Shown here piece by piece: positions 1 to 63,943 of a stretch of 63,943 nucleotides of DNA. The DNA is taken from positions 1-63,943 of the IMG/VR virus record IMGVR_UViG_3300025103_002730; one strand, 5' to 3'. Both the position numbers and the translations under genes were made by a program. Every line of letters starts with the position of its first letter. Within the stretch, counting starts at the first letter, position 1. The notes beneath the pieces are model-generated. The model had not been told where the DNA came from. It worked only from the letters and a program-made list of their open reading frames with translations, and did not search any database. The stretch is from a virus. Lineage: Duplodnaviria > Caudoviricetes.

Positions 1-1
1 C

Positions 2-3000
2 TTCTGCCCAATTACGGAGTGGATTCCGTTTAAGTTATACCTCTTTGACAATCCCCATTCTGATGTTTCGGATAAGACGGTCACCATTAAGAGCTTAAAA
101 TACGCTGCTCCTAGACGAGATGTCAATGGTAAGCTGTTTAACACTAGGGTCGATGGTGGGTATACAGATTACAACCCCGAAAATACAGCCTCTCAAGGGG
201 TTGGTGATCTAGATCTACATACCAATCCAGTCACTAAGAAGTGGGAGAGTGGTTCTCCGGTTTTATTTGCTAAGATGACTACTAGTGTTGGATATCCAAC
301 CGTCCCAAGTATAGACCACCTTGAGACTAGTGATATAGCGGAAAACCTAGATGGTGACGACTACGAAACGACCAAGTTCATACCCGCTAGCGGGGAGGCT
401 ATGCCTATTCGTCCACAAAACGGAAACCCTCTACAGTGGCAACCAAACTATCTAAGACCAGATGACGTTAGATGTGTAGATGAAGAAAACCCTGATTATG
501 ATAAAGAAACCCTCTCAGTTTATAACTTCAGCACTCACCGTAAATTTGATCGTGGTGACGAGGTCATGCTTACACGTATTGACGGTGTGTGGCACATATC
601 CGCCATGGGGACCAATACGGGTGAGACAGAAGAAGTGGCAGGCTCAGTGAATAAGTGGGGTGAATTCACCTACATGATGACCAACGCTGATTACTTCTTT
701 AGAAATACTGATGGTGCTAGTTTTGCTCCTAGAGACGCTGAACAATTCTTTCACAAGTTATACTATGATGGAGACCCCGTAAATACCGGGTTGGACTACG
801 GTTTAGATGGAGGGTGGGACGCAAATCAAACATTCAACACGGCTAATGTTATGGATGTATATCTTAGACATGGTTATGCCCAAACAACCTCTTTTGATTA
901 CCTAGATAGTACCATATTTGGTATTCGTGGTAAGGCTGGTACCGTTGGTAAATTTGACGATAAGTGTTCAATTGCTACTACAAGTGCCCTAGAAACTGCT
1001 GGAGGTGTTCGTATTCCTCCTCCTGACGCCGATACCAACACAAGAAACGCTGCTCACGCTGGGGTTTTCTTTGGATGTGTATTTCCGGGTGGATATACAG
1101 GTGCGTCTGTCTATTTAGATGATAGACCTTGGGATACTAAGGTTCGAGCTGTTGGAACGACCGTGGCAACTGATAACTACATAAATACAGAGACAACCAA
1201 TAGTAAAAAAAAGATTTTCGACGCAGGAAATGGCACTTCGGACCGAAATAACTGTAGACAGCCCGTTGGGTCTGACCCATTCGATCAAATTAGTGCTAGT
1301 GACAATAGGTGGTCTAGGGCTGATAGTAGATATTCTGCTAATATATTTGCTAAGGATAGAAATACTAACAGTGCTATATTAGCTTCCGTGCCAGCGGACG
1401 TGATGACTAATGCTTCTCCCACAGGGAAAAACGGTAGCCCCTTATATCCAGTCCATAGGTTTAAGGATATGCACCGTAGAGATGAGGACGTTAAACCATT
1501 AGCTGGTAAAGCATTTTTACAGGGTATGTGGTTGGGTAAAAATGATACGGCTGGCTCTGATGAATTTGATGATAGTGATAGTGCTTTTGATTTCTCCCCT
1601 ATATCTAGGAACAAATTGATGTTCCGACCTTTGAAGATGGAGGCGTATATTCAATTTGGTGTTAACAACAATGGTCCGGAAGCCGGAGATATTGCTAGGG
1701 AACTTTCTAAGACAACAACACAACAGAAGAAAGGATTTTGTGCTGAGGCACGTCGCACTCAAAAAGATTGGAATAGACCTGCTACGGCCTTTTTTGAGGA
1801 TAGAGAGCGAGGTGAAACAGACGAGTGGCACTTTGACCACCTGCATTCGCCTCTTTGGAGTGATGATGGGTTATCTTGGGGTGGAGATGTTACACAGGAT
1901 ATACGATATTATAATCTTCACGAATTTGACTACTGGGATAATAGCCTCGGCCCAACGAAATGGAGTAATGATATTCAACACCCTTTCGGTAATGGTAACT
2001 GGAAGGGTGCTAAAGCCTTTGGGGTCATCACTACGTTCAATACTGTAACTGCTAACAGTCAGATAGACATTACTACTGATAATATCTATGGAATGGGTCC
2101 TGCTGGTCATGGCGATTTTACTATAGCAGGTGGTTATGCTCACCAAGATAGAACTTGGGGTGTTTCTGAATTCATTGACTCTTACAAGCAAGAAAACATT
2201 ATTGACTTGAGTTTGAGGGTATATCATCAACATCCTAGAGATCAGACCCTATATGACCCTAGGACGTTCGCAGTTCATCATTTCAATCCAGATGTCAGAT
2301 TGAGGGGAGGCAAATTCTTAGATGATGATGGTGAGGAAAAACTACTAGATCCATTTAGACCTATTCAGATTCAGGGAGACATCACAGAGGGTGCCGTTCT
2401 GGGCGGTGGAGATGTTGAGTATAGCTACAGCTATGAAGAAACTCGCAGCGAGGTAGACATAAGGGTTATATCCAGACATGCCAAACATATAGACCATGAG
2501 TTACCCGGTCTTCAAGATACCGATCTCTATAAGAGCGGCCAGGAGTATGAAGCTGTAAAACTCAACGTTGGTGAGTATGTCCTGTCTGATGTGACCCTCG
2601 ATATTGACCAGCAACGTCAACCACCTGTGATATCCAGTAAGTTCTGGCGTATTGACGATGTACGTGTGGGAAAACTGTTACCCTTTAGGTATAACACGTT
2701 AGAAGTGGGTGTTCCAACCCCGGAAAATGAAGTCTTTTTTGTTAACGATGGAGTACGCTCCAGATCTCATACTGGATTGAATGCTTCAACGCTTAATATA
2801 AAAGACATGATGATAATCAAAAATCTGGGAACAGGTTATAAAACCGGAGATATCGTGGGGTTGAATTCTAGAGGTGTTAAGTTCAAGATTACCGCACTGC
2901 TTGGTGCCCCCGTGGGATTAGAGTGTCTATCTCGTGGATCAGGCATCACAGCGTCTCAGGTAGCCTCCTACGACGATACTTTCAAAGAGGGTGAAGATGG

Positions 3001-3427
3001 CCCTCTGGAAATAACAACGCTGGAGAGCGTAGCTGGGACAGGTTTTGACGCATATTTTGTGGCAGGTAAGGTTTATGAGAAGTTGAATACTGATCCCAAG
3101 CCATATCTGATGAAAAGAAACGGTGAGGAAATTATACGAATAGCAGCAGATGAGTCTCAGGGCACCCATCTTACCTACGGACACACATCAGCAGCGGAAG
3201 CTGGTGCTTTTATCAACGAATCTAGAGAAACGACGTTTACTTTAGATCCAGCCCTATATTCTGCTAATAAGGAGTACGACCTCTTCTTCCACTTCCATAA
3301 TGATATAACTATGACGTGGATGTCAAGTAAAAAGGGTTTCTTTGGGTCTTCTGCAAGAACGAAGGTTCCCCCACATCAAACACCAGCCGATGAACAACAC
3401 ATCACAGTTAACATTAATCCACGATAA
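2..3427 (+). CDS. Large putative virion/tail-associated structural protein, 5'-truncated by the window
   Basis: The frame is open from base 2 (FCPITEWIPFKLYLFD...) into the listed ATG at 275, so the gene starts upstream of the window. Protein is >1140 aa, rich in G/D/T/N, has no enzyme motif, and has a 'NLGTGYKTGDIV' segment of the kind seen in tail/baseplate proteins. Confidence 0.55.
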   Translation, partial: FCPITEWIPFKLYLFDNPHSDVSDKTVTIKSLKYAAPRRDVNGKLFNTRVDGGYTDYNPENTASQGVGDLDLHTNPVTKKWESGSPVLFAKMTTSVGYPTVPSIDHLETSDIAENLDGDDYETTKFIPASGEAMPIRPQNGNPLQWQPNYLRPDDVRCVDEENPDYDKETLSVYNFSTHRKFDRGDEVMLTRIDGVWHISAMGTNTGETEEVAGSVNKWGEFTYMMTNADYFFRNTDGASFAPRDAEQFFHKLYYDGDPVNTGLDYGLDGGWDANQTFNTANVMDVYLRHGYAQTTSFDYLDSTIFGIRGKAGTVGKFDDKCSIATTSALETAGGVRIPPPDADTNTRNAAHAGVFFGCVFPGGYTGASVYLDDRPWDTKVRAVGTTVATDNYINTETTNSKKKIFDAGNGTSDRNNCRQPVGSDPFDQISASDNRWSRADSRYSANIFAKDRNTNSAILASVPADVMTNASPTGKNGSPLYPVHRFKDMHRRDEDVKPLAGKAFLQGMWLGKNDTAGSDEFDDSDSAFDFSPISRNKLMFRPLKMEAYIQFGVNNNGPEAGDIARELSKTTTQQKKGFCAEARRTQKDWNRPATAFFEDRERGETDEWHFDHLHSPLWSDDGLSWGGDVTQDIRYYNLHEFDYWDNSLGPTKWSNDIQHPFGNGNWKGAKAFGVITTFNTVTANSQIDITTDNIYGMGPAGHGDFTIAGGYAHQDRTWGVSEFIDSYKQENIIDLSLRVYHQHPRDQTLYDPRTFAVHHFNPDVRLRGGKFLDDDGEEKLLDPFRPIQIQGDITEGAVLGGGDVEYSYSYEETRSEVDIRVISRHAKHIDHELPGLQDTDLYKSGQEYEAVKLNVGEYVLSDVTLDIDQQRQPPVISSKFWRIDDVRVGKLLPFRYNTLEVGVPTPENEVFFVNDGVRSRSHTGLNASTLNIKDMMIIKNLGTGYKTGDIVGLNSRGVKFKITALLGAPVGLECLSRGSGITASQVASYDDTFKEGEDGPLEITTLESVAGTGFDAYFVAGKVYEKLNTDPKPYLMKRNGEEIIRIAADESQGTHLTYGHTSAAEAGAFINESRETTFTLDPALYSANKEYDLFFHFHNDITMTWMSSKKGFFGSSARTKVPPHQTPADEQHITVNINPR

Positions 3428-3438
3428 TCACACGTTTT

Positions 3439-3447
3439 GTGTATAAT
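3439..3447 (+). promoter_or_regulatory. GTGTATAAT motif, putative phage-specific (late) promoter
   Basis: TTTTGTGTATAAT in the intergenic gap, 35 nt before the RBS (AAGGAG)/ATG 3483. No -35 box. The motif recurs on the - strand at several other gene starts. Confidence 0.55.
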
Positions 3448-3482
3448 ACTACAGAAACTTCCAAACAAGGAGATCGATAAAT

Positions 3483-4244
3483 ATGGCATCAATCACGTTC
3501 CATGCTAACAATAACAACATTTACCCTAGCAATCCGACAAATCCCCCTGATTTGATCGACCACGCGGCAGGCTCTGGCATGGGCTTCTTTGGTGGCGGTT
3601 TCGGTATTTCTGTCCCGGTAAATGACTATCAGACCACAATGTACGTAACCAACTCAAATGGTACTGCATCTGGGGTTAGGTGCTCCAACACTAAATATAG
3701 TGATACTGTCGCCTTCCCCAGTAGTGGGGTTCAGATTCAGGGCGGTGTAACCACTGGAACATCTGGTATTCCCAACATCGCGGCCCCTCTCAATATTCGA
3801 TTTGAGCACTCTGAGGGAGTTAGGGTCCAAAACTGTAAACTACGTATCTTTGACCGCTCTGATATCGCACAACATGCTAGTGGTGTGACTACACAGGTTT
3901 ACGAAGTACGTCATCCGCACCCTGTTGAGGGAGTCGATTTTGGTGCTGACAAGGGTCCACTGAAGCATCGTGGCGTAACTGACGCACACGGTTGGACACA
4001 GTTTGCTGACGGTTTCTCTATGACCGACATGGTTATGACCGCTGGTCCCGGCCCAAGTGGGCTGAATACCAACTCCAGCGAAGTGCTGGCGACTGGAGAT
4101 GGATCTTACACTAACTGGATTTCTCAGTCTGGTGAGTCGTGTATTGCTGCTCGTCATGACTGGTTTGTAGCTATGAGTGCCTCTCCCGATAGTATTGGAA
4201 GTAAGACGGATTTTGGTCTGTACTTTACTTTGGAGTATCTGTAA
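3483..4244 (+). CDS. Putative virion structural protein
   Basis: 253 aa, G/S/T-rich, strong RBS AAGGAG, starts with MA, ends LYFTLEYL; follows the large structural ORF. Confidence 0.5.
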   Translation: MASITFHANNNNIYPSNPTNPPDLIDHAAGSGMGFFGGGFGISVPVNDYQTTMYVTNSNGTASGVRCSNTKYSDTVAFPSSGVQIQGGVTTGTSGIPNIAAPLNIRFEHSEGVRVQNCKLRIFDRSDIAQHASGVTTQVYEVRHPHPVEGVDFGADKGPLKHRGVTDAHGWTQFADGFSMTDMVMTAGPGPSGLNTNSSEVLATGDGSYTNWISQSGESCIAARHDWFVAMSASPDSIGSKTDFGLYFTLEYL

Positions 4245-4262
4245 GATTCTGTAAGATTGTGC

Positions 4263-4291
4263 TTGACTTTTCACTGTAAAATGAGTATAAT
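4263..4291 (+). promoter_or_regulatory. Sigma-70-type promoter
   Basis: TTGACT-17 nt-TATAAT upstream of the endonuclease gene at 4354. Confidence 0.7.
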
Positions 4292-4294
4292 ACA

Positions 4295-4323
4295 GCGGCG
4301 GGTAGTTTGCCCGTCGTTTTTTT
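4295..4323 (+). terminator. Rho-independent terminator after the structural genes
   Basis: Stem GCGGCGGGTA-GTT-TGCCCGTCGT followed by a T run. Confidence 0.75.
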
Positions 4324-4353
4324 TGCCTTTTAGGACACGACTGGTATATAAAT

Positions 4354-5820
4354 ATGAGTATGTTAAAAGAGATACGCCGAGACGAAAAACCGGGATATAG
4401 TTGGTATCGGTGTGACTGCGGGGTCGAAAAAAGGATTAGAAGAAACGCCGTCACAAGCAATGGAACGAAATCTTGCGGGTGCCATCGAAGAAGAACCGCG
4501 ATTAAGAATGGGAAAAAAGTCTCTACACACGGTATGTCAAACACTCCTGTTTATCGCTTTTGGTCTGAATCAAAATCTAAGGGATACCTCAAAGAAGAGT
4601 GGCACGACTTTAATATTTTCTATCAAGAGGCTGGTAAGGATTACAAATTAGGAATGCAGATCGTCAACGGCCAATGGGTTAATTCTAGTCAGTCTAAGAA
4701 ACACAGAACTGAGGAAACATCATTTAAGAAATTTGGGGTTAATTACCCTACTCAATCTGAATCTGTAAAACAAAAGATTAAGGAAACCAATATCGAAAGA
4801 TATGGCGTAGCAGTAGTAACTAAGTCAGAGGTCATTAAAAAGAAAACCGTCGAAACCTGCATGAAAAAATACGGAGTTCCACATCACTCTATGACTCCAG
4901 AGTACAAGGAGCGGGCTAGTCAGAGAAATTCAGCAAAGTTTGAAGGAAAAACCAGTGGTGAGTGGGCTAAGGAACTAGAGATTTCACGGTCCTACTTTAA
5001 CATACTTGTAAGAGAACATGGAATTGAATACGCACTATCTCACGAAAAGAACATTTCATCAATTGAACTTATGATAAGCAAAGTTCTACAAGAACTCGGT
5101 GTCGAATTTGAAACCCAACACAAGGTGGAAAACAAGATAGCCGACTTTTTCATTCCTAAATTCAATCTTGTTATAGAGGCAGACGGTCACTATTGGCACT
5201 CAGACGCAATTAATAAAGACAAGATGTATCATTGTAACAAGCGTCAACTTTATATTGATAATGGTCTCTCTCCCTTATTCTTTCGTGAGGGTGAGATTGT
5301 TCGTAAAACCGATATTGTTCGGTCTATTATCGTCAATAAACTTGGAATGTCTAAAAAGATTTTTGCTCGCAAGTGCTCTCTGGTTAACCTAAATCTAAAA
5401 GACAGAAAGTCTTTTCTTGAAACAAATCACTTGATGGGGCCGGGTCGCGGGAAGTGTTTTGCTTTAGAATTCAGCGGAGAAATTGTTGCGGTCATACAGT
5501 ATACCAACAGAAATGGTAATATTGATGTTTCCAGATTTTGTTCTAGTATGGGCGTCCAAGTTGTGGGAGGGTTCTCTAAACTTCTCACTGCTATGGAACG
5601 CTTAGAATCGCCCCTCTCAGTAACGAACTTTGTAGACCTACGATACGGTACAGGTGCTCATCTGGAGCAGTTTGGGTTTAATCTGGAGCGTTGTGGAGTC
5701 AGTTTTGCTTGGGTCAAAGACTTAGACTGTATACATCGTATGAGATTTCCCGGAAAATCAGGATACGAACACGGGTTTAGAAGAATGTACGACTGTGGAC
5801 AAGCTAAGTTTGTCAAATAG
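4354..5820 (+). CDS. Free-standing homing endonuclease (Hef-like, Vsr/DUF559-type PD-(D/E)XK domain)
   Basis: N-terminal CDCG...TKSCGC module, 'ETNIERYG/ETCMKKYG' repeats, catalytic-like 'ADFFIPKFNLVIEADGHYWHS', and a C-terminal 'IFARKC...FLETNHL...SRFC...GGFSKLL...YDCG' domain. Confidence 0.8.
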   Translation: MSMLKEIRRDEKPGYSWYRCDCGVEKRIRRNAVTSNGTKSCGCHRRRTAIKNGKKVSTHGMSNTPVYRFWSESKSKGYLKEEWHDFNIFYQEAGKDYKLGMQIVNGQWVNSSQSKKHRTEETSFKKFGVNYPTQSESVKQKIKETNIERYGVAVVTKSEVIKKKTVETCMKKYGVPHHSMTPEYKERASQRNSAKFEGKTSGEWAKELEISRSYFNILVREHGIEYALSHEKNISSIELMISKVLQELGVEFETQHKVENKIADFFIPKFNLVIEADGHYWHSDAINKDKMYHCNKRQLYIDNGLSPLFFREGEIVRKTDIVRSIIVNKLGMSKKIFARKCSLVNLNLKDRKSFLETNHLMGPGRGKCFALEFSGEIVAVIQYTNRNGNIDVSRFCSSMGVQVVGGFSKLLTAMERLESPLSVTNFVDLRYGTGAHLEQFGFNLERCGVSFAWVKDLDCIHRMRFPGKSGYEHGFRRMYDCGQAKFVK

Positions 5821-5852
5821 AAAAAGCCCCGACCATTTGGCCGGGGCTTCTT
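5821..5852. terminator. Bidirectional terminator between convergent transcription units
   Basis: AAAAAGCCCCGACC-ATTT-GGCCGGGGCTTCTT: GC-rich hairpin with an A run on one side and a T-rich run on the other. Confidence 0.75.
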
Positions 5853-5880
5853 CGTTGGCAGAGGTATCTAACAATGCCTC

Positions 5881-6237
5881 TTATTCGTTCACACCCTTCT
5901 CTTTATTCCACCGTACCCAGCCACCATTAGGTAACCAGTCGTCGCCATCCTTGCGTTTGGGGAATAGTCCGCCACCCGTTTTGTGGGCACCGAACGCCAG
6001 TTTCGCTCGACAATTAAGATCCTTGCAGTGGATTTCGTGATACAAGTTGTCGTCGTTGTTGCGAACGACAAAGCGAACGTCATCATTGCCACATCTTCCA
6101 CATTTGTTTTGCCCGAATACTTCCTGAAAACGACCTACAGCTTGGAAGATATCTGTCTGACCGTCTCCCTCTAGCTCAACGCTCCAACGTCCATCGGGTG
6201 ACTTGTGTGTAACTTTCATTTGCTCGTGCTTCTCCAA
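5881..6237 (-). CDS. Small Zn-finger protein, possibly nucleic-acid binding
   Basis: CGRC and HCKDLNC motifs; coupled to the SSAP-like gene. Confidence 0.5.
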   Translation of the reverse strand: MEKHEQMKVTHKSPDGRWSVELEGDGQTDIFQAVGRFQEVFGQNKCGRCGNDDVRFVVRNNDDNLYHEIHCKDLNCRAKLAFGAHKTGGGLFPKRKDGDDWLPNGGWVRWNKEKGVNE

Positions 6238-6992
6238 TCATTTTGGTAAGAAAAAATAGAATCTGGAATCAACGACTTATCGCCTTGATACTCGTTTAGT
6301 TTTTCAATCGCGTCACTCGCCTGTCGTTTGTCAACCTTGCGGCTAACATTGATTTTGAATACGTCTTTGAAAAATGTCGTCACATTGATATCCAACTGCT
6401 TTGCTTTAATGTCAATGAAGTTGGCTTGAGGATCTGTCATCCTCCCCGAATTGTCATATTCACCCTCCGTCGAAGAATTCTTCTTGCCACTCAGTTCTTT
6501 TACGATACTGGCGGTGTTCTTGCTTGTCATTTCCTCTGAAGAAGCTGTCTTGATTCCAAGAGCCTTCCGCAAAGCACGACTCTCAGCCCGTGTGGCTGCT
6601 GTCGCAGTGTTAAACACACAGAATGCGTCATCTGTGTTTCCTTCCCAACAGTCGGCTACGTCGGCAAATACTTGCCCCGTACAAAATCTCACTTCCCATA
6701 CGACCGTTGCTCGTCCAATCTCATCATGAGTGCTTGGTGGGAATACCTGAGTGGGACGACTCTCAATCACTGGCCCTAATACCAATTCTGCTACACGTCT
6801 CAGTCCAGCACAGGTTGGACGTTCAGCGAACATCTCACTGTCTTCAAACAGAGACATGACCCAGTCGTTCCACTCCGGAGAAGTCCTACTCGGACCATCC
6901 AGAACGATCCTGTCCACACTTCCAGTCGCTTTCATAGCTTCCGTTGACGGACTCTCTAGTTCAGTACCCTCAAACAAATCATCTTCTGCCAT
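6216..6992 (-). CDS. Rad52/Sak-like single-strand annealing protein
   Basis: 'ATAATRAESRALRKALGI' resembles the conserved helix of Rad52-family SSAPs; C-terminal 'MTDPQANFI...KRQASDAIEKL' small domain. Confidence 0.55.
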   Translation of the reverse strand: MAEDDLFEGTELESPSTEAMKATGSVDRIVLDGPSRTSPEWNDWVMSLFEDSEMFAERPTCAGLRRVAELVLGPVIESRPTQVFPPSTHDEIGRATVVWEVRFCTGQVFADVADCWEGNTDDAFCVFNTATAATRAESRALRKALGIKTASSEEMTSKNTASIVKELSGKKNSSTEGEYDNSGRMTDPQANFIDIKAKQLDINVTTFFKDVFKINVSRKVDKRQASDAIEKLNEYQGDKSLIPDSIFSYQNDWRSTSK

Positions 6993-7790
6993 TTACTCCA
7001 CCTCTATAAAACGTTTGTTTCTTGACGGAAACTTATCATTGATTTTCTCAATGTGAGCCAAGACCTGTTCGATTAGGTCTTCTCGTTTCGCCAAAGATTC
7101 CTGTCCTAGTGATTTCACGCGAATCACAGCGTATCCTTTGGTCAGTAGGGAGCCGTTCTTTCTCAGGTCTGCATTCATCTGTTTTTGCAGCTTCTCTTCT
7201 CCCCAAATTGGTAAGAAGTGCGAAGGCCCGTCTACCTCTATTATAGTCTTCAACTCGGGAATATACAGGTCAATTTCCAGCTTTTCTGCTGGAATAATGA
7301 GTTTATGTAACTCAACTTTGTACCCGGATTCTTCAATTCTTTCCTCGAAAATCTTCTCCAGTTTTGACCCTTCTGAAGCAGCCACGCGGATAGCTTTGAC
7401 GCCCTTAGCACGCATAGTTTCCTTCTGCTTATTGGTCATTTTATTCCAGTTTTCTTTCGCCATATCTACACGGCGATTACGTTCCTCGTCGCCCATAGTG
7501 TTCCAGTAGACTTCCAGACTACTACTGATCTTCACACGTTCCTCCTTGGAGCGTGTCTTGCCAGCGGTTGGGTGTTTACTACGGCCTGAGTCTAGTGCTG
7601 CCTTTTGAGCACTGCTCCTATCCTTTAGCTTGCGACCGTGCTTCAGTAGGGTGCGGCGAATCTTATTAGGGTACGTATCTAGATGTTTAGCGATAGCGTA
7701 AGTGCTGTTGTCGTTATCATACATCTTTAAAACCGTCTGCTCAAAATCACTCATCGAAAACCTCTCTAATTTGTTGCAGAGAGAACCCAT
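6993..7790 (-). CDS. HTH + DUF559/Vsr-like endonuclease
   Basis: N-terminal HTH (STYAIAKHLDTYPNKIRRTL) and 'EIDLYIPELKTIIEVDGPSH'. True start is probably MSDFEQ at 7754. Confidence 0.7.
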   Translation of the reverse strand: MGSLCNKLERFSMSDFEQTVLKMYDNDNSTYAIAKHLDTYPNKIRRTLLKHGRKLKDRSSAQKAALDSGRSKHPTAGKTRSKEERVKISSSLEVYWNTMGDEERNRRVDMAKENWNKMTNKQKETMRAKGVKAIRVAASEGSKLEKIFEERIEESGYKVELHKLIIPAEKLEIDLYIPELKTIIEVDGPSHFLPIWGEEKLQKQMNADLRKNGSLLTKGYAVIRVKSLGQESLAKREDLIEQVLAHIEKINDKFPSRNKRFIEVE

Positions 7791-8193
7791 CCATTAGTAC
7801 TGGCGATACACCAGTTAGTCTCAGGAATTCCCCCCTATCTACTTCGTTTGTTACCAACACCTTGTGGTTATTGGCTATTCTAATCAATTCAAAGATAGTC
7901 TTCTCATTCTTATCTGCGGCATTGAAAAGATACGCCACCTTGAATTTGTTGACCACATTCTCTGCTTTTACAGTACCAATTATAGATGTAGTAATCAGAT
8001 GGCCCGTAAAGTGCCACAATTCTGTTGCGTCAAACATCCCGAATTTAGTCTGGATCGGATTGAAATTGACAGTATCGAAGAACACAGCCGCATCTTCAAG
8101 GTTGTTATCTTCGACCTCTTTGTTTAGGAAGTTGTATATCTCCAAGTTCCGTGGTGTTCCACCGTTCGTATCTACATAAAACCCTAGTTTCAT
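7747..8193 (-). CDS. Hypothetical protein
   Basis: 148-aa ORF translationally coupled to its neighbours. Confidence 0.6.
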   Translation of the reverse strand: MKLGFYVDTNGGTPRNLEIYNFLNKEVEDNNLEDAAVFFDTVNFNPIQTKFGMFDATELWHFTGHLITTSIIGTVKAENVVNKFKVAYLFNAADKNEKTIFELIRIANNHKVLVTNEVDRGEFLRLTGVSPVLMDGFSLQQIREVFDE

Positions 8194-9137
8194 AAATTTG
8201 TTTCCCTTTCTTTTATGTTTGTATCGTCTACGTACCAGTCAATGGTCTTTTTGAGACCCTCTTTTAGTTCAGTCTTAGCTTCCCAGTCCAGTAGCGTCTT
8301 GGCTTTATCTACATTTAGGCATCTACGGGGTTGTCCATCACGCTTACTTGTGTCCCATCGGAAATTGCCCTCATATCCCATCAGATCACTGATTAAGTCA
8401 ACTAGTTCACGGATAGTGATTTCCTGACCTGTTCCAATATTGATTGGTTCTGGGCCGGGATCTTTCTTAATAGCCTGAGCTATCACCTCCACACAGTCTG
8501 GAGCGTACAGGAATTCCCTAGATGCGTGCCCAGTACCCCACACGTTGACACATTCCTTGCCCTCTTTCATAGTTTCGTGGATTTTCATGATCAGGGCTGG
8601 GATTACATGACTGGTAGTGGTGTTGAAGTGGTCATAAGGACCGTACATGTTTACGGGAATTAGGTTGACCACATCCATTCCGTACTGCTCTACGTATGCC
8701 TCTCCGAGCCTCATTAGGGTCTTTTTGGCAATACCATAGGGTGCGTTGGTCTCTTCGGGATAGCCGTACCAGATATCCTCTTCCTTGAAGGGTACGGGCG
8801 TGTGTTTAGGGTAAGCACAGACAGTCCCCAACATTACAACTTTAGGGACTTTGAATATTCTGGCTTGCTCTAGGACATTAATGCCCATAGCAAGATTTTC
8901 ATACATGAACTTTCCGGGATTATCACGGTTTGCTCCTATGCCACCAACGCTCCCAGCGGCATGGACAATAACATCTGGATTATATCCCGAGATTAGTAAT
9001 TCTGCACTGAATTCGTCTGTTAGGTCAACATGCTTAGACCCTACGCCATCAATGTGATCATCCGGGAAATACTGAAGCAAGTGCTGTTTGATATTATTTC
9101 CCAAAAACCCTGTGCCGCCAGTGACTAAGATCTTCAT
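8190..9137 (-). CDS. fcl: GDP-L-fucose synthase
   Basis: GGTGFLG, AAGSVGGIGAN, 'GTVCAYPK', YGIAK, 'NMYGPYDHF...SHVIPAL', 'WGTGHASREFLY', 'DGQPRR'. Confidence 0.92.
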   Translation of the reverse strand: MKILVTGGTGFLGNNIKQHLLQYFPDDHIDGVGSKHVDLTDEFSAELLISGYNPDVIVHAAGSVGGIGANRDNPGKFMYENLAMGINVLEQARIFKVPKVVMLGTVCAYPKHTPVPFKEEDIWYGYPEETNAPYGIAKKTLMRLGEAYVEQYGMDVVNLIPVNMYGPYDHFNTTTSHVIPALIMKIHETMKEGKECVNVWGTGHASREFLYAPDCVEVIAQAIKKDPGPEPINIGTGQEITIRELVDLISDLMGYEGNFRWDTSKRDGQPRRCLNVDKAKTLLDWEAKTELKEGLKKTIDWYVDDTNIKERETNL

Positions 9138-9967
9138 TCTATTCCCTCCAAGAATTGCTTACCAAATGTCACCAACTCCGGGACATAGTTGTCTCTGATA
9201 AATTGCTCATACCCCTTAACGTCTGCTATCTTGTCGTAGATTGAGGCGTCAAAAGTCATATCTCCAACAATGTATTCTGGGGTATCTATCTCCTGAAAGT
9301 TGAAACCGTTGACTACTGGGTCATACCGCTGGTTGATATAGCCTACCGGATGGTTCCACTTCTTATATTCGTAATGCTTATACCACAGTTGTTTTAGGGC
9401 ATAATACCGTAGATTGATACCTTGTAGATGAATAACCCCGGCTTCCTTCAGTCTACGCTGCTCAAGGTTTACCTGTGGGGTGCGTGGAGTATGATACTTG
9501 AATTGACTCAGATCAAACTCGTGGGTATTCTGTAGAGGCAGTAGGAATGTGCGAAAGTTGTCCCAATACATAGGGTCCGCTCTGAACTTCCCCATGTCTC
9601 CCACAACGTTGTACCAGAAGAGTTGAATATCATAGAGGGTATTTAACTCTAATAGTGGCTCCCAGTTATTTAACCAAGATTGAGTTAATAGCTCGTCGGC
9701 ATCTATAGCTAGTACGAAATCGACACCACTAGCCCTAGAGTGGGATAACATTGCCTGCCTATTGTGACTTTCGTTAAATTCTGTTCTCTTCCCCTCAATA
9801 ACGAAGGCTTTACCCCCAAATAGATCGCGGATTACCTCTATGGTATTGTCAGTAGAGTTGTCGTCGTAGAAAACCCACTTGTCAATAGGGTAATCCTTCC
9901 AGTATTTGTATACCTCTGGGAGGATCAACGCTTCGTTCTGTATCATTACGTTAGCATGAACTATCAT
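9134..9967 (-). CDS. Glycosyltransferase family 2 (GT-A)
   Basis: 'YDDNSTDNT' and DADE (DxD) motifs. Confidence 0.8.
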   Translation of the reverse strand: MIVHANVMIQNEALILPEVYKYWKDYPIDKWVFYDDNSTDNTIEVIRDLFGGKAFVIEGKRTEFNESHNRQAMLSHSRASGVDFVLAIDADELLTQSWLNNWEPLLELNTLYDIQLFWYNVVGDMGKFRADPMYWDNFRTFLLPLQNTHEFDLSQFKYHTPRTPQVNLEQRRLKEAGVIHLQGINLRYYALKQLWYKHYEYKKWNHPVGYINQRYDPVVNGFNFQEIDTPEYIVGDMTFDASIYDKIADVKGYEQFIRDNYVPELVTFGKQFLEGIE

Positions 9968-10863
9968 ATTAGATTCCAGTTTGGTAACGTTACAGGGTTT
10001 TTGAATATTTCGTAGTGCCCACGTTGGCAGTACACGTTGACGGTTTTTTGATCCATAGTGTTGTTTAGTGTGCCGTATCTACAGTCTAACTGATATATTA
10101 AGCAGGCCCACACAGAGTCTACTACATGTATCTCTTGTGCGTTCTCAATAATCTTGATATAATCAAAGAACGTATTGGTTGCCTTGTTTAGATTGACATA
10201 GCTGACACCCTCCTTACGATCTAGCTCAATGTGTGTTGATTTGTAGGGAACCCCAACGCCCTTGGTCTCTTCACGCTTCTGATCATCGTGGTACAGGACA
10301 TAATCTTCTCCATGTTCCTTAATGAACTTCTCATAAGCGGCATCTTCTAATTCTGTATCTCTCTCAATGTTAAAATCGGTGATCCTTTTCCAGAAACTAA
10401 GATTGTAGTATTCGTAAAAAGCCTCTGTGAAGTGTGGGACTTTAAATGTTCCCGGTAGCAGTCTATTAGCTACAAAGCAATTGTACCACCTCATACCCAA
10501 CTTATCTTCTCTCCACTTATCATGCTCTCCATGAGTACACATTACGTATTCTGGGTTGAGTAATAAAGATCCATTGTTAGCGGATGAGTAGTGAAATCTG
10601 TCAATACTAAGGCTTTTTTCAATAGTTCCATAATATCTACCGTCGTCACCCTTGAAATAGATAGGCTCGACATTATCTTTACCCCGTAGGTAGAAGTCCA
10701 TCATATCCCTAACGTCTGACCTCAGGAATACTAACACCTCATCATAGAGAGAGCTATAATGGTCTATCAAACCCATACAGACTACCAGATCTGTCATTCC
10801 CTGATGGTAGTAAACAAACGCTTTAGTCTTCAAAGTGCTCTCTCCAATAGTTGTAGGTCTCAT
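9964..10863 (-). CDS. Putative glycosyltransferase-like protein
   Basis: 'HQGMTDLVVCMGLI' and 'YIKIIENAQEIHVVDS' resemble GT-B (GT9/GT11-like) elements; lies inside the glyco cluster. Confidence 0.45.
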   Translation of the reverse strand: MRPTTIGESTLKTKAFVYYHQGMTDLVVCMGLIDHYSSLYDEVLVFLRSDVRDMMDFYLRGKDNVEPIYFKGDDGRYYGTIEKSLSIDRFHYSSANNGSLLLNPEYVMCTHGEHDKWREDKLGMRWYNCFVANRLLPGTFKVPHFTEAFYEYYNLSFWKRITDFNIERDTELEDAAYEKFIKEHGEDYVLYHDDQKREETKGVGVPYKSTHIELDRKEGVSYVNLNKATNTFFDYIKIIENAQEIHVVDSVWACLIYQLDCRYGTLNNTMDQKTVNVYCQRGHYEIFKNPVTLPNWNLI

Positions 10864-12373
10864 AGTCGTCAGGGGTTCCCCAGCAGATGTAATTATCTAC
10901 CTCAAACACCTTGACATTAAGCCCGGCTTCTATGTTCCTGTTCAAAACATCGTCCACATAAAATTCGCTGGCGGTACGAATATCTTTTTTACGGTTTTCT
11001 TTGAACCCATCGTTGAAGTCCCGTCCCCTTCTGTAGTAGAACGTTCCAATGATAGCGTGTGTCTTCAGTGGATCTCCACCCGGAAACTTTTTACAGTATA
11101 CGTTCCGCACGCTGTTATTCTCGTCTACGTCCAACCAAGAGTACATGTCAGGATTGATTTTACTCGTCTGATTATTCCTAAACGACCATACGATTACGTC
11201 AACGGTCTCATCATTTACCAGATCTAGGAACTTAGCCTCGTCGTAGCACGCTCCGTTATCGCAAGCTGAGATCAGGATGGGTTCGTCATCCAAATACTTG
11301 GTAGCTAGGCGAACCGTACATGCTTGACCATCAGTGACACCGCCCGTGGTTAGAACTGATGCGTTCGGGTAATACTTCTGTATCTCCCTATCTATTATAA
11401 GCTCGTTAGTGTGTTTTTCCAAGCAAATAAAGCAAGAATCCTTGAATTTAGGCAAAGATTTCACCGCCCTGATAACCATAGGGTCTCCATCAACTGGGAT
11501 TAGCGGCTTGGGTTGTTTATACCCACGAGATGAGAATCTCTCGCCTTTACCAGCCATTGGGAGAACGAGGGTGAAGTCCTGCTCTGGTGCTGTATTTTGC
11601 TCCTTTTTGAGATTAGCGAAACAATTAGACCACCCTTTGTAGATTTCAAGATCGTAAGGAGTGCCCCACTGTAACATCTTATCTATTTCAAAGATCTTAG
11701 TCTTCAGTCCATCTCTTAGTAGTAGCTTGTAGACTAGGCTTACGTAGAACTCACCATTGAGATTGATATCTTCATCCATTAACTGGTTGAAGTATTTTTT
11801 TACTGTGGCCCCGGAGTTGAAGTAGTAGACACCGTTGGAGGCGTACTCATCCATCTTATTCTCAGTGAATGATTCCTTCTCTTTGATATCTTGGAGGGTC
11901 ATATTCTCTTCTTTACAGAAGGCGTAGTTCTCCCCTCTGAGCATGTGAGGGTGAAACCCAGTGTAACATGGTATTCCGCCATCGAAGCCCTCTACGGCCC
12001 CTAGGAAGCCCTCAAAATCCCACACGGTACCAAAGTCACAGTAGCTCACGATAACAGGCTTATCCCGATCTAAGAGACGTGCCACGCTGGATACGGCGTA
12101 TACTGGTCCCTTCTTATGGGGAGCGATGGAAATAATATTACATGTGGGACATAGACCGTATAACACCTTTGACATATTGGTATTACTGATATGGTCCTGA
12201 TTACAGATAAACGTAACATCCTCTACACCCGGAAACATGTCTAAGACGTGAGCTATAATTGGCTTACCGTCCACCTCGATCATAGACTTAGTGGTCTCAT
12301 AGCCAGCCTCTATAAACCTCTTGCCAATTCCCGACATTGGGATTACTAGTTGTACATCTTTCTTATTGATCAC
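10823..12373 (-). CDS. Tandem two-domain sugar nucleotidyltransferase
   Basis: Two copies of the NTP-transferase signature (IPMSGIGKRF; LPMAGKGERF...PKPLI), each ending in 'WGTP.D'. Confidence 0.85.
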   Translation of the reverse strand: MINKKDVQLVIPMSGIGKRFIEAGYETTKSMIEVDGKPIIAHVLDMFPGVEDVTFICNQDHISNTNMSKVLYGLCPTCNIISIAPHKKGPVYAVSSVARLLDRDKPVIVSYCDFGTVWDFEGFLGAVEGFDGGIPCYTGFHPHMLRGENYAFCKEENMTLQDIKEKESFTENKMDEYASNGVYYFNSGATVKKYFNQLMDEDINLNGEFYVSLVYKLLLRDGLKTKIFEIDKMLQWGTPYDLEIYKGWSNCFANLKKEQNTAPEQDFTLVLPMAGKGERFSSRGYKQPKPLIPVDGDPMVIRAVKSLPKFKDSCFICLEKHTNELIIDREIQKYYPNASVLTTGGVTDGQACTVRLATKYLDDEPILISACDNGACYDEAKFLDLVNDETVDVIVWSFRNNQTSKINPDMYSWLDVDENNSVRNVYCKKFPGGDPLKTHAIIGTFYYRRGRDFNDGFKENRKKDIRTASEFYVDDVLNRNIEAGLNVKVFEVDNYICWGTPDDYETYNYWREHFED

Positions 12374-12851
12374 TCAACTGCTCCTTGAGATAGTTTGGGT
12401 AATCCGTACATATACCGTAGATACATCTAGCTCTGGCTAGGTCAAAGTTGTCGATATCCTCTTTAGAGATGAGAGGGATGACGCTATAATTTGTGAGTTC
12501 CAAAGATAGATCGTGAACCCATATAAATCCATTCTTACTAGATATCCACGGACAATTCATAACCATAGAGAAGGGGTCAGACTGATGACAAAACGCACGC
12601 CCTCCCGAATAATAGGATAATGCTACATTATCCTTATAGTGAATCCATAACCTCTGTCTTCTATCATCTAGGTCTGTCTGAGCTATATGGTGGTCAGGAC
12701 CATCGTGTCCCAAGTACAATATACCATGCTTAACCCTGAGGTCAATCTCCGCGTCGTACCCATGAGACAGGGCTTCGTCTATGTACTTTAGGGTATTCTC
12801 CCTCTCGGGATTGGGACCGTCTAAATTCCCTCTATGTGAGATGATCTTCAT
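12363..12851 (-). CDS. GDPD/PLC-like phosphodiesterase
   Basis: 'IISHRGN...PERENT...EIDL...LGHD...GICTD'. Confidence 0.75.
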   Translation of the reverse strand: MKIISHRGNLDGPNPERENTLKYIDEALSHGYDAEIDLRVKHGILYLGHDGPDHHIAQTDLDDRRQRLWIHYKDNVALSYYSGGRAFCHQSDPFSMVMNCPWISSKNGFIWVHDLSLELTNYSVIPLISKEDIDNFDLARARCIYGICTDYPNYLKEQLSDQ

Positions 12852-13666
12852 CCTAATTTACTCCGTACCATTTCAAGAAAAGTGTTTTGGTCAAACGTAT
12901 TTTCGGTAAAGTATGGGTTGTCTATGAATTTGAACATCTGTAACTCTCTACCTGTTAGGGCTATTAGATTGTTACAGTGAGAATATACTACTTGTCCCCC
13001 CCCTTCCCCTATATGGATATTAAACAGGGAGTGTCTAAGCCAAGCTATGTTTCTATCGATAATCTTCTGGTCGTACAACGAGGTGGTTTCGGCTTGAGTT
13101 AAGTCTTCCAAATCCAGCAAATCCCCATTAACAATGTCTTTATAAATGGAGAATGTTTTATGTATATCATACTCCCGACAGTGAGAGGGTTCTTTCTCTC
13201 CTATGATTATCACTTTAACACCAGAGTCATTTAGCATATGAAACAGTGGTGTTTTTATAGCATCCCATTTTTCTTTAAGCCCATAATCTGAGACCGTTAT
13301 ACATTTTGTGTTCAGGACTACGTGGTTTTCACGTATCGTAGCGGGAGGAATTGCTGTCTTAATAGAGTTGGGTTTGATATCTAGGAATTTAGCTAGATCG
13401 TGAGGAATGGGACGTTTGATAAGAGGGCAGTCTTCAGTGCTCGTGCTATCATCTGTCGTACGCACATTATCTAAGTCTGACATTCTTGCTCGAAGAATAT
13501 CGTACATTTTCTGAGAATACTCTTTCCAGTGCTCTGGTCGGAGTTGCTTAATAAGGTCGTCATTAAAAACCACTTCAAACTGTATGTGTGGGCATCCGGC
13601 AAACACACAATAATAATCTAGGTGTAGTGACATGCCGTATAATGGTTCTATTTTACATCGTCTCAT
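12848..13666 (-). CDS. Hypothetical protein, possibly GT9-like
   Basis: 'VKVIIIGE' and 'NIHIGEGG' segments; context within the glyco cluster. Confidence 0.4.
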   Translation of the reverse strand: MRRCKIEPLYGMSLHLDYYCVFAGCPHIQFEVVFNDDLIKQLRPEHWKEYSQKMYDILRARMSDLDNVRTTDDSTSTEDCPLIKRPIPHDLAKFLDIKPNSIKTAIPPATIRENHVVLNTKCITVSDYGLKEKWDAIKTPLFHMLNDSGVKVIIIGEKEPSHCREYDIHKTFSIYKDIVNGDLLDLEDLTQAETTSLYDQKIIDRNIAWLRHSLFNIHIGEGGGQVVYSHCNNLIALTGRELQMFKFIDNPYFTENTFDQNTFLEMVRSKLG

Positions 13667-13971
13667 ATTTCTTCAATCCTTTTACTACGATCTTCTATGA
13701 ATAGGTCATAATAGGGTTTATTACACTCTAGCCCGTGAAATTTTGCCCCCCAAGACTTCAGTTGATTCTCTGTGAACTCATGCCAATCGAGTCCACTTCT
13801 ACTACCTCTCGCGGTCCAGTAGATAATCTCATGTCCACCGTCGTATAGGTTGTTGATCTTAGCGATGTTTATGTGGTTGGGTATAGCCTTGTCATAGCAT
13901 TTCTTTCCATCCAGAGCTATATCCTCTTCGTAAAAACAGACGGTCTCGTCTATGTCTACTCTGATCTTCAT
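13663..13971 (-). CDS. Small HAD-superfamily phosphatase (capsule-biosynthesis type)
   Basis: DIDETV motif I, 'WTARG' motif II, 'KPYYDLFIEDR'. Confidence 0.8.
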   Translation of the reverse strand: MKIRVDIDETVCFYEEDIALDGKKCYDKAIPNHINIAKINNLYDGGHEIIYWTARGSRSGLDWHEFTENQLKSWGAKFHGLECNKPYYDLFIEDRSKRIEEI

Positions 13972-14702
13972 GCTAAGTTTCTCCTGTGAATTTCCTTAGG
14001 GTCTTCTAGAATTTCTTTAACCTGCTCATAGCTCAGTGGATTGTTGTCCATCGAGAAGGAAGCCGCTGCCTTCTCACATATCTGAGTCTTAATGACGCAC
14101 TCCTCAGCGGTCTTTCCGCAGCAAATGATACCATGATTAGCGAGCAAGATCACCTCTGGAAACGAACCACGCCAACGAGAGATAGCTTCAGATAATGCTA
14201 GAGCCAATGGTTCACCGGGCATAGCGTAGGGAACTACACAGGATTTCCGACCGTTGAACACTACTTGATCTGGAAAGAATCTATCATTGGCGAATGTGTA
14301 CATTTTATCTGCGTTACACACGATCTTCAAGCAGTTTAAGGGGTGGGTATGTGCTATGAAGTTAACCTTAGGGTTTTCCTTGTATATGTAAGCGTGTAGA
14401 GCACTCTCCATACTGGGTTTCAGATGTGATTCTTCTGGGTTTCCGTCTTTATCGCAGCAAATGAAGTCTCCGCATGAGATTCTCTTAAAAGATTTTCCAC
14501 TGGCTTTTACCGTAAAACCATCTTTTAAGGTTAGTGGGTAAAAAGCGTCTCTACGTGATGTATTTCCCTCTGTACCTACTACAAATGGCTCCAGTGCCAG
14601 TGTCATATCTACAATGTCCATCATTGCGACTTGTTTCATTCTCTCTTCAAATTCGAAATTCATCATTGTTCTTTCCTCATGTAAGCAGTCGGAGCGAACC
14701 AA
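13968..14702 (-). CDS. Class II aldolase/adducin family protein
   Basis: 'EGNTSRR', 'PSMESALH', 'HTHP', 'LLANHGII' Zn-binding histidines. Confidence 0.85.
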   Translation of the reverse strand: MVRSDCLHEERTMMNFEFEERMKQVAMMDIVDMTLALEPFVVGTEGNTSRRDAFYPLTLKDGFTVKASGKSFKRISCGDFICCDKDGNPEESHLKPSMESALHAYIYKENPKVNFIAHTHPLNCLKIVCNADKMYTFANDRFFPDQVVFNGRKSCVVPYAMPGEPLALALSEAISRWRGSFPEVILLANHGIICCGKTAEECVIKTQICEKAAASFSMDNNPLSYEQVKEILEDPKEIHRRNLA

Positions 14703-15397
14703 TCGGTAGAGTGTACGTTGTATTTAAGACCCTTATCTTTCAGGAATTTCTCTACACCAACGCTCTCGCTAAATAGATGATATTCATATTCGTCGAACAG
14801 AATTACGCCTCCGGGTAATAGCCTGTCCCATAGGTTCATTAACGCATGGTATGTTGGACGCTCAATATCTACATCAATATAGATCAAGGATGCCCTGAAG
14901 CCGGGGTTATCTTCTAAGAACTTAGGCATGGTCTCCTGTACGTCACCCTTAATCAGTTTGACTTTGTCAACAACACCCTCTGAAATGCCTAACAGTCGAT
15001 CATTTACAACCTCTAAGGATAATTCATCGTTATCTACCTTGCTGTAGACGGCCTCTATACTGTTCTTGTCGATCTCTGTGTCTTTATTATTGAGGATGAA
15101 ACTGCCTTCACTGGGGTCAAATATGTCAAACCCAACGATTTTCTTATTAGAGTTGGGAATGAACACTTCTAGGAACTTGACAAACGTTGCTACTCCAGAC
15201 CCCTTAAACACCCCTACTTCCACTATGTCACCGGCTAGGTGTTTGGTCTCTTGAAAGAAGTGAAAGCGATGGAGTAGCTTACCGATCAGCTTGATATCGC
15301 TGGAGAATATGAACTTGTTGAAAGCCTCATAAACATCATCAGAAATACAGTTCTTGGAGTTGTTGTTACAAATGTCTATTTGGTTATACTGATTCAT
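14663..15397 (-). CDS. TylF/MycF-type sugar O-methyltransferase
   Basis: 'GDIVEVGVFKG', 'GFDIF', 'IYIDVD', 'GGVILFDEY'. Confidence 0.8.
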   Translation of the reverse strand: MNQYNQIDICNNNSKNCISDDVYEAFNKFIFSSDIKLIGKLLHRFHFFQETKHLAGDIVEVGVFKGSGVATFVKFLEVFIPNSNKKIVGFDIFDPSEGSFILNNKDTEIDKNSIEAVYSKVDNDELSLEVVNDRLLGISEGVVDKVKLIKGDVQETMPKFLEDNPGFRASLIYIDVDIERPTYHALMNLWDRLLPGGVILFDEYEYHLFSESVGVEKFLKDKGLKYNVHSTDWFAPTAYMRKEQ

Positions 15398-15992
15398 TTA
15401 GTATCCTCACTATTTTTTGTGAACTCTCGTTGTCATTAACAATTTGAACAGACTGCGTTTGTTTTTTATCCCAGAAATACGTTAAGATGATATCTGCGAC
15501 CTCTTTCTGTGGTAGAATGTAATTCTGGAACTCAATTTCCCTACTCTTAATCTTAGCCATTATGTCGTCTATTTGATAGCCACGATATTTGAAGTCCCTC
15601 TCCAGCTTCCACAGGTATTTGAGGTTCTTCTCCGTGTCTATGAAGATCTTTACGTCGGCAGAGATATGTAGTGTGTGGAGGCCGCTTACAATGATTGTTT
15701 TCTCTGGACTTATTGCTTGTGTCTCAGTAAATGTCCCAAGGGTATGATCATAGTCTCGTTGGGAAATTTCCTTGCCATTCCTTAGTTGCTCAACGTTGCT
15801 GGCCATTAAGTCTAGATGGTTTGCCAACGGATTGAGGGGCGTGTAATACTTCCAGTGGTAGTCACTTCTCTCCCACTTGTGGTATCTGTCGCACTCAAGG
15901 ACCATAGAGTGGTCTATACGAGACAGTAACTGAGCGGCCAGCGTGGTCTTACCGCTACCAGAGTCTCCGCAGATAGCTATGACATTATTCAT
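15384..15992 (-). CDS. Phosphoribulokinase/uridine kinase family P-loop kinase
   Basis: GDSGSGKTT, 'DRYHKWER', 'YDHTLGTF', 'GLH', 'RD...RG', 'YILPQK..AD'. Confidence 0.85.
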   Translation of the reverse strand: MNNVIAICGDSGSGKTTLAAQLLSRIDHSMVLECDRYHKWERSDYHWKYYTPLNPLANHLDLMASNVEQLRNGKEISQRDYDHTLGTFTETQAISPEKTIIVSGLHTLHISADVKIFIDTEKNLKYLWKLERDFKYRGYQIDDIMAKIKSREIEFQNYILPQKEVADIILTYFWDKKQTQSVQIVNDNESSQKIVRILNESV

Positions 15993-17214
15993 TCATCATC
16001 TGCTTAAATTGTTCAAGGTTCATAGTCCATTCAGAATTTAACCCTTTATCTAAGAGTTTTAAGTCTTCTTCACGTACTAGCTTTCTACGGTAACTTGCTT
16101 GAAGATTCCATCCAGCGACCCTCTGTTGATCTAGATACTTCAGTCCGATCATGCCCGACGCATCACCCTTCCTCATACAAATTTCCCCAATATTACCCTG
16201 ACCGTCAGTCGCCCTCATATGGTTCTTGTGAGTGCCCTTCTCGACATGTTCAGTGTCTATAAACATCCTAGTGCCCACAGGAAGCACATGAGTAAACCTT
16301 AGGTTTACATCAAGAAAAGTGGGAGACAGAATACATTCAATCTCAGTTGTCTCTGGACAAAATAGTGTATTTATCATCCCTCCACCAATAGCACCAACCA
16401 CATGTGTAGCCTGCTTGAAAACCCCTATCTTCTCTTCCGTAGACATGGTTTCCGTGAACACTTCAGTATAACCTATGGATTCAAGAAAGTCAACCAGTTC
16501 GCCCTCATTTTCCAAACGTCTCCGTGTGGTGTAGTCTGTTCCTATATTAGATTTGTCATTATGCTTCCACGAGCGTCTGGATATGTATAGCTTTTGTCCA
16601 TAGTTTGTGTTGGGCTTGATATCCTTCGCTATATTTTTGAGTAGGTCATACACCTCTGCTCTTGGTGGAGCGTTGGAGTCGTGTCCATGCGTGTAGGATT
16701 CCGACATTAGTAGTGTCCCATACCTCACACCAAATTTTGCGAAGAGAACATCTTTTTCCATGTCAATCCCAGCCAATTCCAGAAACTCTACTACAAATGG
16801 GTACAGCTTACGAGCCTCCGCGTTTGGATAAGTCATTAGAAGCCGGAGGTTTGGATGAGTCTTCTTCATCTTGAAGTACGAAATCAGGTACGGCATCGTG
16901 TCGTATAGGAAGTGGTAGTAGTTATCCGTGTTGTACATGAAGAAAAACACGGGATCTGTGACTACACGGTGACAGTTGGGAGCTACATCTTCGAATAAGC
17001 TCTCTTCCCACAAACCTTGTAAAGACATAACCCGCTCATTAATAGGGTTGTAGACTTTATCATCCTCGGGGGATAGCACTCTTGTGTTTGGGTATATCAG
17101 ATCACCGACTAATTCCGCGTTGTATATCTGATACACGTTGATATATCTACTGTTAACATCTGTATCAAATAGTCGATAGTGTTTGTCAATACTACTAAGT
17201 CTATGAACTCTCAT
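15985..17214 (-). CDS. Glycosyltransferase family 61 (DUF563)-like
   Basis: 'NYYHFLYD', 'KLYISRR', 'RRLENE', 'ATHVVGAIGGGMINTLF'. Confidence 0.8.
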   Translation of the reverse strand: MRVHRLSSIDKHYRLFDTDVNSRYINVYQIYNAELVGDLIYPNTRVLSPEDDKVYNPINERVMSLQGLWEESLFEDVAPNCHRVVTDPVFFFMYNTDNYYHFLYDTMPYLISYFKMKKTHPNLRLLMTYPNAEARKLYPFVVEFLELAGIDMEKDVLFAKFGVRYGTLLMSESYTHGHDSNAPPRAEVYDLLKNIAKDIKPNTNYGQKLYISRRSWKHNDKSNIGTDYTTRRRLENEGELVDFLESIGYTEVFTETMSTEEKIGVFKQATHVVGAIGGGMINTLFCPETTEIECILSPTFLDVNLRFTHVLPVGTRMFIDTEHVEKGTHKNHMRATDGQGNIGEICMRKGDASGMIGLKYLDQQRVAGWNLQASYRRKLVREEDLKLLDKGLNSEWTMNLEQFKQMMNE

Positions 17215-17963
17215 AATTCACCCTTGTTTTCCCAGTAAAATGGCTCAGTTGTGTGTAGGGGCGGCTTAGGGTTCTTCAACACTAGTGGTCGTGGGTTAAT
17301 CCCATGCTGCTGACCATTAGTGGGATCTATCTCATATTTGACCCCGTGAACAAAATCAAGATTGAACTGAGTGTATTTAGTGTTCACTTTCTTAATATTC
17401 TGTAGTACATTTTCTGCGTCTACATGGTTGATGATATTTGGTACTTGTATTGACTTTATAGTTCCCCCATCAGACTGGACACCAATTTGCCACTCCATGT
17501 CGCCGTCTTCTTCGCCAACCCCTAAAAATCTCTCATCAAACCAGTTTAATGCGGAGATGATCCTTCTATCCAGCGTGGCGTGGCTCCAACTGCCGTTGAT
17601 CTTAAAAAACCCATCTGATTCTAGGATTCCCTCTAGGGCATCAAAAAACGCTTCATTGGTAATAGAAACATCGTCGTTTAACAGTAATACATGATGATTA
17701 CTAGCGTTGATTAATAGGTTGTTCCATAATTTGGCTAACGATCTGAACTCTGGATGTATATTGGGAAAGATATTGGAATATTCACTAATGAATTTCAGAA
17801 TATCGGCCCTGTAAGTTTGATTGAAATCAGCTTTATACTCTCCATTGATAGCAACCATTATCTCAATGTCTGGACGGAACTCTTTGATCTGCTTAATGAG
17901 AGGCTTAAAGAACTTCTCGAACCGATGTTCAAACGTTACTATTCCTATTGAATATTTAATCAC
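17211..17963 (-). CDS. Glycosyltransferase family 2
   Basis: 'LLLNDDV' and 'FDERFLGVGEEDGD'. Confidence 0.8.
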   Translation of the reverse strand: MIKYSIGIVTFEHRFEKFFKPLIKQIKEFRPDIEIMVAINGEYKADFNQTYRADILKFISEYSNIFPNIHPEFRSLAKLWNNLLINASNHHVLLLNDDVSITNEAFFDALEGILESDGFFKINGSWSHATLDRRIISALNWFDERFLGVGEEDGDMEWQIGVQSDGGTIKSIQVPNIINHVDAENVLQNIKKVNTKYTQFNLDFVHGVKYEIDPTNGQQHGINPRPLVLKNPKPPLHTTEPFYWENKGEL

Positions 17964-18669
17964 TTGTAATCCTTTCTCTAGGGAACCCTAGGGCTTTTCT
18001 TTGCTCGTACACCTGAGCGTCCCGACCTGAGTAATGTAGGGTTTTCTGAACCGCTAGATCCACTTCGTTATGGTTCTGAGAACCCTCAATACTCCAATGC
18101 TCGTGGCTAACAATAACCTTGTCAATATACTGTTCTTGGCCCATTCTGCGAACTTCGTCTGTGAATTCGTTGTCGCAGTAGAGGCTTTTGTAGTCTGGGT
18201 GGTAGATGTATCCAAATTCGTCATACAGCTTTTTCCCCATAATTGAGAAGGTGATGAGTTCGCCATTAGTATTACCGTCATCGAAGTGGACACAGCCATC
18301 TAAATCAGGGAAGTGCTCCATCATAGCATGTGAGATTTCCCTGTCCCAATTTTCTACCTGTGGAACCATATCATCGCTAGCACAAACAACTACATCCCAA
18401 CCATCCTTAGGAATATGATTGTTGATAGCACTGATCTTCTCAGTATTCTCGTCGTAGTAGATAGTTCCGTGTGTATTGGGTTTGTGGCCCAGTAATAAAC
18501 GAATAATACGACCCTCCACATACTCACTTGTCATAGTCGAATCAGACGTGTCGCAATTGATGTTAAAAGTAATTTCATTCTCATCGCTACACAACTCCAC
18601 GTACTTAGACAGTACGTCAATGAATTTAGAAGCCCGACCGTATGTGGGAAATTGTACTAGGATTCTCAT
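17956..18669 (-). CDS. GT-A fold glycosyltransferase
   Basis: 'FPTYGR', 'CASDDMVP', 'YIYHPDYKSLYCDNEFT', 'HEH'. Confidence 0.75.
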   Translation of the reverse strand: MRILVQFPTYGRASKFIDVLSKYVELCSDENEITFNINCDTSDSTMTSEYVEGRIIRLLLGHKPNTHGTIYYDENTEKISAINNHIPKDGWDVVVCASDDMVPQVENWDREISHAMMEHFPDLDGCVHFDDGNTNGELITFSIMGKKLYDEFGYIYHPDYKSLYCDNEFTDEVRRMGQEQYIDKVIVSHEHWSIEGSQNHNEVDLAVQKTLHYSGRDAQVYEQRKALGFPRERITSD

Positions 18670-19560
18670 TTAGATCTCCTTAATGGCGTCTGGGAAGTGA
18701 CCCTGCATAACTTCAACCTTGGCGGTCATTTCTTCGTCTCCGAGATGCTTCATAAGGGTTGTGGCACGATGAAACGGCGTGTGATTACTCTTCATTTGAT
18801 TCTTGATCTGTAGAGCCATATCCTCTTTAGACCCCGTGTCGTTGAATATTTCTACTAGGAACTTTTCAAACGTTTCCGTGTCATCTGTTTTGACTACAAC
18901 ATTAGGAGCGTTTACGGTTAGGTCGAAGAACAACTGAGATGAACAGAAATCCATATCTCCCACGAGTGTGAATGAATTGTACTTCTTGTAGAGTTCGTGA
19001 GCAGAGACCGCGTTAGATCGAATATCAAACTTAGAATCTATTTCGCCATTGGTAAACTGAACCAAGTGGTAAACTCCGCCGTCTTTGATCTCGTGCTGTA
19101 CTGAGTCATCGTGTGTTTTGGCGAAGATGGCCCTAGGGCATAGTGGCTTAACATACTCAGAACGCTGAATAGCGAATAAATCAAAAGCCGGAAGAATTCT
19201 TTCGTACCTGATATTCGTTTTTGGGTTCTCGCTTAACGAGTTGGTAAAGACAAATGGGACATTGAGATTCTTTGCGGTCACAAACTTCTCAAAATCAGCG
19301 ATTTGAGATTCAGACATACCAGCAGCGTTTATAACTAATTGAATTTGGTTATTCTGTTCCAGATACTTGACAATATCGGAAGTGATCATTGTGTAGTGGG
19401 ATATAAACACTTCTGGCTGTAGAGTGTCAAATATGTCAAATGCACTGATTCGACTGTCATTCCAAAGGTGTGCGTCTACACCGCAGTGTTGAAGGGCGAC
19501 CGTTAAGTACCTTGGTTCCGTAGTCAGTTCGCCCGAATAGTCATGAAACAAGATTTTCAT
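18670..19560 (-). CDS. Hypothetical protein, possibly a degenerate GT-B
   Basis: 'MKILF' start and C-terminal 'SNHTPFHRA' resembling GT-B (CgeB-like) 'HTY.HR'. Confidence 0.45.
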   Translation of the reverse strand: MKILFHDYSGELTTEPRYLTVALQHCGVDAHLWNDSRISAFDIFDTLQPEVFISHYTMITSDIVKYLEQNNQIQLVINAAGMSESQIADFEKFVTAKNLNVPFVFTNSLSENPKTNIRYERILPAFDLFAIQRSEYVKPLCPRAIFAKTHDDSVQHEIKDGGVYHLVQFTNGEIDSKFDIRSNAVSAHELYKKYNSFTLVGDMDFCSSQLFFDLTVNAPNVVVKTDDTETFEKFLVEIFNDTGSKEDMALQIKNQMKSNHTPFHRATTLMKHLGDEEMTAKVEVMQGHFPDAIKEI

Positions 19561-20306
19561 TGTTCAGTAATCCTCTTAAAAGTCTTTATGTTATCCACTT
19601 TGATAATTTGTTCATCTTTATTTTCTGAGAGGAAAAGTTGCCTTCTCCCACGCCAAGCATTAATAGCCTCAAACAGAAACTTGGTCTTTAGTTCTGGTTT
19701 GGAAATAGTGTTATAGAATGATCTAATCATAGCTTCACCATTAAGGTAAAGTAGGTCTGTCCACACTTTATCTTTCACCGCTAAGGCGAGATTCTCCAGA
19801 CGGTCATTATTGCTGATGACACCAATATCAAAAGAAGATTCTTTAGAACTCTTCTGATAGGGTATAGACGATTTCTTGATGCTCAGAGATCTCAAGTAAG
19901 GAATAGTGAGTAGTACACCCCCTCCACAGACGATAATTTTGTCATTCCTAGTGTTGTTCATACACAACCGAAGACCCTCACAACAGTTACTGTGATAATA
20001 TACCTGATTCTCAACAATGCGAATGGGGACACTTGGAGCAAAGTTTGCCTGAACGAACTGGTAGATCTTTTGGGTCTCAAATCCAGAGCATAAGATGATT
20101 TCGAAGTCAATAAATGCCGCCTCAATGGCGTGAATTTGGTGCTCTAAGAGGGTTTTTTCTCCAATATTGATTAGGGAGACTGGACCGTATGATTTCATAC
20201 GGTAGCCATAGTTTTCTGCTAAGAATATGAATGTAACCTTTTCATCACGCTTCAACCCCGGATTGTCTGTCTTAGCACTCGTTATGTATCGGCTATTTTG
20301 TTTCAT
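19557..20306 (-). CDS. NTP-transferase-like protein with altered Gly-rich loop
   Basis: 'FLAENYGYRMKSYGPVSLI...TLLEHQI' matches the ILAAGxGxRM motif but has lost glycines. Confidence 0.65.
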   Translation of the reverse strand: MKQNSRYITSAKTDNPGLKRDEKVTFIFLAENYGYRMKSYGPVSLINIGEKTLLEHQIHAIEAAFIDFEIILCSGFETQKIYQFVQANFAPSVPIRIVENQVYYHSNCCEGLRLCMNNTRNDKIIVCGGGVLLTIPYLRSLSIKKSSIPYQKSSKESSFDIGVISNNDRLENLALAVKDKVWTDLLYLNGEAMIRSFYNTISKPELKTKFLFEAINAWRGRRQLFLSENKDEQIIKVDNIKTFKRITEQ

Positions 20307-21072
20307 ATTTTTGGTATAGCTTCTGTTCCTGCGACATAACCCTAACGCTATCTACCATTTTCTTGTAATTTCGGTGTTCTAAGTACAGATTGTTCACCAC
20401 TACCTTGTGGATAATTGAAAATCCATCACCCTCATACATCACGTTGCTAAGTACTTCGTCGTTTTGGGATTTGTCAATGATATTGAAAATGTCTGGCGGC
20501 AAGACACTACCAGACTTGATGTTCACAAAGTAAGCCGCTTCAATCAGCTTATTAAACACGTCACTGTCTCTAATTCTGATTGTGTCTATTACATGAAAAA
20601 TAGCACACGAGGTGTACATCGTCTCCTGTATGACATTGACCATATTAGACACTTCGTTTGCACCGCGTTTGTCAAATGTGGATATGACCAATTTCATTTT
20701 TCCCACTGGATAATCCATAGCAAGCACTGAATCAACAGTACGCTGTAGATCTTCTAGGGTACTACTTGGGTGATCATAGATAGCAATTCCAAACAAGGGC
20801 ATAATTTCCCTGCGTGCCTTGTCCTTGTCGTCACCGTTTAGGTCTACCCAGTCTGAACCCCTGTACATATTACAGAACTTACTCAGATTGTAGTAGGGTT
20901 GTCCAACGGTCATAGCGGCCTCATGCCTCACCTTAAACAGGTCTATACGATCAGCCCTGCATCCAGTCTGAACTTGTGGGAACAGTAGTCCAGAAGCACC
21001 AAAAACAGTATTAGGGTGCTCTGAATATTCGGCAAAAGTACAACCTTTACAGTTTGTAGTTGCCTCACTCAT
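20293..21072 (-). CDS. Cys-motif protein with degenerate GT2-like domain
   Basis: N-terminal CKGC...C...C; 'LQRTVDSVLAMDYP' is a GT2-like segment. Confidence 0.45.
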   Translation of the reverse strand: MSEATTNCKGCTFAEYSEHPNTVFGASGLLFPQVQTGCRADRIDLFKVRHEAAMTVGQPYYNLSKFCNMYRGSDWVDLNGDDKDKARREIMPLFGIAIYDHPSSTLEDLQRTVDSVLAMDYPVGKMKLVISTFDKRGANEVSNMVNVIQETMYTSCAIFHVIDTIRIRDSDVFNKLIEAAYFVNIKSGSVLPPDIFNIIDKSQNDEVLSNVMYEGDGFSIIHKVVVNNLYLEHRNYKKMVDSVRVMSQEQKLYQKYETK

Positions 21073-21491
21073 TACTTGACCCTCTTAGCTTTGATCTCGT
21101 AATGTAGGCCGTTAATGTGAGAGGAGACGATCTCTAACCCCAAACTCATCAACATCTCTCTGACGGCATGGACAGAGGTCATTGAGTTGTTCTGTGACAC
21201 CACGCTGGAAGCATCTTCTGGAGCGATTAAGCCGTTGGCAACCGCTTTTACGAAAGCACGCAATTCTGTACCCCCAACAACAAGTTCTCCGTTGATTCTC
21301 AACTTAGACCGTAATGCCCCTAAGATCTCTCCGCTGTGATTGATGGAGAAGGAATCCATAACATCGGACGCTAGGATAAATTCACACTCATTAGCAGTAA
21401 TGCTTCCTAGGTCCAAACTATCGTTGTTAACAGTTATTATTTGATATCCGTCAATAGCTTCCTGTATACCACGAATAATTTGTAACTTCAT
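21072..21491 (-). CDS. Degenerate SAM-methyltransferase-like protein
   Basis: 'ECEFILASDVMD...LRSKLRINGELVV' resembles MTase motifs II/III; no motif I. Confidence 0.45.
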   Translation of the reverse strand: MKLQIIRGIQEAIDGYQIITVNNDSLDLGSITANECEFILASDVMDSFSINHSGEILGALRSKLRINGELVVGGTELRAFVKAVANGLIAPEDASSVVSQNNSMTSVHAVREMLMSLGLEIVSSHINGLHYEIKAKRVK

Positions 21492-22474
21492 TATTTCCTC
21501 ACCTCTGTAACAGTGTCAAAAATTGAATTCCACTCTTTGATATAGCGTTCTTCACCGAACTTCTCTTTAATAGTTTCTCGTCCAGCTAACCCAATTTCCT
21601 TCGCTTTCGCCGGGTCTTTGAGCAGCATCTCGATCCTCTCACGTAGGACGCTCTCATCGTTCGAGATATAGCCGTTAACGCCATCTTCGATGATATTGGG
21701 TATCTCACACGTCGCCATCGTAACTACCGCACAGCCGCAAGCCATAGCCTCCAGCATTGATGTGGGTACAGGACTGAGTGTACTTGGATTGATATAGATA
21801 GATGAACCTTGATATGCCCCAATTAATTCCTCGACTGACTCGCTTTGTTCTGATAATCCGGGGGTCTCGCCAATAACAACCGTAGGCAGACCCTTAGTGA
21901 TACGATCCCAACCCTTATAATTTAGGGCGTAATCGCGGTTCACAAAGTCGTGAGCAACCGTTAGAACGGTGTCTAACCGAACATCTTCTTCCTCTGGAAG
22001 ACAGAATAGGTCGGTATCGATTGAGTGATATACAACCTCTCCGGGTATCCCCCAGGAACGCTTAGAGTATTCAGTAATGAATACGTTTACATCACCCTTC
22101 ATTTGTCGAAAAGCAGCTAGTTGATCGCTGGGCCAATTCGGTAGTGGCAACGTGTGCTCAAGACACAGAATGGGCAACTGTAGTTTCTGGTTGATTTCCA
22201 TAGCTGTTTGAAACTGTCCAAACTTACTATTCACGAAGATGAAGTCGAAAACAACACCCTGATACATGGAGTTTTTTGGAAGTTGGTAGTAATTCTCAGG
22301 CATGGGAGCGTGGCCGTCATACCAATCTTTACCGCCATCATAGTTGAAGGCATAAAAGTTATGCCCAGTCTTAGCAACTTGGGTCTGGTAACGCTCGTGC
22401 GTATTGAACGTGAGAATATTGTACTTGTCCGACGTTCTACCTACGTCGTTAAGGATGTTCAGCGATCTAAACAC
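21491..22474 (-). CDS. Glycosyltransferase family 4 (GT-B)
   Basis: 'IYINPSTLSPVPTSMLEAMACGCAVV', 'IEDGVNGY'. Confidence 0.88.
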   Translation of the reverse strand: MFRSLNILNDVGRTSDKYNILTFNTHERYQTQVAKTGHNFYAFNYDGGKDWYDGHAPMPENYYQLPKNSMYQGVVFDFIFVNSKFGQFQTAMEINQKLQLPILCLEHTLPLPNWPSDQLAAFRQMKGDVNVFITEYSKRSWGIPGEVVYHSIDTDLFCLPEEEDVRLDTVLTVAHDFVNRDYALNYKGWDRITKGLPTVVIGETPGLSEQSESVEELIGAYQGSSIYINPSTLSPVPTSMLEAMACGCAVVTMATCEIPNIIEDGVNGYISNDESVLRERIEMLLKDPAKAKEIGLAGRETIKEKFGEERYIKEWNSIFDTVTEVRK

Positions 22475-23585
22475 TTAGTGCCTCCTTCATTTTTTCCCCA
22501 ATGGTTTCAAGAGAAAAATGTAATAATTGCTCTCTAGCCTCTGGTATAAATTCTGTGTCTTTCAAAAATTTGTCACCACACCAAAGGTTGTACATCATAC
22601 GCATAGACCGTTTGATGTTACGCTCATCGGGCTTAATCCAGTAATCATTACCATTATTGACACCTCCAAAAATTCCACTCTCAGACTGTACTACTTGATA
22701 GACAGAATTTATTGAGTTACACGAACCCTGTAGGTATTCATTAACCGCCCCATTATTAGACACTATAGGGGTATTCCCAAATCCGGCGGCGTCTATTTCA
22801 GCTAATGGAAAAGTTATATCCGTATTACAACTCACATAGCAGTCACAGTACTGGTGTAACTCATACAAGTTTACATCGGTAAGTTCTGGTGCCGAGATAA
22901 CAATCTCTCTATTGTAAAGATCTGAACTGGTTTCCAGTCTTAAAAGAGACTTGACACTGTCTGACAAATCGTTCAGAAATTTGAGTTCTTTGTGGCTGTC
23001 TGATGACTGTGGCTTCATGCGTATCACTAAGCTGACATTATCATTTGCATCAAACTCTGAATGGAATGCTGCCAAAATCCAATTAAGACCCTGAGAATCA
23101 CCCATAGACGCAAACGTGTAGAACTTGAAGGTGCCTTCCGCTTCTTTGATAGACAACTCTTTGTATCTTCGGCTATACACGTCGGTGTCTACAGCAAGCG
23201 GAACGATCCTAATCCTTTTGTCTATATCCTGTAGGGGTACAGAAGAGACGGAAAATGGAGTCCAGATCTCATCCATCATCTCTAGTCGTTCCATCCAAAT
23301 AGAATGTTTAAGCTCGACAAAATTATTAGCCAAAAGCCCTATGTTTTTCTCAAATTTTCCAGTGCCCACCATATGTTCTGGAAACACATGTTGAATACAG
23401 TGGGTCGCATCCCCAATGTCTTTGTCTTCAAGATGAGCGATGGCTTTTGGGGTTTGGGTGTGGCCCAGTTCAATACTGCGACAGACAACGTCAACACCCG
23501 CACTTTCCAATGCTCGGATGTTATTAACCGTCTGCTTTCCCCAGTCGCTCTTTTCCTTGTAGTATCCTATGTATAATACCTTCAT
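22467..23585 (-). CDS. GT-B glycosyltransferase (GT4-like, possibly degenerate)
   Basis: 'MDEIWTP', 'AFHSEF', 'DCYVS...FPLAEIDAAGFGNTPI'. Confidence 0.7.
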   Translation of the reverse strand: MKVLYIGYYKEKSDWGKQTVNNIRALESAGVDVVCRSIELGHTQTPKAIAHLEDKDIGDATHCIQHVFPEHMVGTGKFEKNIGLLANNFVELKHSIWMERLEMMDEIWTPFSVSSVPLQDIDKRIRIVPLAVDTDVYSRRYKELSIKEAEGTFKFYTFASMGDSQGLNWILAAFHSEFDANDNVSLVIRMKPQSSDSHKELKFLNDLSDSVKSLLRLETSSDLYNREIVISAPELTDVNLYELHQYCDCYVSCNTDITFPLAEIDAAGFGNTPIVSNNGAVNEYLQGSCNSINSVYQVVQSESGIFGGVNNGNDYWIKPDERNIKRSMRMMYNLWCGDKFLKDTEFIPEAREQLLHFSLETIGEKMKEALSV

Positions 23586-24211
23586 TTTGTTCTCCTAATT
23601 GCCCAGTCTGGAAATGGAATTTCATCGCTAACTAGGGCACATAGTTCTAGTCCCGATTGTTCGTTCAAAAATTCGTCTACAGCCTGTTTAATTCCGTAAC
23701 CCAATTGATTATTGTAGGTTATACCCTCTTGGGTGAACTCTCTATCCACGCTTATATAGTCATGTCCACCGAGAATACCTTCCGGTTGTACCTTTTCGTG
23801 GTAATCCTGTAGGTCTTGCTTTACAGACTCATATAGATGACAACCGTCTAAATATACAAAGTCAAAATATCCAGTTTGAAAATTATTCACTAGATCGTGT
23901 GAGTACCCACGATGTAAATGGACAATACCCATCTGAATTTCTTTCTCATACCTCTTTCGTATAGCTTCTTGCATACTAACATTACTATGGGCGGTTGGGG
24001 TGTTTCTCATGTGACCTTCTGAATAAACCTTACCATTCCACGGATTGACCTCCCAGGGGTCCAGTAGATGCAATTCTTCAGGCTCAAGTACTGCCATAAT
24101 ACGCTCAGAGAAGTGTCCAGCTTCTACTCCAACTTCCAACACACTTGGATTGTCAGGTAGCAATTCTTTCATGTATGCTAGATAAGCGTCTCTATCCTGT
24201 AACGTTTTCAT
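23582..24211 (-). CDS. Class I SAM methyltransferase (Methyltransf_24-like)
   Basis: 'LEVGVEAG', 'FDFVYLDGCHLYESVKQD', 'GGHDY'. Confidence 0.85.
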   Translation of the reverse strand: MKTLQDRDAYLAYMKELLPDNPSVLEVGVEAGHFSERIMAVLEPEELHLLDPWEVNPWNGKVYSEGHMRNTPTAHSNVSMQEAIRKRYEKEIQMGIVHLHRGYSHDLVNNFQTGYFDFVYLDGCHLYESVKQDLQDYHEKVQPEGILGGHDYISVDREFTQEGITYNNQLGYGIKQAVDEFLNEQSGLELCALVSDEIPFPDWAIRRTK

Positions 24212-24975
24212 ATTACTCCTAAATCGTAATTGTTAATGAAATCCATGCCGCCTTTATTAAACTCCCCGTGGAACCCAAATGACCCATAGCTAAATAACAT
24301 GTCTCGATTGAAGTTTCTGTAGGTCGTGGGATGTTCGACAGAGAACTTAGCGGCCAGTTCTGGCGGTGCGAACTGAATCCCAACCTTTCTCATTCGGTCG
24401 TAGTTGAACACACAGATGTTCAGGTCTTCGTTCTTGTGGTCCCAGCCTAGCTTGGCTGATTCTTCAACAAACCGTCTTGTTCTCAGGGAAAATCCCCCGT
24501 TACCAACAACGTTTGGGATATCCTCGATTTGCCCGGCGACCATGTCACTAGCTTGGATGATACTCATGGGCCAAGGGGCACCAATGTAATCATAGGCCAG
24601 AAACCGTGCTTCCCACTTACTAGCGTCGATGATGGTAGAGTCGTGCTGGACATTCAAGCAATAGTCACCAGTAATGTAGCGTGCCGCCTGTTGAACGAAC
24701 GACTCACAAAACCCTGAGCGGTTAGAGTCGTCATTCTGAAGATTGCTATTCAGATCGACACTCATATCATACACTTCGATACCGTATTTGTCGATGACGG
24801 GTTCGAATAAACCGAGATCAGTCTTGCTAGGGTCCGTTATTAAAACTTTCTTGCCAAATTCTACCTGATCCATACCAATCAGCATGGCCCTGAGGGACTT
24901 ACGTACATGCTCCGTACCCCAACAGAATGTGAAGATGGTTACTTGCGGTAACTGAAGTTTATTTCCAACAGTCAT
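24208..24975 (-). CDS. DUF5672-like GT-A protein
   Basis: 'QHDS', 'YDYIGAPW', 'VGNGGFSLR', 'NED', 'AAKFSVE', 'FGFH'. Confidence 0.8.
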   Translation of the reverse strand: MTVGNKLQLPQVTIFTFCWGTEHVRKSLRAMLIGMDQVEFGKKVLITDPSKTDLGLFEPVIDKYGIEVYDMSVDLNSNLQNDDSNRSGFCESFVQQAARYITGDYCLNVQHDSTIIDASKWEARFLAYDYIGAPWPMSIIQASDMVAGQIEDIPNVVGNGGFSLRTRRFVEESAKLGWDHKNEDLNICVFNYDRMRKVGIQFAPPELAAKFSVEHPTTYRNFNRDMLFSYGSFGFHGEFNKGGMDFINNYDLGVI

Positions 24976-25972
24976 ACATACCCTCCGTTATCTCATATTC
25001 CATAGTCACTTGTTCTCTCTTGGGTTGTTTTTTCGCCCATCTAAACATTTCATCTACGGTTTTGATAAGGTAAGTAGTATCCTTAAATCCTAGACACATT
25101 TTTGCCTTAGAATGATCACATTGTGTATGTTTAGCTTCATGACGTGCCTCTATATGTTTCACCTTTACTGGATTACACCCGTTCCACACAGATACACGTC
25201 GTACGGCCTCAGCTAGTGCATTAAGGGTCCAATCCTCTTCGGCACCTAAATTAAACGTTTCTCCATCGTGATTATCAATCAATTGCTCGAACGGTTTCAT
25301 GTAGTATTGAACATCAGAGAATTGACGAGTCTGCTCACCATCCCCATAAATCAAGAGCGGTTCACCTTCAAGAGCACGCCGTATAAAGATTCCCACTACA
25401 TTCCTATAGCGGTCCCAGATATTCTGGTAAATACCAACAATGTTATGAGGTCTGACGATGGAATAACGAAGACCATGTTGATCTCCAGCTATCTTCATAT
25501 CCATTTCTACCGCGTATTTAGCTACACCATATGGATCGATGGGTTGTGGAGTCATCGTTTCAACGAATGGAGGTTTTTGAGCACCGTAAACCGCCATAGA
25601 TGAGGTGAAGATCATCTTAACGTCGTTCTGAATACAAGCGTTTATTACATTAGCACTGGATAATACGTTGTTGGAGTAGTTAAAGTGGCGAATAAAGGGT
25701 GATAGACCCTCCGCAGCGTAAGCAGCGAAGTGATAACAAGCTACTACATCTTTCTCCATAGTAAAGATATTGTTTAAACATCCCTTAGCATCCACGTCAG
25801 ATAGGTCAATAGGCCAAAATTCAAACTGTTTTATGTCAGCCTGAGGTAAGTATTCTGGATACCCACCGCTAAGGTCGTCAATACCAACAACTCTAAAACC
25901 TTGTCTGATCAAATAACGAGAGAAATGACTACCAAGTAGTCCAGCACATCCTGTAACCACTACGGTTTTCAT
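24959..25972 (-). CDS. NAD-dependent nucleotide-sugar epimerase/dehydratase
   Basis: GCAGLLG, 'TSSMAVYG', YGVAK, 'GDGEQTRQF'. Confidence 0.9.
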   Translation of the reverse strand: MKTVVVTGCAGLLGSHFSRYLIRQGFRVVGIDDLSGGYPEYLPQADIKQFEFWPIDLSDVDAKGCLNNIFTMEKDVVACYHFAAYAAEGLSPFIRHFNYSNNVLSSANVINACIQNDVKMIFTSSMAVYGAQKPPFVETMTPQPIDPYGVAKYAVEMDMKIAGDQHGLRYSIVRPHNIVGIYQNIWDRYRNVVGIFIRRALEGEPLLIYGDGEQTRQFSDVQYYMKPFEQLIDNHDGETFNLGAEEDWTLNALAEAVRRVSVWNGCNPVKVKHIEARHEAKHTQCDHSKAKMCLGFKDTTYLIKTVDEMFRWAKKQPKREQVTMEYEITEGMYDCWK

Positions 25973-27657
25973 TGAATTACCCCCTTTTGCTTCATAACTT
26001 GGACCCTCTTCTGTTCCCAGTTATTCCTCTTATCGCACTGAGCCACCATTTGATTGTAGGCCATATTGAAATCAAACGATGAACGATGATTAGCACCGTC
26101 AAAAGCAGCCGAAGATTCGTTGAAGTACATGCCCCCCGTAGACCCCGTAGCCGACTTGTATGTCAAATCCCTACATAGACGTGACTCGAAGAAAGTATTG
26201 AGTTTGGAAGGGTCTCCGAGGGCCTCAATGATCAACCACTTGGCAAGCTGGCCAGCGTCTACGTTGGAGATTTGTTCGTCGCTTAGTTTTTGAACTGGTC
26301 TATGTTGTTTGAGTGGAGACCCCCATGTTTGTTCGGTGGGTATTACCTCAAAGCTATCAAAGATATCTTCCCACTTCTTACCGCTCATGTCCCATTGATA
26401 GTACTTTTCGAAATTCTCACGGGTTTTTGTGCCCATTTTTTCTCTACCTTCATCCGTCATCTTTTCAAAGAAATGAAGAAATACTTCTGAGGAATATTCG
26501 TTATCAGGCACAGCCCTGAGACAGCCAGTTTCTAGCTCTTTATAAAGAGCGGCTGGCGTTAGGGTGAACCCTTCTAACTTACGAAGTACAGACTCCATAG
26601 CAGAATAATCAGTGCCACAAACGGGAACCCCACATGCGGCGGCTTCAACCTGCGGAAGTCCAAAACCCTCACAATTAGCATACTGCGTGTAGAGGTCGAA
26701 CAGATTGATGATGTTGGACAAGTCCTCATAGGAGACACCGTTTTTAACGTTTGACAGGGTCGAACCCCACTTACCAGTGAATGGGGACTGAGCAACCGCA
26801 CCTTTAAAGAGAGATGGGAAGGGTTTCTTGGTCTCTGGGCAGATATATGTGAACAGAACGTGAGCAGACAGATCGTGCTGCAGAATCAGTTCTGGGATAT
26901 CCCAACCCAAGTCTGGGTAGGATGTATGACAATACAGGTAGTAGTTGTCATTTTCCGCCTTATCCAGAAACTTACGGAAAGCCTCAAAGAGATCTGGGTA
27001 CAATTTACGTCGTTGATTACGCATAACCGCCCCTAAGATTTTGAAATCTGGGTTAATACCGTAAGATAACTTATGGGCTTTCTTATCAGGGACCGGATTG
27101 TAAGCCGGGTGAGCAGATGGGGGTGACGATCCGTGGTACTTAATTTTCCCACCAGATTGTTCATTCAACACCCCACCGGCCCAGTCCGAATAAGTCAGGC
27201 AGGCGTCAGCATTGGCATATGTAGAGATCCACTGACGGGCCTGTGGACGAGCGTCAACGGTCGGCATAATAGCCCACTTGAAGTAATTTCTAAATGGAGA
27301 GCGTTCAGCAAAATCCAACATCCAGAAGTCACGAATATCACACACGATATCCGGCATGAAATCCAAACATACATGTTCAAAGATCCACTCACCAAACTGA
27401 TTGGTTCCAGAACCGTTGTAAGCCCGCATTTCCTCTTCTGTAGCCTTGGGTTCACAATCTGTATTTGGAGATACTCCGTAATACTTCCAAGGGATGTTAG
27501 CGGCCCGAGGGTCATTTCGCTGACCGTAGGAACCCATCTCGGCAATTTCGTACTTACCAGTTCCGTGCAGGTAGGTCAGAATCTCTCTGGTGTATGTTGC
27601 GTACCCAGTATTGAGAAAAGTTGCCTCACTACAAAATAATATACGCTTACGCCTCAT
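25969..27657 (-). CDS. Glycosyltransferase family 4 (GT-B)
   Basis: 'RNQRRK', 'EGFGLPQVEAAACGVP'. Confidence 0.88.
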   Translation of the reverse strand: MRRKRILFCSEATFLNTGYATYTREILTYLHGTGKYEIAEMGSYGQRNDPRAANIPWKYYGVSPNTDCEPKATEEEMRAYNGSGTNQFGEWIFEHVCLDFMPDIVCDIRDFWMLDFAERSPFRNYFKWAIMPTVDARPQARQWISTYANADACLTYSDWAGGVLNEQSGGKIKYHGSSPPSAHPAYNPVPDKKAHKLSYGINPDFKILGAVMRNQRRKLYPDLFEAFRKFLDKAENDNYYLYCHTSYPDLGWDIPELILQHDLSAHVLFTYICPETKKPFPSLFKGAVAQSPFTGKWGSTLSNVKNGVSYEDLSNIINLFDLYTQYANCEGFGLPQVEAAACGVPVCGTDYSAMESVLRKLEGFTLTPAALYKELETGCLRAVPDNEYSSEVFLHFFEKMTDEGREKMGTKTRENFEKYYQWDMSGKKWEDIFDSFEVIPTEQTWGSPLKQHRPVQKLSDEQISNVDAGQLAKWLIIEALGDPSKLNTFFESRLCRDLTYKSATGSTGGMYFNESSAAFDGANHRSSFDFNMAYNQMVAQCDKRNNWEQKRVQVMKQKGVIQ

Positions 27658-27754
27658 ACGTTTTTCCCTTTTTTATGTTGTCAATTGCCCACAGGGGTTG
27701 TAAATTTGAGTAGTGGAAACATTCTTTTTGCTGTTCCTCATCCGTCAGGTCAAA
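27647..27754 (-). pseudogene. C-terminal remnant of an HNH endonuclease
   Basis: Unlisted frame reads FDLTDEEQQKECFHYSNLQPLWAIDNIKKGKTYEA*, the tail of the '...DHI.P...FDL....CFHY.NLQPLW...N..KG' HNH family; no start or DH motif. Confidence 0.75.
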
Positions 27755-27785
27755 ATATAATAGTCCACAATGGCAATTATACCAA

Positions 27786-29345
27786 TCAGATTTCGTGAAT
27801 TTTGTTTACAATGAAGGAATTATCCTGCTCTACGTCACCGCACAGCATTAGGTTGTTGCCCTCATAAAGAATGAACCTGTACTTTTCTCTGGTCTCAGGA
27901 AATACCACGACGCTATCAAGAGAACAGGAAGCGTCTTCAACGGTTAGGAATGACATGAGTTTGCCAAAGTTCTTGCCCTGCTTCTTGATCTTGAAGTTGT
28001 TCATCCTTGTGATGTTCACTACAAGACAGATATCCTTACCAAACTTCCCATTCGCGATATCCTTACATGAAGTGTTGGAGATAGACGTATCGACCGCTTC
28101 GACTTCACTTAGGGAAACTGGACAGCCCAAGAACTTCTTTTCCATCTCGACGATCCAAGAAGGGTCATCCGACATTCCGTATGGTGGGCTTGCCAGCATA
28201 CCCACTTCGTTCAGGACGATCTGACTACGGTTGGCGTTACTGGTCCCTCCACCCATCTTCTTTGTAGGAGACAGGTCTTGAAAACACTCACCAAGGGTTT
28301 CCCATCGTTTTTCCGGATACTGCGTTGTAACCCACTTCATTTCCGCCTTAGTCAGTTCACGGAATATAAGGTATTCGTACAGTGCCTTATTTCTGCTCAC
28401 ACCGGTAGATTTGGTAGAGAAAAACCCAATAGAACACAGGGCTTTGAAAGCAGTACTAGTTATGTTGGGAGCAATGTATAATAGAACATCCATCCAAGTG
28501 AATTCTTCCGGCTTCTTCTGCGACTCCCATACCGCAGCACCAATAGCCCTCACTACCTTGTCGCCAGTGACCCCAGTAAGACCCTTAACATCCTTGACCC
28601 CAAAGAACACGTCTCTACCCACACGCTCAAATTTCAGACCAAAAGAGGTTAGATTTGGCGACTTCACCTCAATGTCAAACAGTTTAGCCTCAGAGACCAG
28701 TTCATAGATCTCCTGATGGGTATCCTGTTTTTCATTCGCGTGGTATAGGTAAGACGTGAAGAACTCAACCGTGTGATTAGCCTTGTACCAAGCTGACCAA
28801 TAGGAGTCCTTAGCGTAAGCCACAGCGTGAGACTTATTGAATGAGTAACGAGACGACTTCTCGATCCAGCCAAAGATTTCCCTAGCAGTAACATCGTCTA
28901 CTATCCCAACTTTCTCACAACCCTTGATAAACTGCTCACGGATTTCCATCATCAGCTTGGCTTTCTTCTTTCCGATAGCCTTACGTAGATAGTCCGATTC
29001 CTGCTCGGTGAAACCTGCCAGCTTCACGGCGATACGCATCGCCTGCTCTTGATAGACCAACACCCCATAAGTCGTATTGAGAATATCTGCAAGAGAGTCA
29101 TGAAGGTAGGTTACCTCTTCTCGGCCAGCCTTACGGTCAACAAAACGCTGACTCATAGATTTGCCGTCAACGATAGCCTTTAAACATCCCGGTCTAATGA
29201 TCGCGATGAGTGCTGCCAACTCTTCAATATTGCTGGGTGCAACCTTCTTAGACCAAGACCTCCCAAGGTTACTCTCCAGTTGGAAAACACCCTTAGTAAG
29301 ACCGTTATGATACAAAGCCCACGTTTTTTCGTCTCTTAGATCCAT
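27786..29345 (-). CDS. dnaE: DNA polymerase III alpha subunit, C-terminal half
   Basis: 'GVFQLES', 'ALIAIIRPG', 'TYGVLVYQEQAM', 'LRKAIGKKK', 'YSFNKSHAVAY', and C-terminal OB fold 'MSFLTVEDAS...VVVFPE'. Confidence 0.9.
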   Translation of the reverse strand: MDLRDEKTWALYHNGLTKGVFQLESNLGRSWSKKVAPSNIEELAALIAIIRPGCLKAIVDGKSMSQRFVDRKAGREEVTYLHDSLADILNTTYGVLVYQEQAMRIAVKLAGFTEQESDYLRKAIGKKKAKLMMEIREQFIKGCEKVGIVDDVTAREIFGWIEKSSRYSFNKSHAVAYAKDSYWSAWYKANHTVEFFTSYLYHANEKQDTHQEIYELVSEAKLFDIEVKSPNLTSFGLKFERVGRDVFFGVKDVKGLTGVTGDKVVRAIGAAVWESQKKPEEFTWMDVLLYIAPNITSTAFKALCSIGFFSTKSTGVSRNKALYEYLIFRELTKAEMKWVTTQYPEKRWETLGECFQDLSPTKKMGGGTSNANRSQIVLNEVGMLASPPYGMSDDPSWIVEMEKKFLGCPVSLSEVEAVDTSISNTSCKDIANGKFGKDICLVVNITRMNNFKIKKQGKNFGKLMSFLTVEDASCSLDSVVVFPETREKYRFILYEGNNLMLCGDVEQDNSFIVNKIHEI

Positions 29346-29346
29346 C

Positions 29347-29640
29347 TCACCATCCTAACAGCGACTTAACATCAAATTTCACACAAAGGAAATATACCAA
29401 GTTACCTATCGCAGACCCCAATACCAGACCCAAACATAACCCCGCAACGAATCTGTTCTCCAGAATACCGTCTTCCACAATATCTTCTGGGTTCGCCCTC
29501 GCTCTTTCCTCAGCGTTGTCTAGTTGGTTAATGGTAAACAGATAGTCAACTGGGCTACCGTGATCATCGAACTCGTGAAGGTGATAGTAATAGGGTTGAG
29601 CAGTCCTATACCTGTTTTTGTTCTCTACTTTTCTGAGCAT
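29347..29640 (-). CDS. Hypothetical membrane protein
   Basis: 97 aa with a C-terminal hydrophobic helix; RBS GGAG. Confidence 0.6.
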   Translation of the reverse strand: MLRKVENKNRYRTAQPYYYHLHEFDDHGSPVDYLFTINQLDNAEERARANPEDIVEDGILENRFVAGLCLGLVLGSAIGNLVYFLCVKFDVKSLLGW

Positions 29641-29648
29641 GATTTCTC

Positions 29649-30326
29649 CTACTTAATTGCTAGACCACCATTGGCAAAACACTTGTCCACCGTTAGATTT
29701 TGATAGACTAGACGGCGGGACTTTTGAAACTTGATGAAGATGTTGGCTGTATCCTTAACGTCCTGTAGGGCGTCGTGAGCGTTCTCTGAGGACATTCCCA
29801 TACGTTCTCGCAGAGAGTCCATACTGATAGACTTGATGGCAGGGTCGCCCTCTGTCCACAGCCACATGTCGTCCATAACATCGATCTTGTAGATCTGATG
29901 GAATAGCTTCTGACCCTGTCTCTTATCATCGAAGGGTCCGTATTCCTTGCACAAACGGTCTACGATCTTCATGTCATATCCCAAGATGTTAAACCCACAT
30001 GGAATTGGGGCGTGGAACTGTTTTCCAGACCAGTTGTACTTATTAACGAATGTACAGAACTTCTTCCATACACCCTTAGGGAGCGGTGCTTTAGCAAGCT
30101 GCTTCCGTGTCTGACCTGTGACCTTGAGTGCCCCTTCCTCAAGAGGGTCAACTCCAGCAGCCAGTGCTTTCTCGTCGTCAATAATTGGACGCATCATACT
30201 CTGGAATTCACCCTTGGGCCTAAAATTGCGACCATCTAGGGCGATAGCAGCAATCTGAGTTGGCTGACAACGAAGTGGGTTACGTCCACCTGTTTCAAAG
30301 TCGAAGCAAATTATATCCCTATTCAT
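29649..30326 (-). CDS. DEDDh 3'-5' exonuclease (DnaQ/epsilon-like)
   Basis: ExoI 'FDFETGG', ExoII 'GFNILGYD', ExoIII 'HDALQD'. Confidence 0.9.
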   Translation of the reverse strand: MNRDIICFDFETGGRNPLRCQPTQIAAIALDGRNFRPKGEFQSMMRPIIDDEKALAAGVDPLEEGALKVTGQTRKQLAKAPLPKGVWKKFCTFVNKYNWSGKQFHAPIPCGFNILGYDMKIVDRLCKEYGPFDDKRQGQKLFHQIYKIDVMDDMWLWTEGDPAIKSISMDSLRERMGMSSENAHDALQDVKDTANIFIKFQKSRRLVYQNLTVDKCFANGGLAIK

Positions 30327-30454
30327 TGTAATTTCCTCTCCGAATGAGAATAAGTTTTCATTATCTTTTGTCCTTTATTCTTAAAGGTAATAGCTTCGCA
30401 AAAATCGAGAAATTCTTGCTCCTCCATATTACCCTTCATCACATTCACTCGTTT
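30323..30454 (-). pseudogene. C-terminal remnant of an HNH-type homing endonuclease
   Basis: Reads KRVNVMKGNMEEQEFLDFCEAI..., paralleling 'KEINRMKSNLPEGDFLQIIKNI' at the end of ORF 30773-31456. Confidence 0.65.
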
Positions 30455-30456
30455 AA

Positions 30457-30756
30457 TTAGTTCCAACCCCTTCCCCTTTGGTTATCTTCTACCCGGCGAA
30501 CCCTTTTCTCCAATTGTTCCATCATGCCCTGCAACTGTTCGATACTTCGCCTGTTCAATTCGTGACAAACTTTAGCTTTTGTTGCTTCACCCCACTTCTT
30601 TTCGCGTTCTTCGTTGAGTTCAATCATTGTAATGGCGTTTTCTAGAAGATCTGAGATGTAGATCTTATCATGACCAGAGACACAAGAGTCCAACTCTGGC
30701 ATAGATCTCATTACTGTGGCGGCTTGTGCGTAGCGTTCTTTACTGAAGGGTTTCAT
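30457..30756 (-). CDS. Hypothetical protein
   Basis: 99-aa ORF with coiled-coil C-terminus; RBS AAGG. Confidence 0.55.
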   Translation of the reverse strand: MKPFSKERYAQAATVMRSMPELDSCVSGHDKIYISDLLENAITMIELNEEREKKWGEATKAKVCHELNRRSIEQLQGMMEQLEKRVRRVEDNQRGRGWN

Positions 30757-30772
30757 TGTTCAACCTTTAATA

Positions 30773-31456
30773 CTAAAATGATAATATTAACTCCTTATAT
30801 TCTGCAATATTCTTGATTATCTGCAAGAAATCGCCCTCCGGTAGATTTGACTTCATTCTATTAATCTCTTTATGTACCCACTGTACGTTTCCCGACACGT
30901 ACCCCTTACTGCTGTCTATTCTATCTAAAGAGGCTGTAGAGTCCCCCTTCTGCTTCCTAGTCTTCGGAAAGAAAATTGGCTGACCGGAATAAGCACATAG
31001 ACCATTCTGATCAAGGTATTTAGCCCAAGCATATTCCATGGTTATATCAAATTCTAACATTCTTTTTTCAGCACCCTTGGTGTACTGACCCCAGTGGCTT
31101 GCTTGAATCTCTTCATAACCCCTAAAGTTTGGGTGAGACGACCCTCTTTTCCTTGAGTTACAACCACAGCTTTTCGTGTTTCCGCTAGTTAAAGAGTGAT
31201 TTAGTACAGGTATTTTGTTTCCACAATCACAAACACAATTCAGAATCGCGTGCGAATATTCATCCCTACCGTGTACGCTGATGACCATGAGGGAGCCAAA
31301 TTTTTTACCTATCCACCTTCTCTCTGGGGTTTTTGATATACCCCACTTCTTCATCCTTTGGGACACGCAAGCCTCGCTCAGATTAAATTCCTTGGCTACC
31401 TCGCGTTGTGTCTTCCCCTCAGTGTAAATCATTGCTTGTAAAGTCTCTTTGTTCAT
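30773..31456 (-). CDS. HTH + HNH-type homing endonuclease
   Basis: HTH, 'CVCDCG...TKSCGC', 'CAYSG...SLDRIDSSKGYVSGNVQWVHKEINRMK'. Confidence 0.85.
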   Translation of the reverse strand: MNKETLQAMIYTEGKTQREVAKEFNLSEACVSQRMKKWGISKTPERRWIGKKFGSLMVISVHGRDEYSHAILNCVCDCGNKIPVLNHSLTSGNTKSCGCNSRKRGSSHPNFRGYEEIQASHWGQYTKGAEKRMLEFDITMEYAWAKYLDQNGLCAYSGQPIFFPKTRKQKGDSTASLDRIDSSKGYVSGNVQWVHKEINRMKSNLPEGDFLQIIKNIAEYKELILSF

Positions 31457-31497
31457 AGTATGTCTCCAGTAGAGTTAAAATTGACATACTATTATAC

Positions 31498-33153
31498 TCA
31501 ATTTCCTATTAATTCCCTCACATACATCAATTTATCTAGGAGATTTATCCCGAGAACATCGAATTTCACATGTCCTAGTGCCTCTAGGTCGTTCATTTCA
31601 AGACCGGCAATCTTCTCGCCTCCACTTTTCTGGTTAACCATAGGGCATACCTCGTGAAGCGGTAGAGCAGAGATCACAACACCAGCGGCGTGCTTACCCT
31701 GTGTCTTGAAGGTTCCCTCAAGATCAATAGCTTGTTGGAAGTATTCAGCATAGTCACCGTGCAGTACACCTTCATCGTCAATATAGCAGTAGTCCCTAAG
31801 GTCGTCTGCATTATTCAGAAGTGCCCACCGGATTATAGAGCGATCCTCTTCGTCCATTAGTGCTAACTGGTCGGATATAGCGGCCTCGTCAGGTATGTAC
31901 TTGGTAATGTAGTTCATCTCACCAAACCCACAGGCTTCGTTCACACGTAGAATCTCTTTGATTGCACTGCGACCCTGTAGCCTACCAAAAGTACACATTT
32001 GGCTAACGTTCTCGGCACCATACCTGTTCTTCAACTCCTGAATGATTTCATCACGCTTACCCGTAGGAACGTCCATGTCAATATCGGGTAGGGACACATG
32101 ATCTTCTGTGTTACGACCGTCGTTGTAGAAACGCTCAAAGATAAGAGCAAACTCAATAGGGTCGATCATGGTGATCTTCATGAGGTAGGAGATCAGACAC
32201 CCAGCAGCAGACCCTCTCCCCGGACCAACCATCCAGCCGTTACTACGGCAGAAGTTGAGAATATCCCAAACGATAAGGAAGTAACCTGAGAGATTAGCAT
32301 TCTCTATAACCTTGAGTTCTCTGTCGTAGCGTGCCCTGTATTCTACACAGTTATCAGATGTAATAGTGCCGTCTTTCTCTAGCTCCAACCAGCCCTCTTT
32401 ACACAATTCTACCAGATACTCACCTTCGCTGTAACCAACAGGACAGGGGAATTTAGGAAGCATTGGCTTACTGAGGATATTGTAGTTCTCACACTTGTCA
32501 AAGATCTCATCGAAGATATCCATCTTAGGATCATCCACTAGAATCTGTGCGGCCTCCATCCTGTCTTTTATGTAGAATTCGCTACACTCGAAGAACATCT
32601 GGTAGTCAGTAATGTCAGTGTTGTTTCGGATCAGTTGGAGACCGGGGATGACGTATATCCGCTTTACTTGTGACATAGTCTTCTTTAGGTGACCACATAT
32701 CAAAACCCTGTGCAGTTCAGCTTGATCTCTCTCTACGTAATACGTATTTGGGAAAGCAGAACTCTTCTGATAGAAGTCTTCACCTGAGATTGGTGAGACA
32801 GAGGGATCTCTAGCCAGACAGATTAGGTTACCCTGATTAGCCAGCTTGACCAATAGCCCAGTGTCAACATTTCCCCTGTCGTCGAGGGTGGACACGATGC
32901 GGATTAGTTCCAACCAACCTTCTTTGTTCTTAGCAAAGAGGGTGAAACCATCAAACGTACAACCAATGATTGGCTTGATATCGTTCGCTATGCAGGCTTG
33001 GTAAAAAGAAACGGCTCCGGAGATTGACTTGTAATCAGCTATCCCGCAGGCCCGATAAGAATTCTCTGAGCATTTTTTAGCTAGTTGTTTGGGCTTTGAG
33101 AAGGCTCGCTGTAGAGAATAGTGCGTGTAATTGCACAACGGAAACCACTTCAT
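31498..33153 (-). CDS. dnaE: DNA polymerase III alpha subunit, N-terminal half (PHP + palm/thumb)
   Basis: PHP 'HYS...IKPIIG', 'GPGRGSAAG', 'FERF', catalytic 'PDIDMD', 'GKHAAGVVI', 'VKFDVLG'. Confidence 0.92.
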   Translation of the reverse strand: MKWFPLCNYTHYSLQRAFSKPKQLAKKCSENSYRACGIADYKSISGAVSFYQACIANDIKPIIGCTFDGFTLFAKNKEGWLELIRIVSTLDDRGNVDTGLLVKLANQGNLICLARDPSVSPISGEDFYQKSSAFPNTYYVERDQAELHRVLICGHLKKTMSQVKRIYVIPGLQLIRNNTDITDYQMFFECSEFYIKDRMEAAQILVDDPKMDIFDEIFDKCENYNILSKPMLPKFPCPVGYSEGEYLVELCKEGWLELEKDGTITSDNCVEYRARYDRELKVIENANLSGYFLIVWDILNFCRSNGWMVGPGRGSAAGCLISYLMKITMIDPIEFALIFERFYNDGRNTEDHVSLPDIDMDVPTGKRDEIIQELKNRYGAENVSQMCTFGRLQGRSAIKEILRVNEACGFGEMNYITKYIPDEAAISDQLALMDEEDRSIIRWALLNNADDLRDYCYIDDEGVLHGDYAEYFQQAIDLEGTFKTQGKHAAGVVISALPLHEVCPMVNQKSGGEKIAGLEMNDLEALGHVKFDVLGINLLDKLMYVRELIGN

Positions 33154-33194
33154 ATCTTGTCCTTGTTAGTGTCCTAATTCCTGTCTTCTCCTTT

Positions 33195-33222
33195 ATTATA
33201 GTCCAGAATCTCTGAATGTAAA
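33195..33222 (-). promoter_or_regulatory. Sigma-70-type promoter upstream of dnaE-N
   Basis: TTTACA-16 nt-TATAAT on the - strand. Confidence 0.5.
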
Positions 33223-33288
33223 GGGTTACTTTGAGCGATTCTTGATTTTTCTGATAATTTCTGGCCGTACGATACAACGGAGACAAAA

Positions 33289-34029
33289 TCAAGCATGTTC
33301 AAAAAAATACCCAAACCTGTCTATGTCTACAGAGTGTGTGTTTTCGACTAGTTTGATCGTCTCGTTATCATAGTAATGAGAATAATGAAGGTGGGTACTT
33401 TGATTCATTGGCGACAATTTAATATCCAGGTAACTTTCTATCTTATCAAGTTGTTCATATTTGAACCACACTACCCCTCCGGGGTGACGCTCGTTAACCC
33501 AATACATACATGGTTCAGTGGAAGTATCTTTGTAATCCTTTAAAAATTTATGAAACCCCTTGGTTATTACCTCTATGTTTAAATCGTTAGCCCATTTGCG
33601 GATCCCATCTTTATTACTTAGTTCTTCCACAGACGACGGGCTGTCTATAATCTTCCACGTCCTTTGTATATAAAAACAAAACAGGGATAACATTCTTTCC
33701 CAAGGATTTCTTGACACAGCAATCAATTCATAATCATTAAATTCGTCAGGTAGTGATCTACTGTTCTGATGCCAAGATTCGTCTGGTTTTCTTATACTAT
33801 CCCACCCCTGATTAGATTCCATCAAAGCCCAATGAATTGACGTACACGCAGTTTTTGGAATGCGTATAAAAATCATCTTTTTGTCTCTATTTACTAACAT
33901 AGTACTCCAACATTTTTTTTCGTAATTGCTTGTGTTTTTCTTGGTCTCCATACCAAACTTTTCCCGAAAGGTTATGTTCACTGACACGATAAAAGACAAT
34001 GATATCTGATAAATTCCTAATCTGAACAC
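33289..34029 (-). CDS. Sulfotransferase family 2 protein
   Basis: 5'-PSB 'IFIRIPKTACTSI', 3'-PB 'RNPWERMLS', C-terminal 'DIDRFGY'. True start is probably MLVNR near 33900. Confidence 0.8.
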   Translation of the reverse strand: MFRLGIYQISLSFIVSVNITFREKFGMETKKNTSNYEKKCWSTMLVNRDKKMIFIRIPKTACTSIHWALMESNQGWDSIRKPDESWHQNSRSLPDEFNDYELIAVSRNPWERMLSLFCFYIQRTWKIIDSPSSVEELSNKDGIRKWANDLNIEVITKGFHKFLKDYKDTSTEPCMYWVNERHPGGVVWFKYEQLDKIESYLDIKLSPMNQSTHLHYSHYYDNETIKLVENTHSVDIDRFGYFFEHA

Positions 34030-34663
34030 CTCTCATTGCGTTGATACTGTAGAAAATTAAATCGCCGTACACATTCCTATCGAGACCTGACTCGTCTTGA
34101 ATTTTTCTTATCAAACCGGCGTCAAACTCATCTACGACAGAGCGTCTCATGGCCGTTGAGGGGTTGTTTATAACCCACGATTTGGATAAAATGTACTGGT
34201 TTACATTGTAGGGATGTGAAGTAACCCCTTCACAATCCGGAGCGTTCATATCAATGAATGGTGATGTTCGATCAACAAACCTTTGTATTTGACCTCCTAC
34301 TATTCCTATGTCTTTATTTGTGTCTAAGAAAGCAATCTGTTTCTCTATTCTGTTGGGCGTCATTATATCGTCGCCATCCATAAACACCAGAAACTCACAA
34401 TCTTTGTCTAAAAATTTTTTCGCAAAAAGTCTAGCTGAGTCACACCCAAGGTTTTGCTCCGTCCTGACCAGTTGAATATTTTGACTAACAATTGATTCAA
34501 GAAATTTAATTGTCTCTAAGTTGATACTGCAATCATCTACAATAATAAGTTTCCAATGTTTATAAGTTTGGCTTTGAATACTCTGGATCGCCTCTTTTAA
34601 CCAAAGAACATTCGTATTGTGTACTGGCATAGCAATATTCACAATCATAATATCTTGTTCCAC
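33887..34663 (-). CDS. Glycosyltransferase family 2
   Basis: 'AMPVHN...SIQSQTY...VDDCS', 'FMDGDD', 'RIEKQ'. Confidence 0.88.
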   Translation of the reverse strand: MEQDIMIVNIAMPVHNTNVLWLKEAIQSIQSQTYKHWKLIIVDDCSINLETIKFLESIVSQNIQLVRTEQNLGCDSARLFAKKFLDKDCEFLVFMDGDDIMTPNRIEKQIAFLDTNKDIGIVGGQIQRFVDRTSPFIDMNAPDCEGVTSHPYNVNQYILSKSWVINNPSTAMRRSVVDEFDAGLIRKIQDESGLDRNVYGDLIFYSINAMRGVQIRNLSDIIVFYRVSEHNLSGKVWYGDQEKHKQLRKKMLEYYVSK

Positions 34664-36615
34664 TCTACTTTGAAATTTTCAATAGAAAAATTTTCTCGAA
34701 TGTAGTCTCTATTTTTTGCTTCTTTTGTTGTCTCCTCGCACGACCTTATCGCTTTGGCCCACTCTGTTGCGTGAGATTTATATCTTACAATGGAGTCAGA
34801 AAACATACCTACGCCAACGGGGTGAGAAACTGTTGGTATACCATGTGCAATACCTTCCGCTACGGATAAACCGAAAGATTCGTCATAAGATGTAGATAAA
34901 GATAAAGAGCACGTTTTGAATAATTGTGAAACATCTTCTACGTGCCCGTAATAGAACACATTTTGTATACTGTCACTTAAAATCCTATGGTTGACCAAAT
35001 CTCTTGCTTCTTGATCGAAGTATTGCTCTAACCAACTACCAGCTATATGGAAATTAAAATCTGGTAAACAGTTAATAATATCGGCAAGGACTTGGACACC
35101 CTTATATTTCTCTATCCTATGATGCCACAGGATATTTTTTGGGACCGGCCTTCTTTTTAATTCTTTATCGAAGAATACTGGTGGAGGTATACATATACCG
35201 TTATAATGTTTTGCAACAGTCTTGTCCACAAACACACTAACGTCTGGTTTGAGAATATCAATTAATATATCGTGCAGTCGGTTATGTCTAAATCCAGAGT
35301 GAGATACGTATATTATCTTCTTATTGAGTGGATTATCTCTCATGAACATTGGCAATGATTCATTTAAATAGTATGCCCAATAGATGATAATATCAGATTT
35401 TACATAAACTTCTTCCATTTCTTCTTCAGAATAACCAGTCGTCATACCCGTTTCAAGGTTATGGAACTGGGGAGGGTTCGCCAGTGGTACTATACCAGTA
35501 ATATCATCACTAAAACATTGTGCAAAAAGTTTCATCCACGTAAGGGCACCTCCGGGGGCTATTTCACCTTGAATTAGACCTATTTTGTTTGATTTAAAAG
35601 TGTTCGACTTTAGATTATTTAAATCGCTTGGTTGCCAGATCGGCTCTATATTTTGGTAAGAGTTTTCATACCTTTGAGGCTCTATTGGACAAAAATCCCC
35701 TAAAGATATTTGTGACAGAACGGCCTCTCTAGTTTCTTGGTCCCTCAAAGAATTTACATGTATAAAATAAGCCTCTGAGGAATTGTACCAGAAACCATCT
35801 TCACAAGTGAATAGACAGTTCCACTTGAAGTCAAGTGGGTTAAAAACATCTTCGCCATAAACTAAAAGGGTCAAATAATTCTGGTCAAAGCACCACTGCT
35901 TAGGATATGTATCTGTGGGCTGTTGGTAGTATTTTGCACAAGACTTTGGTATAACCAAAACGCCCCCATTAATCATTACCTTGGGGTAAATTGTTCTACC
36001 ATTATCTAAAAATTTTTCTGCCTGCTTGTCTGTTAGAGTCTTTCTTATTATTATGTCCTGCTCTCGTTCAATCCAACTGTAATCTTTTTGCGACCAGATG
36101 CGATATTCATCAAAGCCAGATATTTTATCATCTGGTGTTATCTCAAAGATATTTGGTGCTTTATCAGATACAAGTATATCACAATCTAAATACAATGTTT
36201 TTTCGTATATAGAAGTTACTTGTCTTACTCTATACTTGTTAGCCATAGGCCAATCTGGATGTTGATCTCCAGTTAGCTCTATGTAATCTGCACCGCATTC
36301 TTGTGCGTATTCTTTGATTCTCTGACGTGTTACTCTGAGTAGTTTCCTAGCTGCCTCGTTAGCTGGAATGACGCATATAGCTAATGTACTTTTGGGTTCT
36401 GGAATATCATCATAAAAATCAATAGTGCTAACTCTATGTTCCGACGTACTCAAACTAAGCACACCCCTACTCTTAGATGGTCGTAGATATTTTTCCCTCT
36501 CTGCTTGAGATGTATCTTGGCACCACTTCCAGTTAGGCGGTATTACACCCATCTCTTTTTTAAAGACCTTACACCAACCCGGACTAGAGCATTGACACTT
36601 GGACAAATCATTCAT
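34645..36615 (-). CDS. Fused GT8-like (GT-A) + GT4 (GT-B) glycosyltransferase
   Basis: 'LYLDCDI', 'INGGV', 'DQNYL', 'WN' (GT8-like), followed by 'ESFGLSVAEGIAHGIP' (GT4). Confidence 0.8.
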   Translation of the reverse strand: MNDLSKCQCSSPGWCKVFKKEMGVIPPNWKWCQDTSQAEREKYLRPSKSRGVLSLSTSEHRVSTIDFYDDIPEPKSTLAICVIPANEAARKLLRVTRQRIKEYAQECGADYIELTGDQHPDWPMANKYRVRQVTSIYEKTLYLDCDILVSDKAPNIFEITPDDKISGFDEYRIWSQKDYSWIEREQDIIIRKTLTDKQAEKFLDNGRTIYPKVMINGGVLVIPKSCAKYYQQPTDTYPKQWCFDQNYLTLLVYGEDVFNPLDFKWNCLFTCEDGFWYNSSEAYFIHVNSLRDQETREAVLSQISLGDFCPIEPQRYENSYQNIEPIWQPSDLNNLKSNTFKSNKIGLIQGEIAPGGALTWMKLFAQCFSDDITGIVPLANPPQFHNLETGMTTGYSEEEMEEVYVKSDIIIYWAYYLNESLPMFMRDNPLNKKIIYVSHSGFRHNRLHDILIDILKPDVSVFVDKTVAKHYNGICIPPPVFFDKELKRRPVPKNILWHHRIEKYKGVQVLADIINCLPDFNFHIAGSWLEQYFDQEARDLVNHRILSDSIQNVFYYGHVEDVSQLFKTCSLSLSTSYDESFGLSVAEGIAHGIPTVSHPVGVGMFSDSIVRYKSHATEWAKAIRSCEETTKEAKNRDYIRENFSIENFKVEWNKIL

Positions 36616-36687
36616 TAATAATCACCTTATAGGAATTGGTGTCCGACCGTTCTTTTTGTAGAAAGTCCGTCTTACACTTATTAGATT

Positions 36688-37728
36688 CTATCCGGGACTT
36701 TCGTAAAAACCTATGTCAAATCCGGGTCTGGTACATTTCTTGACGGTCTCTTCCATTCCGTGTTCTTTTATGTGTTTCTCTATAAATAGACACATATTTT
36801 CATCAGTTCCCTCCCAATTAGTCTTACAATAGTGGCACATTCTCGTACATTTGAAAGACCTACGACTGGGGTCCATTAGCTTAGGACTAGTGTTTTTCTT
36901 GATTTCCTCGAATCTCTTCTTGAGCATCCCCAGAAATCGCTCCTCATCGCTCTTATCGAAGCACATACTGAAGGGTTTTGGGTCCATTTCTCCCTCGGTA
37001 TCCTTGCAGAAGAAGATGCTCATGATCCGATTCAGATAGTCTGGGTACAACTTGGAGATAGCATAGAAGTAGAGCAACAACTGAGGGTCACTACTTAACT
37101 TTTTGAAGTCTTTTTCTTCCCCAGTAGCCCAGTTCATACGTCGCCCGGTCTTCCAGTCAATAACCTCGATGGTTTCGTCATTAACCAGAGTCACAAGGTC
37201 AATGGTGCCCTTGATAGCAAGCTGACCCTTCACCATTTTACCATCAATCTCATACTCAAACTTTGCCCAGTCTTCTTCAATAGGAATATCAAAGTGAGGC
37301 TCAGGATGATGGATGTTGCGGAGGCGTGGGTCGAACTGACCGCCGTTCTGCCTAATGAACATGTAGACGGAACGCTTTACTTCTTTCAGGTCTCTCGGGT
37401 ACCACTTATGATCCGTCATCTTTAACTTATAACACTCAAAACTTAACTCACACAACTCATCCAAAAGATCGTCGGTGAGCAATCTGTTCTTATCAATTTT
37501 TACTTTACCGCAGGCATCATCTTCAACTACCAGAAACTTGTTCTTGGGTTTGTCCTGTTGGAATTTCTTCAGCCCAGAAAGGATCTCCATAACCTTGTGG
37601 GCCATCGTCCCCATGTCGGCACGCTTATTACTCTTAGACGGCCAGCCTAGGTTGTAAGTGATGAAATACTGCATTTGGCAGTAGTCAAAGTTGGTATAGC
37701 TGCTCGACCTGATGTACGTAACGATCAA
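36688..37728 (-). CDS. PD-(D/E)XK exonuclease (RecB/Cas4-like)
   Basis: 'GTMAHKVME', 'IKGTIDLV...IDWKTG', 'QLLLY', C-terminal CxxxCxxC. Confidence 0.85.
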   Translation of the reverse strand: MIVTYIRSSSYTNFDYCQMQYFITYNLGWPSKSNKRADMGTMAHKVMEILSGLKKFQQDKPKNKFLVVEDDACGKVKIDKNRLLTDDLLDELCELSFECYKLKMTDHKWYPRDLKEVKRSVYMFIRQNGGQFDPRLRNIHHPEPHFDIPIEEDWAKFEYEIDGKMVKGQLAIKGTIDLVTLVNDETIEVIDWKTGRRMNWATGEEKDFKKLSSDPQLLLYFYAISKLYPDYLNRIMSIFFCKDTEGEMDPKPFSMCFDKSDEERFLGMLKKRFEEIKKNTSPKLMDPSRRSFKCTRMCHYCKTNWEGTDENMCLFIEKHIKEHGMEETVKKCTRPGFDIGFYESPG

Positions 37729-37730
37729 GA

Positions 37731-38600
37731 TTATCTCCTAAATAATTGCTTGACTGACTCAACAAGGTGATCAACACTCTTGTCAGCGTTGTCAATAACG
37801 GTCTTGAATGGGTAATCATCTAACGCCGTTTCGCTTGAGTGCTTGTCGTCGCTAAAGGGGACTCGGTTCAACCTCCACAGGTCTCCACCGATTTTTGTTA
37901 TTGCTTCTGCCTCATTGGGGAAACGGATATCCGCAATGATGGCAAGTTCTGATTGTTCTTGTTGAATTCTCTTAATACAGGAGTTGATCCAAATAGGACC
38001 GTACATCTTACGCATCACGTCAGTTCCGAGGAACTGCATGAATTCTCTGGCGGTCATTGGGCCGGGTTTGTGAATTAAAAATAACCCATCGTCAAACGAT
38101 AGTATACCTTCGAACTTACGCTTGATAAACTCCTCATCAGTAACACTAGGAGTTAACATGTCAACGCAGTTGTAACCACCAGACGTTTCATTAAACAGAA
38201 AATTAGCCTCCTGAGGCACGATAACCCCCAGCATATTCTCCCAAAGAAGATGCTCCTGAAGAGTATTCTTCTGGTCGTCAGTTCCCCAAACGCATCCATG
38301 AGGAATCTCAAATAGCTCAACACACATTTGCTTGAGACTATCAGCGAAACTGTACAGCTTCACATAGGGCCACAGATTCAACTCTGCGTACTCTACGAAT
38401 TCCCTGTCCTTGCGGGTAATGTCAAAACCGCCCCACCCCAAATTTCCGAAGGTGTCGTGGGTTAGAACGTTAAGGTCTCCCTCAGCCCCAATATTCCAAT
38501 CTTCTGCCAACCCATATTTCTGGAGAACCAGACCATTGAGGATATTAGCAGTTGTGTTCTTACCAGCCTGCTTCCTACCTGAGATACCAATAACCTTCAT
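37731..38600 (-). CDS. Deoxynucleoside monophosphate kinase
   Basis: 'GRKQAGKNT', 'SFADSLK', 'TAREFMQFLGTDVMR', 'DIRFPNE', 'HSSETALD'. Confidence 0.88.
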   Translation of the reverse strand: MKVIGISGRKQAGKNTTANILNGLVLQKYGLAEDWNIGAEGDLNVLTHDTFGNLGWGGFDITRKDREFVEYAELNLWPYVKLYSFADSLKQMCVELFEIPHGCVWGTDDQKNTLQEHLLWENMLGVIVPQEANFLFNETSGGYNCVDMLTPSVTDEEFIKRKFEGILSFDDGLFLIHKPGPMTAREFMQFLGTDVMRKMYGPIWINSCIKRIQQEQSELAIIADIRFPNEAEAITKIGGDLWRLNRVPFSDDKHSSETALDDYPFKTVIDNADKSVDHLVESVKQLFRR

Positions 38601-39619
38601 TAATACAATCCCCTTAGTCCTGATAGAATGTTGTCTTGAATGTTCTCCACAAATAAGTTCCCCAAGTCTTTGGAGTGCATCTGCGGAAAGGTGAGTGTGA
38701 ATAAACGACCGAAATCTCTCTTGATCTTGATCTTACCTTCTCTGCCCGCTGAGTCGTTATCTGTGAGGATTACGAGATTGGTAATCCCGCTGGTCAGCAA
38801 CAGCCTCTTCTGCTGCTCTGATACCGACTTGCCAAACAGCCCGACGCAATTTACAACGCCAGCCTCAAACATTTTCCATACGTCACCCTGACCCTCTACA
38901 ATGAAAAGGGTTCGGGTTTCCAACGCACGCTCAATAGCACGGTCCCAGTTATAGCAATAGTCAGTCTTCCTAAGACCACTTGAAAACAAGTACTTAGGCT
39001 GTAACCACTGCTCTGTGGATCTGGCGATGTATCCCATCTGTTTTCTCTTGAAATAGATAGGGATTATGGAGCGAAACTTCATGGGCGAACGTTTGTCGTC
39101 ACAGTCTTCCACTCCAAACACCTTGAGGGTCTCTGGCTTGAACCCACGAGCCTCGAAATAGGGTGAGCGACCGCAAGTGCTAACTTTATCGAACGTGCTC
39201 TCTGTGAGGGTCTGAGAGGGCTTATTGAAGATCTTGTTCAAATTGGTAAGGTGGTGGAACCTAACCTGCTTAGACTCAAAACCCTGAGCATCATTTATGT
39301 TATAGATCTGAGAAATAACCCTCAGAACATCACCAAAAGAGTCTGTGTCCAGAAGACCCTTAATAAAGCCAAAGATATCACTACCATAATGATCGTGACA
39401 CCCACGAGTCCAACACTTCCAAACCTTGAACTTGGGAGAGATTGAGCATCCGTTACGGTTGTCGCTGCCTTCGTGGATAGGGCAGCACATGAAGATGTTG
39501 TCGCCATCCTGATCATACTTTAAGTTGAAGTTATCTAACAACTTGTAAACATCGTCGAAGATAATATCCTTGACCTTCTCTAGGTTTAATCTCTTATCCG
39601 ACGTGTTTGTTGTATTCAT
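38600..39619 (-). CDS. dnaG: DNA primase (Zn finger + TOPRIM)
   Basis: 'CCPIH...WKCWTRGC' Zn finger, 'PKYL', 'VEGQGD', 'TDNDSAG'. Confidence 0.85.
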   Translation of the reverse strand: MNTTNTSDKRLNLEKVKDIIFDDVYKLLDNFNLKYDQDGDNIFMCCPIHEGSDNRNGCSISPKFKVWKCWTRGCHDHYGSDIFGFIKGLLDTDSFGDVLRVISQIYNINDAQGFESKQVRFHHLTNLNKIFNKPSQTLTESTFDKVSTCGRSPYFEARGFKPETLKVFGVEDCDDKRSPMKFRSIIPIYFKRKQMGYIARSTEQWLQPKYLFSSGLRKTDYCYNWDRAIERALETRTLFIVEGQGDVWKMFEAGVVNCVGLFGKSVSEQQKRLLLTSGITNLVILTDNDSAGREGKIKIKRDFGRLFTLTFPQMHSKDLGNLFVENIQDNILSGLRGLY

Positions 39620-39751
39620 ACCAGAGCAACCCTGTATTTGCTAGTGCGTAGGAAAACCACGTTAAAGCGTGTGGATAATCACCATGTCGGAAGTTATCTC
39701 AGCACAAATCAGGCATAGGAATGAGGCAGCGGCTATTGCGTAGATTGACAT
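39594..39751 (-). pseudogene. Frameshifted small two-TM membrane protein
   Basis: MSIYAIAAASFLCLICA continues after a one-base shift as DNFRHGDYPHALTWFSYALANTGLLWYEYNKHVG*. Confidence 0.55.
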
Positions 39752-39990
39752 TCATCTCTCCAACTATTTGCCGCTTCTTGTACTTTGTTTATTACGTCGT
39801 TGAAAAAGTCCGCAAACTCATCCTGAGCCATATATTGTACTAGACCATCAGCCACATACCTCCATCTCTTAGTGCCTTTGTGGTCTACGTTAATCGCACC
39901 CCCAAGTACGTCATCTATTAATGTTTCGTTCATCTTTCCCCCTCGTCTGTGGTGGCATGTAGCCAAAAATATGTCCGCAAATAAACCCAA
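39733..39990 (-). CDS. Hypothetical protein
   Basis: Likely start MNETL at 39933 after the RBS GAGGGG. Confidence 0.5.
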   Translation of the reverse strand: MGLFADIFLATCHHRRGGKMNETLIDDVLGGAINVDHKGTKRWRYVADGLVQYMAQDEFADFFNDVINKVQEAANSWRDECQSTQ

Positions 39991-40141
39991 CTGTAAAGGT
40001 TACAAAAGGTGCCTCAAAAGCCGAATTCTGCATAAACCGACTGACACTCAACTCTACCCCACCTATGGCGACCGCGTACAGGTCATATAACCCAAGGGTG
40101 ATTACAAGTGTCGTGACAACCAGTGCTGTTCTAGTCATCAA
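39911..40141 (-). CDS. Small membrane protein
   Basis: Two hydrophobic helices, 'GFICGHIF'; RBS GGAG. Confidence 0.6.
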   Translation of the reverse strand: MMTRTALVVTTLVITLGLYDLYAVAIGGVELSVSRFMQNSAFEAPFVTFTVGFICGHIFGYMPPQTRGKDERNINR

Positions 40142-40191
40142 TTCTCCCTCCTTTTTATCTCTCAGGAAACGTACTTGATCTTCCTAGTCCA

Positions 40192-41631
40192 TTATTCATC
40201 GTCTTCCTCAATAGGTTGATTGGCACCCTCTAGAGCACCATTGGGGTTAGTTCTAGCCTCATCTCTAGTACTGATTTCTGTGATTCTAGCGTGAGCACCG
40301 TCCATGCTGAAGTTGATGTAGTTGCCGTCCACCAATCCACCACCGTGTCTAGCTTTCTTAACGACAGCCTTGTGGGTTCCGCCCTGAGGACCATCTTCGG
40401 CTATTTCCTCTTGGGCCTTTGGCTTAAAGATAGCAAATGAGGTGCAAAGCCAGATGATGCGATCTGACCCAGCCGCCACCGACGTGTCTTCCCTAGTGAT
40501 GCCGTCACGGTTCAACTGAATAAATGATAGACAGGCGAAATCATACTTAACAGAGAGGTTGTGTAGAGTAGTAATCTGAAACCCTAGTGCCTGATATTCT
40601 TGCATATTATTGGAAATACCAGAGGAAGACATGAGTTTGAGATAATCGTATACCACCAAGCAGTCGTTAGTACGACCCTCCTCATCCTGTCCAACCTCTC
40701 GTAGAATCCAGCGTTTGATAGTATTCACAATGGTCTCAAATGGAGCACCAGCAACACCAACGTAGGTGTACGGCAAAGACTTGATTTCTTCGAATGCCGC
40801 TTTGACGGCGAGGTACTTTTCCTCATTTACTGAGAACTGCCCAGTCGCAATCTCGTTAATAGGTACACCACTAATATGAGCGGCCAGCCTGTTCATATGA
40901 TCTTCTTTACTCATCTCAGTATCCAACATTAGCACTGGAATACCGTTACGAGCATTGTGGAGAGACACATTGTCAGCAAATACAGACTTACCAACACCGG
41001 GACGTGCGGAGACGATATCGATACACTTGCGTCTTAGTCCACCTCCGATAACCGCGTCATACCTAGGATATCCAGAGGTCAGACCAATTTGGTCACACTT
41101 ATTCTCTATCAAGAATTGTAGGTAGTCATCGGCACCATCGCCAAGCTGTTCTGGCTTTTGACCGTTCTCATCGTCACGTAAGAATTCCATAAGAGGATTC
41201 TCAACCAGACCAATGATATCATCAATGGATTCGTCCCCATTGATATCGTCAATACCCCTCTCAATCTTCTTGGCAATACGTTTGGCACTTCGGGCAAACT
41301 CAAACTTCTTAATCTGTGCCGCGAAGAAAAGAACATTGTCCTGCTTAACGGGAAACTCCATCAAGGAACCAATGTATTCTAACTCCTGATCTGTGTTGAT
41401 AACATCAGATAGGTTGAGTTGTTGTGCGGCAGACAGGATGGCTGGCACGTCTACTACGGCCTCGTTCTGCAAGACCTTCTCAATACACTTGTAGATAACC
41501 TGATTGTTCTGATGAGCAAAGCTACCGTGATCAATAACATCGTTGATTTCTACATATGCGTCCAGTCCATAGCTAAACAGTCCTGCCAAGACGGCTCGTT
41601 CAGCACCAATGTCTGAGAGTTTCTGATCCAT
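40192..41631 (-). CDS. dnaB: Replicative DNA helicase
   Basis: 'AERAVLAG', Walker A 'ARPGVGKS', 'DTEMS', 'DYLKLM', 'QLNR', 'KARHG'. Confidence 0.93.
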   Translation of the reverse strand: MDQKLSDIGAERAVLAGLFSYGLDAYVEINDVIDHGSFAHQNNQVIYKCIEKVLQNEAVVDVPAILSAAQQLNLSDVINTDQELEYIGSLMEFPVKQDNVLFFAAQIKKFEFARSAKRIAKKIERGIDDINGDESIDDIIGLVENPLMEFLRDDENGQKPEQLGDGADDYLQFLIENKCDQIGLTSGYPRYDAVIGGGLRRKCIDIVSARPGVGKSVFADNVSLHNARNGIPVLMLDTEMSKEDHMNRLAAHISGVPINEIATGQFSVNEEKYLAVKAAFEEIKSLPYTYVGVAGAPFETIVNTIKRWILREVGQDEEGRTNDCLVVYDYLKLMSSSGISNNMQEYQALGFQITTLHNLSVKYDFACLSFIQLNRDGITREDTSVAAGSDRIIWLCTSFAIFKPKAQEEIAEDGPQGGTHKAVVKKARHGGGLVDGNYINFSMDGAHARITEISTRDEARTNPNGALEGANQPIEEDDE

Positions 41632-41637
41632 GCTAAA

Positions 41638-42054
41638 CTAACTTCCTATGCAACGACCGCAGCGGGGGAATGAACCAAACAGCGTACTACCGTGTGCGAT
41701 GAACGATTTCTTACACACATGACACTCAACCTCTACCACGTCAGGTGCTGGCCGTGAGCGTGCCACCTTTTCATACTTAGTGGGGTCAAAGTTCTCGTCT
41801 CGATTCTCTCCCTCGTCAGTCCACTGGTTACTCTTAGCCTTCACGGGTGTTCTATGACCCCTCTGATCACCGGGTGGAGTAACAGAGAAGTCTTCATTAA
41901 CGACTGACCCTCGCGTCTTAGGCTTGTCTATGACGGCCTTGGGGTGTGCGGGTATATCTTCTAAGGGGTTTTTATCCAGTAGTTGCGACAAGATCTCTTG
42001 TTTTTCTTCTGGGGACAACGACTCAAACAACGCTTTGAGAATATCTACACTCAT
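41638..42054 (-). CDS. Hypothetical Zn-ribbon protein
   Basis: C-terminal CHVC...CGRC. Confidence 0.55.
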   Translation of the reverse strand: MSVDILKALFESLSPEEKQEILSQLLDKNPLEDIPAHPKAVIDKPKTRGSVVNEDFSVTPPGDQRGHRTPVKAKSNQWTDEGENRDENFDPTKYEKVARSRPAPDVVEVECHVCKKSFIAHGSTLFGSFPRCGRCIGS

Positions 42055-42539
42055 TTTCGTCTTCCTTTTTCAATCAGGATATCAGCTTTCCTGCGTATGT
42101 TGTGCTCACGGTTTTCTAACTTCGCTAGTCTGGAGTCCGCGACTTCCTTCCAGTCATAGATTTTTTTAGCCAATTCGTTCTCTCTGAGTACCCTGCCAAC
42201 CTTAATCTCATGCTTTGCAATAGTTTGACTATCAAATTCTTGAGAGTATATGCTATTTAACGTTGAGGCACACCATCTGGCGACATTTTGCTGACCAGCA
42301 CGCTCACCAGCAATATGGTCGGCGTATTGGTAGAGCATAAAAGCGTAGTTGAAACATTCGTCTTGAGTTAACGTGTCTAGGGTCGCTAAGTCAAAAGTTT
42401 CCGCCATAGCAAAATCAGCTTTGAATACTGTTGGTGCGGCATTCTTCAGCGTGATATACTCATCAATTCTCCTGATGAACTCTTTAAGTCTGTCAGCAGC
42501 AGCACTCAATTTGCTTTCTCCAATATTCTTCGGGGTCAC
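42051..42539 (-). CDS. Hypothetical helical protein, possible UvsY-like recombination mediator
   Basis: Coiled-coil character and position between recA and dnaB; the function is a guess. Confidence 0.4.
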   Translation of the reverse strand: MTPKNIGESKLSAAADRLKEFIRRIDEYITLKNAAPTVFKADFAMAETFDLATLDTLTQDECFNYAFMLYQYADHIAGERAGQQNVARWCASTLNSIYSQEFDSQTIAKHEIKVGRVLRENELAKKIYDWKEVADSRLAKLENREHNIRRKADILIEKGRRK

Positions 42540-42909
42540 TGTAGTTGAAAACGATTAGTTCAATCTCGTTTATCTCACACCAATCAGCCTTGTTACGATC
42601 CCTCATTTGAGAGAAAAGAAAGCCAGCCTTCGTTTTGTGAAAGAACGGGGTGAATTCAAAGTGCTGTTGACCATGAACCTCTACGCCTATTTTAGCGTTC
42701 GGAATGTAGAAGTCAAGGTATAAAACAGATTTTAAGGCGGGATTGACCGTTCCCGGCAACTTTACCTCTTCGTAGACTGAATAACCCTTAAACTTTTCTC
42801 CAAGTATTTCCCTAGCGGCTCGATGATACTTAGAACACTTAGCTCTCTGCTTGGAATATTCCTTGAGATCCAGATTGTATTCCAGACCATTCAGTCCGGT
42901 TACTTTCAT
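42493..42909 (-). CDS. Vsr/DUF559-like endonuclease
   Basis: 'YLDFYIP...VEVHGQQH...RDRNKADWC'. Confidence 0.75.
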   Translation of the reverse strand: MKVTGLNGLEYNLDLKEYSKQRAKCSKYHRAAREILGEKFKGYSVYEEVKLPGTVNPALKSVLYLDFYIPNAKIGVEVHGQQHFEFTPFFHKTKAGFLFSQMRDRNKADWCEINEIELIVFNYSDPEEYWRKQIECCC

Positions 42910-44027
42910 ATTAGGATATCTCTCACTTGTTGAATAAGGAAGTCTTGTAGATCTTGATTTTCAGCAATGAAATCTGAAACATTGCTCATACCCTGAAACT
43001 TGAACGCCTTCGTTACCGCATCAGCATCCTCTGGGTTCACCTCGTTGACCTTGAGATACTTCTGGATGATTGGGTCGTCTTTGTTGTCAATGAAGCACCC
43101 AGCGGTGTACCAAGCACCCTTGACGGATATAAGAGCGAACTGCGTAGCTATGTGACAGATCTCCTGTGCCTCATCAACCCCGACCCCATACTTGATCCAA
43201 CTCTCTGCGAGGCTGTTTGGGATGCCTCCAGCGGCAGACGTAAGGATCTTCCAGTTGGCTACTTGGCCGACGTGATTGCCAGAATCTTTTGGTACTTCCC
43301 ACTTGCCACGATGAGTAATCACCATATTTGTACCAACTTGATACTGTAACATATTACCAGAGTCAGCCATTTTCTTTGGGGCAAAACGGCTACCACCAGT
43401 GTTAGCAATGTTATGGGTGATAAAAATCACGATAGACTTCATACGAGATACATCGCCGCTTACACGCTTAAAGAACATGGACAGCAGTCTCGGTAAAGCG
43501 TTTCGTACACCTGTGCGAATCTCACCGTTTAACTCATCCTGAGGAACCATGTTTGAAGCTGAATCAATGATACACACCAAACCCGGCTCTTGCTTAATCA
43601 GGGTTTCCAGTGCGTTCAGGTACGTCTCAGCGGACACCTTGGGTTCTTTGTCTGTAGCCTGTACGATGCTAATAGCGTCAACATCCAGATCTTTGATACC
43701 TGTGAAGTTCTCTTTGGTCATCCGACCCTCAGTGTTTAGGTAGAACACCTTCTTACCTAGTTTTTGTGCTTTAGCCGCGAAGTACAGGGCTGTTGTCGTT
43801 TTCCCGGTCTTGGGATCTCCCGTGATATTGACACACTGTCCTTCTCTCAAGCCTCCTCCAAGAGCAAGATCTAGTGCGGGAGACACGCTGATAACATCAA
43901 ATTTCTCCAGTGTTTCCAGAACCTCAGTTCCAGATTCAATAATATCACCATATTTCTTAGTAATACTGTCGACCAGTACGTCACCAGTTTCCTTAATCTT
44001 GCCCTTCTTCGCTGTTTTTTTTGCCAT
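42906..44027 (-). CDS. recA: RecA/UvsX-like recombinase
   Basis: 'SPALDLALGGG', Walker A 'GDPKTGKTT', Walker B 'IIDS', 'IKYGVGVD'. Confidence 0.88.
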   Translation of the reverse strand: MAKKTAKKGKIKETGDVLVDSITKKYGDIIESGTEVLETLEKFDVISVSPALDLALGGGLREGQCVNITGDPKTGKTTTALYFAAKAQKLGKKVFYLNTEGRMTKENFTGIKDLDVDAISIVQATDKEPKVSAETYLNALETLIKQEPGLVCIIDSASNMVPQDELNGEIRTGVRNALPRLLSMFFKRVSGDVSRMKSIVIFITHNIANTGGSRFAPKKMADSGNMLQYQVGTNMVITHRGKWEVPKDSGNHVGQVANWKILTSAAGGIPNSLAESWIKYGVGVDEAQEICHIATQFALISVKGAWYTAGCFIDNKDDPIIQKYLKVNEVNPEDADAVTKAFKFQGMSNVSDFIAENQDLQDFLIQQVRDILI

Positions 44028-44463
44028 TCTCGATATTCCTTAACTTTTGTAGGATGTTTTTCTTGCCGTATGTCTTCTTGCGTACTGTTGGATTTTCTTT
44101 GTACACAACTTCTTGTTTTTCTGCCTCACTCTGTTCCTTCGCTATCAGGTGATACTTGCCAATTATCCTCTCCGCACTAGGATGGTTAAGAGAGAATATC
44201 TTTCGGAATTCATTGGAAGTAATAGCTTTGACAATACCGGCTTCGCTAAACTTCTTGATTAGCTGGTTAGCCCTGAACAATTGACGTTTGAAAGTCCAGT
44301 CCCACGGTTTTCTATTCCAAAACTTATGTGGCAGTGAACCCTCATTCTTGTTCTCCGCGTTTTTCTTACACATAATCTCAGCCACGTAGGCCGCACAGGT
44401 ACAGTGGCCACCTGTTGATTCATGTTTATACCTGCTCTTGTCTGTTCTTTTTCGTTTTTTCAT
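43993..44463 (-). CDS. Hypothetical basic protein
   Basis: 156-aa Lys-rich ORF coupled to recA. Confidence 0.55.
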   Translation of the reverse strand: MKKRKRTDKSRYKHESTGGHCTCAAYVAEIMCKKNAENKNEGSLPHKFWNRKPWDWTFKRQLFRANQLIKKFSEAGIVKAITSNEFRKIFSLNHPSAERIIGKYHLIAKEQSEAEKQEVVYKENPTVRKKTYGKKNILQKLRNIENGKKNSEEGQD

Positions 44464-44866
44464 TGTAGATCAAAGCCTCGTCGAAACAGTTGTCTAATGT
44501 GTCTTCGTACTCTTTTTCCTTGATCAACTCTGGTACAATATACATACGCTTCATCATCTTACCGTCAGACAGTACGCCAATAGTAAGATAGTGTTTCGTT
44601 TTCTGACCCATAGTACCCAAAACCGACCTCACAACATAAATAGCGTCAGCTTCTGCCACATCTATTATAGTTCGGTTAGAGCGAAATTGCAAGTGTAAAT
44701 CCTGAATAAAGACGGAATTCTTTTCACAGTATTCCTTTACGTCAAACCACTCATCGTAGTCTTGGCAGAAAAAGTGTTCACCATTAGTAGTCATCACCTT
44801 AATGAAAACATACTTAGTGTTACTCTTCTTACTGCGATAAAATTGTGCCCATCTTTGATTATCCAT
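44426..44866 (-). CDS. Hypothetical protein
   Basis: 146-aa ORF in the operon. Confidence 0.55.
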   Translation of the reverse strand: MDNQRWAQFYRSKKSNTKYVFIKVMTTNGEHFFCQDYDEWFDVKEYCEKNSVFIQDLHLQFRSNRTIIDVAEADAIYVVRSVLGTMGQKTKHYLTIGVLSDGKMMKRMYIVPELIKEKEYEDTLDNCFDEALIYNEKTKKNRQEQV

Positions 44867-44874
44867 GATTTCCC

Positions 44875-45189
44875 TTATCTAACAGTGGTGGTACATTTGC
44901 TGGACCGAGGTGTTTGAACCGGATCCTTCCTCATGCCATCAGCCATTTCCGCCGCATTCGGCGTCATGACCGTAGCCCCACCCGCATCGTTTCTGGCGAA
45001 CTGATCGAACACTCTACCTTTACCCTCAACCTTTGTGGGAACGGTATTATTCTTAGGTAGTGTACTGATAAACTTTTTGATTGCAATTTGTGATCGGTCT
45101 AAATCCTTACACAGTTCCTTTACTCCTAAATCTACATGATTCTCAATGTAGAATTTTTCTGCCTTACTGAGCGGTCCCTTCTTAGTCAT
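44875..45189 (-). CDS. Hypothetical protein with possible HTH
   Basis: 'LSKAEKFYIE...VKELCKDLDRS'. Confidence 0.55.
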   Translation of the reverse strand: MTKKGPLSKAEKFYIENHVDLGVKELCKDLDRSQIAIKKFISTLPKNNTVPTKVEGKGRVFDQFARNDAGGATVMTPNAAEMADGMRKDPVQTPRSSKCTTTVR

Positions 45190-45538
45190 TCAAAAATCCC
45201 CTTTGTGCCTTTGTCAGGTAAATAGAATTGTTAGTCTTGAGGTAAGTCAAGTACAAATCGAACGTATTCTTGGAAACTCTCTTCATTTTGGTATCAAGAT
45301 TACGTTGTCTCTTACTGTACGGCCCCATGGGGTCGAGCAGTGTTCCCGTGTGTGTCAGGACGTAGTAAACCATAGCACCCCCCGCCTCAGTGTTAGAAAT
45401 CGTCTTAGCATAGTGCGGTACCTTATGCTTGTTTTCTTCACCTACTAGAGATCCAGTTCTGTCGAACAGTTCTTCTTTTCGCGTATCTGAAATAGCGAAT
45501 GGCTTGTTTACATAACGCATCTGTGGTTTTTCTGTCAT
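45182..45538 (-). CDS. Hypothetical protein
   Basis: 118-aa ORF coupled by an ATGA overlap. Confidence 0.55.
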   Translation of the reverse strand: MTEKPQMRYVNKPFAISDTRKEELFDRTGSLVGEENKHKVPHYAKTISNTEAGGAMVYYVLTHTGTLLDPMGPYSKRQRNLDTKMKRVSKNTFDLYLTYLKTNNSIYLTKAQRGFLND

Positions 45539-45894
45539 TTCTTACCTTCCATAACGTAGCGTAGTTTTTGATTAGGAGACATCTTATTAATCTCCTTACT
45601 GGTGGCGTCACCGCCATGTTTGTCCACCCAAGTCTTGGGTTCTTCCGGAGTTTCCTCACGCTTCTTGGCAGCCGCTTCAGCTATTCTGGTTTTGTTAGCC
45701 TTAGTATTCTTAGCGGCTAACTGACCAACGGTCTCCACTTTCTTTACCTGAAATCCCAATCCACCGGAAATAACTCTAGACAACGCTGGTTCCCCACACG
45801 CTGGACATATCTCTAGTGGTAGATCGGTCATCCCCTGTGTAACATCCTCAAGGAAATGCTCACACCCTGAGCACTCATAGTCGTAGTCTGGCAT
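45535..45894 (-). CDS. FmdB-family zinc-ribbon protein
   Basis: 'MPDYDYECSGC...CPACG...RVISG'. Confidence 0.85.
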   Translation of the reverse strand: MPDYDYECSGCEHFLEDVTQGMTDLPLEICPACGEPALSRVISGGLGFQVKKVETVGQLAAKNTKANKTRIAEAAAKKREETPEEPKTWVDKHGGDATSKEINKMSPNQKLRYVMEGKK

Positions 45895-46548
45895 TCAACT
45901 CTCCAACGCTTGAATCACTTCACCTAAGATACCATTACGCTGAATATCTCTATATGTTAATTCACAAATAGCACATCTATCAATACCGCCTATCTTATCA
46001 ATAACGGACTGTAGACCGCTTCTACCACATAAGTCATCCTGATGGGTGTCACCGTTAATGAGTACTTTAGAATTCTGTCCCATACGAGTGATAAACATTT
46101 TGATTTGCTCAAGTGTACAGTTCTGAGCCTCGTCCAGAATCATATATGTGTCATGGAAAGTTGCTCCACGCATGAGTTCCAGGGGGCGATATTGAATAGC
46201 ACCATCGTTTGAGTAGTGACCGTAGAATGCCTGACCAAGAAAATGCTTCAGATTCTCTTCCATTGGCAGTAGATACGGTGCGATCTTTTCATTCATCTCT
46301 CCCGGCAAAGAACCAATTTCCTTGCCGGTACTAACAAGGGGTCTCGTAACAATGACCTGTGCGGTTTCGCCCTTATGCAGTTGGTGTGCCGCTATACCGG
46401 CGGCTATAAAAGACTTCCCAGACCCAGATGGTCCGGAACAGATGATTATGTCATGCTCAATGATAGCTCGGATGTAATCTTTCTGATTAAATGTTTTAGC
46501 TTCAAGGGCAACAAGTTTAGGTTGCTTCCCCTTTTTAGATTTTCTCAT
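45895..46548 (-). CDS. phoH: PhoH-family ATPase
   Basis: 'GPSGSGKS', 'TRP', 'GSLPG', 'MRGATF', 'LDEAQN', 'TRMG', 'GD..Q.D'. Confidence 0.93.
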   Translation of the reverse strand: MRKSKKGKQPKLVALEAKTFNQKDYIRAIIEHDIIICSGPSGSGKSFIAAGIAAHQLHKGETAQVIVTRPLVSTGKEIGSLPGEMNEKIAPYLLPMEENLKHFLGQAFYGHYSNDGAIQYRPLELMRGATFHDTYMILDEAQNCTLEQIKMFITRMGQNSKVLINGDTHQDDLCGRSGLQSVIDKIGGIDRCAICELTYRDIQRNGILGEVIQALES

Positions 46549-46556
46549 GTGACCCC

Positions 46557-47087
46557 TTATAGATCAGATTCTTTGACGAAGATTCCGTCGATCATTTTGC
46601 CTTTACGGTCTTTAATGTCTTCCCATGCTTTTGCAAGACAGTCTTCGAGAGAGATATTGTTTCTCTCAGTAATATTCAGCATAACGACTAACATATCCCC
46701 AATATCATCCCTGATATCCTTACCCTTACACACGCTGTCGGATAGCTCACCTAACTCTTGAGCGAGTTTTAGGGTTTGGTCCTTATCTGTGCTACCGTCT
46801 ATTAGGTTTCGGTCATGGTGCCACCCAATGACATCATCAATCAACGCCGCGAGGCGGTACTTGTTAGTAGTATATTGAATAGGTAACTCATAGTTATCCA
46901 TTAATCGTGCCTTCGCCCCGCGAAATAGACCATCCCTATTTGCGATAACACTGGTAACGTAGAAATTATTACCATGTTCATCTACTCCCGCCTCACATAC
47001 ACCAGACATAGGTATATCAAAGGTTCCTGCTTGCCATCCAGTCAACTGGGCCATTCTCGCCGTCTGATCCGCGTGCTGCTCTGTCAT
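46557..47087 (-). CDS. MazG-like nucleotide pyrophosphohydrolase
   Basis: 'QTLKLAQELGEL...DDIGDMLVV...LEDCL..AWEDIKDRKG...GIFVKE'. Confidence 0.85.
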   Translation of the reverse strand: MTEQHADQTARMAQLTGWQAGTFDIPMSGVCEAGVDEHGNNFYVTSVIANRDGLFRGAKARLMDNYELPIQYTTNKYRLAALIDDVIGWHHDRNLIDGSTDKDQTLKLAQELGELSDSVCKGKDIRDDIGDMLVVMLNITERNNISLEDCLAKAWEDIKDRKGKMIDGIFVKESDL

Positions 47088-47398
47088 AGTTTCATATCTC
47101 CAAAGTCCATGTCTTCCAAATCGTTCTTACTAGCACCAATTTTGTAACTGGTGATCTCATGTTCCTGAGGGGCGACCTGTACAGATTCGCTACTCATCCA
47201 AGGCTCAGTCCAACCAGCAATAGGGTTTTTGCCAACGTTGTCGTATGGCAGGCCAATATTCTTACGGCGTGACATACACAACCAATCAATATACTGGTGA
47301 AGAACATCGTAACGCTGAACACCAAGGTCTTTCCCTAGGAATAAGGGTTGACTCATAGGGTCCACATGTTTAAGATTGAAAATTGTTTTCATTGTCAC
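47084..47398 (-). CDS. nrdB: Mini ribonucleotide reductase beta subunit: N- and C-termini fused in frame, di-iron core deleted
   Basis: N-terminal 'TIFN...QPLFLG..LGVQRYD' and C-terminal 'LHQYIDWL...NPIAGWTEPW.SS..VQVAPQEHEITSY' both match class Ia NrdB; total length only 104 aa. Confidence 0.8.
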   Translation of the reverse strand: MTMKTIFNLKHVDPMSQPLFLGKDLGVQRYDVLHQYIDWLCMSRRKNIGLPYDNVGKNPIAGWTEPWMSSESVQVAPQEHEITSYKIGASKNDLEDMDFGDMKL

Positions 47399-47401
47399 TC
47401 A

Positions 47402-48022
47402 TTACCAAAGTAATACTGGTACTATTACTATGTCTTTGATTGAGGCGTCCCGCATGGTTACGCTACCCGTTTCACTGTCCGTTGAAAATTTAAGGACAAT
47501 ATCATACCGCTTACCCTTTTGGATATCCGTAAGGTTAACTTGATCACCGTCGTTTGGGAGGAACACTTCTACGGATTTCATCTCATAGTACACTCTCTGT
47601 ACGTAAAGTATGAAAACGCCAGATGGAGAATGAGAATTGTCTTCTATTACACGTCCCTGCTGACCCTCGCCCTCTAAGACATTGGTCTGATCGTTAGGTT
47701 CCGGTTTTGGGTCAGCGACCACATCCCATTTCTTACTCTTACCCTCGAAGAAAACCGTCTTTTCTTCTGTCCTCTCTTCATCTGTATAAAAAGCAAACTC
47801 ACCCTCTATTATGGGTTCTTCATCTATATCTATGAAAGGTTCTAACTTTCCATTCCCCATTATAGGGTCTAACGTAAAGCTGGTAGTCAGCCCAAAATGA
47901 GTAAGCCCAAAGTGACTTGGAGCAGCCGTCCCCACTACGGTAGCTACCAGAGGCTCACTAATAGGAAGTAAAGCCCCAGCAAATAACCCGCTCAACGCTT
48001 TGTTAAATGTTCTTCTATCCAC
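47402..48022 (-). CDS. Hypothetical protein with Tat-like signal peptide
   Basis: Starts MDRRTFNKALSGLFAGALLP (twin-arginine plus hydrophobic stretch); RBS GGAG. Confidence 0.6.
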   Translation of the reverse strand: MDRRTFNKALSGLFAGALLPISEPLVATVVGTAAPSHFGLTHFGLTTSFTLDPIMGNGKLEPFIDIDEEPIIEGEFAFYTDEERTEEKTVFFEGKSKKWDVVADPKPEPNDQTNVLEGEGQQGRVIEDNSHSPSGVFILYVQRVYYEMKSVEVFLPNDGDQVNLTDIQKGKRYDIVLKFSTDSETGSVTMRDASIKDIVIVPVLLW

Positions 48023-48158
48023 GGTATTTTCTCCCGTTAGTTGTTTTCGTCTGCAAAATCATTGATACCCTTCCTGATTTGTTCCCCTTGATCTATTTGT
48101 TCTTCGGTTATTTCTTTCTCTCCATAGCTCTGTGCGGACCATCCGGGAGGATCACTCT

Positions 48159-48187
48159 ATTATATCCCTCAGACCCCGTATTGTCAA
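48159..48187 (-). promoter_or_regulatory. Consensus sigma-70 promoter heading the replication/metabolism operon
   Basis: TTGACA-17 nt-TATAAT, perfect consensus. Confidence 0.85.
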
Positions 48188-48198
48188 TAGAAAAGTAC

Positions 48199-48238
48199 AA
48201 AAAAAGTCCCCTCGCAGCATAAAAGCCGCAAGAGGACT
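48199..48238 (-). terminator. Rho-independent terminator ending the membrane/lysis-like operon
   Basis: AGTCCTCTTGCGGC-TTTTAT-GCTGCGAGGGGACT followed by a T run. Confidence 0.8.
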
Positions 48239-48257
48239 ATGAAATTGAATCTACTTC

Positions 48258-48464
48258 TTAGTCGAGAGGTTTGTCAGGCTGAACAATTGTCACTTCGATT
48301 CCCTCTCCAAGCTGTATGGTGGCAATCTTCTTGCCGTCTTCCACTTTGAACTCAACCATGTCAATGATGGTTTTAACCCTTTCGACTTGTTCTTTTGTCA
48401 CACCTAGATGTTCAAGTACTGTGTCAACAAGGCGACCTGTTATTGTCATTGACTTGTACCCCAC
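48258..48464 (-). CDS. Small hypothetical protein
   Basis: Likely start MTITG overlapping the upstream stop. Confidence 0.5.
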   Translation of the reverse strand: MGYKSMTITGRLVDTVLEHLGVTKEQVERVKTIIDMVEFKVEDGKKIATIQLGEGIEVTIVQPDKPLD

Positions 48465-48922
48465 GAAATAGCGGTTAGGATCTTCACAAGTCGTTCACGG
48501 CGGTCACCATCTAATGGTATATTTTCTTTACCGATAGCAGAAATCACTGCTTTATCGATAGCTTCACCTAGATCTGGGTAGATGCCCTTGATATCTTGAC
48601 CAGCAAAGTTCATCGCACCAGCCATGATATTGAATTCACGGAACTGACCGGTGCTCTTTAAGAAGCCGGGGTCAGTCTCGATAACGCTTGCCATCTCAAC
48701 GAAGAAGGGTCTGAGTACAGATGAATGCTCTTTGCTAATATCAATGTCTACAACGTTTTTAACCATCTTCTGGTATAAATCGGACGGTTCGTCTACGACA
48801 ACTACGTCTGGCGTGTTTGGGGTAAAGTCTACGTTATCCTTTGCCCACTGAACTAATTGTTCCCCAAAGAGACCTGTAAGTACTAAAATGAAGGCGGCGA
48901 TAAGTCTTGTTTTTTTGTTCAT
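48446..48922 (-). CDS. Signal-anchored hypothetical protein
   Basis: Basic N-terminus plus hydrophobic helix and Pro-rich linker. Confidence 0.6.
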   Translation of the reverse strand: MNKKTRLIAAFILVLTGLFGEQLVQWAKDNVDFTPNTPDVVVVDEPSDLYQKMVKNVVDIDISKEHSSVLRPFFVEMASVIETDPGFLKSTGQFREFNIMAGAMNFAGQDIKGIYPDLGEAIDKAVISAIGKENIPLDGDRRERLVKILTAISWGTSQ

Positions 48923-49296
48923 AGTTCCACATTTCCTTGAACATCTTTACTGCTCGTGTCTGTAATACTGCCACGAAGGCCCCCAACGTCAGTATGCCCA
49001 GCCCCATCCTTGACAACAAATAGTGGGAAGATCTTGTCCAACTCAGAGATAGCTTCCGTCAACCCGCGATTAACAAGTTGGTTTCTGAGATCCTCCCAGC
49101 GTGACACTACAGTGCATAATGAATCTTCAGGGCATACCTCTGGATGGTCATTCTTTTCCGACGTAGGAACATCTTCTTTTTTCTCGTCCTTGACCCGCTT
49201 TAAGATTTTAGGCGAGATACCCTTAATCTGCCCCCAAAATGTGCTACCTCCAAGTAGTACTCCTAGACCAACTATGATCATCTGAAATGCCGTCAC
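48919..49296 (-). CDS. Membrane-anchored hypothetical protein
   Basis: N-terminal TM helix. Confidence 0.55.
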   Translation of the reverse strand: MTAFQMIIVGLGVLLGGSTFWGQIKGISPKILKRVKDEKKEDVPTSEKNDHPEVCPEDSLCTVVSRWEDLRNQLVNRGLTEAISELDKIFPLFVVKDGAGHTDVGGLRGSITDTSSKDVQGNVEL

Positions 49297-49308
49297 TACA
49301 CTGTCCCC

Positions 49309-49662
49309 CTATAGGTTTTTCTTAAATGAGTGGTAAGAACTAATCGCTTCGGTTAGTTCTTTTTCGGAAAGTTTTTCTGAAACATTGAGTAATGCGTTGA
49401 AGGCGGCTTTTCTTTCTCTGAAAGGTAATCTTTTAGCAATAACTCTTTTCATGACAAATCTAGCTATGAATCCCGGACGCTTGATAGAACTCTTGATGGA
49501 TTCCTCGTTGCTCCCACATCGATATAGAAGTCTTATTAACGTAAATATGATCTTGAATATTGTGATCAGTATCATAGGATCTACGCCAAAGTTTTTATCC
49601 TCTGACTTAGCGTAAACTAACACACGTGCTGCCAATTCTGTCAGCTTGTCGTCATTCATCAA
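49309..49662 (-). CDS. Single-TM hypothetical protein
   Basis: 'FGVDPMILITIFKIIFTLIRLLYRC' followed by a basic C-terminal region. Confidence 0.55.
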   Translation of the reverse strand: MMNDDKLTELAARVLVYAKSEDKNFGVDPMILITIFKIIFTLIRLLYRCGSNEESIKSSIKRPGFIARFVMKRVIAKRLPFRERKAAFNALLNVSEKLSEKELTEAISSYHSFKKNL

Positions 49663-50308
49663 TTTCAGCCTTTAAAATGGAAAGTACTTCTTGGTGCGTC
49701 TGAAAACCCTCAACTCTTTTCACTGGGCTATTCAAATCGTCTCTCGCCACGACCAACATGGTTGGGTAGGCACCAATCTTATAGTACTTGAAGAATTTCG
49801 AATAGTCCTTTTCTTCGTCGTCTTCATCCATTATATAAAGTGTTATCCGATTGTCAAGCAAAAACTTCTCTAATTCTGGATTTGCCCATGTTTTTTTCTG
49901 CATATCTATACACGGATGGCACCAACTGGCACCCATATGGTAAACCATAATGTTATTTCGGTCAGCCTCGTCTAGTAGGGCAACTCCTCCGAACCGTCCG
50001 TTTGTTTGGGCGTTTTGACCCTTGACGCAGTTGCAATTTGACTTCTTGCAACCGCACTGGCACTTTTTTGCGATGGGTTCCGGGGCTTTATTCTTACAAG
50101 CTGGACAACCGGGGCACTCCGTCTTGTGACCGTCACCATGAGTGATCCATCCAGTTCCATCACAAAGGTCGTTTACTGGGGCTTCTGGAGAATCTCCTGA
50201 GGTCATAATAGCTTTAGCTAAGTTTACTACCACGTATGGTCTATAAGCCCATGATCCTGATGAGGATGAAGTAAATACTAATAATGTAGCAAAAAGTAAG
50301 TTTTTCAT
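49652..50308 (-). CDS. Secreted thioredoxin-like protein with Cys-rich linker
   Basis: Signal peptide, 'CDGTG...CPGCPAC' and CQCGC...CNC clusters, WCHPC active site, cis-Pro 'YPT'. Confidence 0.8.
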   Translation of the reverse strand: MKNLLFATLLVFTSSSSGSWAYRPYVVVNLAKAIMTSGDSPEAPVNDLCDGTGWITHGDGHKTECPGCPACKNKAPEPIAKKCQCGCKKSNCNCVKGQNAQTNGRFGGVALLDEADRNNIMVYHMGASWCHPCIDMQKKTWANPELEKFLLDNRITLYIMDEDDEEKDYSKFFKYYKIGAYPTMLVVARDDLNSPVKRVEGFQTHQEVLSILKAEIDE

Positions 50309-50316
50309 TTTATACC

Positions 50317-51243
50317 CTACAAATATGTTGAAGTACCGTAGTCTAGTAAATCCCTGGCAGGGAAACCGTCTACGTTACTAAAGACCCAAGACCCCTGACT
50401 AGCCAGCATTCCTCTTGCGTCCTTTTCGCGAATCCAGAAGCTACCATCAGGCTGTCCATGCACCTTAGGACCGGAATTCCATCTACCCCAACTGTTTTGT
50501 ACAAGGAATAGTGTTTCATTGAACCTGTCGTTCGTGTCATCACAAGCAATCCACGCCATAGCGTGTGACCAGCCACTAGATCTCTTTGCTATGCCCTTGG
50601 CGTCTCTCCTAGAAGAAAAACCGTAACCAGAGCATACAGAGAGGGCATACCCGTTAGAGAGGGCGTCTCGTGCCTCCTGAACGGTCGTAACCATACTGAT
50701 CGTCTTGACTTGGTGCTTCTTTGCCTCAGTCGTATAGATAGACGCTGGGATGCGTTTTCTTGCACCTAGACTGGAATTGTAGGTTGATAGGTCTACTTTA
50801 CCGTAGTTCTTACGGAGTAGAATACCTCCCTTACTGTTCACGTATCTGGCCGCACCGGAACAGGTCATCCCCTGGCCGCTATGACTTCGTGATTGATAGA
50901 TACCCTCTGTAGCACCTCGTGCCTCAAAAGACTCTGATTCTCCCTTTACGTGGATTTCAACAGCACGACTGATATCCAAAGCGTTTCGTGTAGCGTGGCT
51001 AACACAGTCGCCGGTCGTTTGTTTTTCGGCGGGTCCAAAACCCGGATCAAATTTGAGTAATGACTTAAAGGGAAGGGAGAGTTTCCCCTCCCCCGAGCCA
51101 CACAACCCGAAAGCTGCTGGACCAAATAAGGGAGTCTTTAACTTACCAAGTAGCTCTGCAGTCTCTTTAGGGTCACATATGCTCCCCTCAAAACCATCAC
51201 GATAAGCGTTTAAGAGAGAACGTGGTGTATCAAACTCCCTCAT
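50317..51243 (-). CDS. Papain-like cysteine peptidase (C1 family)
   Basis: 'QTTGDCVSHA' (oxyanion Gln and catalytic Cys), 'WSHAM' (His), 'QNSWG' (Asn), 'GSFWI'. Confidence 0.85.
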   Translation of the reverse strand: MREFDTPRSLLNAYRDGFEGSICDPKETAELLGKLKTPLFGPAAFGLCGSGEGKLSLPFKSLLKFDPGFGPAEKQTTGDCVSHATRNALDISRAVEIHVKGESESFEARGATEGIYQSRSHSGQGMTCSGAARYVNSKGGILLRKNYGKVDLSTYNSSLGARKRIPASIYTTEAKKHQVKTISMVTTVQEARDALSNGYALSVCSGYGFSSRRDAKGIAKRSSGWSHAMAWIACDDTNDRFNETLFLVQNSWGRWNSGPKVHGQPDGSFWIREKDARGMLASQGSWVFSNVDGFPARDLLDYGTSTYL

Positions 51244-51245
51244 AA

Positions 51246-51461
51246 CTACTCCTTGTCGTCAGTGTTATTTTTCATCCACTTAATAACAGTGTCAAGAGCT
51301 AGAGCAATGACAGGTACTACAAGAGCACCCATATTGCCCAAGTCTAGTTCGCCAAGGTTTTGCATTACGTAAGTTACAGCGGCAGCACCGCCAACAAGTA
51401 GTGCGTTTTTACCCAAATTACTTAGGTCGGAAATATCAAGTTTGAACTTTTTAGATCCCAT
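51246..51461 (-). CDS. Holin-like small two-TM protein
   Basis: 71 aa, two hydrophobic helices, charged C-terminus, immediately upstream of the peptidase. Confidence 0.55.
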   Translation of the reverse strand: MGSKKFKLDISDLSNLGKNALLVGGAAAVTYVMQNLGELDLGNMGALVVPVIALALDTVIKWMKNNTDDKE

Positions 51462-51464
51462 TTG

Positions 51465-52043
51465 TTACTCCTGTATCTTGATGTGAATTAGAAATCCTTC
51501 ATGTTGACCATCATCTAATCGATAAGGGTGTCCAATGAAGCGAAGTTTCCTTTTATCTACAGATACGGTTTCGATATCAATTCTTCTGCTCATCATTAAG
51601 CAGGAACTAAGTTCGTCTAAGAAATTCCCTCTTTCTTCGTCGTCTACAACCGTAACCCAGTCTAATCCACCGCTAATGTCGCCCTGACCAACAGTCTGTT
51701 GGTAGAAATTTTCATTAGCCCAGATTAGATTTCCTTCCCTGTCAGTCTCAAAGAGACACCTATCCTGATAATGCAACGCTATCTTCGAACGTTGATCAAT
51801 AACTGTTTGGCGTACTTCCATGCGATCACAGGTGTTAGAAAGTTTCAATACCATATCTTTAATAGAACCACCTCCGTTGTAACTGACTTCGGATTTGATT
51901 TCTAAGATACTATTCTTGATTTCTTTCTGGTCTTTAAACCAAACACGAGTAACTTTGAAGAAACGCCACAGAAAAATGATAGCAGAGCCAATCGCACCCA
52001 CCAGAGATGCGATGGCTACAATTTCGTCTATGGTGATGTTCAT
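51465..52043 (-). CDS. Membrane-anchored PAS-domain protein
   Basis: N-terminal TM, coiled coil, then 'FETDREGNLIWANENF...DWVTVVDDEER...' PAS-like fold. Confidence 0.7.
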   Translation of the reverse strand: MNITIDEIVAIASLVGAIGSAIIFLWRFFKVTRVWFKDQKEIKNSILEIKSEVSYNGGGSIKDMVLKLSNTCDRMEVRQTVIDQRSKIALHYQDRCLFETDREGNLIWANENFYQQTVGQGDISGGLDWVTVVDDEERGNFLDELSSCLMMSRRIDIETVSVDKRKLRFIGHPYRLDDGQHEGFLIHIKIQE

Positions 52044-52067
52044 AATGACTCCTACGAACGAGCCATC

Positions 52068-52730
52068 TTAGGATTCGTAAGAGTCTTGTGCCTTGTAGTC
52101 GTCACTCTGAGGATTTTTGCCACCAAACATATACGTCAACTCACCCGGAATAGCACGGGTTGTGTTTGCGGCAGCGTCGGCAGAAGCCTCATTTCCAGCA
52201 CCGCTTGGGCGGACAAAGTCAGAAGCAACACCGGTATTACCGCTCTTAGTTACAAACGAGTTGTAACCAGACGCTGGTGCAGCTAAAACGTCTATATCTA
52301 CAGTGCCATACAGGTGTGTACCTGAAGCCTGCATAGTAGATCCTCTGGAAGGATCAGCACCGTGTACATCAGCAGCACCACCAATCAGCAGTGTGTTAGC
52401 TACACCACCCAAGGTAGTTGTTACATTACCACCTTGAACAACCCACTCAGTGGCACCAGCCTGATAACCAAGCTGAGTAGTACCTTCTGTTATAGCACCG
52501 GGAACAGCACCAGAAATACCAACTTTGTCAGTATATTGAGATCCTGTACCATCTTGTGCAATTACCTTAGAACCATAGCTTTGACCTACGTCGTCAGCTA
52601 GTACGGAAAGAACAAGGTTGTTGTTAACAGGACTGTCTGAGGCGGGAGTTCCGCCGTGTACAACAGTTCCACCATCACGATTTTCAACGGCTGGCTGGTC
52701 GCCAGCACCACTTGGAGCTACAGTAGCCAC
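52068..52730 (-). CDS. Putative virion protein (G/A/T/S-rich)
   Basis: Amino-acid composition; RBS AGGAG; preceded by the GTGTATAAT motif. Confidence 0.5.
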   Translation of the reverse strand: MATVAPSGAGDQPAVENRDGGTVVHGGTPASDSPVNNNLVLSVLADDVGQSYGSKVIAQDGTGSQYTDKVGISGAVPGAITEGTTQLGYQAGATEWVVQGGNVTTTLGGVANTLLIGGAADVHGADPSRGSTMQASGTHLYGTVDIDVLAAPASGYNSFVTKSGNTGVASDFVRPSGAGNEASADAAANTTRAIPGELTYMFGGKNPQSDDYKAQDSYES

Positions 52731-52804
52731 ATTAAATCTCCTGTAAGTAAAAATGAAAAGTTTTAGATTTGTCCGTGTCCGACTGTAATTCCAATTCCTG
52801 TGAT

Positions 52805-52813
52805 ATTATACAC
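52805..52813 (-). promoter_or_regulatory. GTGTATAAT motif, putative late promoter
   Basis: Overlaps the sigma-gene stop codon; upstream of the virion/lysis-like operon. Confidence 0.5.
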
Positions 52814-53279
52814 TTTTTAAAAGCGAAACTTTCAGTTTTTCCAGATTTTTCTGAAGTCTAACACGAATAGTCTCGCCACAAACTTGCCTATCTTCCGCCA
52901 ATTCCTTGATCGTCATGTTGTTATAGAACCTATCCATTATAAGTGACGGATCTTCACATGTTGCCGAAATGGTGTCCAACATGTCAATTTGAGCGACCGG
53001 ATCGTGCTTATCTTCAATGTTTTCATGAAGAACAGCGGCTTTTTTGGATTTATTGAACTTTCTTTGGCTGAGACACTCGTACACCACACCCGTATGTAGG
53101 TAGGAAGTGAATTTGGTCCCATTACGCTTATTGTACCGTTCTGACGCCCTCCACAGTGCGTTTAAAATACAACTTTGGATCTCATCCTGTGACAAAACCG
53201 TAGCAAAAGATGACGCCGCACTGTATGCGATGTTCATTACGTCTTCGTCATTCAGGTACTTCTGGATTTTCTTGTTCAT
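52806..53279 (-). CDS. Phage-encoded sigma-70-like factor
   Basis: Region 2 'ALWRASERYNKRNGTKFTSYL' and region 4 'RFYNNMTIKELAEDRQVCGETIRVRL..LEKLK'. Start taken as MNKK at 53279. Confidence 0.8.
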   Translation of the reverse strand: MNKKIQKYLNDEDVMNIAYSAASSFATVLSQDEIQSCILNALWRASERYNKRNGTKFTSYLHTGVVYECLSQRKFNKSKKAAVLHENIEDKHDPVAQIDMLDTISATCEDPSLIMDRFYNNMTIKELAEDRQVCGETIRVRLQKNLEKLKVSLLKSV

Positions 53280-53691
53280 GTGTTTTTCCTTTACTTGTAA
53301 TAGTTTGTTCAATCTCTGCTCTGACTTCGCCGAAGTCGAACATTCTTCCAATCCCAACAAAAAACCTATATCTACTACAGATTTTTAAAACTTCCACGCC
53401 GCTAGTTTCGCTCAGTGTGTCCCTTATCTCCTCCGTTATGCTGAAGTTGGTGTGTCCCATCCAGCAGTTAAAATTTGATGCTATAGAGATATTCTCCATT
53501 AGCCGCTCGTTAATAGGAATGAGCAGTTGGTCCTCTTTCCTATCTTGTTCATCCTGATAAGGCACGCCTTCTTCTTCAGAGTCTTCTACCGCTCCCTCTT
53601 GTCTGTGTAACATGTCTAACAGTGGAGACTCAAGCTGACTTTGTAGTAAATCTTCGTATTTTTGCCAACCCACTTTGTTATTTGTTTTCAT
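53248..53691 (-). CDS. Hypothetical protein
   Basis: 147-aa ORF coupled to the sigma gene. Confidence 0.55.
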   Translation of the reverse strand: MKTNNKVGWQKYEDLLQSQLESPLLDMLHRQEGAVEDSEEEGVPYQDEQDRKEDQLLIPINERLMENISIASNFNCWMGHTNFSITEEIRDTLSETSGVEVLKICSRYRFFVGIGRMFDFGEVRAEIEQTITSKGKTHEQENPEVPE

Positions 53692-53701
53692 GGTAGTGCC
53701 C

Positions 53702-54217
53702 TTAAAAAAGGTCTGTAGGTTTAATTACTGGAGTATCTCCAGATTTCCTTTTTGTTAAGCCTTCCTCTTCTCCCTGTATGTATTGACCGCCATCCTCAAG
53801 GATAGTCGATTTAAGTATGACTGATTTGACAAATGTACTGAATTCATCCAATTTTGAGTCTCTTTCGAAATTCGTTTGCAGGATCTGCATAGACTGTACC
53901 TGAAAAGCCGTCGTTGGAATAGAGGCGATTAGTAGGGCGAACTTCTCCATAGTTTCTGGAGAGTAGTCATCCATCCCAACGTCTATGACTATCTCACCAT
54001 CCTCATCCACGCTGTAGCAGACGCACGCAGGACGACCCTTATTCCCAAAGGACTCCTTCGACGATTTTGTCTGCGGTGTTTCTCCAAGTGAATTCGCTGG
54101 CGGTGGAGATCCCGGCTTCTGAGATTTCCCCCTTGTAATTAGCTGCAAAGGCCAGCATAGCGTCCGAAAGATCTCGTATAGTATTTTCATCAATTTTTGC
54201 CCATTTTCCTTGTCCAA
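53702..54217 (-). CDS. Hypothetical protein
   Basis: ORF overlaps the GT4 3' end; the true start is uncertain. Confidence 0.45.
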   Translation of the reverse strand: MDKENGQKLMKILYEIFRTLCWPLQLITRGKSQKPGSPPPANSLGETPQTKSSKESFGNKGRPACVCYSVDEDGEIVIDVGMDDYSPETMEKFALLIASIPTTAFQVQSMQILQTNFERDSKLDEFSTFVKSVILKSTILEDGGQYIQGEEEGLTKRKSGDTPVIKPTDLF

Positions 54218-55118
54218 AGAACCACTTGTTGTCGTAAGCCGGTTCGGTGTTCTCGATGTTTATAGCTGTACAGTTATCAGCATTGCAAAACTCTGTATGA
54301 GCAGAATAGTCGGTGGCAATTACGTGTCTACCTACTGACATCATCTCCAGTAGCTCCAGATTCCAACCTTCTCCACGAGAAGGAAAGACTCCACAGTCCG
54401 CTTCCGCCATCATATTATACACACCTCCCTGTGTCTCAGCCCTCGGAATAAGTTTTACTCCGGGGTGAGAGTACAGAGATTCCCACCTCTCATCCTCCCC
54501 AGTAGTGTTGAATGGGTTGTGGCACATCATTCTTAGCTCGATATTGGGATTCTGCTCGTAGGCCAACCTGAAGGCTCGAATCAGGATATCGTGCCCTTTA
54601 CGCACCTCCCATTTCCCACAGTTAAAGAAAACCGTCTTATTTTTAGGGTGTTGCTGAGTCATTGACGGGTTAGTGGGTAAAAAGATAGATGTGTCTACAC
54701 CCAGAGGTACTACGTGAATGTTATTACCCAGTCCATGATACTGAATAACACCCTTGGCCCACTCTGAGCATACCATCAGTTCATCGCAGGACCGCATTTG
54801 ATGTAATTCCTGCTTCGTGAAGGTGTCTAGCTCGAAGATAGGGAACCCTATGTGTTTTCCGCGACCAACGTGTTGGGCTAGGTCAAACTGGTGCCACAGA
54901 CGCACTGAGGCGGCTTCTGGGTTGTACCCGTTTTTGGCTAGGTCAAGAGATCTCTGTACTATCGTATGGTCTTCTTGACAGGAAACGCTAATGCTCTCAG
55001 GGCCAGAGATAGGATACAGGGATACTTCAACACCACGATTCCAAAGTGCCTTGAGGATATTGAGACAAGTAATCCCATATCCCAATTGATTAATCGGTCC
55101 CGTTAAATTTAATTGCAT
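54039..55118 (-). CDS. Glycosyltransferase family 4
   Basis: 'GKWEVRKGHDIL', 'FPSRGEGWNLELLEMM'. Confidence 0.88.
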   Translation of the reverse strand: MQLNLTGPINQLGYGITCLNILKALWNRGVEVSLYPISGPESISVSCQEDHTIVQRSLDLAKNGYNPEAASVRLWHQFDLAQHVGRGKHIGFPIFELDTFTKQELHQMRSCDELMVCSEWAKGVIQYHGLGNNIHVVPLGVDTSIFLPTNPSMTQQHPKNKTVFFNCGKWEVRKGHDILIRAFRLAYEQNPNIELRMMCHNPFNTTGEDERWESLYSHPGVKLIPRAETQGGVYNMMAEADCGVFPSRGEGWNLELLEMMSVGRHVIATDYSAHTEFCNADNCTAINIENTEPAYDNKWFFGQGKWAKIDENTIRDLSDAMLAFAANYKGEISEAGISTASEFTWRNTADKIVEGVLWE

Positions 55119-55183
55119 TTAGATACGTCCTTACAGAGTAGTATAAAATAATCCTGATCATATGTCTGTGTCAATCACAATTT

Positions 55184-55612
55184 TCATTTAAACACCTCTC
55201 TTACAAATTCCTCTACAGTTTTTGTCTGTGGCTTTTCGGTCAGAAACTTATTTACGGTGCGTTTCGCTGTTCTGCGTCTTTCTCCGAGTCCCACTAGGGC
55301 ATCCACACAGTCATTATAAGCTGGATGCTTCTGACGCTCAGGAAGTGGGATGGGTTTAGCCTTAGGTGAGGCGTTCTTGCCCTTCTTCTTTTTCTTCTTC
55401 TTCTTTTTCTTCTTGACTTTGGGTAGCTCAACAGCAACTACAGGTGGTGCTTCAGGAGGGTCGTCTATGTACCCTAGATCAAAACGCTCTGGGATCTTTA
55501 GGGGTTTGACAGATTTGTTAGTAAGACCGTTGACAAAACAGATAAACCAGAAGGTTCCAACGAGGGAGCTACACAGTTTAACCAATAGGTCTATATGTCT
55601 AGGGTCGTCCAT
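55184..55612 (-). CDS. Membrane-anchored protein with poly-Lys tract and RuvA-C-like domain
   Basis: TM helix, K11 tract, 'DCVDALVGLGERRRTAKRTV' resembling RuvA domain III. Confidence 0.5.
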   Translation of the reverse strand: MDDPRHIDLLVKLCSSLVGTFWFICFVNGLTNKSVKPLKIPERFDLGYIDDPPEAPPVVAVELPKVKKKKKKKKKKKGKNASPKAKPIPLPERQKHPAYNDCVDALVGLGERRRTAKRTVNKFLTEKPQTKTVEEFVREVFK

Positions 55613-55792
55613 TTTAGAATTCCGCTTTCAGAATACATCTACTGTCTATAATCCCAACACCATACTCTTGATATGCGTAGAACCCGGCTGTTTCGGGCTT
55701 ATGGACAGGGTCGTCGTCGGGTAGTAGCCCTCATACAGTTGGAGCACTTCGGCTGCGGTGATTGCCCCTGTCGAGCACTTGCACATCATCTT

Positions 55793-55820
55793 ATGATAGT
55801 CTATATCGGCTGTATGTCAA
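55793..55820 (-). promoter_or_regulatory. Sigma-70-type promoter
   Basis: TTGACA-16 nt-TATCAT. Confidence 0.6.
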
Positions 55821-55841
55821 GGGTTTCTTTAGAGTATTTAC

Positions 55842-55872
55842 AAAAAAGGCCTCGATAGTTTCCCATCGAGGC
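55842..55872 (-). terminator. Rho-independent terminator
   Basis: GCCTCGATGG-GAAA-CTATCGAGGC followed by CTTTTTT. Confidence 0.8.
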
Positions 55873-55931
55873 TGAAATAGCAGCGTTTATTCCCGTGAAC
55901 ATCTTCGAAAGAAGGCTGCTATCGTGTAAAA

Positions 55932-56096
55932 TGGAAGGGCGGGATTTACTTTATTTACCCGCAACTTTCAGGGCCAGTTGTGTCAATGTCCCTACTCGAA
56001 CCGCTATCCACTGCCTCAGTCAGTTGACCCTTGGCCTTCATAGATTCGCGTGCTGTTACCGTCACTGGCTTGCTCCGGTGTTTTCAGCCACCTTCC
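55932..56096 (-). ncRNA. Unknown 165-nt structured RNA with tRNA-like ends
   Basis: 5' GGAAGG pairs with 3' CCUUCC-A; T-like stem GCGGG/CCCGC; internal helices UGGCU/AGCCA, AGGGUCA/UGGCCCU and CAACU/AGUUG. Confidence 0.6.
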
Positions 56097-56108
56097 GCCA
56101 GACAGGAG

Positions 56109-56465
56109 CTACCCGTCTGAATTCTTATTCCTCGGCGTAATCTGTGATGGATCAGGACCAAGGGAGATATCGTCTGCCATAATACAGACGGAACTTTTCT
56201 TGTTCTTTTCTTCATCCTCGTAGTTGTCAATCTTTAGCTTACCAGTAATAGCTACGCAACGGCCCCTAAGAAGCATAGGATTGAGGTTTTCTGCCATCTT
56301 ACCAAAACATAAAACATTGATAAACAACGTGTCATCGTTACGATGATCATTGACGGCTAACCTAAACTTAGACATGGACGTTCCCTTTCTCGTCGCTCCA
56401 AATTCCGCATCGCTAGTTAGCCGACCTGCTCCGTTCCAACAATTCTGATTCATCTGATACTCCAA
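56109..56465 (-). CDS. ssb: Single-stranded DNA-binding protein
   Basis: 'GRLTSDAE', 'FRLAVN', 'FINVLCFGKMAE', 'GRCVAITGKL..DNYED'. Confidence 0.88.
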   Translation of the reverse strand: MEYQMNQNCWNGAGRLTSDAEFGATRKGTSMSKFRLAVNDHRNDDTLFINVLCFGKMAENLNPMLLRGRCVAITGKLKIDNYEDEEKNKKSSVCIMADDISLGPDPSQITPRNKNSDG

Positions 56466-56491
56466 GATTTACAAATTCGGACTGATAATTG

Positions 56492-56746
56492 TTACGCACT
56501 CTCAGGTGTTGTGACCGGTTCACCGACACCCAATGTAGAACGTCCTTGCTTCAAGTAAAGCGATAGTCGTTCAACCTCTGCTACAATGGCTACTCGCTTT
56601 TCCTCAAGACCAACGATTTCTCGTTCGACATTCATGAGATGAACTCTTGCCATTTCCTCTACTGACGCCACCTGTTCTTCTGCCACTTCTCTGTTTCTCC
56701 GGTTTAAAGGATTGTGTTTAGTCGTTATATTATAGTCTACAACCAC
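56492..56746 (-). CDS. Small coiled-coil protein
   Basis: Heptad pattern; true start is probably downstream of the promoter at 56729. Confidence 0.5.
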   Translation of the reverse strand: MVVDYNITTKHNPLNRRNREVAEEQVASVEEMARVHLMNVEREIVGLEEKRVAIVAEVERLSLYLKQGRSTLGVGEPVTTPESA

Positions 56747-56757
56747 CTAAAAGACAA
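56729..56757 (-). promoter_or_regulatory. Sigma-70-type promoter
   Basis: TTGTCT-17 nt-TATAAT; shares GTAGACTATAAT with the promoter at 57944. Confidence 0.65.
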
Positions 56758-56788
56758 ATCGTTTTTGGAATTTTTAGACTATATCGAG

Positions 56789-56815
56789 AAAAAAGACCGG
56801 CCCAAAAGCCGGTCT
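56789..56815 (-). terminator. Rho-independent terminator
   Basis: AGACCGGC-TTTTGG-GCCGGTCT followed by a T run. Confidence 0.8.
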
Positions 56816-56831
56816 CGGGTGTTTAAGCATT

Positions 56832-57212
56832 CTATCTTGAGTAATGCTTCAAAGTACGGTATTGGAAGGGTACAATAGCGACCCCTGCTACGGACCTACG
56901 CCGTTCCAACTCCCGTTGCTGTGCCTCAATTTCTTCTTTCTGACGCTGAATGATAGCGTTTTTACAGCGAACCCTCTTAACCGCACAGAGTTCCTCAGAC
57001 GTGATAAACGCTGGAACCCTACGTGTCGTCAGTGACGACTTCAGACGAGACTTCATCAGGCAAAACCGCTCCTTCAGTTTCACACAGATAGACGGACGCT
57101 CAACGACGTACATCGCTGGCACTACCACTTGAACCTCAGTAACACAGGGATCATCCGCCCGTGCTGAACTCACTGAAGCTACCAGAGTAGCAAACAAAAT
57201 AAGACCTCTCAT
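56832..57212 (-). CDS. Secreted hypothetical protein
   Basis: Signal peptide ending ARA; RBS AAGGA. Confidence 0.55.
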   Translation of the reverse strand: MRGLILFATLVASVSSARADDPCVTEVQVVVPAMYVVERPSICVKLKERFCLMKSRLKSSLTTRRVPAFITSEELCAVKRVRCKNAIIQRQKEEIEAQQRELERRRSVAGVAIVPFQYRTLKHYSR

Positions 57213-57265
57213 ACTTAATTCCTTTCTAAAAGATCAAAAACCGATGGAGACCGTGGTAAAAGAAT

Positions 57266-57539
57266 TGGAGGCGGCGGAAGTCGAATCCGCGTGTTGTATA
57301 GGTTTCAAAATCAACAGTTTTTACATGTTTAGTGCCTAAGGCACGGTTCTTGCTGTTAGCGATAGTTCCCGAAGGATCTCTCTATGGTCGGGTGATGAGG
57401 CCCATAGAAGCCTCACAGCCTACGCTGCAAGTGCAAAAGAGTTTACAGTTATCGTTTGGTGTGGTTTTTAGCTAGCCCCCACGCCACCTAGCACATGTTG
57501 TTGAAGTCTCCGTCTACCAATCAATTCCAGTACGCCCCC
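57266..57539 (-). ncRNA. ssrA: tmRNA, compact 274 nt, tag (A)VNSFALAA*
   Basis: Acceptor GGGGGCG/CGCCUCC-A with a G3-U pair, T-arm GCGGA-UUCGACU-UCCGC, and 'AUAACU' before the tag ORF GUA AAC UCU UUU GCA CUU GCA GCG UAG at 57446-57420. Confidence 0.92.
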
Positions 57540-57565
57540 GTACTACTTAGTCCGCAAGCGGACAG

Positions 57566-57674
57566 TGTGATTGACAGGAGTCGAACCTGCATAAACCGAC
57601 CTGACACCCAATTTATGGGAAATAATACGAGAGTCAGGGTGAGTCGCCAATTGTCTCATTACGGCCACAATCAC
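57566..57674 (-). ncRNA. tRNA-like RNA with expanded D-loop and anticodon loop
   Basis: Perfect acceptor GUGAUUG/CAAUCAC-A, T-arm GCAGG-UUCGACU-CCUGU, anticodon stem CCUGAC/GUCAGG closing a ~27-nt loop. Confidence 0.7.
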
Positions 57675-57943
57675 AAAAAACAACAACTGAACAGGGCTTC
57701 TCACCCCTACATCATACCTACCTTCACTGGGATTTAACCCTCCACCGGCTGATTCAATTGTTACCTCCGTAGTTTTGTAGGCAGTCAGCCTACTTCAATC
57801 ATCGGGATTTAGAGGAACACCCGACTAGCCAGCGACAACTGGCGTGGCTCTACTTGAATAGCTTGGTAAAGCTATCCTTAGTCAACTTATCCACAGAGAA
57901 GTCTAGGACTTCATCGAGTTTAGGAACCCCTGTTGTCTCATGT

Positions 57944-57972
57944 ATTATAGTCTACTTGACCCTGTTTGTCAA
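57944..57972 (-). promoter_or_regulatory. Consensus sigma-70 promoter driving the ncRNA/tmRNA operon
   Basis: TTGACA-17 nt-TATAAT with an A-rich upstream element. Confidence 0.88.
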
Positions 57973-58060
57973 GGTCTTTTTGACTATTTTTTCACTTTCA
58001 ATTTCAATTTCAGAAGTGGCTCACTAGGTTTATCGGCTTCTGAGACTGTGATCTTGATCA

Positions 58061-58231
58061 TTATTTGTCCTTTTCTGAGATTAAGCAACATTTTTTGAAC
58101 TTGAGACCGCTGCTACACGGGCACGGCTCGTTGCGACCAACTTTCCCACGTTTTTTCTGTAGTTCACGCTCGGATTTCTCCATCGCTTCGATGATATCCA
58201 TCGCGTGTATTTCTCCAGATCGCGTATCCAT
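58061..58231 (-). CDS. 56-aa SEC-C motif protein (absent from the ORF track)
   Basis: MDTRSGEI...[27 protein letters not shown]. Confidence 0.8.
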
Positions 58232-58247
58232 TGTATGTCAACCGCTT

Positions 58248-58475
58248 TTATTCAGATTCTTCCCACTCGAAGTACCTGTCCATAAACTTATCATAGATAT
58301 TTGCGTACTTAATGTCGTCGCAGATTAATCTGTACAACCGCTTGGGGAAGATCCTGAACCCGTCACGGTCAAAAATCTTCGTTGAATACTCCCAGTTCTT
58401 ATCTTTGTAGGACACCCGTATTTTACAGACGTTTTTTAAGAGGGTCAGCGTGTATTCTTCTATTTTACTCTTCAT
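58248..58475 (-). CDS. Hypothetical protein
   Basis: Start taken as MKSK; the longer listed ORF overlaps tRNA-Asp. Confidence 0.45.
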   Translation of the reverse strand: MKSKIEEYTLTLLKNVCKIRVSYKDKNWEYSTKIFDRDGFRIFPKRLYRLICDDIKYANIYDKFMDRYFEWEESE

Positions 58476-58481
58476 ACCAAG

Positions 58482-58554
58482 CGACTCCGACCGGATTCGA
58501 ACCGACATTTTCCACATCGACAGTGTGGGGCATTAACCATTATGCTACAGAGCC
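58482..58554 (-). tRNA. tRNA-Asp(GUC)
   Basis: GGCUCUG acceptor, CCACA-CUGUCGA-UGUGG anticodon arm, GUCGG-UUCGAAU-CCGGU T-arm, G73. Confidence 0.9.
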
Positions 58555-58557
58555 TTA

Positions 58558-58773
58558 TCATCTAAAGTATCTTCTTGTTAAGTTAGCGAGTGTTAAAACC
58601 GCGAAGAAGGCCGATAACAAACATGTCAACACAGCCATAACCGCGTTGTGATGATAAGCACTAAGAAAGAAGAGGAATAAGTAGATTACTAAGCATATTA
58701 TGCTCATAATCAGTTCTACTACGTTGGATGTATCTGGACCCTGTTCATACTTAGGAGGGTCATATGGACTCAT
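58558..58773 (-). CDS. Small two-TM membrane protein
   Basis: Two long hydrophobic helices. Confidence 0.55.
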   Translation of the reverse strand: MSPYDPPKYEQGPDTSNVVELIMSIICLVIYLFLFFLSAYHHNAVMAVLTCLLSAFFAVLTLANLTRRYFR

Positions 58774-59351
58774 TCCAGAAACTTCTTAATTGTACTGAGG
58801 CCAGCCCCATTGATCATTTGGGGTGTTCCACCCGATTGTACGGCAACTATAGCACCCTTATATTGAGCAGATGCTCCAGATAATCCATTTACAGCCTTTC
58901 CATGTGCCGTCCATAGATGCTCACCATCAGTTGTCGTCCACCCCTTATCGTAAGTGGTGTAGTTGTGTTTTTGTTTGTCTAAGTAATGATAACCCGTAAC
59001 ATTTACCGTGGTGTATTTTTGCGGCTCTTTATCTGCGAGGGGAACCGCCTCCACCTCTATTTTACCCTTGACCTCCACCAACGCTAAGTCCCACACCTTA
59101 TGCTGCTTCAGTAACTTTGCTGGAAATGAACACTCATTCCCTTTGTGGTAGAAAGATACACTTGTTGTTTGGTTTGGTATTAGAAAAAATCCGCGACCAC
59201 ATGTTAATATGAGGGTTTTTTCATCGTCTGATTCTATCACGGTCCCAGAGAACGAAGCACCCTCCTCACGGTGGACCCTTACAACTGAGTCAAAATCTTC
59301 AGCCACGATGGGCATCAGGAGTAAGAAAAACGTGATTAGACTCTTGAACAT
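58770..59351 (-). CDS. Secreted trypsin-like serine protease homolog
   Basis: Signal peptide (MFKSLITFFLLLMPIVA), 'SGTVI', 'LILTCGR', 'DLALV', 'GLSGAS'. Confidence 0.7.
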   Translation of the reverse strand: MFKSLITFFLLLMPIVAEDFDSVVRVHREEGASFSGTVIESDDEKTLILTCGRGFFLIPNQTTSVSFYHKGNECSFPAKLLKQHKVWDLALVEVKGKIEVEAVPLADKEPQKYTTVNVTGYHYLDKQKHNYTTYDKGWTTTDGEHLWTAHGKAVNGLSGASAQYKGAIVAVQSGGTPQMINGAGLSTIKKFLE

Positions 59352-59390
59352 ATTATGGTTTCCTTTACTATCCTTTGTTTTGAAAAAACT

Positions 59391-59511
59391 TAACGCAATG
59401 GGATTTGAACCCATAACACCATCACCCAACCTATCACAGCCAGTCACTGGCACCGTCTCAGGACGGCGTGTCTACTAACAGGAATCGCTTCCGGTATTTC
59501 CACCATGCGTT
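59391..59511 (-). ncRNA. Expanded/degenerate tRNA-like RNA (~120 nt)
   Basis: AACGCA/UGCGUU acceptor, T-arm AUGGG-UUCAAAU-CCCAU, hairpin inserted in the D-loop, non-canonical anticodon arm CCGUC-CUGA-GACGG, very long variable region. Confidence 0.6.
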
Positions 59512-59513
59512 AA

Positions 59514-59587
59514 TAGCACCGACAGGAGTCGAACCTGCAACATTTGCATTCTAAGTGCAACGCCTCTGCCAGTTGGGCTACGATGCC
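59514..59587 (-). tRNA. tRNA-Leu(UAG) with short variable loop
   Basis: GGCAUCG/CGGUGCU-A acceptor, UUGCA-CUUAGAA-UGCAA anticodon arm, 5-nt variable loop, GCAGG-UUCGACU-CCUGU T-arm. Confidence 0.85.
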
Positions 59588-59593
59588 ATGTTT

Positions 59594-59842
59594 TTAGTCT
59601 GAGTTATCAACACTCGCGACTAGTTTGTAAGTAATATCATCCTCTTTTACCAAGAGTTCATTTGAACCCAAGAATCCACGGCCCACAAAACCCACTTGAA
59701 TTCCCACGGCTTCTAAAGCCTGACGAACCCTGATATCCAGAAACCCACGGGCCAGCTTACCGTCCATCTCCCGCTTATTTGCCGCCTCCAGATCTCGTTC
59801 ACGTTCCGCGTCTGTACGTCTATCCTGAAAATCACCGAACAT
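59594..59842 (-). CDS. Hypothetical protein
   Basis: 82-aa ORF in the - strand array. Confidence 0.5.
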   Translation of the reverse strand: MFGDFQDRRTDAERERDLEAANKREMDGKLARGFLDIRVRQALEAVGIQVGFVGRGFLGSNELLVKEDDITYKLVASVDNSD

Positions 59843-59845
59843 AGT

Positions 59846-60190
59846 TTATTCCCTTTCCATTGTAATACTTGTTGCCGCAAAAACTAAACCAAACATTTCC
59901 TTACGCCAAATGGTTTCTCCGTGACCAACAGGGATGAGGTCAATATCAGACAGCATCCACTCATCAAGAATGTCGTCATAGGTCTTACCTAGTTCTGCCC
60001 ACTCTTCTGTTTGAAAGCAAGACCACACTATTGTACGGTCTTCATAGATCGTGGTCAATTCAATTGACTGAGGAAATCTCTTTGAACCAGTTGAGCTACA
60101 CACGCTTGTAATCATATTCAACAAAGGGTCAAGATTCCAAGTCGTCTGGAGTTCTACTCTGTCTGGTCTTCCTAGTGTCATCTTGGTCAT
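59846..60190 (-). CDS. Hypothetical protein
   Basis: 114-aa ORF. Confidence 0.5.
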   Translation of the reverse strand: MTKMTLGRPDRVELQTTWNLDPLLNMITSVCSSTGSKRFPQSIELTTIYEDRTIVWSCFQTEEWAELGKTYDDILDEWMLSDIDLIPVGHGETIWRKEMFGLVFAATSITMERE

Positions 60191-60495
60191 ATTCTACCTT
60201 TATACTTACTGTTAAACCGTTTGAACTTAACCAGTCTCATCATATGCCTGAACATAGGCACAAACTTCTTCCAGTTCGACAAGTCGAACGTATTACTAGC
60301 GTGAACACTTATGATATGACAACACCTACACAAGCTCACACCGTTGTCTAAATCATACGCCTTATCTGGATACAAACTCTTTGGGTAAATGTGGTGTGCT
60401 TCTATTGTACCCACCCGACCGCACATTTGACATGTGTTTTTGTCTCTAATCCTTACGGCCTTAGACCATTTTCTTAGTGAGTAAGTATTGAACAC
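60187..60495 (-). CDS. HNH endonuclease
   Basis: 'RDKNTCQMCG...EAHHIYP...DLDNGVSLCRCCH'. Confidence 0.85.
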   Translation of the reverse strand: MFNTYSLRKWSKAVRIRDKNTCQMCGRVGTIEAHHIYPKSLYPDKAYDLDNGVSLCRCCHIISVHASNTFDLSNWKKFVPMFRHMMRLVKFKRFNSKYKGRI

Positions 60496-60513
60496 TCGTT
60501 CCTCGTGCTAAAG

Positions 60514-60586
60514 TGCGAGTGACAGGGATCGAACCTGCGACATCCACGTTGGCAACGTGACGCTCTACCAACTGAGCTACACACGC
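60514..60586 (-). tRNA. tRNA-Gly(GCC)
   Basis: GCGUGUG acceptor (one U-U mismatch), GCUC D-stem, UCACG-UUGCCAA-CGUGG anticodon arm, GCAGG-UUCGAUC-CCUGU T-arm. Confidence 0.88.
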
Positions 60587-60589
60587 ATA

Positions 60590-60877
60590 TCATCGCCCAT
60601 GATACTGCCACATGACTGCGTTACAGAGAGTATGGACGGCACCCTCTGTCATATGTGTCTTGTGACAATGTTGCAAGTGAACAGGAGTATTCAGGAATCC
60701 TGTGGGGAACAATTGCCAATTGATCTCCCGTGCCTGAATATGCTCTGGTGGTTCTTCCTCAAGGGAACAGCCACACCAATAACACTTGCCCTCTTGCAGT
60801 AGAACATATTCATTACGAACACGAGCGTTATCGCCCTTTCGCCAATCCAACGTTCTGTAATCTACTGGTAAATCCAT
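60590..60877 (-). CDS. Endonuclease VII-like small protein
   Basis: 'QEGKCYWC...HLQHCHKT...GAVHTLCN'. Confidence 0.7.
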   Translation of the reverse strand: MDLPVDYRTLDWRKGDNARVRNEYVLLQEGKCYWCGCSLEEEPPEHIQAREINWQLFPTGFLNTPVHLQHCHKTHMTEGAVHTLCNAVMWQYHGR

Positions 60878-60948
60878 CTTTGTTTCCTAAGCACCGCAGC
60901 TAAGAATCGAACTTAGTATTTTTCTCTACCCACGTTCTACTTTCTAAG

Positions 60949-61031
60949 TGACAGAAGAAGGAATCGAACCTAAAATGCCGAAAGGCGAGAGATTTACAGT
61001 CTCCGGGGCACACCACCTGCCCAATTCTGCC
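60949..61031 (-). tRNA. tRNA-Tyr(GUA), weakened T-stem
   Basis: GGCAGAA/UUCUGUC-A acceptor, GGAGA-CUGUAAA-UCUCU anticodon arm, long variable arm; T-stem UUAGG/CCUUC has two mismatches. Confidence 0.8.
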
Positions 61032-61088
61032 ATATCTTCCCGAACGGGAATATCATATCCGTTTGTTCCCATGAACCTATCTTCCAAG

Positions 61089-61152
61089 AGGTACCTGAGG
61101 GAATCGAACCCCGTTACAAAGGTGCTGCTCTACCTAATTGAGCTAAGGTACC
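61089..61152 (-). pseudogene. tRNA-Thr(UGU)-derived RNA lacking the 3' anticodon strand and variable loop
   Basis: Perfect GGUACCU/AGGUACC acceptor and D-arm, then GCACC-UUUGUAA joined directly to the T-arm. Confidence 0.7.
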
Positions 61153-61169
61153 AAGTTAGGCTAAAAGCC

Positions 61170-61577
61170 TCACAAATCACAATTCTTCTTCTCATCGAGG
61201 AACTTCTGGATTAGTTGTCCAGCGACCCCTTTCATCGTGGTCTTTCCCCTATCAGTTAGCTCGTAGTGGAATTCACCTTCCGGACCAATCAACTGATCAA
61301 TCAAACCCTTCTCCATGAGACCTTTAAGGGTTTCGTCCACCGCGTTGGAGACAGAATCATATGTTAGAGTCATTTGTTTCAAACCAATAGGGTCAGCATC
61401 AACCTCGTACTCAAGGGCCTCAAAAATCACTTCGTCTGGATTAACGTTTAGTTTTTCTAGCCTCTCAATCCACTCCATAGCCAACTCAGCATCCTCGTAA
61501 ACCCCAAGGGGATCAACGCTGACGGTAAGACCGTTGTCCTCTATCTTCACAAGAATGTAGACAATTTCTCCTGACAT
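61170..61577 (-). CDS. Hypothetical protein with C-terminal winged-helix-like segment
   Basis: 'LKGLMEKGLID...YELTDRGK'; RBS AGGAG. Confidence 0.55.
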   Translation of the reverse strand: MSGEIVYILVKIEDNGLTVSVDPLGVYEDAELAMEWIERLEKLNVNPDEVIFEALEYEVDADPIGLKQMTLTYDSVSNAVDETLKGLMEKGLIDQLIGPEGEFHYELTDRGKTTMKGVAGQLIQKFLDEKKNCDL

Positions 61578-61670
61578 TATTATAATCTCCTAAGAAATTC
61601 ACGTCTGCCGTATGTTATACACAAAAACCACTAAGAATCGTCAATTTACCTAAAAAAGACAAAGTACCCT

Positions 61671-62294
61671 CTAACTGCCTGTTGTCAAGTGTCTCGCATG
61701 AATCCTTTGTACCATTGTTAAAAATTGCGAAGTCGTCAAGCCCCTCTTCGCCAGATTGCAATCCTCACAAGAAGTTCTACAATTACCTTCTACATACCCC
61801 TTAGAGTTATCGATCCTGTCTATGCCGGATAGACTCCTCCTTGAATAACTAGCACCTCCAGTTTGTCTGGATCTATTATTAGAAGGCTCTAGTCCACAAT
61901 ACCAGCAATCTTTAGTTACAAATGATTTAAACTGATCAAACGATAATTCAAAGTCCCAGCCCTTCTTTTTACATTTACTCTTGTAGTTGGAATATACTAT
62001 TGCTGTATGTCTGTCAATGTCGTTGTCGTATTTTAGTCCGTTTTGGTTCCCAAGAAGCCTACTAGACTTACAATCGTTACAACATATTGTATTTCTACTC
62101 ACGGTTGCCTTAGCTATAAGGACTCGACGGGTGAACTCTTGACACTTGCCACAAGAGCACCTACATAAGTACAAATAGTCGTACCTGTGTTTTCCCCATG
62201 TTGCTTTGGGACGGACCGCACCTACGTATGTTTCTACGGTAAGTTCTCCAACGGTGAAACCAAGTAACTCTTCAGCCTTTTCGTTGTCCAACAT
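61671..62294 (-). CDS. HNH-type homing endonuclease
   Basis: 'CRCSCG', 'CWYCG', 'GIDRIDNSKGYVEGNCRTSCEDCNLAK'. Confidence 0.85.
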   Translation of the reverse strand: MLDNEKAEELLGFTVGELTVETYVGAVRPKATWGKHRYDYLYLCRCSCGKCQEFTRRVLIAKATVSRNTICCNDCKSSRLLGNQNGLKYDNDIDRHTAIVYSNYKSKCKKKGWDFELSFDQFKSFVTKDCWYCGLEPSNNRSRQTGGASYSRRSLSGIDRIDNSKGYVEGNCRTSCEDCNLAKRGLTTSQFLTMVQRIHARHLTTGS

Positions 62295-62360
62295 ATCAGC
62301 AATTCCTCGTGTTTAATACAGTTTTAAATATGTGATGTTACTGTATTATACACCAAAATA

Positions 62361-62996
62361 TCACGAATTTCGCTTAGAAAATGCTTCTAAAGTGAATTTG
62401 AAGGGATTTCCCTCAATTTTTTCTACCAAACTAAGCATTTCTTGAGCTACCCCTCTTATCTCTAATTGGGCATGTTCAGAGTTTCTTAACTTTTGGAAAT
62501 TCGCGAAACTCCGCATGTTAAACGTCACGTCAGCCTGAATCTGGCTATTGTACGTCTTAAAAAACCGTGCCGACTCTTTAGCTCGCTTGCGACCCAACTC
62601 TTCCGTTAGTTCCTCCAAACAGTGGTGGTACAGTTCATTACCGGCATCCGTGTAGTCCTTGAGCGTGTCCTGCCACTTCTGAGGCCAATCCTCCGGGATG
62701 TAGCACTTATCCTCCTTTAACTCTTTGTAACGTGCTGATTCTCCGTTAAAACTGCTGATGCGATGTTTTAGCAGATGAATGTGCGTAGCCTGCTCTACAT
62801 TTACTAGGAAGTGAACGATACCCTTTTCGAATGGAGTTTCATGTCCGTTGGCCCAAAGCGTCTCTATCATAGCTGGTATTCTTGCTTTCTTTTCGTCCGT
62901 CAAATTTCTACTAGTGCTTGTCCAAGCCGAACACGCTATCACCTCGTCAGAACCGTAGTGTCCAAGTAGTTCTACTTTGTTTTTAAGCTGTCCCAT
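62361..62996 (-). CDS. thyX: FAD-dependent thymidylate synthase
   Basis: 'GHETPFE', 'KHRISSFNGESARY', 'KESARF', 'NMRSF..F..LR.SEHAQLEIR'. Confidence 0.93.
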   Translation of the reverse strand: MGQLKNKVELLGHYGSDEVIACSAWTSTSRNLTDEKKARIPAMIETLWANGHETPFEKGIVHFLVNVEQATHIHLLKHRISSFNGESARYKELKEDKCYIPEDWPQKWQDTLKDYTDAGNELYHHCLEELTEELGRKRAKESARFFKTYNSQIQADVTFNMRSFANFQKLRNSEHAQLEIRGVAQEMLSLVEKIEGNPFKFTLEAFSKRNS

Positions 62997-63082
62997 TCTA
63001 TTTTATATTCCTCTGTTTCTTTGTTAAAGGTAATATTATACACAAAAATGGCCTTCAACCCGAATCTGCTGTACTCATATCT

Positions 63083-63682
63083 TCAGACATTCCACTTCTC
63101 CTGAATAAACCAGTTGTCAAACTCACTCTGAACCATAACCACGCCCGGCTTGTTACCCATATAGTATATCGGCTTGATCAACCGTTCAACTTTAGCATAA
63201 TTATAGAATTCTTCAACTTTATCGGGAAACATGATTCCCCATTTGATTTCTCCAGCATTTACCTTCGCCTCAATCCTGACCAAGTGCTTATCTAAGTCGT
63301 GATCCTTGGGTTTTCTCAAGTCCACCCCACACCGCACAGAGTTGTAGATAAACAGAATAGCGGCTCCCTCTCGGATATACGCCTTCAGGTCATTCTCTTT
63401 GAGGGTGAACTTCCCCGCCGTTGGAACCCACTTCATTTCGATTGGCAGATCTGATCGCTTGCGGAAGTCATATTTAATATCCGCCATGAAATCGGCTCCT
63501 GCGGTATTGCCGCTCGCGATAAACTCACCGCCGTTCCCACATCCATTATCCCTTGGGTTCTCCACGACGCCGTCGTCAAGTTGATCCAACCAAGCGTTCC
63601 ACCAATAGTTCTCCAACAGTGTTGTAAATTTGATATCACGTTTAAAGGTATCCTTTGTTCTGTTGTCAAATCTACTATTCAT
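63083..63682 (-). CDS. PD-(D/E)XK-like nuclease
   Basis: 'GADFM...PIEMKW' motif; start taken as MNSRF overlapping the upstream stop. Confidence 0.5.
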   Translation of the reverse strand: MNSRFDNRTKDTFKRDIKFTTLLENYWWNAWLDQLDDGVVENPRDNGCGNGGEFIASGNTAGADFMADIKYDFRKRSDLPIEMKWVPTAGKFTLKENDLKAYIREGAAILFIYNSVRCGVDLRKPKDHDLDKHLVRIEAKVNAGEIKWGIMFPDKVEEFYNYAKVERLIKPIYYMGNKPGVVMVQSEFDNWFIQEKWNV

Positions 63683-63893
63683 CCCATTTCTCCGGGTCCA
63701 TACATTCTTCGTAGCCGTCCTGCCACCTCTGAAACATAACATCATCATCTTCTTCGATGAAGCAGACCATAAACTCCTGCTCAAACGCTGACCAGAGTTC
63801 TTCGGGGAATGTTATATGCACTCCATTGTCATCGACAACATGCGTATGCTTCTTTAGCATTTCTTGGTACGCTTCTTTGAGATCATGAAACAT
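63675..63893 (-). CDS. Small acidic hypothetical protein
   Basis: 72 aa; RBS GAGG. Confidence 0.5.
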   Translation of the reverse strand: MFHDLKEAYQEMLKKHTHVVDDNGVHITFPEELWSAFEQEFMVCFIEEDDDVMFQRWQDGYEECMDPEKWDE

Positions 63894-63943
63894 TTTTAGT
63901 TTCCTCTGCTAATGTATCGCGAATGGCACATTGATATAGAACA

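Follow-up and report, generated by a model that had tools for sequence, protein, structure and literature searches.

A coreless mini-NrdB in an uncultured marine phage is probably a young deletion scar in a circulating variant that has lost nrdA and the nrdB core

Peptides from the C-terminus of the R2 subunit inhibit class I ribonucleotide reductase (RNR), as is known from work on the E. coli and herpesvirus enzymes. According to a vaccinia virus study, the C-terminal residues of R2 are its R1-binding part, and the catalytically dead R2 protein F4 Y300F is a dominant negative only if these residues are present (PMC2900304). A naturally occurring short nrdB has also been described: nrdB-S of 'Candidatus Liberibacter asiaticus' (CLas) encodes 125 aa, retains the 3' end of nrdB and lacks an iron site, and it is a duplicated 3' fragment that lies beside three full-length copies in all CLas strains (PMC5154197). 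A further point of comparison is the full-length class Ia NrdB of related phages, which is encoded on the sister contigs L008 and L011 and at about 160 other IMG/VR loci and is about 50% similar to E. coli NrdB over its full length.

Here, a short nrdB-type gene (mini-nrdB) was analysed in a phage of an uncultured marine lineage, whose UvsX-like protein is at most 26% identical to that of any INPHARED phage. The window, by which we mean the whole stretch of 63,943 nt that was analysed (IMG/VR record IMGVR_UViG_3300025103_002730), contains a replication module, and a blastn search with positions 45000-49000 returned only scraps covering at most 4% of the query. The mini-NrdB resembles the sister NrdB in its first 31 and last 71-73 residues, which are 94% identical to L008, and in its position, start region, stop and overlap with a mazG-like gene; it differs in that it lacks about 255 codons, among them those for all ferritin-like core helices, and in that its partner nrdA has been deleted as well. 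With CLas nrdB-S (PMC5154197), the gene shares a short ORF of the type annotated as nrdB, a retained 3' end and the lack of an iron site, whereas it is an internal deletion of the only copy, keeps the 5' end too, is known from one genotype and is accompanied by no visible full-length copy or nrdA. Like dominant-negative R2 proteins (PMC2900304) and R2 peptides, it has an alpha-binding tail without catalytic capacity; those molecules are experimental constructs or peptides that work in the presence of a matching alpha subunit, while the mini-NrdB is known from sequence alone and its genome has lost the matching alpha gene.

The mini-NrdB ORF lies on the minus strand at 47084..47398 and encodes 104 aa from a GTG at 47398, or 102 aa from an ATG at 47392, two codons inside the ORF, which is the start used in relatives. 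The first-pass annotation of this DNA had described about 31 N-terminal and about 73 C-terminal NrdB residues fused in frame near 47300, with which both phmmer and an alignment with 17 full-length relatives agree (about 31 N-terminal and 71-73 C-terminal residues, joined in frame). The retained 5' end of nrdB (residues 1-31; 47306..47398, minus strand) has 94% protein identity to residues 1-33 of the L008 NrdB. It is followed by the junction codons V32-L33 (GTT CTT; 47300..47305, minus strand), which may originate from either side and would in that sense be a microhomology, and by the retained 3' end (residues 34-104; 47087..47299, minus strand), comprising the last helix region and the whole C-terminal alpha-binding tail (VQVAPQEHEITSYKIG...DMDFGDMKL). 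The retained C-terminal part shows 89-96% protein identity to 80 relatives. When compared with the PDB by phmmer, residues 24-104 matched the class Ia NrdB C-terminus, both in 7mdi (residues 311-391, E 5e-16) and in E. coli NrdB (residues 296-372, E about 2e-13), and residues 5-32 gave a weak alignment with residues 3-30 of E. coli NrdB. Residues 70-104 align with E. coli NrdB 341-372, and with 7mdi up to residue 391. The tail (VQVAPQEHEITSYKIGASKNDLEDMDFGDMKL) differs by one residue from that of the L008 NrdB, its alignment with E. coli NrdB reaching residue 372, and the stretch APQEhEitSY, invariant across the 17 relatives, is conserved in it. Judged by these motifs, the mini-NrdB possesses an NrdB C-terminal tail with its acidic alpha-binding end and its conserved Tyr, which we take to correspond to Y356 of E. 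coli. The start (GTG or ATG), the stop and the link to the downstream gene are intact, as annotated at first: the stop TGA (47084-47086) overlaps the ATG of the MazG-like gene (47085-47087) in a 4-nt ATGA. In position, the gene is orthologous to nrdB: it is collinear with nrdB of L008 and of 80 loci, which is flanked by the 200-aa gene (or nrdA) on one side and by mazG-like/phoH on the other.

Between the two retained ends, the catalytic part of the protein is absent. The alignment with the 17 full-length relatives has a single gap of about 260 columns in the mini-NrdB, from ...QRYD to VLHQYIDW..., and the relatives' blocks FFEKIHSQSY, NILEAVRFY and RDEALH all fall inside it. By comparison with E. 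coli NrdB, in which we take the di-iron ligands and the radical tyrosine to be D84, E115, H118, Y122, E204, E238 and H241, these blocks presumably hold the metal ligands and the radical tyrosine, whose loss had been proposed earlier and is borne out by the gap. A ferritin-like helical core that fits the Ribonuc_red_sm profile is likewise lacking: Pfam PF00268 gave no match to the mini-NrdB ORF at E<=1 and none anywhere in the window at the same threshold, the nrdB of the L008 contig being matched at 2.6e-45. An AlphaFold2 model built on an 18-row alignment had a mean pLDDT of 41.8, a pTM of 0.21 and 0 of 102 residues at or above 70, with a helix at 27-46 and a short helix at 59-66. The mini-NrdB is predicted to be without a stable fold and largely unfolded; this predicted absence of a fold would fit a remnant, yet a disordered tail could still bind. 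An intron, an intein or a split gene was also considered for the missing core and was rejected, with no PF00268 core elsewhere in the window and a single uninterrupted ORF in the relatives.

The closest relative of the window is L008, part of a record of 111 kb, with 83-87% nucleotide identity. L011 shares its locus without a difference, and both contigs run collinear with the window, at 77-87% nucleotide identity around the locus and up to 94% further off. The gene order in L008 is a terminator, a perfect TTGACA-17-TATAAT promoter, nrdA (742 aa), a 63-aa gene, a 200-aa gene, nrdB (359 aa), the mazG-like gene (208 aa) and phoH. In place of the 2,489 nt that hold nrdA and the 63-aa gene in L008, the window has 118 nt, about 108 of which match, with 80% nucleotide identity, the 3' end of a gene for 107 aa located after nrdA in another relative, L034. 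What is gone at this upstream scar is nrdA together with the 5' two-thirds of a 107-aa-type small gene. The nrdA deletion scar (48037..48156, minus strand) is a 39-codon stop-to-stop frame without ATG, GTG or TTG, and it is certainly a dead stump, from which no translation from a normal start is possible. A terminator-like hairpin (48238-48205, minus strand, 14-bp stem) and, directly after it, a sigma-70-type promoter with 12 of 12 consensus positions (48187-48159, minus strand) are both conserved with L008; terminator and promoter precede nrdA in L008, and in the window they precede the 206-aa gene and mini-nrdB. The promoter sequence suggests that expression of the RNR cassette in this lineage may be driven by host sigma-70.

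The absence of nrdA from the window had already been noticed in the first-pass annotation and stands, PF02867 being absent from the 63.9-kb record; what had been missed is that a deletion removed nrdA specifically, at its conserved site some 0.7 kb upstream of mini-nrdB, where the 118-nt scar is now found. Searches for nrdA (PF02867), NrdD (PF13597) and a second Ribonuc_red_sm found none in the 63.9-kb record, which represents about 38% of the genome by CheckV; the remaining 62% or so could hold another RNR.

The second scar lies in nrdB itself, where the 763-nt core of L008 has no counterpart in the window. In L008, the left breakpoint reads QRYDVL-KYPVF... and the right one ...NEVIL-HQYIDW, the latter being ...TVL-HQYIDW in most relatives. 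The window junction reads QRYDVLHQYIDW, with the left and right sides of L008 joined exactly in frame at VL, and the two breakpoints share only the Val-Leu codons. A microhomology deletion at these codons had been one of two readings offered for the fusion, and the comparison with L008 agrees with it. The VL codons at the junction are present on both sides in relatives. We favour the reading that the mini-NrdB is the scar of a recent deletion at a microhomology, in a phage variant that is RNR-less and circulates in nature, and we consider this very probable. The two genes of one enzyme carry two separate, independent deletions, and the untidy upstream scar, with its promoter kept and its stump left start-less, looks like decay, not design. 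An intact orthologue in close relatives, breakpoints at a short repeat, a neighbouring scar and confinement to a single genotype, all marks of a remnant, were found at this locus.

That an assembler collapsed a full-length nrdB (and nrdA) is conceivable for a metagenome-derived contig, and the evidence on this point is taken from Logan contigs rather than raw reads. By 31-mer sampling (188 words from 46600-48400), the stretch or part of it was found in 20 public runs across 15 studies, and nine of the runs had at least half of the sampled words. Four runs were flagged as possible sources, two with 100% and two with 97% of the 188 31-mers. The bridging test was made on four other runs from four studies, none of them flagged as a source, although studies of the same year may belong to one campaign. 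Contigs of all four bridge the nrdB junction (X5 46857-47810, X6 47026-47556, X7 46888-47401 and X8 47269-48445), X8 only barely, with 31-36 letters on the short side depending on the cut position where 31 were required. At the nrdA scar, X6 (47927-48458) and X8 span the whole scar, and X7 (47407-48148) and X5 (47855-48167) cover most of it. The bridging contigs have no gaps, no joints and no loose ends, and the sole differences are SNPs at 47465 and 47466 in three runs. Contig cover is absent in places in some runs (e.g., X8 46844-47213), and nothing was concluded from such holes; contigs also hide minor alleles, so that an intact allele may be present at low frequency. Independent assemblies thus bridge both scars identically, the few bases shared at the junction are far below an assembler k-mer, and an artefact would take two separate collapses 0.7 kb apart, all of which makes a collapse extremely improbable. 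Misassembly is effectively excluded, which settles the doubt raised about the junction in the first-pass annotation, and the RNR-less genotype circulates in several marine metagenomes.

Among the relatives, nrdB is intact wherever it can be assessed. A scan of IMG/VR gave 328 related stretches, and the best 80 of the 328 were kept for comparison. In 72 of these 80 loci, about 760-860 nt separate the N-terminal piece from the C-terminal one, both being in the same frame, and a full-length NrdB query (tblastn) is covered to at least 98% in a single piece in the same 72; in the remaining eight, nrdB is cut by the contig end. The full-length nrdB of the relatives encodes about 359 aa (63 complete CDS were extracted), and the L008-type protein is a normal class Ia NrdB (7mdi, E 6e-93). 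A second set of 113 loci, which shares some contigs with the first, has the core in 95, a cut by the locus end in 18 and a coreless gene in none. The same fusion, sought in related phages as proposed earlier, was therefore found in 0 of 167 assessable loci (72 + 95, some contigs being in both sets). nrdA was found in 64 of the best 80 loci; in the remaining 16, the sequence upstream of nrdB is shorter than 1 kb.

Pattern searches gave a similar picture. A degenerate RYDVLHQYIDW pattern, which matched the window once, was without a match in both IMG/VR and the JGI metagenome contigs, and a looser QR[YF]DxxHQY[IV]DW pattern had none in IMG/VR, with at least 118 matches for the control pattern LHQYIDWLCM. 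Such searches may hide the window's own and very near records, and the uniqueness of the fusion refers to diverged lineages only; conservation of the truncated form across diverged genomes was not found. Exact words (a 47-mer of the mini-nrdB 5' end in IMG/VR and a 39-mer of the junction in JGI metagenome contigs) gave 0 matches each and are uninformative on near-identical copies. A search of 5.8 billion protein clusters gave 54 homologues of short length (57-182 aa), none with both ends together; these are gene-call fragments. Vibrio phage 2.058.O was considered as a carrier of the fusion on account of a 297-nt match to residues 6-102 and was discarded, as the region has a normal 366-aa nrdB and the C-terminal alignment had been stretched. 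As a separate observation, four short nrdB calls (P0008, P0006, P0049 and P0054) occur on long contigs, with lengths of 100 aa on a contig of 20.6 kb, 151 aa on one of 21 kb, 164 aa on one of 174 kb and, for an N-terminal call with 16 members, 113 aa on one of 37 kb, which hints that nrdB may be interrupted by a frameshift, an intron or an endonuclease insertion in some relatives.

Several features of the mini-NrdB speak against a scar. The remnant is undecayed: it is unchanged at each of the 57 columns in which the 17 relatives are invariant, and its start, its stop and its 4-nt overlap with the next gene are intact. Across the 103 codons that remain, the window and L008 differ by 30 synonymous and 7 non-synonymous changes (dS 0.82, dN 0.029), which corresponds to an omega of only 0.035, and four of the six amino-acid changes arose in L008, while H11 and N47 are window-specific and both at variable columns. 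The full alpha-binding tail has been kept, a disordered tail would suffice for an inhibitor, and the genotype is viable, being found in several metagenomes. Under neutral drift on the window's half of the divergence, tens of replacements would be expected by a rough estimate from site counts; either the deletion happened in the last few percent of the window branch or constraint acts on the remnant. A low omega (0.09) is also obtained for the start-less stump (48037-48156) against its only homologue, in L034, and the low omega of the mini-NrdB is therefore no evidence of present function. It would have been inherited from before the deletions and would show only that the deletions are young, and an undecayed remnant fits a very recent deletion equally well. 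The dN/dS comparison had been put forward at the outset as a check on selection; the omega is indeed low, whereas its use as a sign of selection fails on the stump, and pairwise dN/dS was dropped as a selection test. Synonymous sites are saturated against all outgroups (dS above 2 or not computable).

The other reading offered in the first-pass annotation was a domesticated, dominant-negative modulator of RNR, in which the intact C-terminal tail would bind to a class Ia alpha subunit, whether from the host or from RNR-positive relatives that co-infect it, and would block or modulate ribonucleotide reduction. The tail being one residue off that of the L008 NrdB, the intact frame, start and coupling, the low omega and the presence of the genotype in several samples are all compatible with such a decoy, and there is a precedent in the dead vaccinia R2, which is dominant negative only with its C-terminal R1-binding residues (PMC2900304). 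However, the phage has lost the only alpha subunit known to match its tail, the fusion occurs in no diverged lineage, and the legacy omega of the adjacent stump is similar, so that the low omega carries no information. Blocking the host class Ia RNR would moreover harm a phage without its own RNR; the lack of a predicted fold weighs only slightly against a decoy. With the fusion unique to this genotype (0 of 167 loci and no pattern matches) and no selection demonstrable, an outcome that the first-pass annotation had itself named as refuting its idea, we regard the domesticated tail decoy as very improbable. A more specific form, in which an RNR-discarding marine phage keeps a tail-only NrdB that occupies the beta-tail groove of NrdA and biases dNTP supply or competition in mixed infections, seems slightly more improbable still. 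If true, a decoy of this kind would be a new natural way to interfere with RNR and would parallel in nature the R2 C-terminal peptides that act as inhibitors. The mini-NrdB is most likely a leftover without selected function, not a new inhibitor; as a gene, mini-nrdB is an ordinary remnant.

Between the two scars, the 206-aa gene (47402..48022, minus strand) is intact; it belongs to no Pfam family and has a twin-arginine-like N-terminus (MDRRTFNKALSGLFAGAL) and a tandem HFGLT-HFGLT. A homologue between nrdA and nrdB is found only in L008/L011 among the best 80 loci. On the other side lies the MazG-like gene (46557..47087, minus strand, 176 aa), whose start overlaps the stop of mini-nrdB as in L008, with phoH next. 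At 208 aa, its L008 counterpart (6219-6845) is longer, the difference being in the variable N-terminal half; from most other relatives, no more than the C-terminal MazG domain (45-57% of the L008 protein) can be aligned.

It may be that the open frame of mini-nrdB is selected and the product is not, as ribosomes would have to cross the nrdB remnant to reach the mazG-like start and phoH. The 4-nt ATGA stop/start overlap is present in both the window and L008, and the one promoter at 48187-48159 now serves the 206-aa gene, mini-nrdB, the mazG-like gene and phoH, with no strong promoter between (internal matches reach 9 of 12, no more than in shuffled sequence). Nevertheless, an in-frame outcome is expected in 1 of 3 cases by chance, only a single event is at hand, and the coupling is predicted; in many relatives, mazG does not overlap nrdB (gaps of 20-160 nt), which means that coupling is not a conserved requirement. 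Selection on the frame is thus a possibility that we hold to be rather unlikely, if considerably less so than a decoy.

Further observations concern the wider window. A family-B DNA polymerase is encoded in two minus-strand ORFs, an N-terminal one at 31498-33153 (PHROG 405 positions 245-615) and a C-terminal one at 27786-29345 (positions 627-1063), about 2.1 kb apart and with four small ORFs between them (29347-31456); the arrangement may reflect a split polymerase or the insertion of a mobile element. At 4354-5820, one of the few plus-strand ORFs in a window in which nearly all ORFs are on the minus strand encodes a 488-aa HNH/homing-endonuclease-like protein (PHROG 3339, E 5e-63). The sister record L082 has two extra genes at 4736-6440 (153 aa and 429 aa, with Tat-like RR(D/E)FI N-termini) that are absent at about 36660-36700 of the window, and a 582-nt segment is also missing near 40158-40203 relative to the sister record; these are either ordinary flexible-gene differences or further deletions.

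With a deletion scar as the preferred reading, the locus can be traced to an ancestor that would have had the lineage-standard cassette of promoter, nrdA, small gene, 200-aa gene, nrdB, mazG-like gene and phoH. One deletion would have taken nrdA and the 5' part of the next small gene, and a separate one about 255 nrdB codons between two short GTTCTT-like (Val-Leu) microhomologies, leaving the first 31 or so and the last 71 or so codons in frame. The product is without a metal site or radical tyrosine, and the open frame may be due either to chance (1 in 3) or to a filter against polar effects on the coupled mazG-like gene and phoH. The resulting phage lacks a class I RNR at this locus and nonetheless circulates in nature.

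These findings have two implications. First, an intact-looking short ORF with a low omega can be a fresh scar, which calls for caution in annotating short nrdB genes and in proposing decoys from sequence alone. Second, nrdA-nrdB is found in every other assessable contig of the lineage, and a variant without both is present in several marine metagenomes; therefore, the phage RNR appears to be dispensable at least under some conditions.

Follow-up and report, generated by a model that had tools for sequence, protein, structure and literature searches.

Organization of the operon

The DNA analysed (the window, 63,943 nucleotides in all) comes from a large uncultured marine tailed phage of about 130-175 kb. 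Nine genes (g1 to g9), called as ORFs on the minus strand from position 52730 to 48258 (Table 1), make up one late-type operon with a promoter-like motif (GTGTATAAT) at its head and a strong terminator at its end, in agreement with an earlier sequence-only reading of the region. The motif is found five times in the window, where 0.64 sites would be expected, and none of 100 shuffles reaches this number; of 56 close relatives, 32 have it in the 150 nt preceding their g1 homologue (background, 0.0145 per 150 nt). In the complete relative G001, seven of ten GTGTATAAT sites fall in the structural region, on its coding strand, and one precedes g1; all 16 of its perfect TTGACA-N16-18-TATAAT sites are within an early region of small genes. 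This -35-less promoter motif is common to the operon and the structural genes. The neighbours of the operon are replication genes and the sigma-factor-like gene, and it does not lie where the structural module ends. Most clade-A relatives likewise have the sigma-factor-like gene ahead of g1, as do 10 of 77 distant loci (fam 11).

Table 1. Features of the operon and its borders, with positions in the window
Feature	Positions	Strand	Description
Sigma-factor-like gene	52806..53360	-	directly upstream of the operon; Sigma70_r4 E 7e-4, below cut-off
GTGTATAAT promoter-like motif	52805..52813	-	75 nt ahead of g1; lacks a -35 box
g1	52068..52730	-	220 aa, Gly/Ala/Thr-rich; ORF
g2	51465..52043	-	192 aa, N-terminal membrane anchor, possible PAS-like domain
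g3	51246..51461	-	71 aa, small holin-like membrane protein; immediately precedes g4
g4	50317..51243	-	308 aa, C1A (xylellain-type) papain-family cysteine peptidase, predicted C-terminal docking tail (295-308)
g5	49652..50308	-	218 aa, exported; signal peptide, Cys-rich domain, thioredoxin domain
g6	49309..49662	-	117 aa, one internal hydrophobic segment (25-43)
g7	48919..49296	-	125 aa, N-terminal membrane anchor
g8	48446..48922	-	158 aa, N-terminally anchored predicted four-helix-bundle protein
g9	48258..48464	-	68 aa, soluble
Intrinsic-terminator-like hairpin	48205..48238	-	14-bp stem with 8 G-C pairs, then T run; closes the operon

In 80 close loci identified by tblastn, many of which stop short of the neighbouring genes, g4 is present in all 80, g5 in 61, g7 in 49, g8 in 47, g3 in 45, g2 in 43, g1 in 41, and g6 and g9 in 34 each. 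Eighty distant loci, with g4 35-55% identical to their query, were reduced to 77 by dropping three that had no ORF call; among these were found the Cys-rich domain of g5 (37 loci), g3 (32 loci, one to four genes upstream of g4), g1 (25 loci, fam 3), g8 (22 loci), g2 (20 loci) and g6 (9 loci, fam 14), with g7 represented by fam 17/12. The arrangement recurs beyond chance in close and distant related phage contigs. Co-occurrence across phages was thus borne out, but the order of the genes differs between clades, one of which has g4 directly after a glycosyltransferase gene with none of g1, g2 and g3 upstream. On the Planctomycetota host suggested in the sequence-only reading, the MAG labels of the relatives are inconsistent.

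Products of the operon other than the peptidase and g8

Most members of the operon belong to no known family in Pfam and PHROG searches. The product of g1, a gene not mentioned in the sequence-only reading, has no cysteine, no hydrophobic segment and no Pfam or PHROG match. The product of g2, described earlier as a membrane-anchored PAS protein, does have a single hydrophobic segment at its N-terminus (8-26), but its match to PAS_4 is sub-threshold (E 0.034; 14.8 bits versus a cut-off of 23.1); residues 1-86 match phrog_1009, of unknown function (E 4.9e-5), and a PDB sequence search gave no match. Two transmembrane segments had been claimed for g3, of which one is strong (42-60) and the preceding one is weaker and Gly/Ala-rich; the C-terminus is charged. 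No PHROG family matched g3, the holin family PF16945 was found in none of six records, and no profile similarity was detected to weakly holin-like proteins of 60-62 aa in other clades (hhalign probability 0.6%). By protein language model, a neighbour cluster carries the name "Holin family protein" (score 0.94), which serves as a lead only. By size, hydrophobic stretches and position, g3 is an unproven candidate holin.

The exported thioredoxin of the sequence-only reading was confirmed in g5, which has a signal-peptide-like N-terminus, 11 cysteines, a Cys-rich domain at about 47-95 and a thioredoxin domain with a WCHPC motif at about 110-215 (Thioredoxin_7, 32.3 bits versus a cut-off of 27; Thioredoxin_2 also above its cut-off); among solved sequences, the nearest come from the C-terminal, periplasmic domain of DsbD (E 9e-5). 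The role of core activator proposed for this thioredoxin does not fit its distribution, as only 31 of 80 close and 4 of 80 distant loci have the domain, compared with 66 and 20 for the Cys-rich N-terminal part, which bears a signal peptide or anchor when it occurs free. The Cys-rich part is the conserved partner and the thioredoxin domain a lineage-specific addition.

As to the three trailing membrane-anchored proteins that had been described, g6, g7 and g8 have one hydrophobic segment apiece; g9 is soluble, with a sub-threshold match to Bac_DNA_binding (E 0.051). No Pfam or PHROG family was found for g6 or g7. The suggestion that these proteins are spanin analogues is not sustained: none of g6 to g9 has a lipobox cysteine after an N-terminal hydrophobic segment, leaving no candidate for a lipoprotein-type spanin, and g8 is the predicted docking partner of g4.

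The papain-family peptidase

Its fold and a conserved Q/C/H/N-S-W site identify g4 as a genuine peptidase of the papain family (C1A, xylellain-like), and the earlier description of a C1 cysteine peptidase with an intact Q/C/H/N site and no signal peptide holds. The AF2 model (pLDDT 94.8) is of papain type, with xylellain (3ois) as its top Foldseek match (E 1.4e-9) and a VIA alignment to xylellain of 232 residues (Z 21.4, rmsd 2.9). Across 65 sequences there is no variation at C80, H227 or W252, and conservation is 90% or more at Q75, N250 and S251. The family profile matched C1A chains among PDB sequences with E values of 3e-5 to 8e-5, including caricain (3.1e-5) and xylellain (8.2e-5, positions 66-286), and PF00112 misses g4 in all six records even at E <= 1. 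No N-terminal hydrophobic segment or signal peptide is present in the sequence, and structural disulfides are lacking because the catalytic cysteine is the only cysteine conserved across the family. A segment of about 50 N-terminal residues sits where a propeptide would be in the structural alignment.

Identity of g4 is 72-94% in all 80 related loci, whereas its neighbours are far less conserved (mostly 25-65%). Inteins in g4 homologues are inserted at the three catalytic residues, which are therefore the most conserved sites. Strong conservation together with inteins is unusual for lysis enzymes, and we know of no C1A peptidase that cuts peptidoglycan.

Predicted docking of g4 onto g8

The AF2 model of g8 (pLDDT 88.4) consists of a helix (3-30) and a bundle (48-156), and positive charges precede the N-terminal anchor. 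No known fold was recognized in g8, as Foldseek found nothing at E <= 0.001 and the best VIA match had a Z of 6.5; the same structure searches ruled out a hidden lysozyme. In 14 of the 150 best clusters of g4 relatives, natural fusions consist of an N-terminal anchor, then a g8-like domain, then the g4 domain, and in two of the 150 best representative clusters the Cys-rich domain of g5 follows g4, one of these having the g8-like fusion as well. Prediction of a complex between g4 and g8 gave an ipSAE of 0.83 (runs of 0.81, 0.83 and 0.86), with 0.01 for the best of three controls; of 80 solved complexes, 58 attain the mark applied, as do 2 of 110 mismatched pairs. Agreement between runs extends to at least 90% of contacts, the partner has a pLDDT of at least 88, and the interface is between the g4 tail (295-308) and residues 91-134 of the g8 helical bundle. 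The model supports binding, with the tail predicted to dock into the bundle. Across 65 loci, which draw on very few independent lineages, the identity of g8 follows that of the g4 tail (Spearman 0.89) more closely than that of the g4 core (0.55): loci with the tail type LPDYG..YL (38 loci) have g8 47% identical and g4 core 78% identical, and those with the tail type IDWTIDEVF (27 loci) have 24% and 76%, respectively.

The positive charges ahead of the g8 anchor and the signal-peptide-like N-terminus of g5 suggest that g8 and g5 face the periplasm, and if so, the g4 domains fused to them would be periplasmic too. Together, the fusions, the predicted complex and the promoter class would put the protease on the periplasmic side of the membrane and speak against a part in virion maturation.

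Search for a conventional endolysin and maturation protease

As had been claimed, Pfam scans of 84 ORFs of the window revealed none of the lysozyme, amidase, M15 and M23 families among the matches listed (25 of 30 and 25 of 33 families in two of the scans), and six-frame searches of the window with six families of these types also found nothing. Sixteen endolysin Pfam families had no match in five long relatives (completeness 100, 100, 100, 94 and 88%), eight of them also having none in the window, and Pfam scans of 107 ORFs of G001 found no endolysin family; controls were silent in three of the family searches. As evidence that the relatives lack a canonical endolysin these results are weak, since g4 itself goes undetected by Pfam. 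Within its structural module, G001 encodes a Clp-type protease that covers head maturation, which makes it unlikely that g4 is a virion-maturation enzyme.

Proposed function and alternatives

The operon probably opens the envelope of the host, and the likeliest account of it, as a lysis-like envelope module built around g4, has about an even chance of being right. The envelope role given to the peptidase in the sequence-only reading gains circumstantial support from co-occurrence, the missing endolysin families in the five long relatives, the promoter motif, the fusions and the predicted complex, and from the improbability of a virion-maturation role. Transcription would start from the GTGTATAAT promoter, which lacks a -35 box and belongs to a class found ahead of structural genes as well; judging by their N-terminal sequences, g2, g3, g6, g7 and g8 would insert into the inner membrane and g5 would be secreted. 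Having no signal peptide, g4 would build up in the cytoplasm, possibly kept inactive by the N-terminal segment at the propeptide position. As infection ends, g3, a small membrane protein and candidate holin, may permeabilize the membrane, whereupon g4 is predicted to dock by its tail into the membrane-anchored g8 bundle at the periplasmic face and would open the cell by cleaving a peptide or protein of its envelope. The thioredoxin domain of g5 may keep the catalytic thiol or the substrate reduced in the periplasm. If this is correct, g4 takes the place that a muralytic endolysin holds in other phages. Several observations weigh against this account: g3 resembles no holin family, no candidate for a lipoprotein-type spanin was seen, C1A peptidases are not known to cut peptidoglycan, g4 is strongly conserved and carries inteins in its homologues, gene order varies, and the operon lies apart from the end of the structural module.

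The same topological evidence (hydrophobic segments, fusions and predicted complex) would also fit a module that acts on the envelope without lysis, trimming or remodelling periplasmic or outer-envelope proteins, for example to remove a receptor and exclude superinfecting phages or to ready the envelope for glycan changes, with another, unrecognized enzyme for lysis. Such a module would suit the abundance of glycosyltransferase and sugar-nucleotide genes in the window and relatives and the position of g4 right after a glycosyltransferase in one clade; the high conservation of g4 points to a host target that is itself conserved, and divergent enzymes in these phages can escape Pfam. We nevertheless consider remodelling doubtful, because the promoter motif links the operon to structural genes rather than to the early sigma70-type promoters, superinfection exclusion functions being usually early; because g4 without a signal peptide needs permeabilization of the membrane to meet g8; and because no endolysin family was found in the five long relatives.

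Less probable still is a cytoplasmic protease for host takeover or for processing of phage proteins, such as the giant structural proteins (ORFs of 4141 and 2860 aa in relatives), tethered by g8 at the inner face of the membrane amid functionally unrelated membrane proteins. The lack of a signal peptide and structural disulfides is in keeping with it, and strong conservation with inteins is typical of core enzymes. Against it, the structural module already has a Clp-type protease, positive charges precede the g8 anchor, and g4 follows an anchor and g8 domain or precedes a Cys-rich domain in the natural fusions, which therefore put the protease on the outer side. The differences of gene order between clades, the frequent lack of the thioredoxin domain and the scarcity of recognized families might also be explained by a chance neighbourhood of accessory genes with no common function, but this is very improbable given that the genes co-occur down to 35-55% identity of g4, that g8, g4 and the Cys-rich domain are joined naturally, that the predicted complex has clean controls and a tail that co-varies with g8, and that a common promoter motif and a terminator bound the operon.

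Comparison with known systems

What is new here is the fusion of g8 to g4, their predicted docking with co-variation of the tail, and the promoter motif common to structural genes. The canonical holin-endolysin-spanin cassette of phages of Gram-negative bacteria is lambda S-R-Rz/Rz1, which the operon resembles in its order of a small membrane protein, a soluble hydrolase without a signal peptide and membrane-anchored proteins, and in sharing a promoter class with structural genes. It differs in that the hydrolase, g4, is a C1A protease instead of a muramidase, amidase or known cell-wall endopeptidase, no holin family corresponds to g3, no lipoprotein spanin is present, and g4 has a dedicated membrane docking partner (predicted) in g8. 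Signal-anchor-release (SAR) endolysins function with pinholins (P1 Lyz; phage 21 R/S), and resemble the g4 family in that soluble forms beside a small membrane protein and N-terminally anchored forms (14 of the 150 best clusters; two loci with fused forms were examined) occur in one family, but the anchor of fused g4 bears an extra helical domain (g8), and its release from the membrane would be hypothetical.

The papain superfamily includes cell-wall enzymes (NlpC/P60, CHAP and Amidase_5), which are Cys-His hydrolases like g4 and serve phages in cutting cell walls (PMC10318531). These are minimal single-domain folds and g4 is a full two-domain C1A fold; PF05257 and PF00877 are absent from the five relatives. 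Cwp84 of Clostridioides difficile (PDB 4CI7), a surface-layer-associated C1A protease by its PDB title, shares the fold (VIA Z 17.9, 230 residues) and acts on a cell-envelope protein, but it is a host enzyme, carries a lectin-like domain and ranks no better than many cathepsins against g4. Short C1A peptidases of xylellain type have been acquired by Myoviridae and Siphoviridae, with no function given for the phage copies in the excerpted text of that paper (PMC10380794). Xylellain of Xylella fastidiosa (PDB 3OIS), the best structural match of g4, has the same Q/C/H/N-S-W site at about 17-18% identity; g4, which has no PF00112 match, has an N-terminal extension where zymogen propeptides sit, and differs in being encoded by a phage in an operon of membrane proteins, with a C-terminal tail predicted to dock onto one of them.

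The peptidase encoded by the operon

The fourth gene (g4) of the nine-gene operon encodes a protein that is, judged by its predicted two-domain fold and its active-site residues, a papain-family (C1A) peptidase. Searches with the single sequence found no family in Pfam or PHROGs and nothing beyond a chance match (E 2.4) among PDB sequences, and the Pfam family PF00112 matched neither the protein at E <= 0.1 nor, in six-frame translation at E <= 1, any of six records (the window and five long relatives, G000-G005). A profile of the g4 family matched papain-family chains exclusively in the PDB (caricain, 3.1e-5; xylellain, 8.2e-5), so g4 is considered a divergent member of C1A rather than a non-member despite the lack of a PF00112 match. 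The AlphaFold model (pLDDT 94.8) gave 248 Foldseek matches in the PDB at E <= 0.001, the best 50 of which were all papain-family enzymes, with xylellain first (E 1.4e-9) and cathepsins next; VIA-align superposed the model on xylellain over 232 residues (Z 21.4, rmsd 2.9) and on cathepsins and papain-family enzymes with Z of 17-20. In an alignment of 65 sequences, the residues C80, H227 and W252 never vary, and conservation reaches at least 90% at Q75, N250 and S251; the oxyanion-hole glutamine Q75 precedes the catalytic C80, where a helix begins in the model, and H227 and the Asn-Ser-Trp of g4 align with the His and the NSWG segment of caricain. The language-model neighbours of g4 are viral clusters named Peptidase C1A, and its neighbours among viral structures are phage proteins with the name Peptidase_C1, a few names among them suggesting cell-wall binding. 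Structural alignment with mature enzymes starts at about residue 50 of the model and with zymogens at about residue 6, by way of the last part of the propeptide; thus, the first ~50 residues of g4 occupy the position of an inhibitory prosegment and may inhibit the enzyme. Acquisition of xylellain-type C1A peptidases by tailed phages has been described (PMC10380794), as have the papain-superfamily cell-wall enzymes CHAP, NlpC/P60 and Amidase_5 (PMC10318531).

The g4 family comprises 1505 proteins at E <= 0.001 in a word-indexed search, the best 120 of which are 74-94% identical, and 1390 clusters at 50% identity in an exhaustive search, with numerous records in marine metagenomes. Many g4 homologues (among proteins P0121-P0266) carry inteins: 8 of 10 long homologues scanned contain intein and LAGLIDADG domains, and the alignments of 44 long homologues with g4 break at three sites, D79/C80, just after H227, and N250/SWG. 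An intein at D79/C80 leaves the catalytic cysteine as the first residue after the intein (+1), and some homologues (1037-1041 aa) contain two inteins. By their insertion at each of the three catalytic residues, the inteins naturally mark the active site.

Operon layout and promoters

The operon is filled by nine ORFs (Table) and is followed after g9 by a terminator with a 14-bp stem; its gene content and boundaries, as proposed in the sequence-only reading, are borne out by the ORFs, hydropathy, sequences, motif and terminator. The promoter-like motif GTGTATAAT has five copies in the window where 0.64 are expected, a number reached in none of 100 shuffles. In 32 of 56 relatives it is found 55-93 nt 5' of the g1 homologue. 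The complete relative G001 has two putative classes of promoter. The first consists of 16 perfect TTGACA-N16-18-TATAAT sequences, all of which precede small genes on the same strand between 131 and 163 kb. The second is GTGTATAAT with no -35 box: one copy precedes g1, and seven are found in the structural region on its coding strand, for the most part in gaps immediately 5' of an ORF. The placement of GTGTATAAT before both the structural genes and g1 suggests that the operon is transcribed together with the structural genes. Within the operon of the window, the perfect promoter sequence in g5 may be an internal promoter or a chance occurrence. A phage sigma-like gene is located just upstream of the operon. 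Just downstream of the operon, a 206-aa ORF with its own perfect promoter encodes a Tat-like N-terminus (RRTFNK and a hydrophobic stretch) and has homologues at just 2-3 of 80 related loci; the adjacent 104-aa ORF, for which no Pfam family was found, is 81-95% identical at 41 of 80 related loci, a conservation far above that of its neighbours.

Table. Positions of the operon and of other features of the window and one related locus
Feature	Positions	Strand	Remark
Promoter-like motif GTGTATAAT, no -35 box	52813-52805	-	75 nt 5' of g1
Operon, g1 to g9	52730-48258	-	gaps between ORFs short or overlapping
Peptidase gene g4	51243-50317	-	
Perfect TTGACA-16-TATAAT	49830-49857	-	inside g5, 168 nt upstream of g6
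Sigma70-type promoter, perfect TTGACA-17-TATAAT	48159-48187	-	after operon terminator, serves next gene
206-aa ORF	47402-48022	-	
104-aa ORF	47084-47398	-	
DNA polymerase III alpha ORF	27786-29345	-	neighbouring ORFs carry further domains
Transgly_assoc protein gene, related locus L168	8594-8839		also in relatives of this locus

A predicted membrane-anchored partner of the peptidase

Hydropathy indicates N-terminal anchors in g2, g7 and g8 and an internal hydrophobic segment in g6; g4 itself has no anchor, signal-peptide-like N-terminus, Cys cluster or WCHPC motif. Among the best 150 representatives of the g4 family, 14 are fusions in which an N-terminal hydrophobic anchor is followed by a domain like that of g8 (a 158-aa helical-bundle protein) and then by the g4 domain; a Cys-rich domain follows g4 in two representatives, and all three are joined in one. 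Free g8 carries positive charges ahead of its anchor and acidic residues behind it, and free g5 has a signal peptide or anchor; because of these flanking charges and this export signal, the fused peptidase domains should be on the outer side of the membrane by the positive-inside rule. Of the loci with a fused form, two (L180 and L181) were compared for g3-like genes; neither has homologues of g3, tm62 or fam20, but both have other small membrane proteins nearby.

Prediction of a complex between g4 and residues 40-158 of g8 supports binding of the two proteins, with a score of 0.83 (0.81, 0.83 and 0.86 in separate runs) compared to 0.01 for the best of three controls; 58 of 80 solved complexes reach the mark applied to such scores, as do 2 of 110 mismatched pairs. 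The runs share at least 90% of contacts, the pLDDT of the partner is at least 88, and the predicted interface places the C-terminal tail of g4 (residues 295-308) within the g8 bundle (residues 91-134). At 65 loci the g4 tail is of two main types, and the type follows divergence of g8 and not divergence of the g4 core (Spearman correlation with g8 of 0.89 for the tail and 0.55 for the core), a co-variation that is supportive only, because these loci represent few independent lineages. The trailing membrane proteins had been proposed as spanin analogues, a proposal that is not upheld: none of g6, g7, g8 and g9 has a Cys after its N-terminal hydrophobic segment as a spanin-type lipoprotein signal would require, and g8 is predicted to bind g4 instead, which would make it a docking protein and not a spanin. 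The fold of g8 was not recognisable by Foldseek or VIA, and g8 as a hidden lysozyme was rejected, since Foldseek found nothing at E <= 0.001 and the best VIA matches (Z 6.5) were generic helical bundles.

Conservation of the module

At 80 closely related loci, g4 is 72-94% identical and its neighbours mostly 25-65%. One arrangement among them is a glycosyltransferase gene, two small genes and a sigma gene followed by g1 to g9. A second clade has g4 immediately after the glycosyltransferase gene, and sigma and g1 further downstream; the genes that come after g4 there encode a Cys-rich exported protein that lacks a thioredoxin domain, a membrane protein of 62 aa with two segments, and proteins similar to g7 and g8. 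A further 77 distant loci were retrieved with a sub-family profile, and clustering of their neighbours yielded families that match those of the close loci: the Cys-rich part of g5 at 37 of the 77, the g1 family at 25, the g8 family at 22, the g2 family at 20 and the sigma family at 10. The g3 family is kept near g4 at 45 of the 80 close and 32 of the 77 distant loci. Pfam and PHROG scans of the neighbours in the second clade and at the distant loci returned only Transgly_assoc (PF04226) in one family, besides sub-threshold coiled-coil matches. In some distant relatives the module includes, in addition, the Transgly_assoc protein, which is a small membrane protein, and a protein of 105-114 aa with 'SEFWF' in its N-terminal membrane segment.

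The exported protein g5 starts with a signal-peptide-like sequence and contains a Cys cluster and the motif WCHPC, and with matches to Thioredoxin_7 (32.3 bits) and Thioredoxin_2 (29.7 bits; cut-off 27 for both) it is predicted from family profile and CxxC motif to have a thioredoxin fold; its nearest solved sequences are those of the periplasmic C-terminal domain of DsbD (E 9e-5). The thioredoxin domain is found at 31 of the 80 close loci, versus 66 for the Cys-rich part, and at 4 versus 20 of 80 distant loci. In this lineage the thioredoxin is an accessory. As for g2, read earlier as a membrane-anchored PAS protein, the anchor stands, and the PAS domain depends on a PAS_4 match of 14.8 bits that is below the cut-off of 23.1, with no match among PDB sequences at E <= 1.

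The description of g3 as holin-like is sustained by its small size, one strong and one weak hydrophobic stretch, charged C-terminus and position beside g4, but not by any match to a holin family: g3 matched no PHROG family at all, the holin PHROGs 297, 4712 and 9987 included, and PF16945 matched none of the six records at E <= 1. The three holin PHROGs match 13, 7 and 5 of 77 small membrane proteins taken from related loci. Two 60-62-aa proteins of other clades match phrog_297 and phrog_9987 weakly (E 0.006-0.05), and this holin-like family is absent from the window. Kinship of g3 with the 60-62-aa proteins or with the 'SEFW' family was rejected (hhalign probabilities of 0.6% and 0.3%). One of the language-model neighbours of g3 bears the name 'Holin family protein' (score 0.94), which is taken as a lead only.

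Search for canonical endolysins

No canonical endolysin was recognised elsewhere in the window or the five long relatives. Sixteen Pfam families that span lysozymes, amidases, transglycosylases, M15/M23/VanY peptidases, NlpC/P60 and CHAP were not found in the five long relatives, nor were eight of the 16 in the window; control genomes were also silent for three of the 16. Another 107 ORFs of G001, scanned against Pfam, likewise yielded no endolysin family. Because PF00112 misses the C1A peptidase itself in all six records, calls of absence based on families are unreliable in this phage group, and a divergent muralytic enzyme could hide among the unannotated ORFs.

Possible functions of the module

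The chances are about even that the operon is a late module of lysis-like type that is directed at the envelope and brings the protease together with a membrane partner dedicated to it. An envelope role of the module that stops short of lysis is unlikely, though not to be neglected. A role of g4 in the cytoplasm is quite improbable.

The lysis-like reading can be extended, tentatively and with more doubt than confidence, to a widespread clade of aquatic tailed phages in which a protease-based system has replaced the muralytic endolysin: the C1A peptidase would be released via a small membrane protein or exported as an anchored fusion, would dock by its tail on the g8 receptor, and, with the exported Cys-rich partner, would open the cell by severing linkages in the envelope, whether protein or peptide. 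To our knowledge, the phage lysis enzymes described so far all cut peptidoglycan. If the module is a lysis system, an infection ended by a protease would be new, and if the protease-based replacement is true, the system would form a new class of phage lysis enzyme and would have a targeting subunit of its own. Such a lysis system would further imply an envelope component that a protease can cut with lethal effect. The phage group that carries the g4 family is abundant, and no endolysin is recognisable in these phages; the predicted docking of the g4 tail on g8 offers a concrete, testable handle. The literature search turned up no publication that deals with a module of this kind or with its role, and supplementary files outside the search may list phage copies.

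Genome context and host

DNA and protein searches of a copy of INPHARED found no cultured phage similar in the operon or in g4, and no matches to g3 or the 62-aa protein of the second clade; a glycosyltransferase of the window had as its sole match a Tetrasphaera phage (24.5% identity). No viral loci were found for two single distant homologues of g4 (P0231 and P0205). In the complete relative G001 (172,984 bases, with terminal repeats and a completeness rating of 100%), one strand has the operon together with small early genes and genes for replication and sugars; the other, at ~51-128 kb, has a structural block that encodes a terminase, a cement protein and a Clp-type protease and includes ORFs as long as 4141 aa. 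The other long relatives are of 166,833 (G002), 157,369 (G003), 138,542 (G004) and 130,845 bases (G005). A single-protein scan found nine loci (L091-L099) of the phage group in contigs binned into MAGs, the longest of 152,655 bases, with five different labels: SAR202, Flavobacteriales, Promethearchaeota, Alphaproteobacteria and Myxococcales. The labels are probably due to mis-binning, and a host cannot be named from relatives so divided; the putative early promoters of G001 fit a bacterium with a standard sigma70.

The window, with an estimated completeness of 38% (IMG/VR record, 63,943 bases), encodes numerous glycosyltransferases and sugar-nucleotide enzymes, a sigma-factor-like protein outside the operon, four tRNAs, and the replication-type proteins DnaB, a primase-type Toprim protein, RecA, PhoH, ThyX and SSB, as well as pieces of the DNA polymerase III alpha subunit. 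The finger, NTPase and PHP domains of the latter are on separate ORFs, which suggests that the polymerase gene is split or interrupted.

Follow-up and report, generated by a model that had tools for sequence, protein, structure and literature searches.

The window, by which we mean the whole 63,943-nt stretch of DNA analysed here, is a viral contig that is estimated to be about 38% complete and that carries, among other genes, those for DnaB, DNA polymerase III alpha and several glycosyltransferases. On its minus strand, an ssb gene encoding 118 aa (56109-56465 in the list of open reading frames; Pfam SSB, PF00436, E 6e-17) is followed, 13 nt after its stop codon, by the core of an RNA element at 55932-56096. 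The core is succeeded on the same strand by a U-run (55928-55931), by a second hairpin whose outer stem of about 8 bp was read from the sequence (55877-55923) and, about 60 nt 3' of the core, by an intrinsic terminator (55842-55872) that consists of a 10-bp stem with 6 GC pairs (55872-55849) and the T-run CTTTTTTG. The second hairpin could not be assigned to an Rfam family with confidence, the only match being to Spot_42 (19.1 bits, E 1.4). A sigma-70-like promoter, TTGACA-16-TATCAT, which agrees with the consensus at 11/12 positions (55793-55820, minus strand), serves the next gene (55184-55612). A promoter of comparable quality was also sought between ssb and the RNA; none was found there, and the best candidate (9/12) lies inside ssb. 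Further upstream, at a distance of 1.2-5 kb and on the strand of the RNA, a tmRNA match (57263-57539) and five tRNA matches (58.4-61.2 kb) were detected. The only RNA-library run with part of the stretch (X12) yielded one contig of 152 nt, which covers 56226-56377 inside ssb and does not extend to the RNA, and a second run (X22) yielded none; such contigs show neither the ends nor the strand of a transcript, so that they speak neither for nor against expression of the RNA. A natural variant observed in one DNA run has 85 other letters in place of 55848-56114, a segment that takes in the RNA together with the second hairpin and the terminator.

The original prediction had regarded 55932-56096 as a structured RNA with tRNA-like ends that could not be assigned to a known family. 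Every string quoted in it was recovered on the minus strand within these coordinates, including the start GGAAGG-UGGCUGAA and the end GCGGG-(14 nt)-CCCGC-CCUUCC-A. The flanks had likewise been read correctly, with ssb directly upstream and the intrinsic terminator downstream, and an anticodon arm and a tmRNA tag are absent, as claimed. A family assignment, by contrast, proved possible. When Rfam was searched at gathering thresholds, nothing was reported at the site of the RNA. In E-value mode over a region of 2.3 kb, the best Rfam match at the site was the manA model (RF01745), which aligned over its whole length at 55929-56118 with 22.5 bits versus a gathering score of 55.2 (E 0.0044); the letters that agree are clustered at the 5' junction and at the 3' hairpin. 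Unlike this cmscan of the 2.3-kb region, a search of the whole record of the window with the RF01745 model gave no match at E <=10. When 2.1 kb of sequence surrounding the site was compared with GenBank phages by blastn, no match was obtained either, and no cultured relative was identified. The cmscan that had been proposed as a check thus returned a known family below its threshold, which, together with the chain of homology described below, refutes the novelty of the RNA. Folded as a single sequence, the element has a z of -1.71, and 14 of 200 shuffled versions fold equally well. As the lone sequence folds unremarkably, the evidence beyond chance is comparative.

Among 44 loci with relatives of the ssb protein, a similar element directly follows ssb in three (L005, L006 and L009), which answers the earlier proposal to look for homologs after ssb. 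On the Rfam manA model, these three RNAs score 59.5 bits (above the gathering score), 45.8 bits and 22.4 bits, respectively. Pattern scans of viral and metagenome collections added further members and led to at least 66 unique family sequences after removal of duplicates and of two chance matches. The patterns were derived from the window and from the Rfam consensus, and the number of members is a lower bound, so that this sample is biased and incomplete. A first DNA pattern had returned 33 stretches, of which two were true members (L052 and L065), while the remainder looked like coding sequence. The two chance matches, L097 and L198, were dropped because their closing stem lacks complementarity.

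From six L005-type RNAs (L005, L006, L210, L247, L253 and L268) we built a covariance model, R1, leaving out the window. Of the four members that were scanned with the Rfam models, L005 passes the gathering score, L006 stays below it, and L210 and L247 are not listed at it. R1 matched the window at exactly 55932-56096 with 71.5 bits (E 4.4e-19, from a rough calibration), and this was its sole match in 63.9 kb. It also matched one site in each of the 66 listed family loci, with an E-value no worse than 2.2e-5. Several members pass the Rfam gathering score in their own right (L124 with 80.5, L093 with 77.5, L290 with 62.9, L262 with 59.3 and L204 with 58.6 bits), and R1 matches the Rfam-passing L298 (identical in sequence to L124), L093, L262, L204 and L303 (identical in sequence to L290). 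Altogether, 7 of 21 family sites tested passed the gathering score and 14 failed it. Since R1 links the window to Rfam-passing members, the RNA of the window falls into the manA family, in a part that extends beyond the current Rfam model. This chain of homology (22.5 bits on Rfam for the window, 59.5 bits for L005, 71.5 bits on R1) makes it almost certain, as judged from sequence comparison, that the minus-strand RNA at 55932-56096 is a divergent member of the manA family (RF01745), a compact multi-helix phage RNA. The element is a real and conserved structured RNA; a novel class is not supported, as the family is already known.

The full unit comprises about 189 nt (55932-56120, minus strand) and is composed, from 5' to 3', of a hairpin P0, the 5' strand of a closing stem P1, the conserved junction GUGGCUGAA, the arms P2, P3 and P4, and a hairpin P5 that abuts the 3' strand of P1, followed by an unpaired A and the U-run. 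The coordinates originally given were exact for the core, which runs from P1 to its 3' strand and the unpaired A and coincides with the R1 match, and omitted the conserved P0 at 56098-56120. P0, the counterpart of the 5'-most hairpin in the manA model of Rfam, has a 9-bp stem and the loop UAGCU and ends 1 nt before P1; the first three bases of this conserved loop are the TAG stop codon of ssb (56109-56111). A hairpin of at least 5 bp ending within 8 nt of P1 occurs in 61 of 65 listed unique members, with 37 different stem sequences. P1 is formed by GGAAGG at 56091-56096 and its partner at 55933-55938. It is fully paired (100%) among 11 close relatives and 98.9% paired among the listed members in an alignment of 66 sequences, where 5 of its 6 pairs show compensatory changes. 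The P2 arm (56052-56088) consists of P2a (56085-56088/56052-56055), P2b (56076-56079/56058-56061) and a 14-nt loop, L2; among the 11 relatives, P2 displays a switch from GC to AU in 4 of 11 as well as CG/GC and GC/AU switches. P3 (56002-56050) is a single long, interrupted hairpin according to the R1 alignment and covariation, the tip of which, P3b, has a 4-bp stem and a 4-nt loop (56018-56029). P4 (55970-55992) has a 3-bp stem (55990-55992/55970-55972) and a 17-nt loop, and one of its positions exhibits four Watson-Crick types among the 11 relatives (AU in 5, CG in 4, GC in 1 and UA in 1). P5 (55939-55962), finally, is a 5-bp hairpin with a 14-nt loop whose ends match those of the Rfam consensus (GGGUA...AAUCCC) and is 100% paired among the listed members in the 66-sequence alignment. 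P1 and P5 correspond to what had been called the acceptor stem and the T-like arm, and both helices are firmly backed by covariation.

The structure was evaluated in three alignments. In A1, which contains 11 sequences from the window's own subclade, 99.2% of 385 cells are paired and 10 of 35 pairs are compensatory, with at least one such pair in each of all eight helices; when the partners were slid by 1-3 columns, 33-45% of the cells were paired and at most one pair was compensatory. For the L005-type set, 97.7% of 262 cells are paired and 14 of 45 pairs are compensatory. The 66 listed members fitted to R1 gave 94.3% of 2106 cells paired and 32 of 38 compensatory pairs, in an alignment that leans towards the structure of R1 and for sequences whose kinship inflates shuffle statistics. 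Slid controls across the three alignments reached 33-51%. The covariation counted in this way bears out a conserved structured RNA in which the closing stem is stacked on the 3' hairpin. The possibility that the fold is a chance structure in the 3' untranslated region, or that the segment is coding, draws on the modest single-sequence z and on two plus-strand ORFs of 81 and 57 aa that overlap the element. Set against it are the compensatory changes in every helix and the conservation in 66 listed unique sequences within differing gene contexts. In addition, gaps of 1 and 2 nt separate the 11 close relatives in A1, which argues against coding on either strand. We regard such a non-functional origin as having a negligible chance of being correct.

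For the four interior helices of the original prediction, the relatives gave no support. The predicted helices UGGCU/AGCCA and CAACU/AGUUG are paired in 82.7% of 110 cells with no compensatory pair, and they are broken by natural variation, as three of their positions are left without a pair in 4, 5 and 10 of 11 sequences. For AGGGUCA/UGGCCCU and ACUG/CAGU, 43.8% of 112 cells are paired, a share that the slid controls reach as well; the apical part is weakly aligned here because the P3 tip of the window is unlike that of its nearest relatives. In alignment A3, the bases of these interior helices and of the loop pairing lie in unaligned insert columns. The pseudoknot suggested for the interior fared better in that a pairing of this kind does exist, with partners other than the loop and the AGGGUC strand named originally: the strand GCCAGU of L2 (56064-56069, minus strand) pairs with ACUGGC at 55973-55978, the 3' part of the P4 loop. 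This 6-bp pairing is 100% paired in the 11 relatives, and one of its pairs is GC in 6 and AU in 5 of them. Watson-Crick complementarity over 5 bp or more is found at these same two places in 52 of the 66 listed members, with 19 different L2 strings, compared to 136 of 1320 combinations when P4 regions were exchanged between members. Judged by shuffling, L2 and L4 of a single sequence are not significantly complementary; the informative part is that the pairing keeps its position while its sequence changes. The covariation fits an intramolecular pseudoknot and an intermolecular contact alike.

A comparison to the published manA consensus (PMC2864571, Rfam) underlines the relationship. Both share the 5' hairpin, the closing stem, the GUGRCUGAA junction, P2, P3 with P3b, and P4, as well as the 3' hairpin with GYGGGUA...CCCRC and the GGGUA...AAUCCC loop that abuts the closing stem. 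Shared, too, are a loop-loop pairing that joins the P2 loop to the P4 region, for which the legend of the manA figure carries the entry 'pseudoknot?' (Weinberg 2010, PMC2864571), the origin from marine phages, and the presence of hsp20/ibpA downstream in close relatives. The two differ in the central arm, which in the consensus consists of three hairpins and of which the RNA of the window has only the middle one (56018-56029). The three-hairpin arm is also missing in L005-type relatives, one of which passes the Rfam gathering score. Moreover, L2 of the window is enlarged to 14 nt, P4 is cut to a 3-bp stem with a 17-nt loop where the consensus P4 is longer, the score stays at 22.5 bits as against the gathering score of 55.2, and the RNA is located at the 3' end of ssb before a terminator and not in a 5' UTR.

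The genomic neighbourhoods of the relatives are diverse. PF00436 ssb genes lie 16-62 nt upstream in 8 of the 66 listed members and 291-373 nt upstream in 8 more, and gp32 (PF08804) follows 84-246 nt downstream in 21 of 66 (confirmed by Pfam as gp32 in 3 of 3 tested). In total, 37 of 66 listed unique members adjoin an SSB gene of one of these two families, which might indicate that the RNA binds or titrates the phage SSB or feeds back on the expression of ssb or gp32. The scan patterns, having been derived from the window, bias the sample in this respect, and other clades adjoin genes for IMPDH/GMP reductase (downstream in L204), DNA polymerase III alpha, an HSP90-like ATPase, or tRNAs. As the SSB neighbourhood is confined to two clades, it may go back to only two independent events, and we consider a function linked to SSB improbable. 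The closest ssb relatives, L001 and L002 (96% identity), lack the RNA and have an unrelated stretch of about 80 nt in its place; in L008, the sequence after ssb is a possible remnant, in which R1 gave no match at E <=1. Taken together, the different contexts, the variant described above and the patchy presence after ssb lead us to infer, at the level of sequence, that the RNA is an exchangeable and self-contained module.

A second type of neighbourhood is formed by chaperone genes. The start of hsp20 is found 62-199 nt downstream of the RNA in 8 of 66 listed members (Pfam HSP20 in 3 of 3 tested), and at 6 of these 8 loci nothing obvious lies between the RNA and hsp20. Rfam types manA as cis-regulatory, and Weinberg 2010 (PMC2864571) assigned manA RNAs to potential 5' UTRs, among which are those of ibpA chaperone genes. 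Hence, the RNA might be a cis-regulatory leader or attenuator, in which P1 next to the U-run would act as a conditional terminator and, in response to a ligand, a protein or temperature, govern read-through into the genes downstream. A U-run directly 3' of P1 and the unpaired A is present in 19 of 20 listed unique members of the GGAAGG/GGAAAG clade. Locus L109 shows the order expected of a leader, i.e. a 12/12 promoter, the RNA, a U-run, a hairpin, a Shine-Dalgarno sequence and hsp20, and the spacing of 84-246 nt to gp32 would be compatible with the same role. In the window, however, read-through would meet the second hairpin and the unconditional 10-bp terminator, and the next gene has its own 11/12 promoter, so that the RNA presumably cannot be a leader for that gene. 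In both L109 and L294 the 12/12 promoter ends about 10 nt before P0, and in L294 a U9 run after the RNA is followed by a second promoter, which also speaks against control of the downstream gene. The same holds for members that reside within tRNA arrays and for the great diversity of the downstream genes. By a rough measure, an upstream ORF ends no more than 60 nt before the RNA in 40 of 62 listed members, while a downstream ORF of 60 aa or more begins no more than 65 nt after it in 12 of 60. A leader function remains attractive where hsp20 follows directly, and the six listed relatives in which it does so without obvious separation fit such a role and count against autonomy there. As a general explanation we consider it rather unlikely. 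For the window, the sequence features tip the balance towards an autonomous RNA rather than a cis-regulator.

The third type of neighbourhood concerns tRNA genes. L296 has tRNA-Ile 25 nt upstream and tRNA-Met 13 nt downstream of it, and L212 is flanked by tRNA-Pro and tRNA-Thr. In L296, the U-run cannot terminate transcription efficiently, as the tRNA begins 13 nt later. Overall, 4 of 66 listed unique members have a same-strand tRNA gene at a distance of 10-28 nt, and a tRNA or tmRNA is present in the fetched flank of 23 of 66 listed loci. Searches of the literature on manA RNA and on GOLLD/ROOL turned up no article connecting manA RNAs with tRNA arrays or with ssb genes; published lists of manA loci may already include tRNA, ssb or gp32 contexts. 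The proximity to tRNA genes, together with the tmRNA and tRNA matches upstream in the window, would agree with the tRNA mimic of the original prediction, whose ends would be cut by host RNase P and RNase Z and which might receive CCA. The architecture of the ends is similar as well. P1 (6 bp) and P5 (5 bp) are directly stacked, much as the acceptor stem and the T arm of a tRNA are, two unpaired nucleotides, UG, follow the 5' strand and precede GCUG in the manner of U8 and the start of a D stem, and a single unpaired A follows the 3' strand. The RNA differs from tRNA-like domains in that the loop of P5 has 14 nt and lacks the 7-nt T-loop consensus, and CCA is absent; ARAGORN reported nothing at the site when run on the window, and models of the tRNA clan gave no overlap with the RNA at E <=10 in the 2.3-kb region. 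Cleavage by RNase P would furthermore remove P0, yet P0 is kept in 61 of 65 listed members. In L294 and L109, promoter and U-run set the ends without RNase P or RNase Z. Tying the RNA to the stable RNAs of phage T4 does not help this reading. The T4 species 1 and 2 RNAs (rnaC and rnaD; AF158101) are also small and stable and directly follow a tRNA gene in a cluster, a placement that resembles that of L296 and L212. rnaC, however, ends in a canonical T arm, which the RNA of the window lacks. A search for homology, in which R1 was run unfiltered on the T4 tRNA region, gave 3.7 bits (E 1.9, on the rnaC strand) as its best match, and we rejected the T4 RNAs as homologs. The original prediction had further likened the RNA, conceptually, to YrlA-type Y RNAs. 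Mimicry of a tRNA is thus improbable, although members adjacent to tRNA genes may, to judge by their position, be processed jointly with the tRNAs.

The explanation that fits best overall, and that we consider probable, is that of a divergent manA-family RNA which is modular and presumably autonomous; the Rfam score far below the gathering score stands against it. In the window, such an RNA would be transcribed as a 3' extension of the ssb message, since no good promoter lies between ssb and the RNA, and the transcript would stop at one of two sites, the U-run of the RNA itself or the strong terminator located 60 nt beyond. Rather than working as a riboswitch, the RNA would act as a stable RNA itself. 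Family members examined by cryo-EM suggest, by analogy, that it could form homo-oligomers via loop-loop contacts. According to a 2026 preprint (10.64898/2026.07.01.735769), the assemblies of manA RNAs in vitro are decamers, octamers and a 60-mer cage, and the contacts that hold them together are the kissing loops L5-L7', L8-L9' and L3-L8' and a GNRA-receptor interaction at L6. If the numbering is derived from the Rfam consensus rather than from the figures of the preprint, L3-L8' would correspond to the L2-L4 pairing described here, which may then be one of the oligomer contacts. With the same derived numbering, the published L5-L7' contact could not form in the RNA of the window, because two hairpins of the consensus are absent. 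The closest functional analogy is to GOLLD and ROOL, which Kretsch 2025 (PMC12286853) presents as phage or prophage RNAs that often lie near tRNA islands and form RNA-only cages. Both are several times larger than the RNA of the window and presumably unrelated to it in sequence and structure.

As far as the annotation of the window is concerned, the outcome is an ordinary one, namely a known family with a divergent member. For the family as a whole, the 14 of 21 tested sites that score below the gathering score indicate that current annotation misses a sizeable part of it. In the window's lineage, the exchangeable nature of the RNA and its occurrence behind a promoter of its own or in tRNA arrays argue against the label 'cis-regulatory'. 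A more far-reaching proposal, which is speculative and which we hold to be possible but on the whole unlikely, is that manA-type RNAs, that of the window included, are not riboswitches but autonomous small phage RNA genes in which L2-L4 is the intermolecular kissing contact observed by cryo-EM and in which selection acts on the assembly of RNA cages or rings within infected cells, making them a third class beside GOLLD and ROOL. If this were true, manA-type RNAs would have their own promoter, 5' hairpin and U-run end, or sit in tRNA arrays, or ride on ssb or gp32 messages. They would be miniature versions of the cage RNAs of tRNA islands, and the hairpin-poor variant of the window would form a different or smaller oligomer. 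The covariation between the loops, spread over about 19 sequence versions, would provide a genetic handle on the question of whether selection maintains oligomerisation.

The gene that follows the manA-type RNA (55184-55612, minus strand) encodes a product of 142 aa with no Pfam match; an A-rich tract within the gene codes for 12 consecutive lysines. Similar lysine-rich proteins occupy the downstream position in the related loci L109 and L005. In the T4-like clade, in which the RNA lies upstream of the gp32 gene, a small ORF encoding 42-57 aa with the N-terminus MFDKFIY... is conserved (L089, L151, L170 and other loci). This ORF starts 10-20 nt 3' of the manA RNA and is positioned between the RNA and gp32. 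Three group-1 glycosyltransferase genes are present on this one phage fragment (25969-27657, 34645-36615 and 54039-55118, all on the minus strand), two of which also weakly match the family 'GT4 in conflict systems'.

A match to phage-encoded tmRNA (RF00023) was found at 57263-57539 on the minus strand; its score of 50.5 bits exceeds the gathering score (47), but ARAGORN made no call at this position. In related contigs, permuted tmRNAs (RF04321; top score of 96.2 bits, in L009) are located about 1.5-1.9 kb upstream of the respective manA-type RNA. Rfam also gave a fifth tRNA match in the window, with 35 bits, at 61089-61152 (minus strand), which adjoins tRNA-Tyr and was not reported by ARAGORN.

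Between the manA-type RNA and the terminator, the window carries a second hairpin (55877-55923, minus strand). At the corresponding place, L005 (about 3335-3390), L006, L009 (about 3540-3590) and L013-L015 harbor another conserved hairpin (CUUGGYUAAC...AGGUUAAA...), for which Rfam returned no family match. L013-L015, where this hairpin lies after ssb, lack the manA RNA. Directly 3' of ssb, L008 contains a short stretch with the end CCCCACCCTTCC, similar to the 3' end of the manA-type RNA. The stretch may be a remnant of such an RNA; searching it with R1, the covariance model built from six L005-type RNAs, gave no match.

L001 and L002, the closest ssb relatives, have about 80 nt of unrelated GC-rich sequence plus a terminator in place of the manA RNA (about 3355-3435), and a replacement of the same kind was seen in the DNA sequencing run X13. 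The space after ssb looks like a site where small structured cassettes are swapped.
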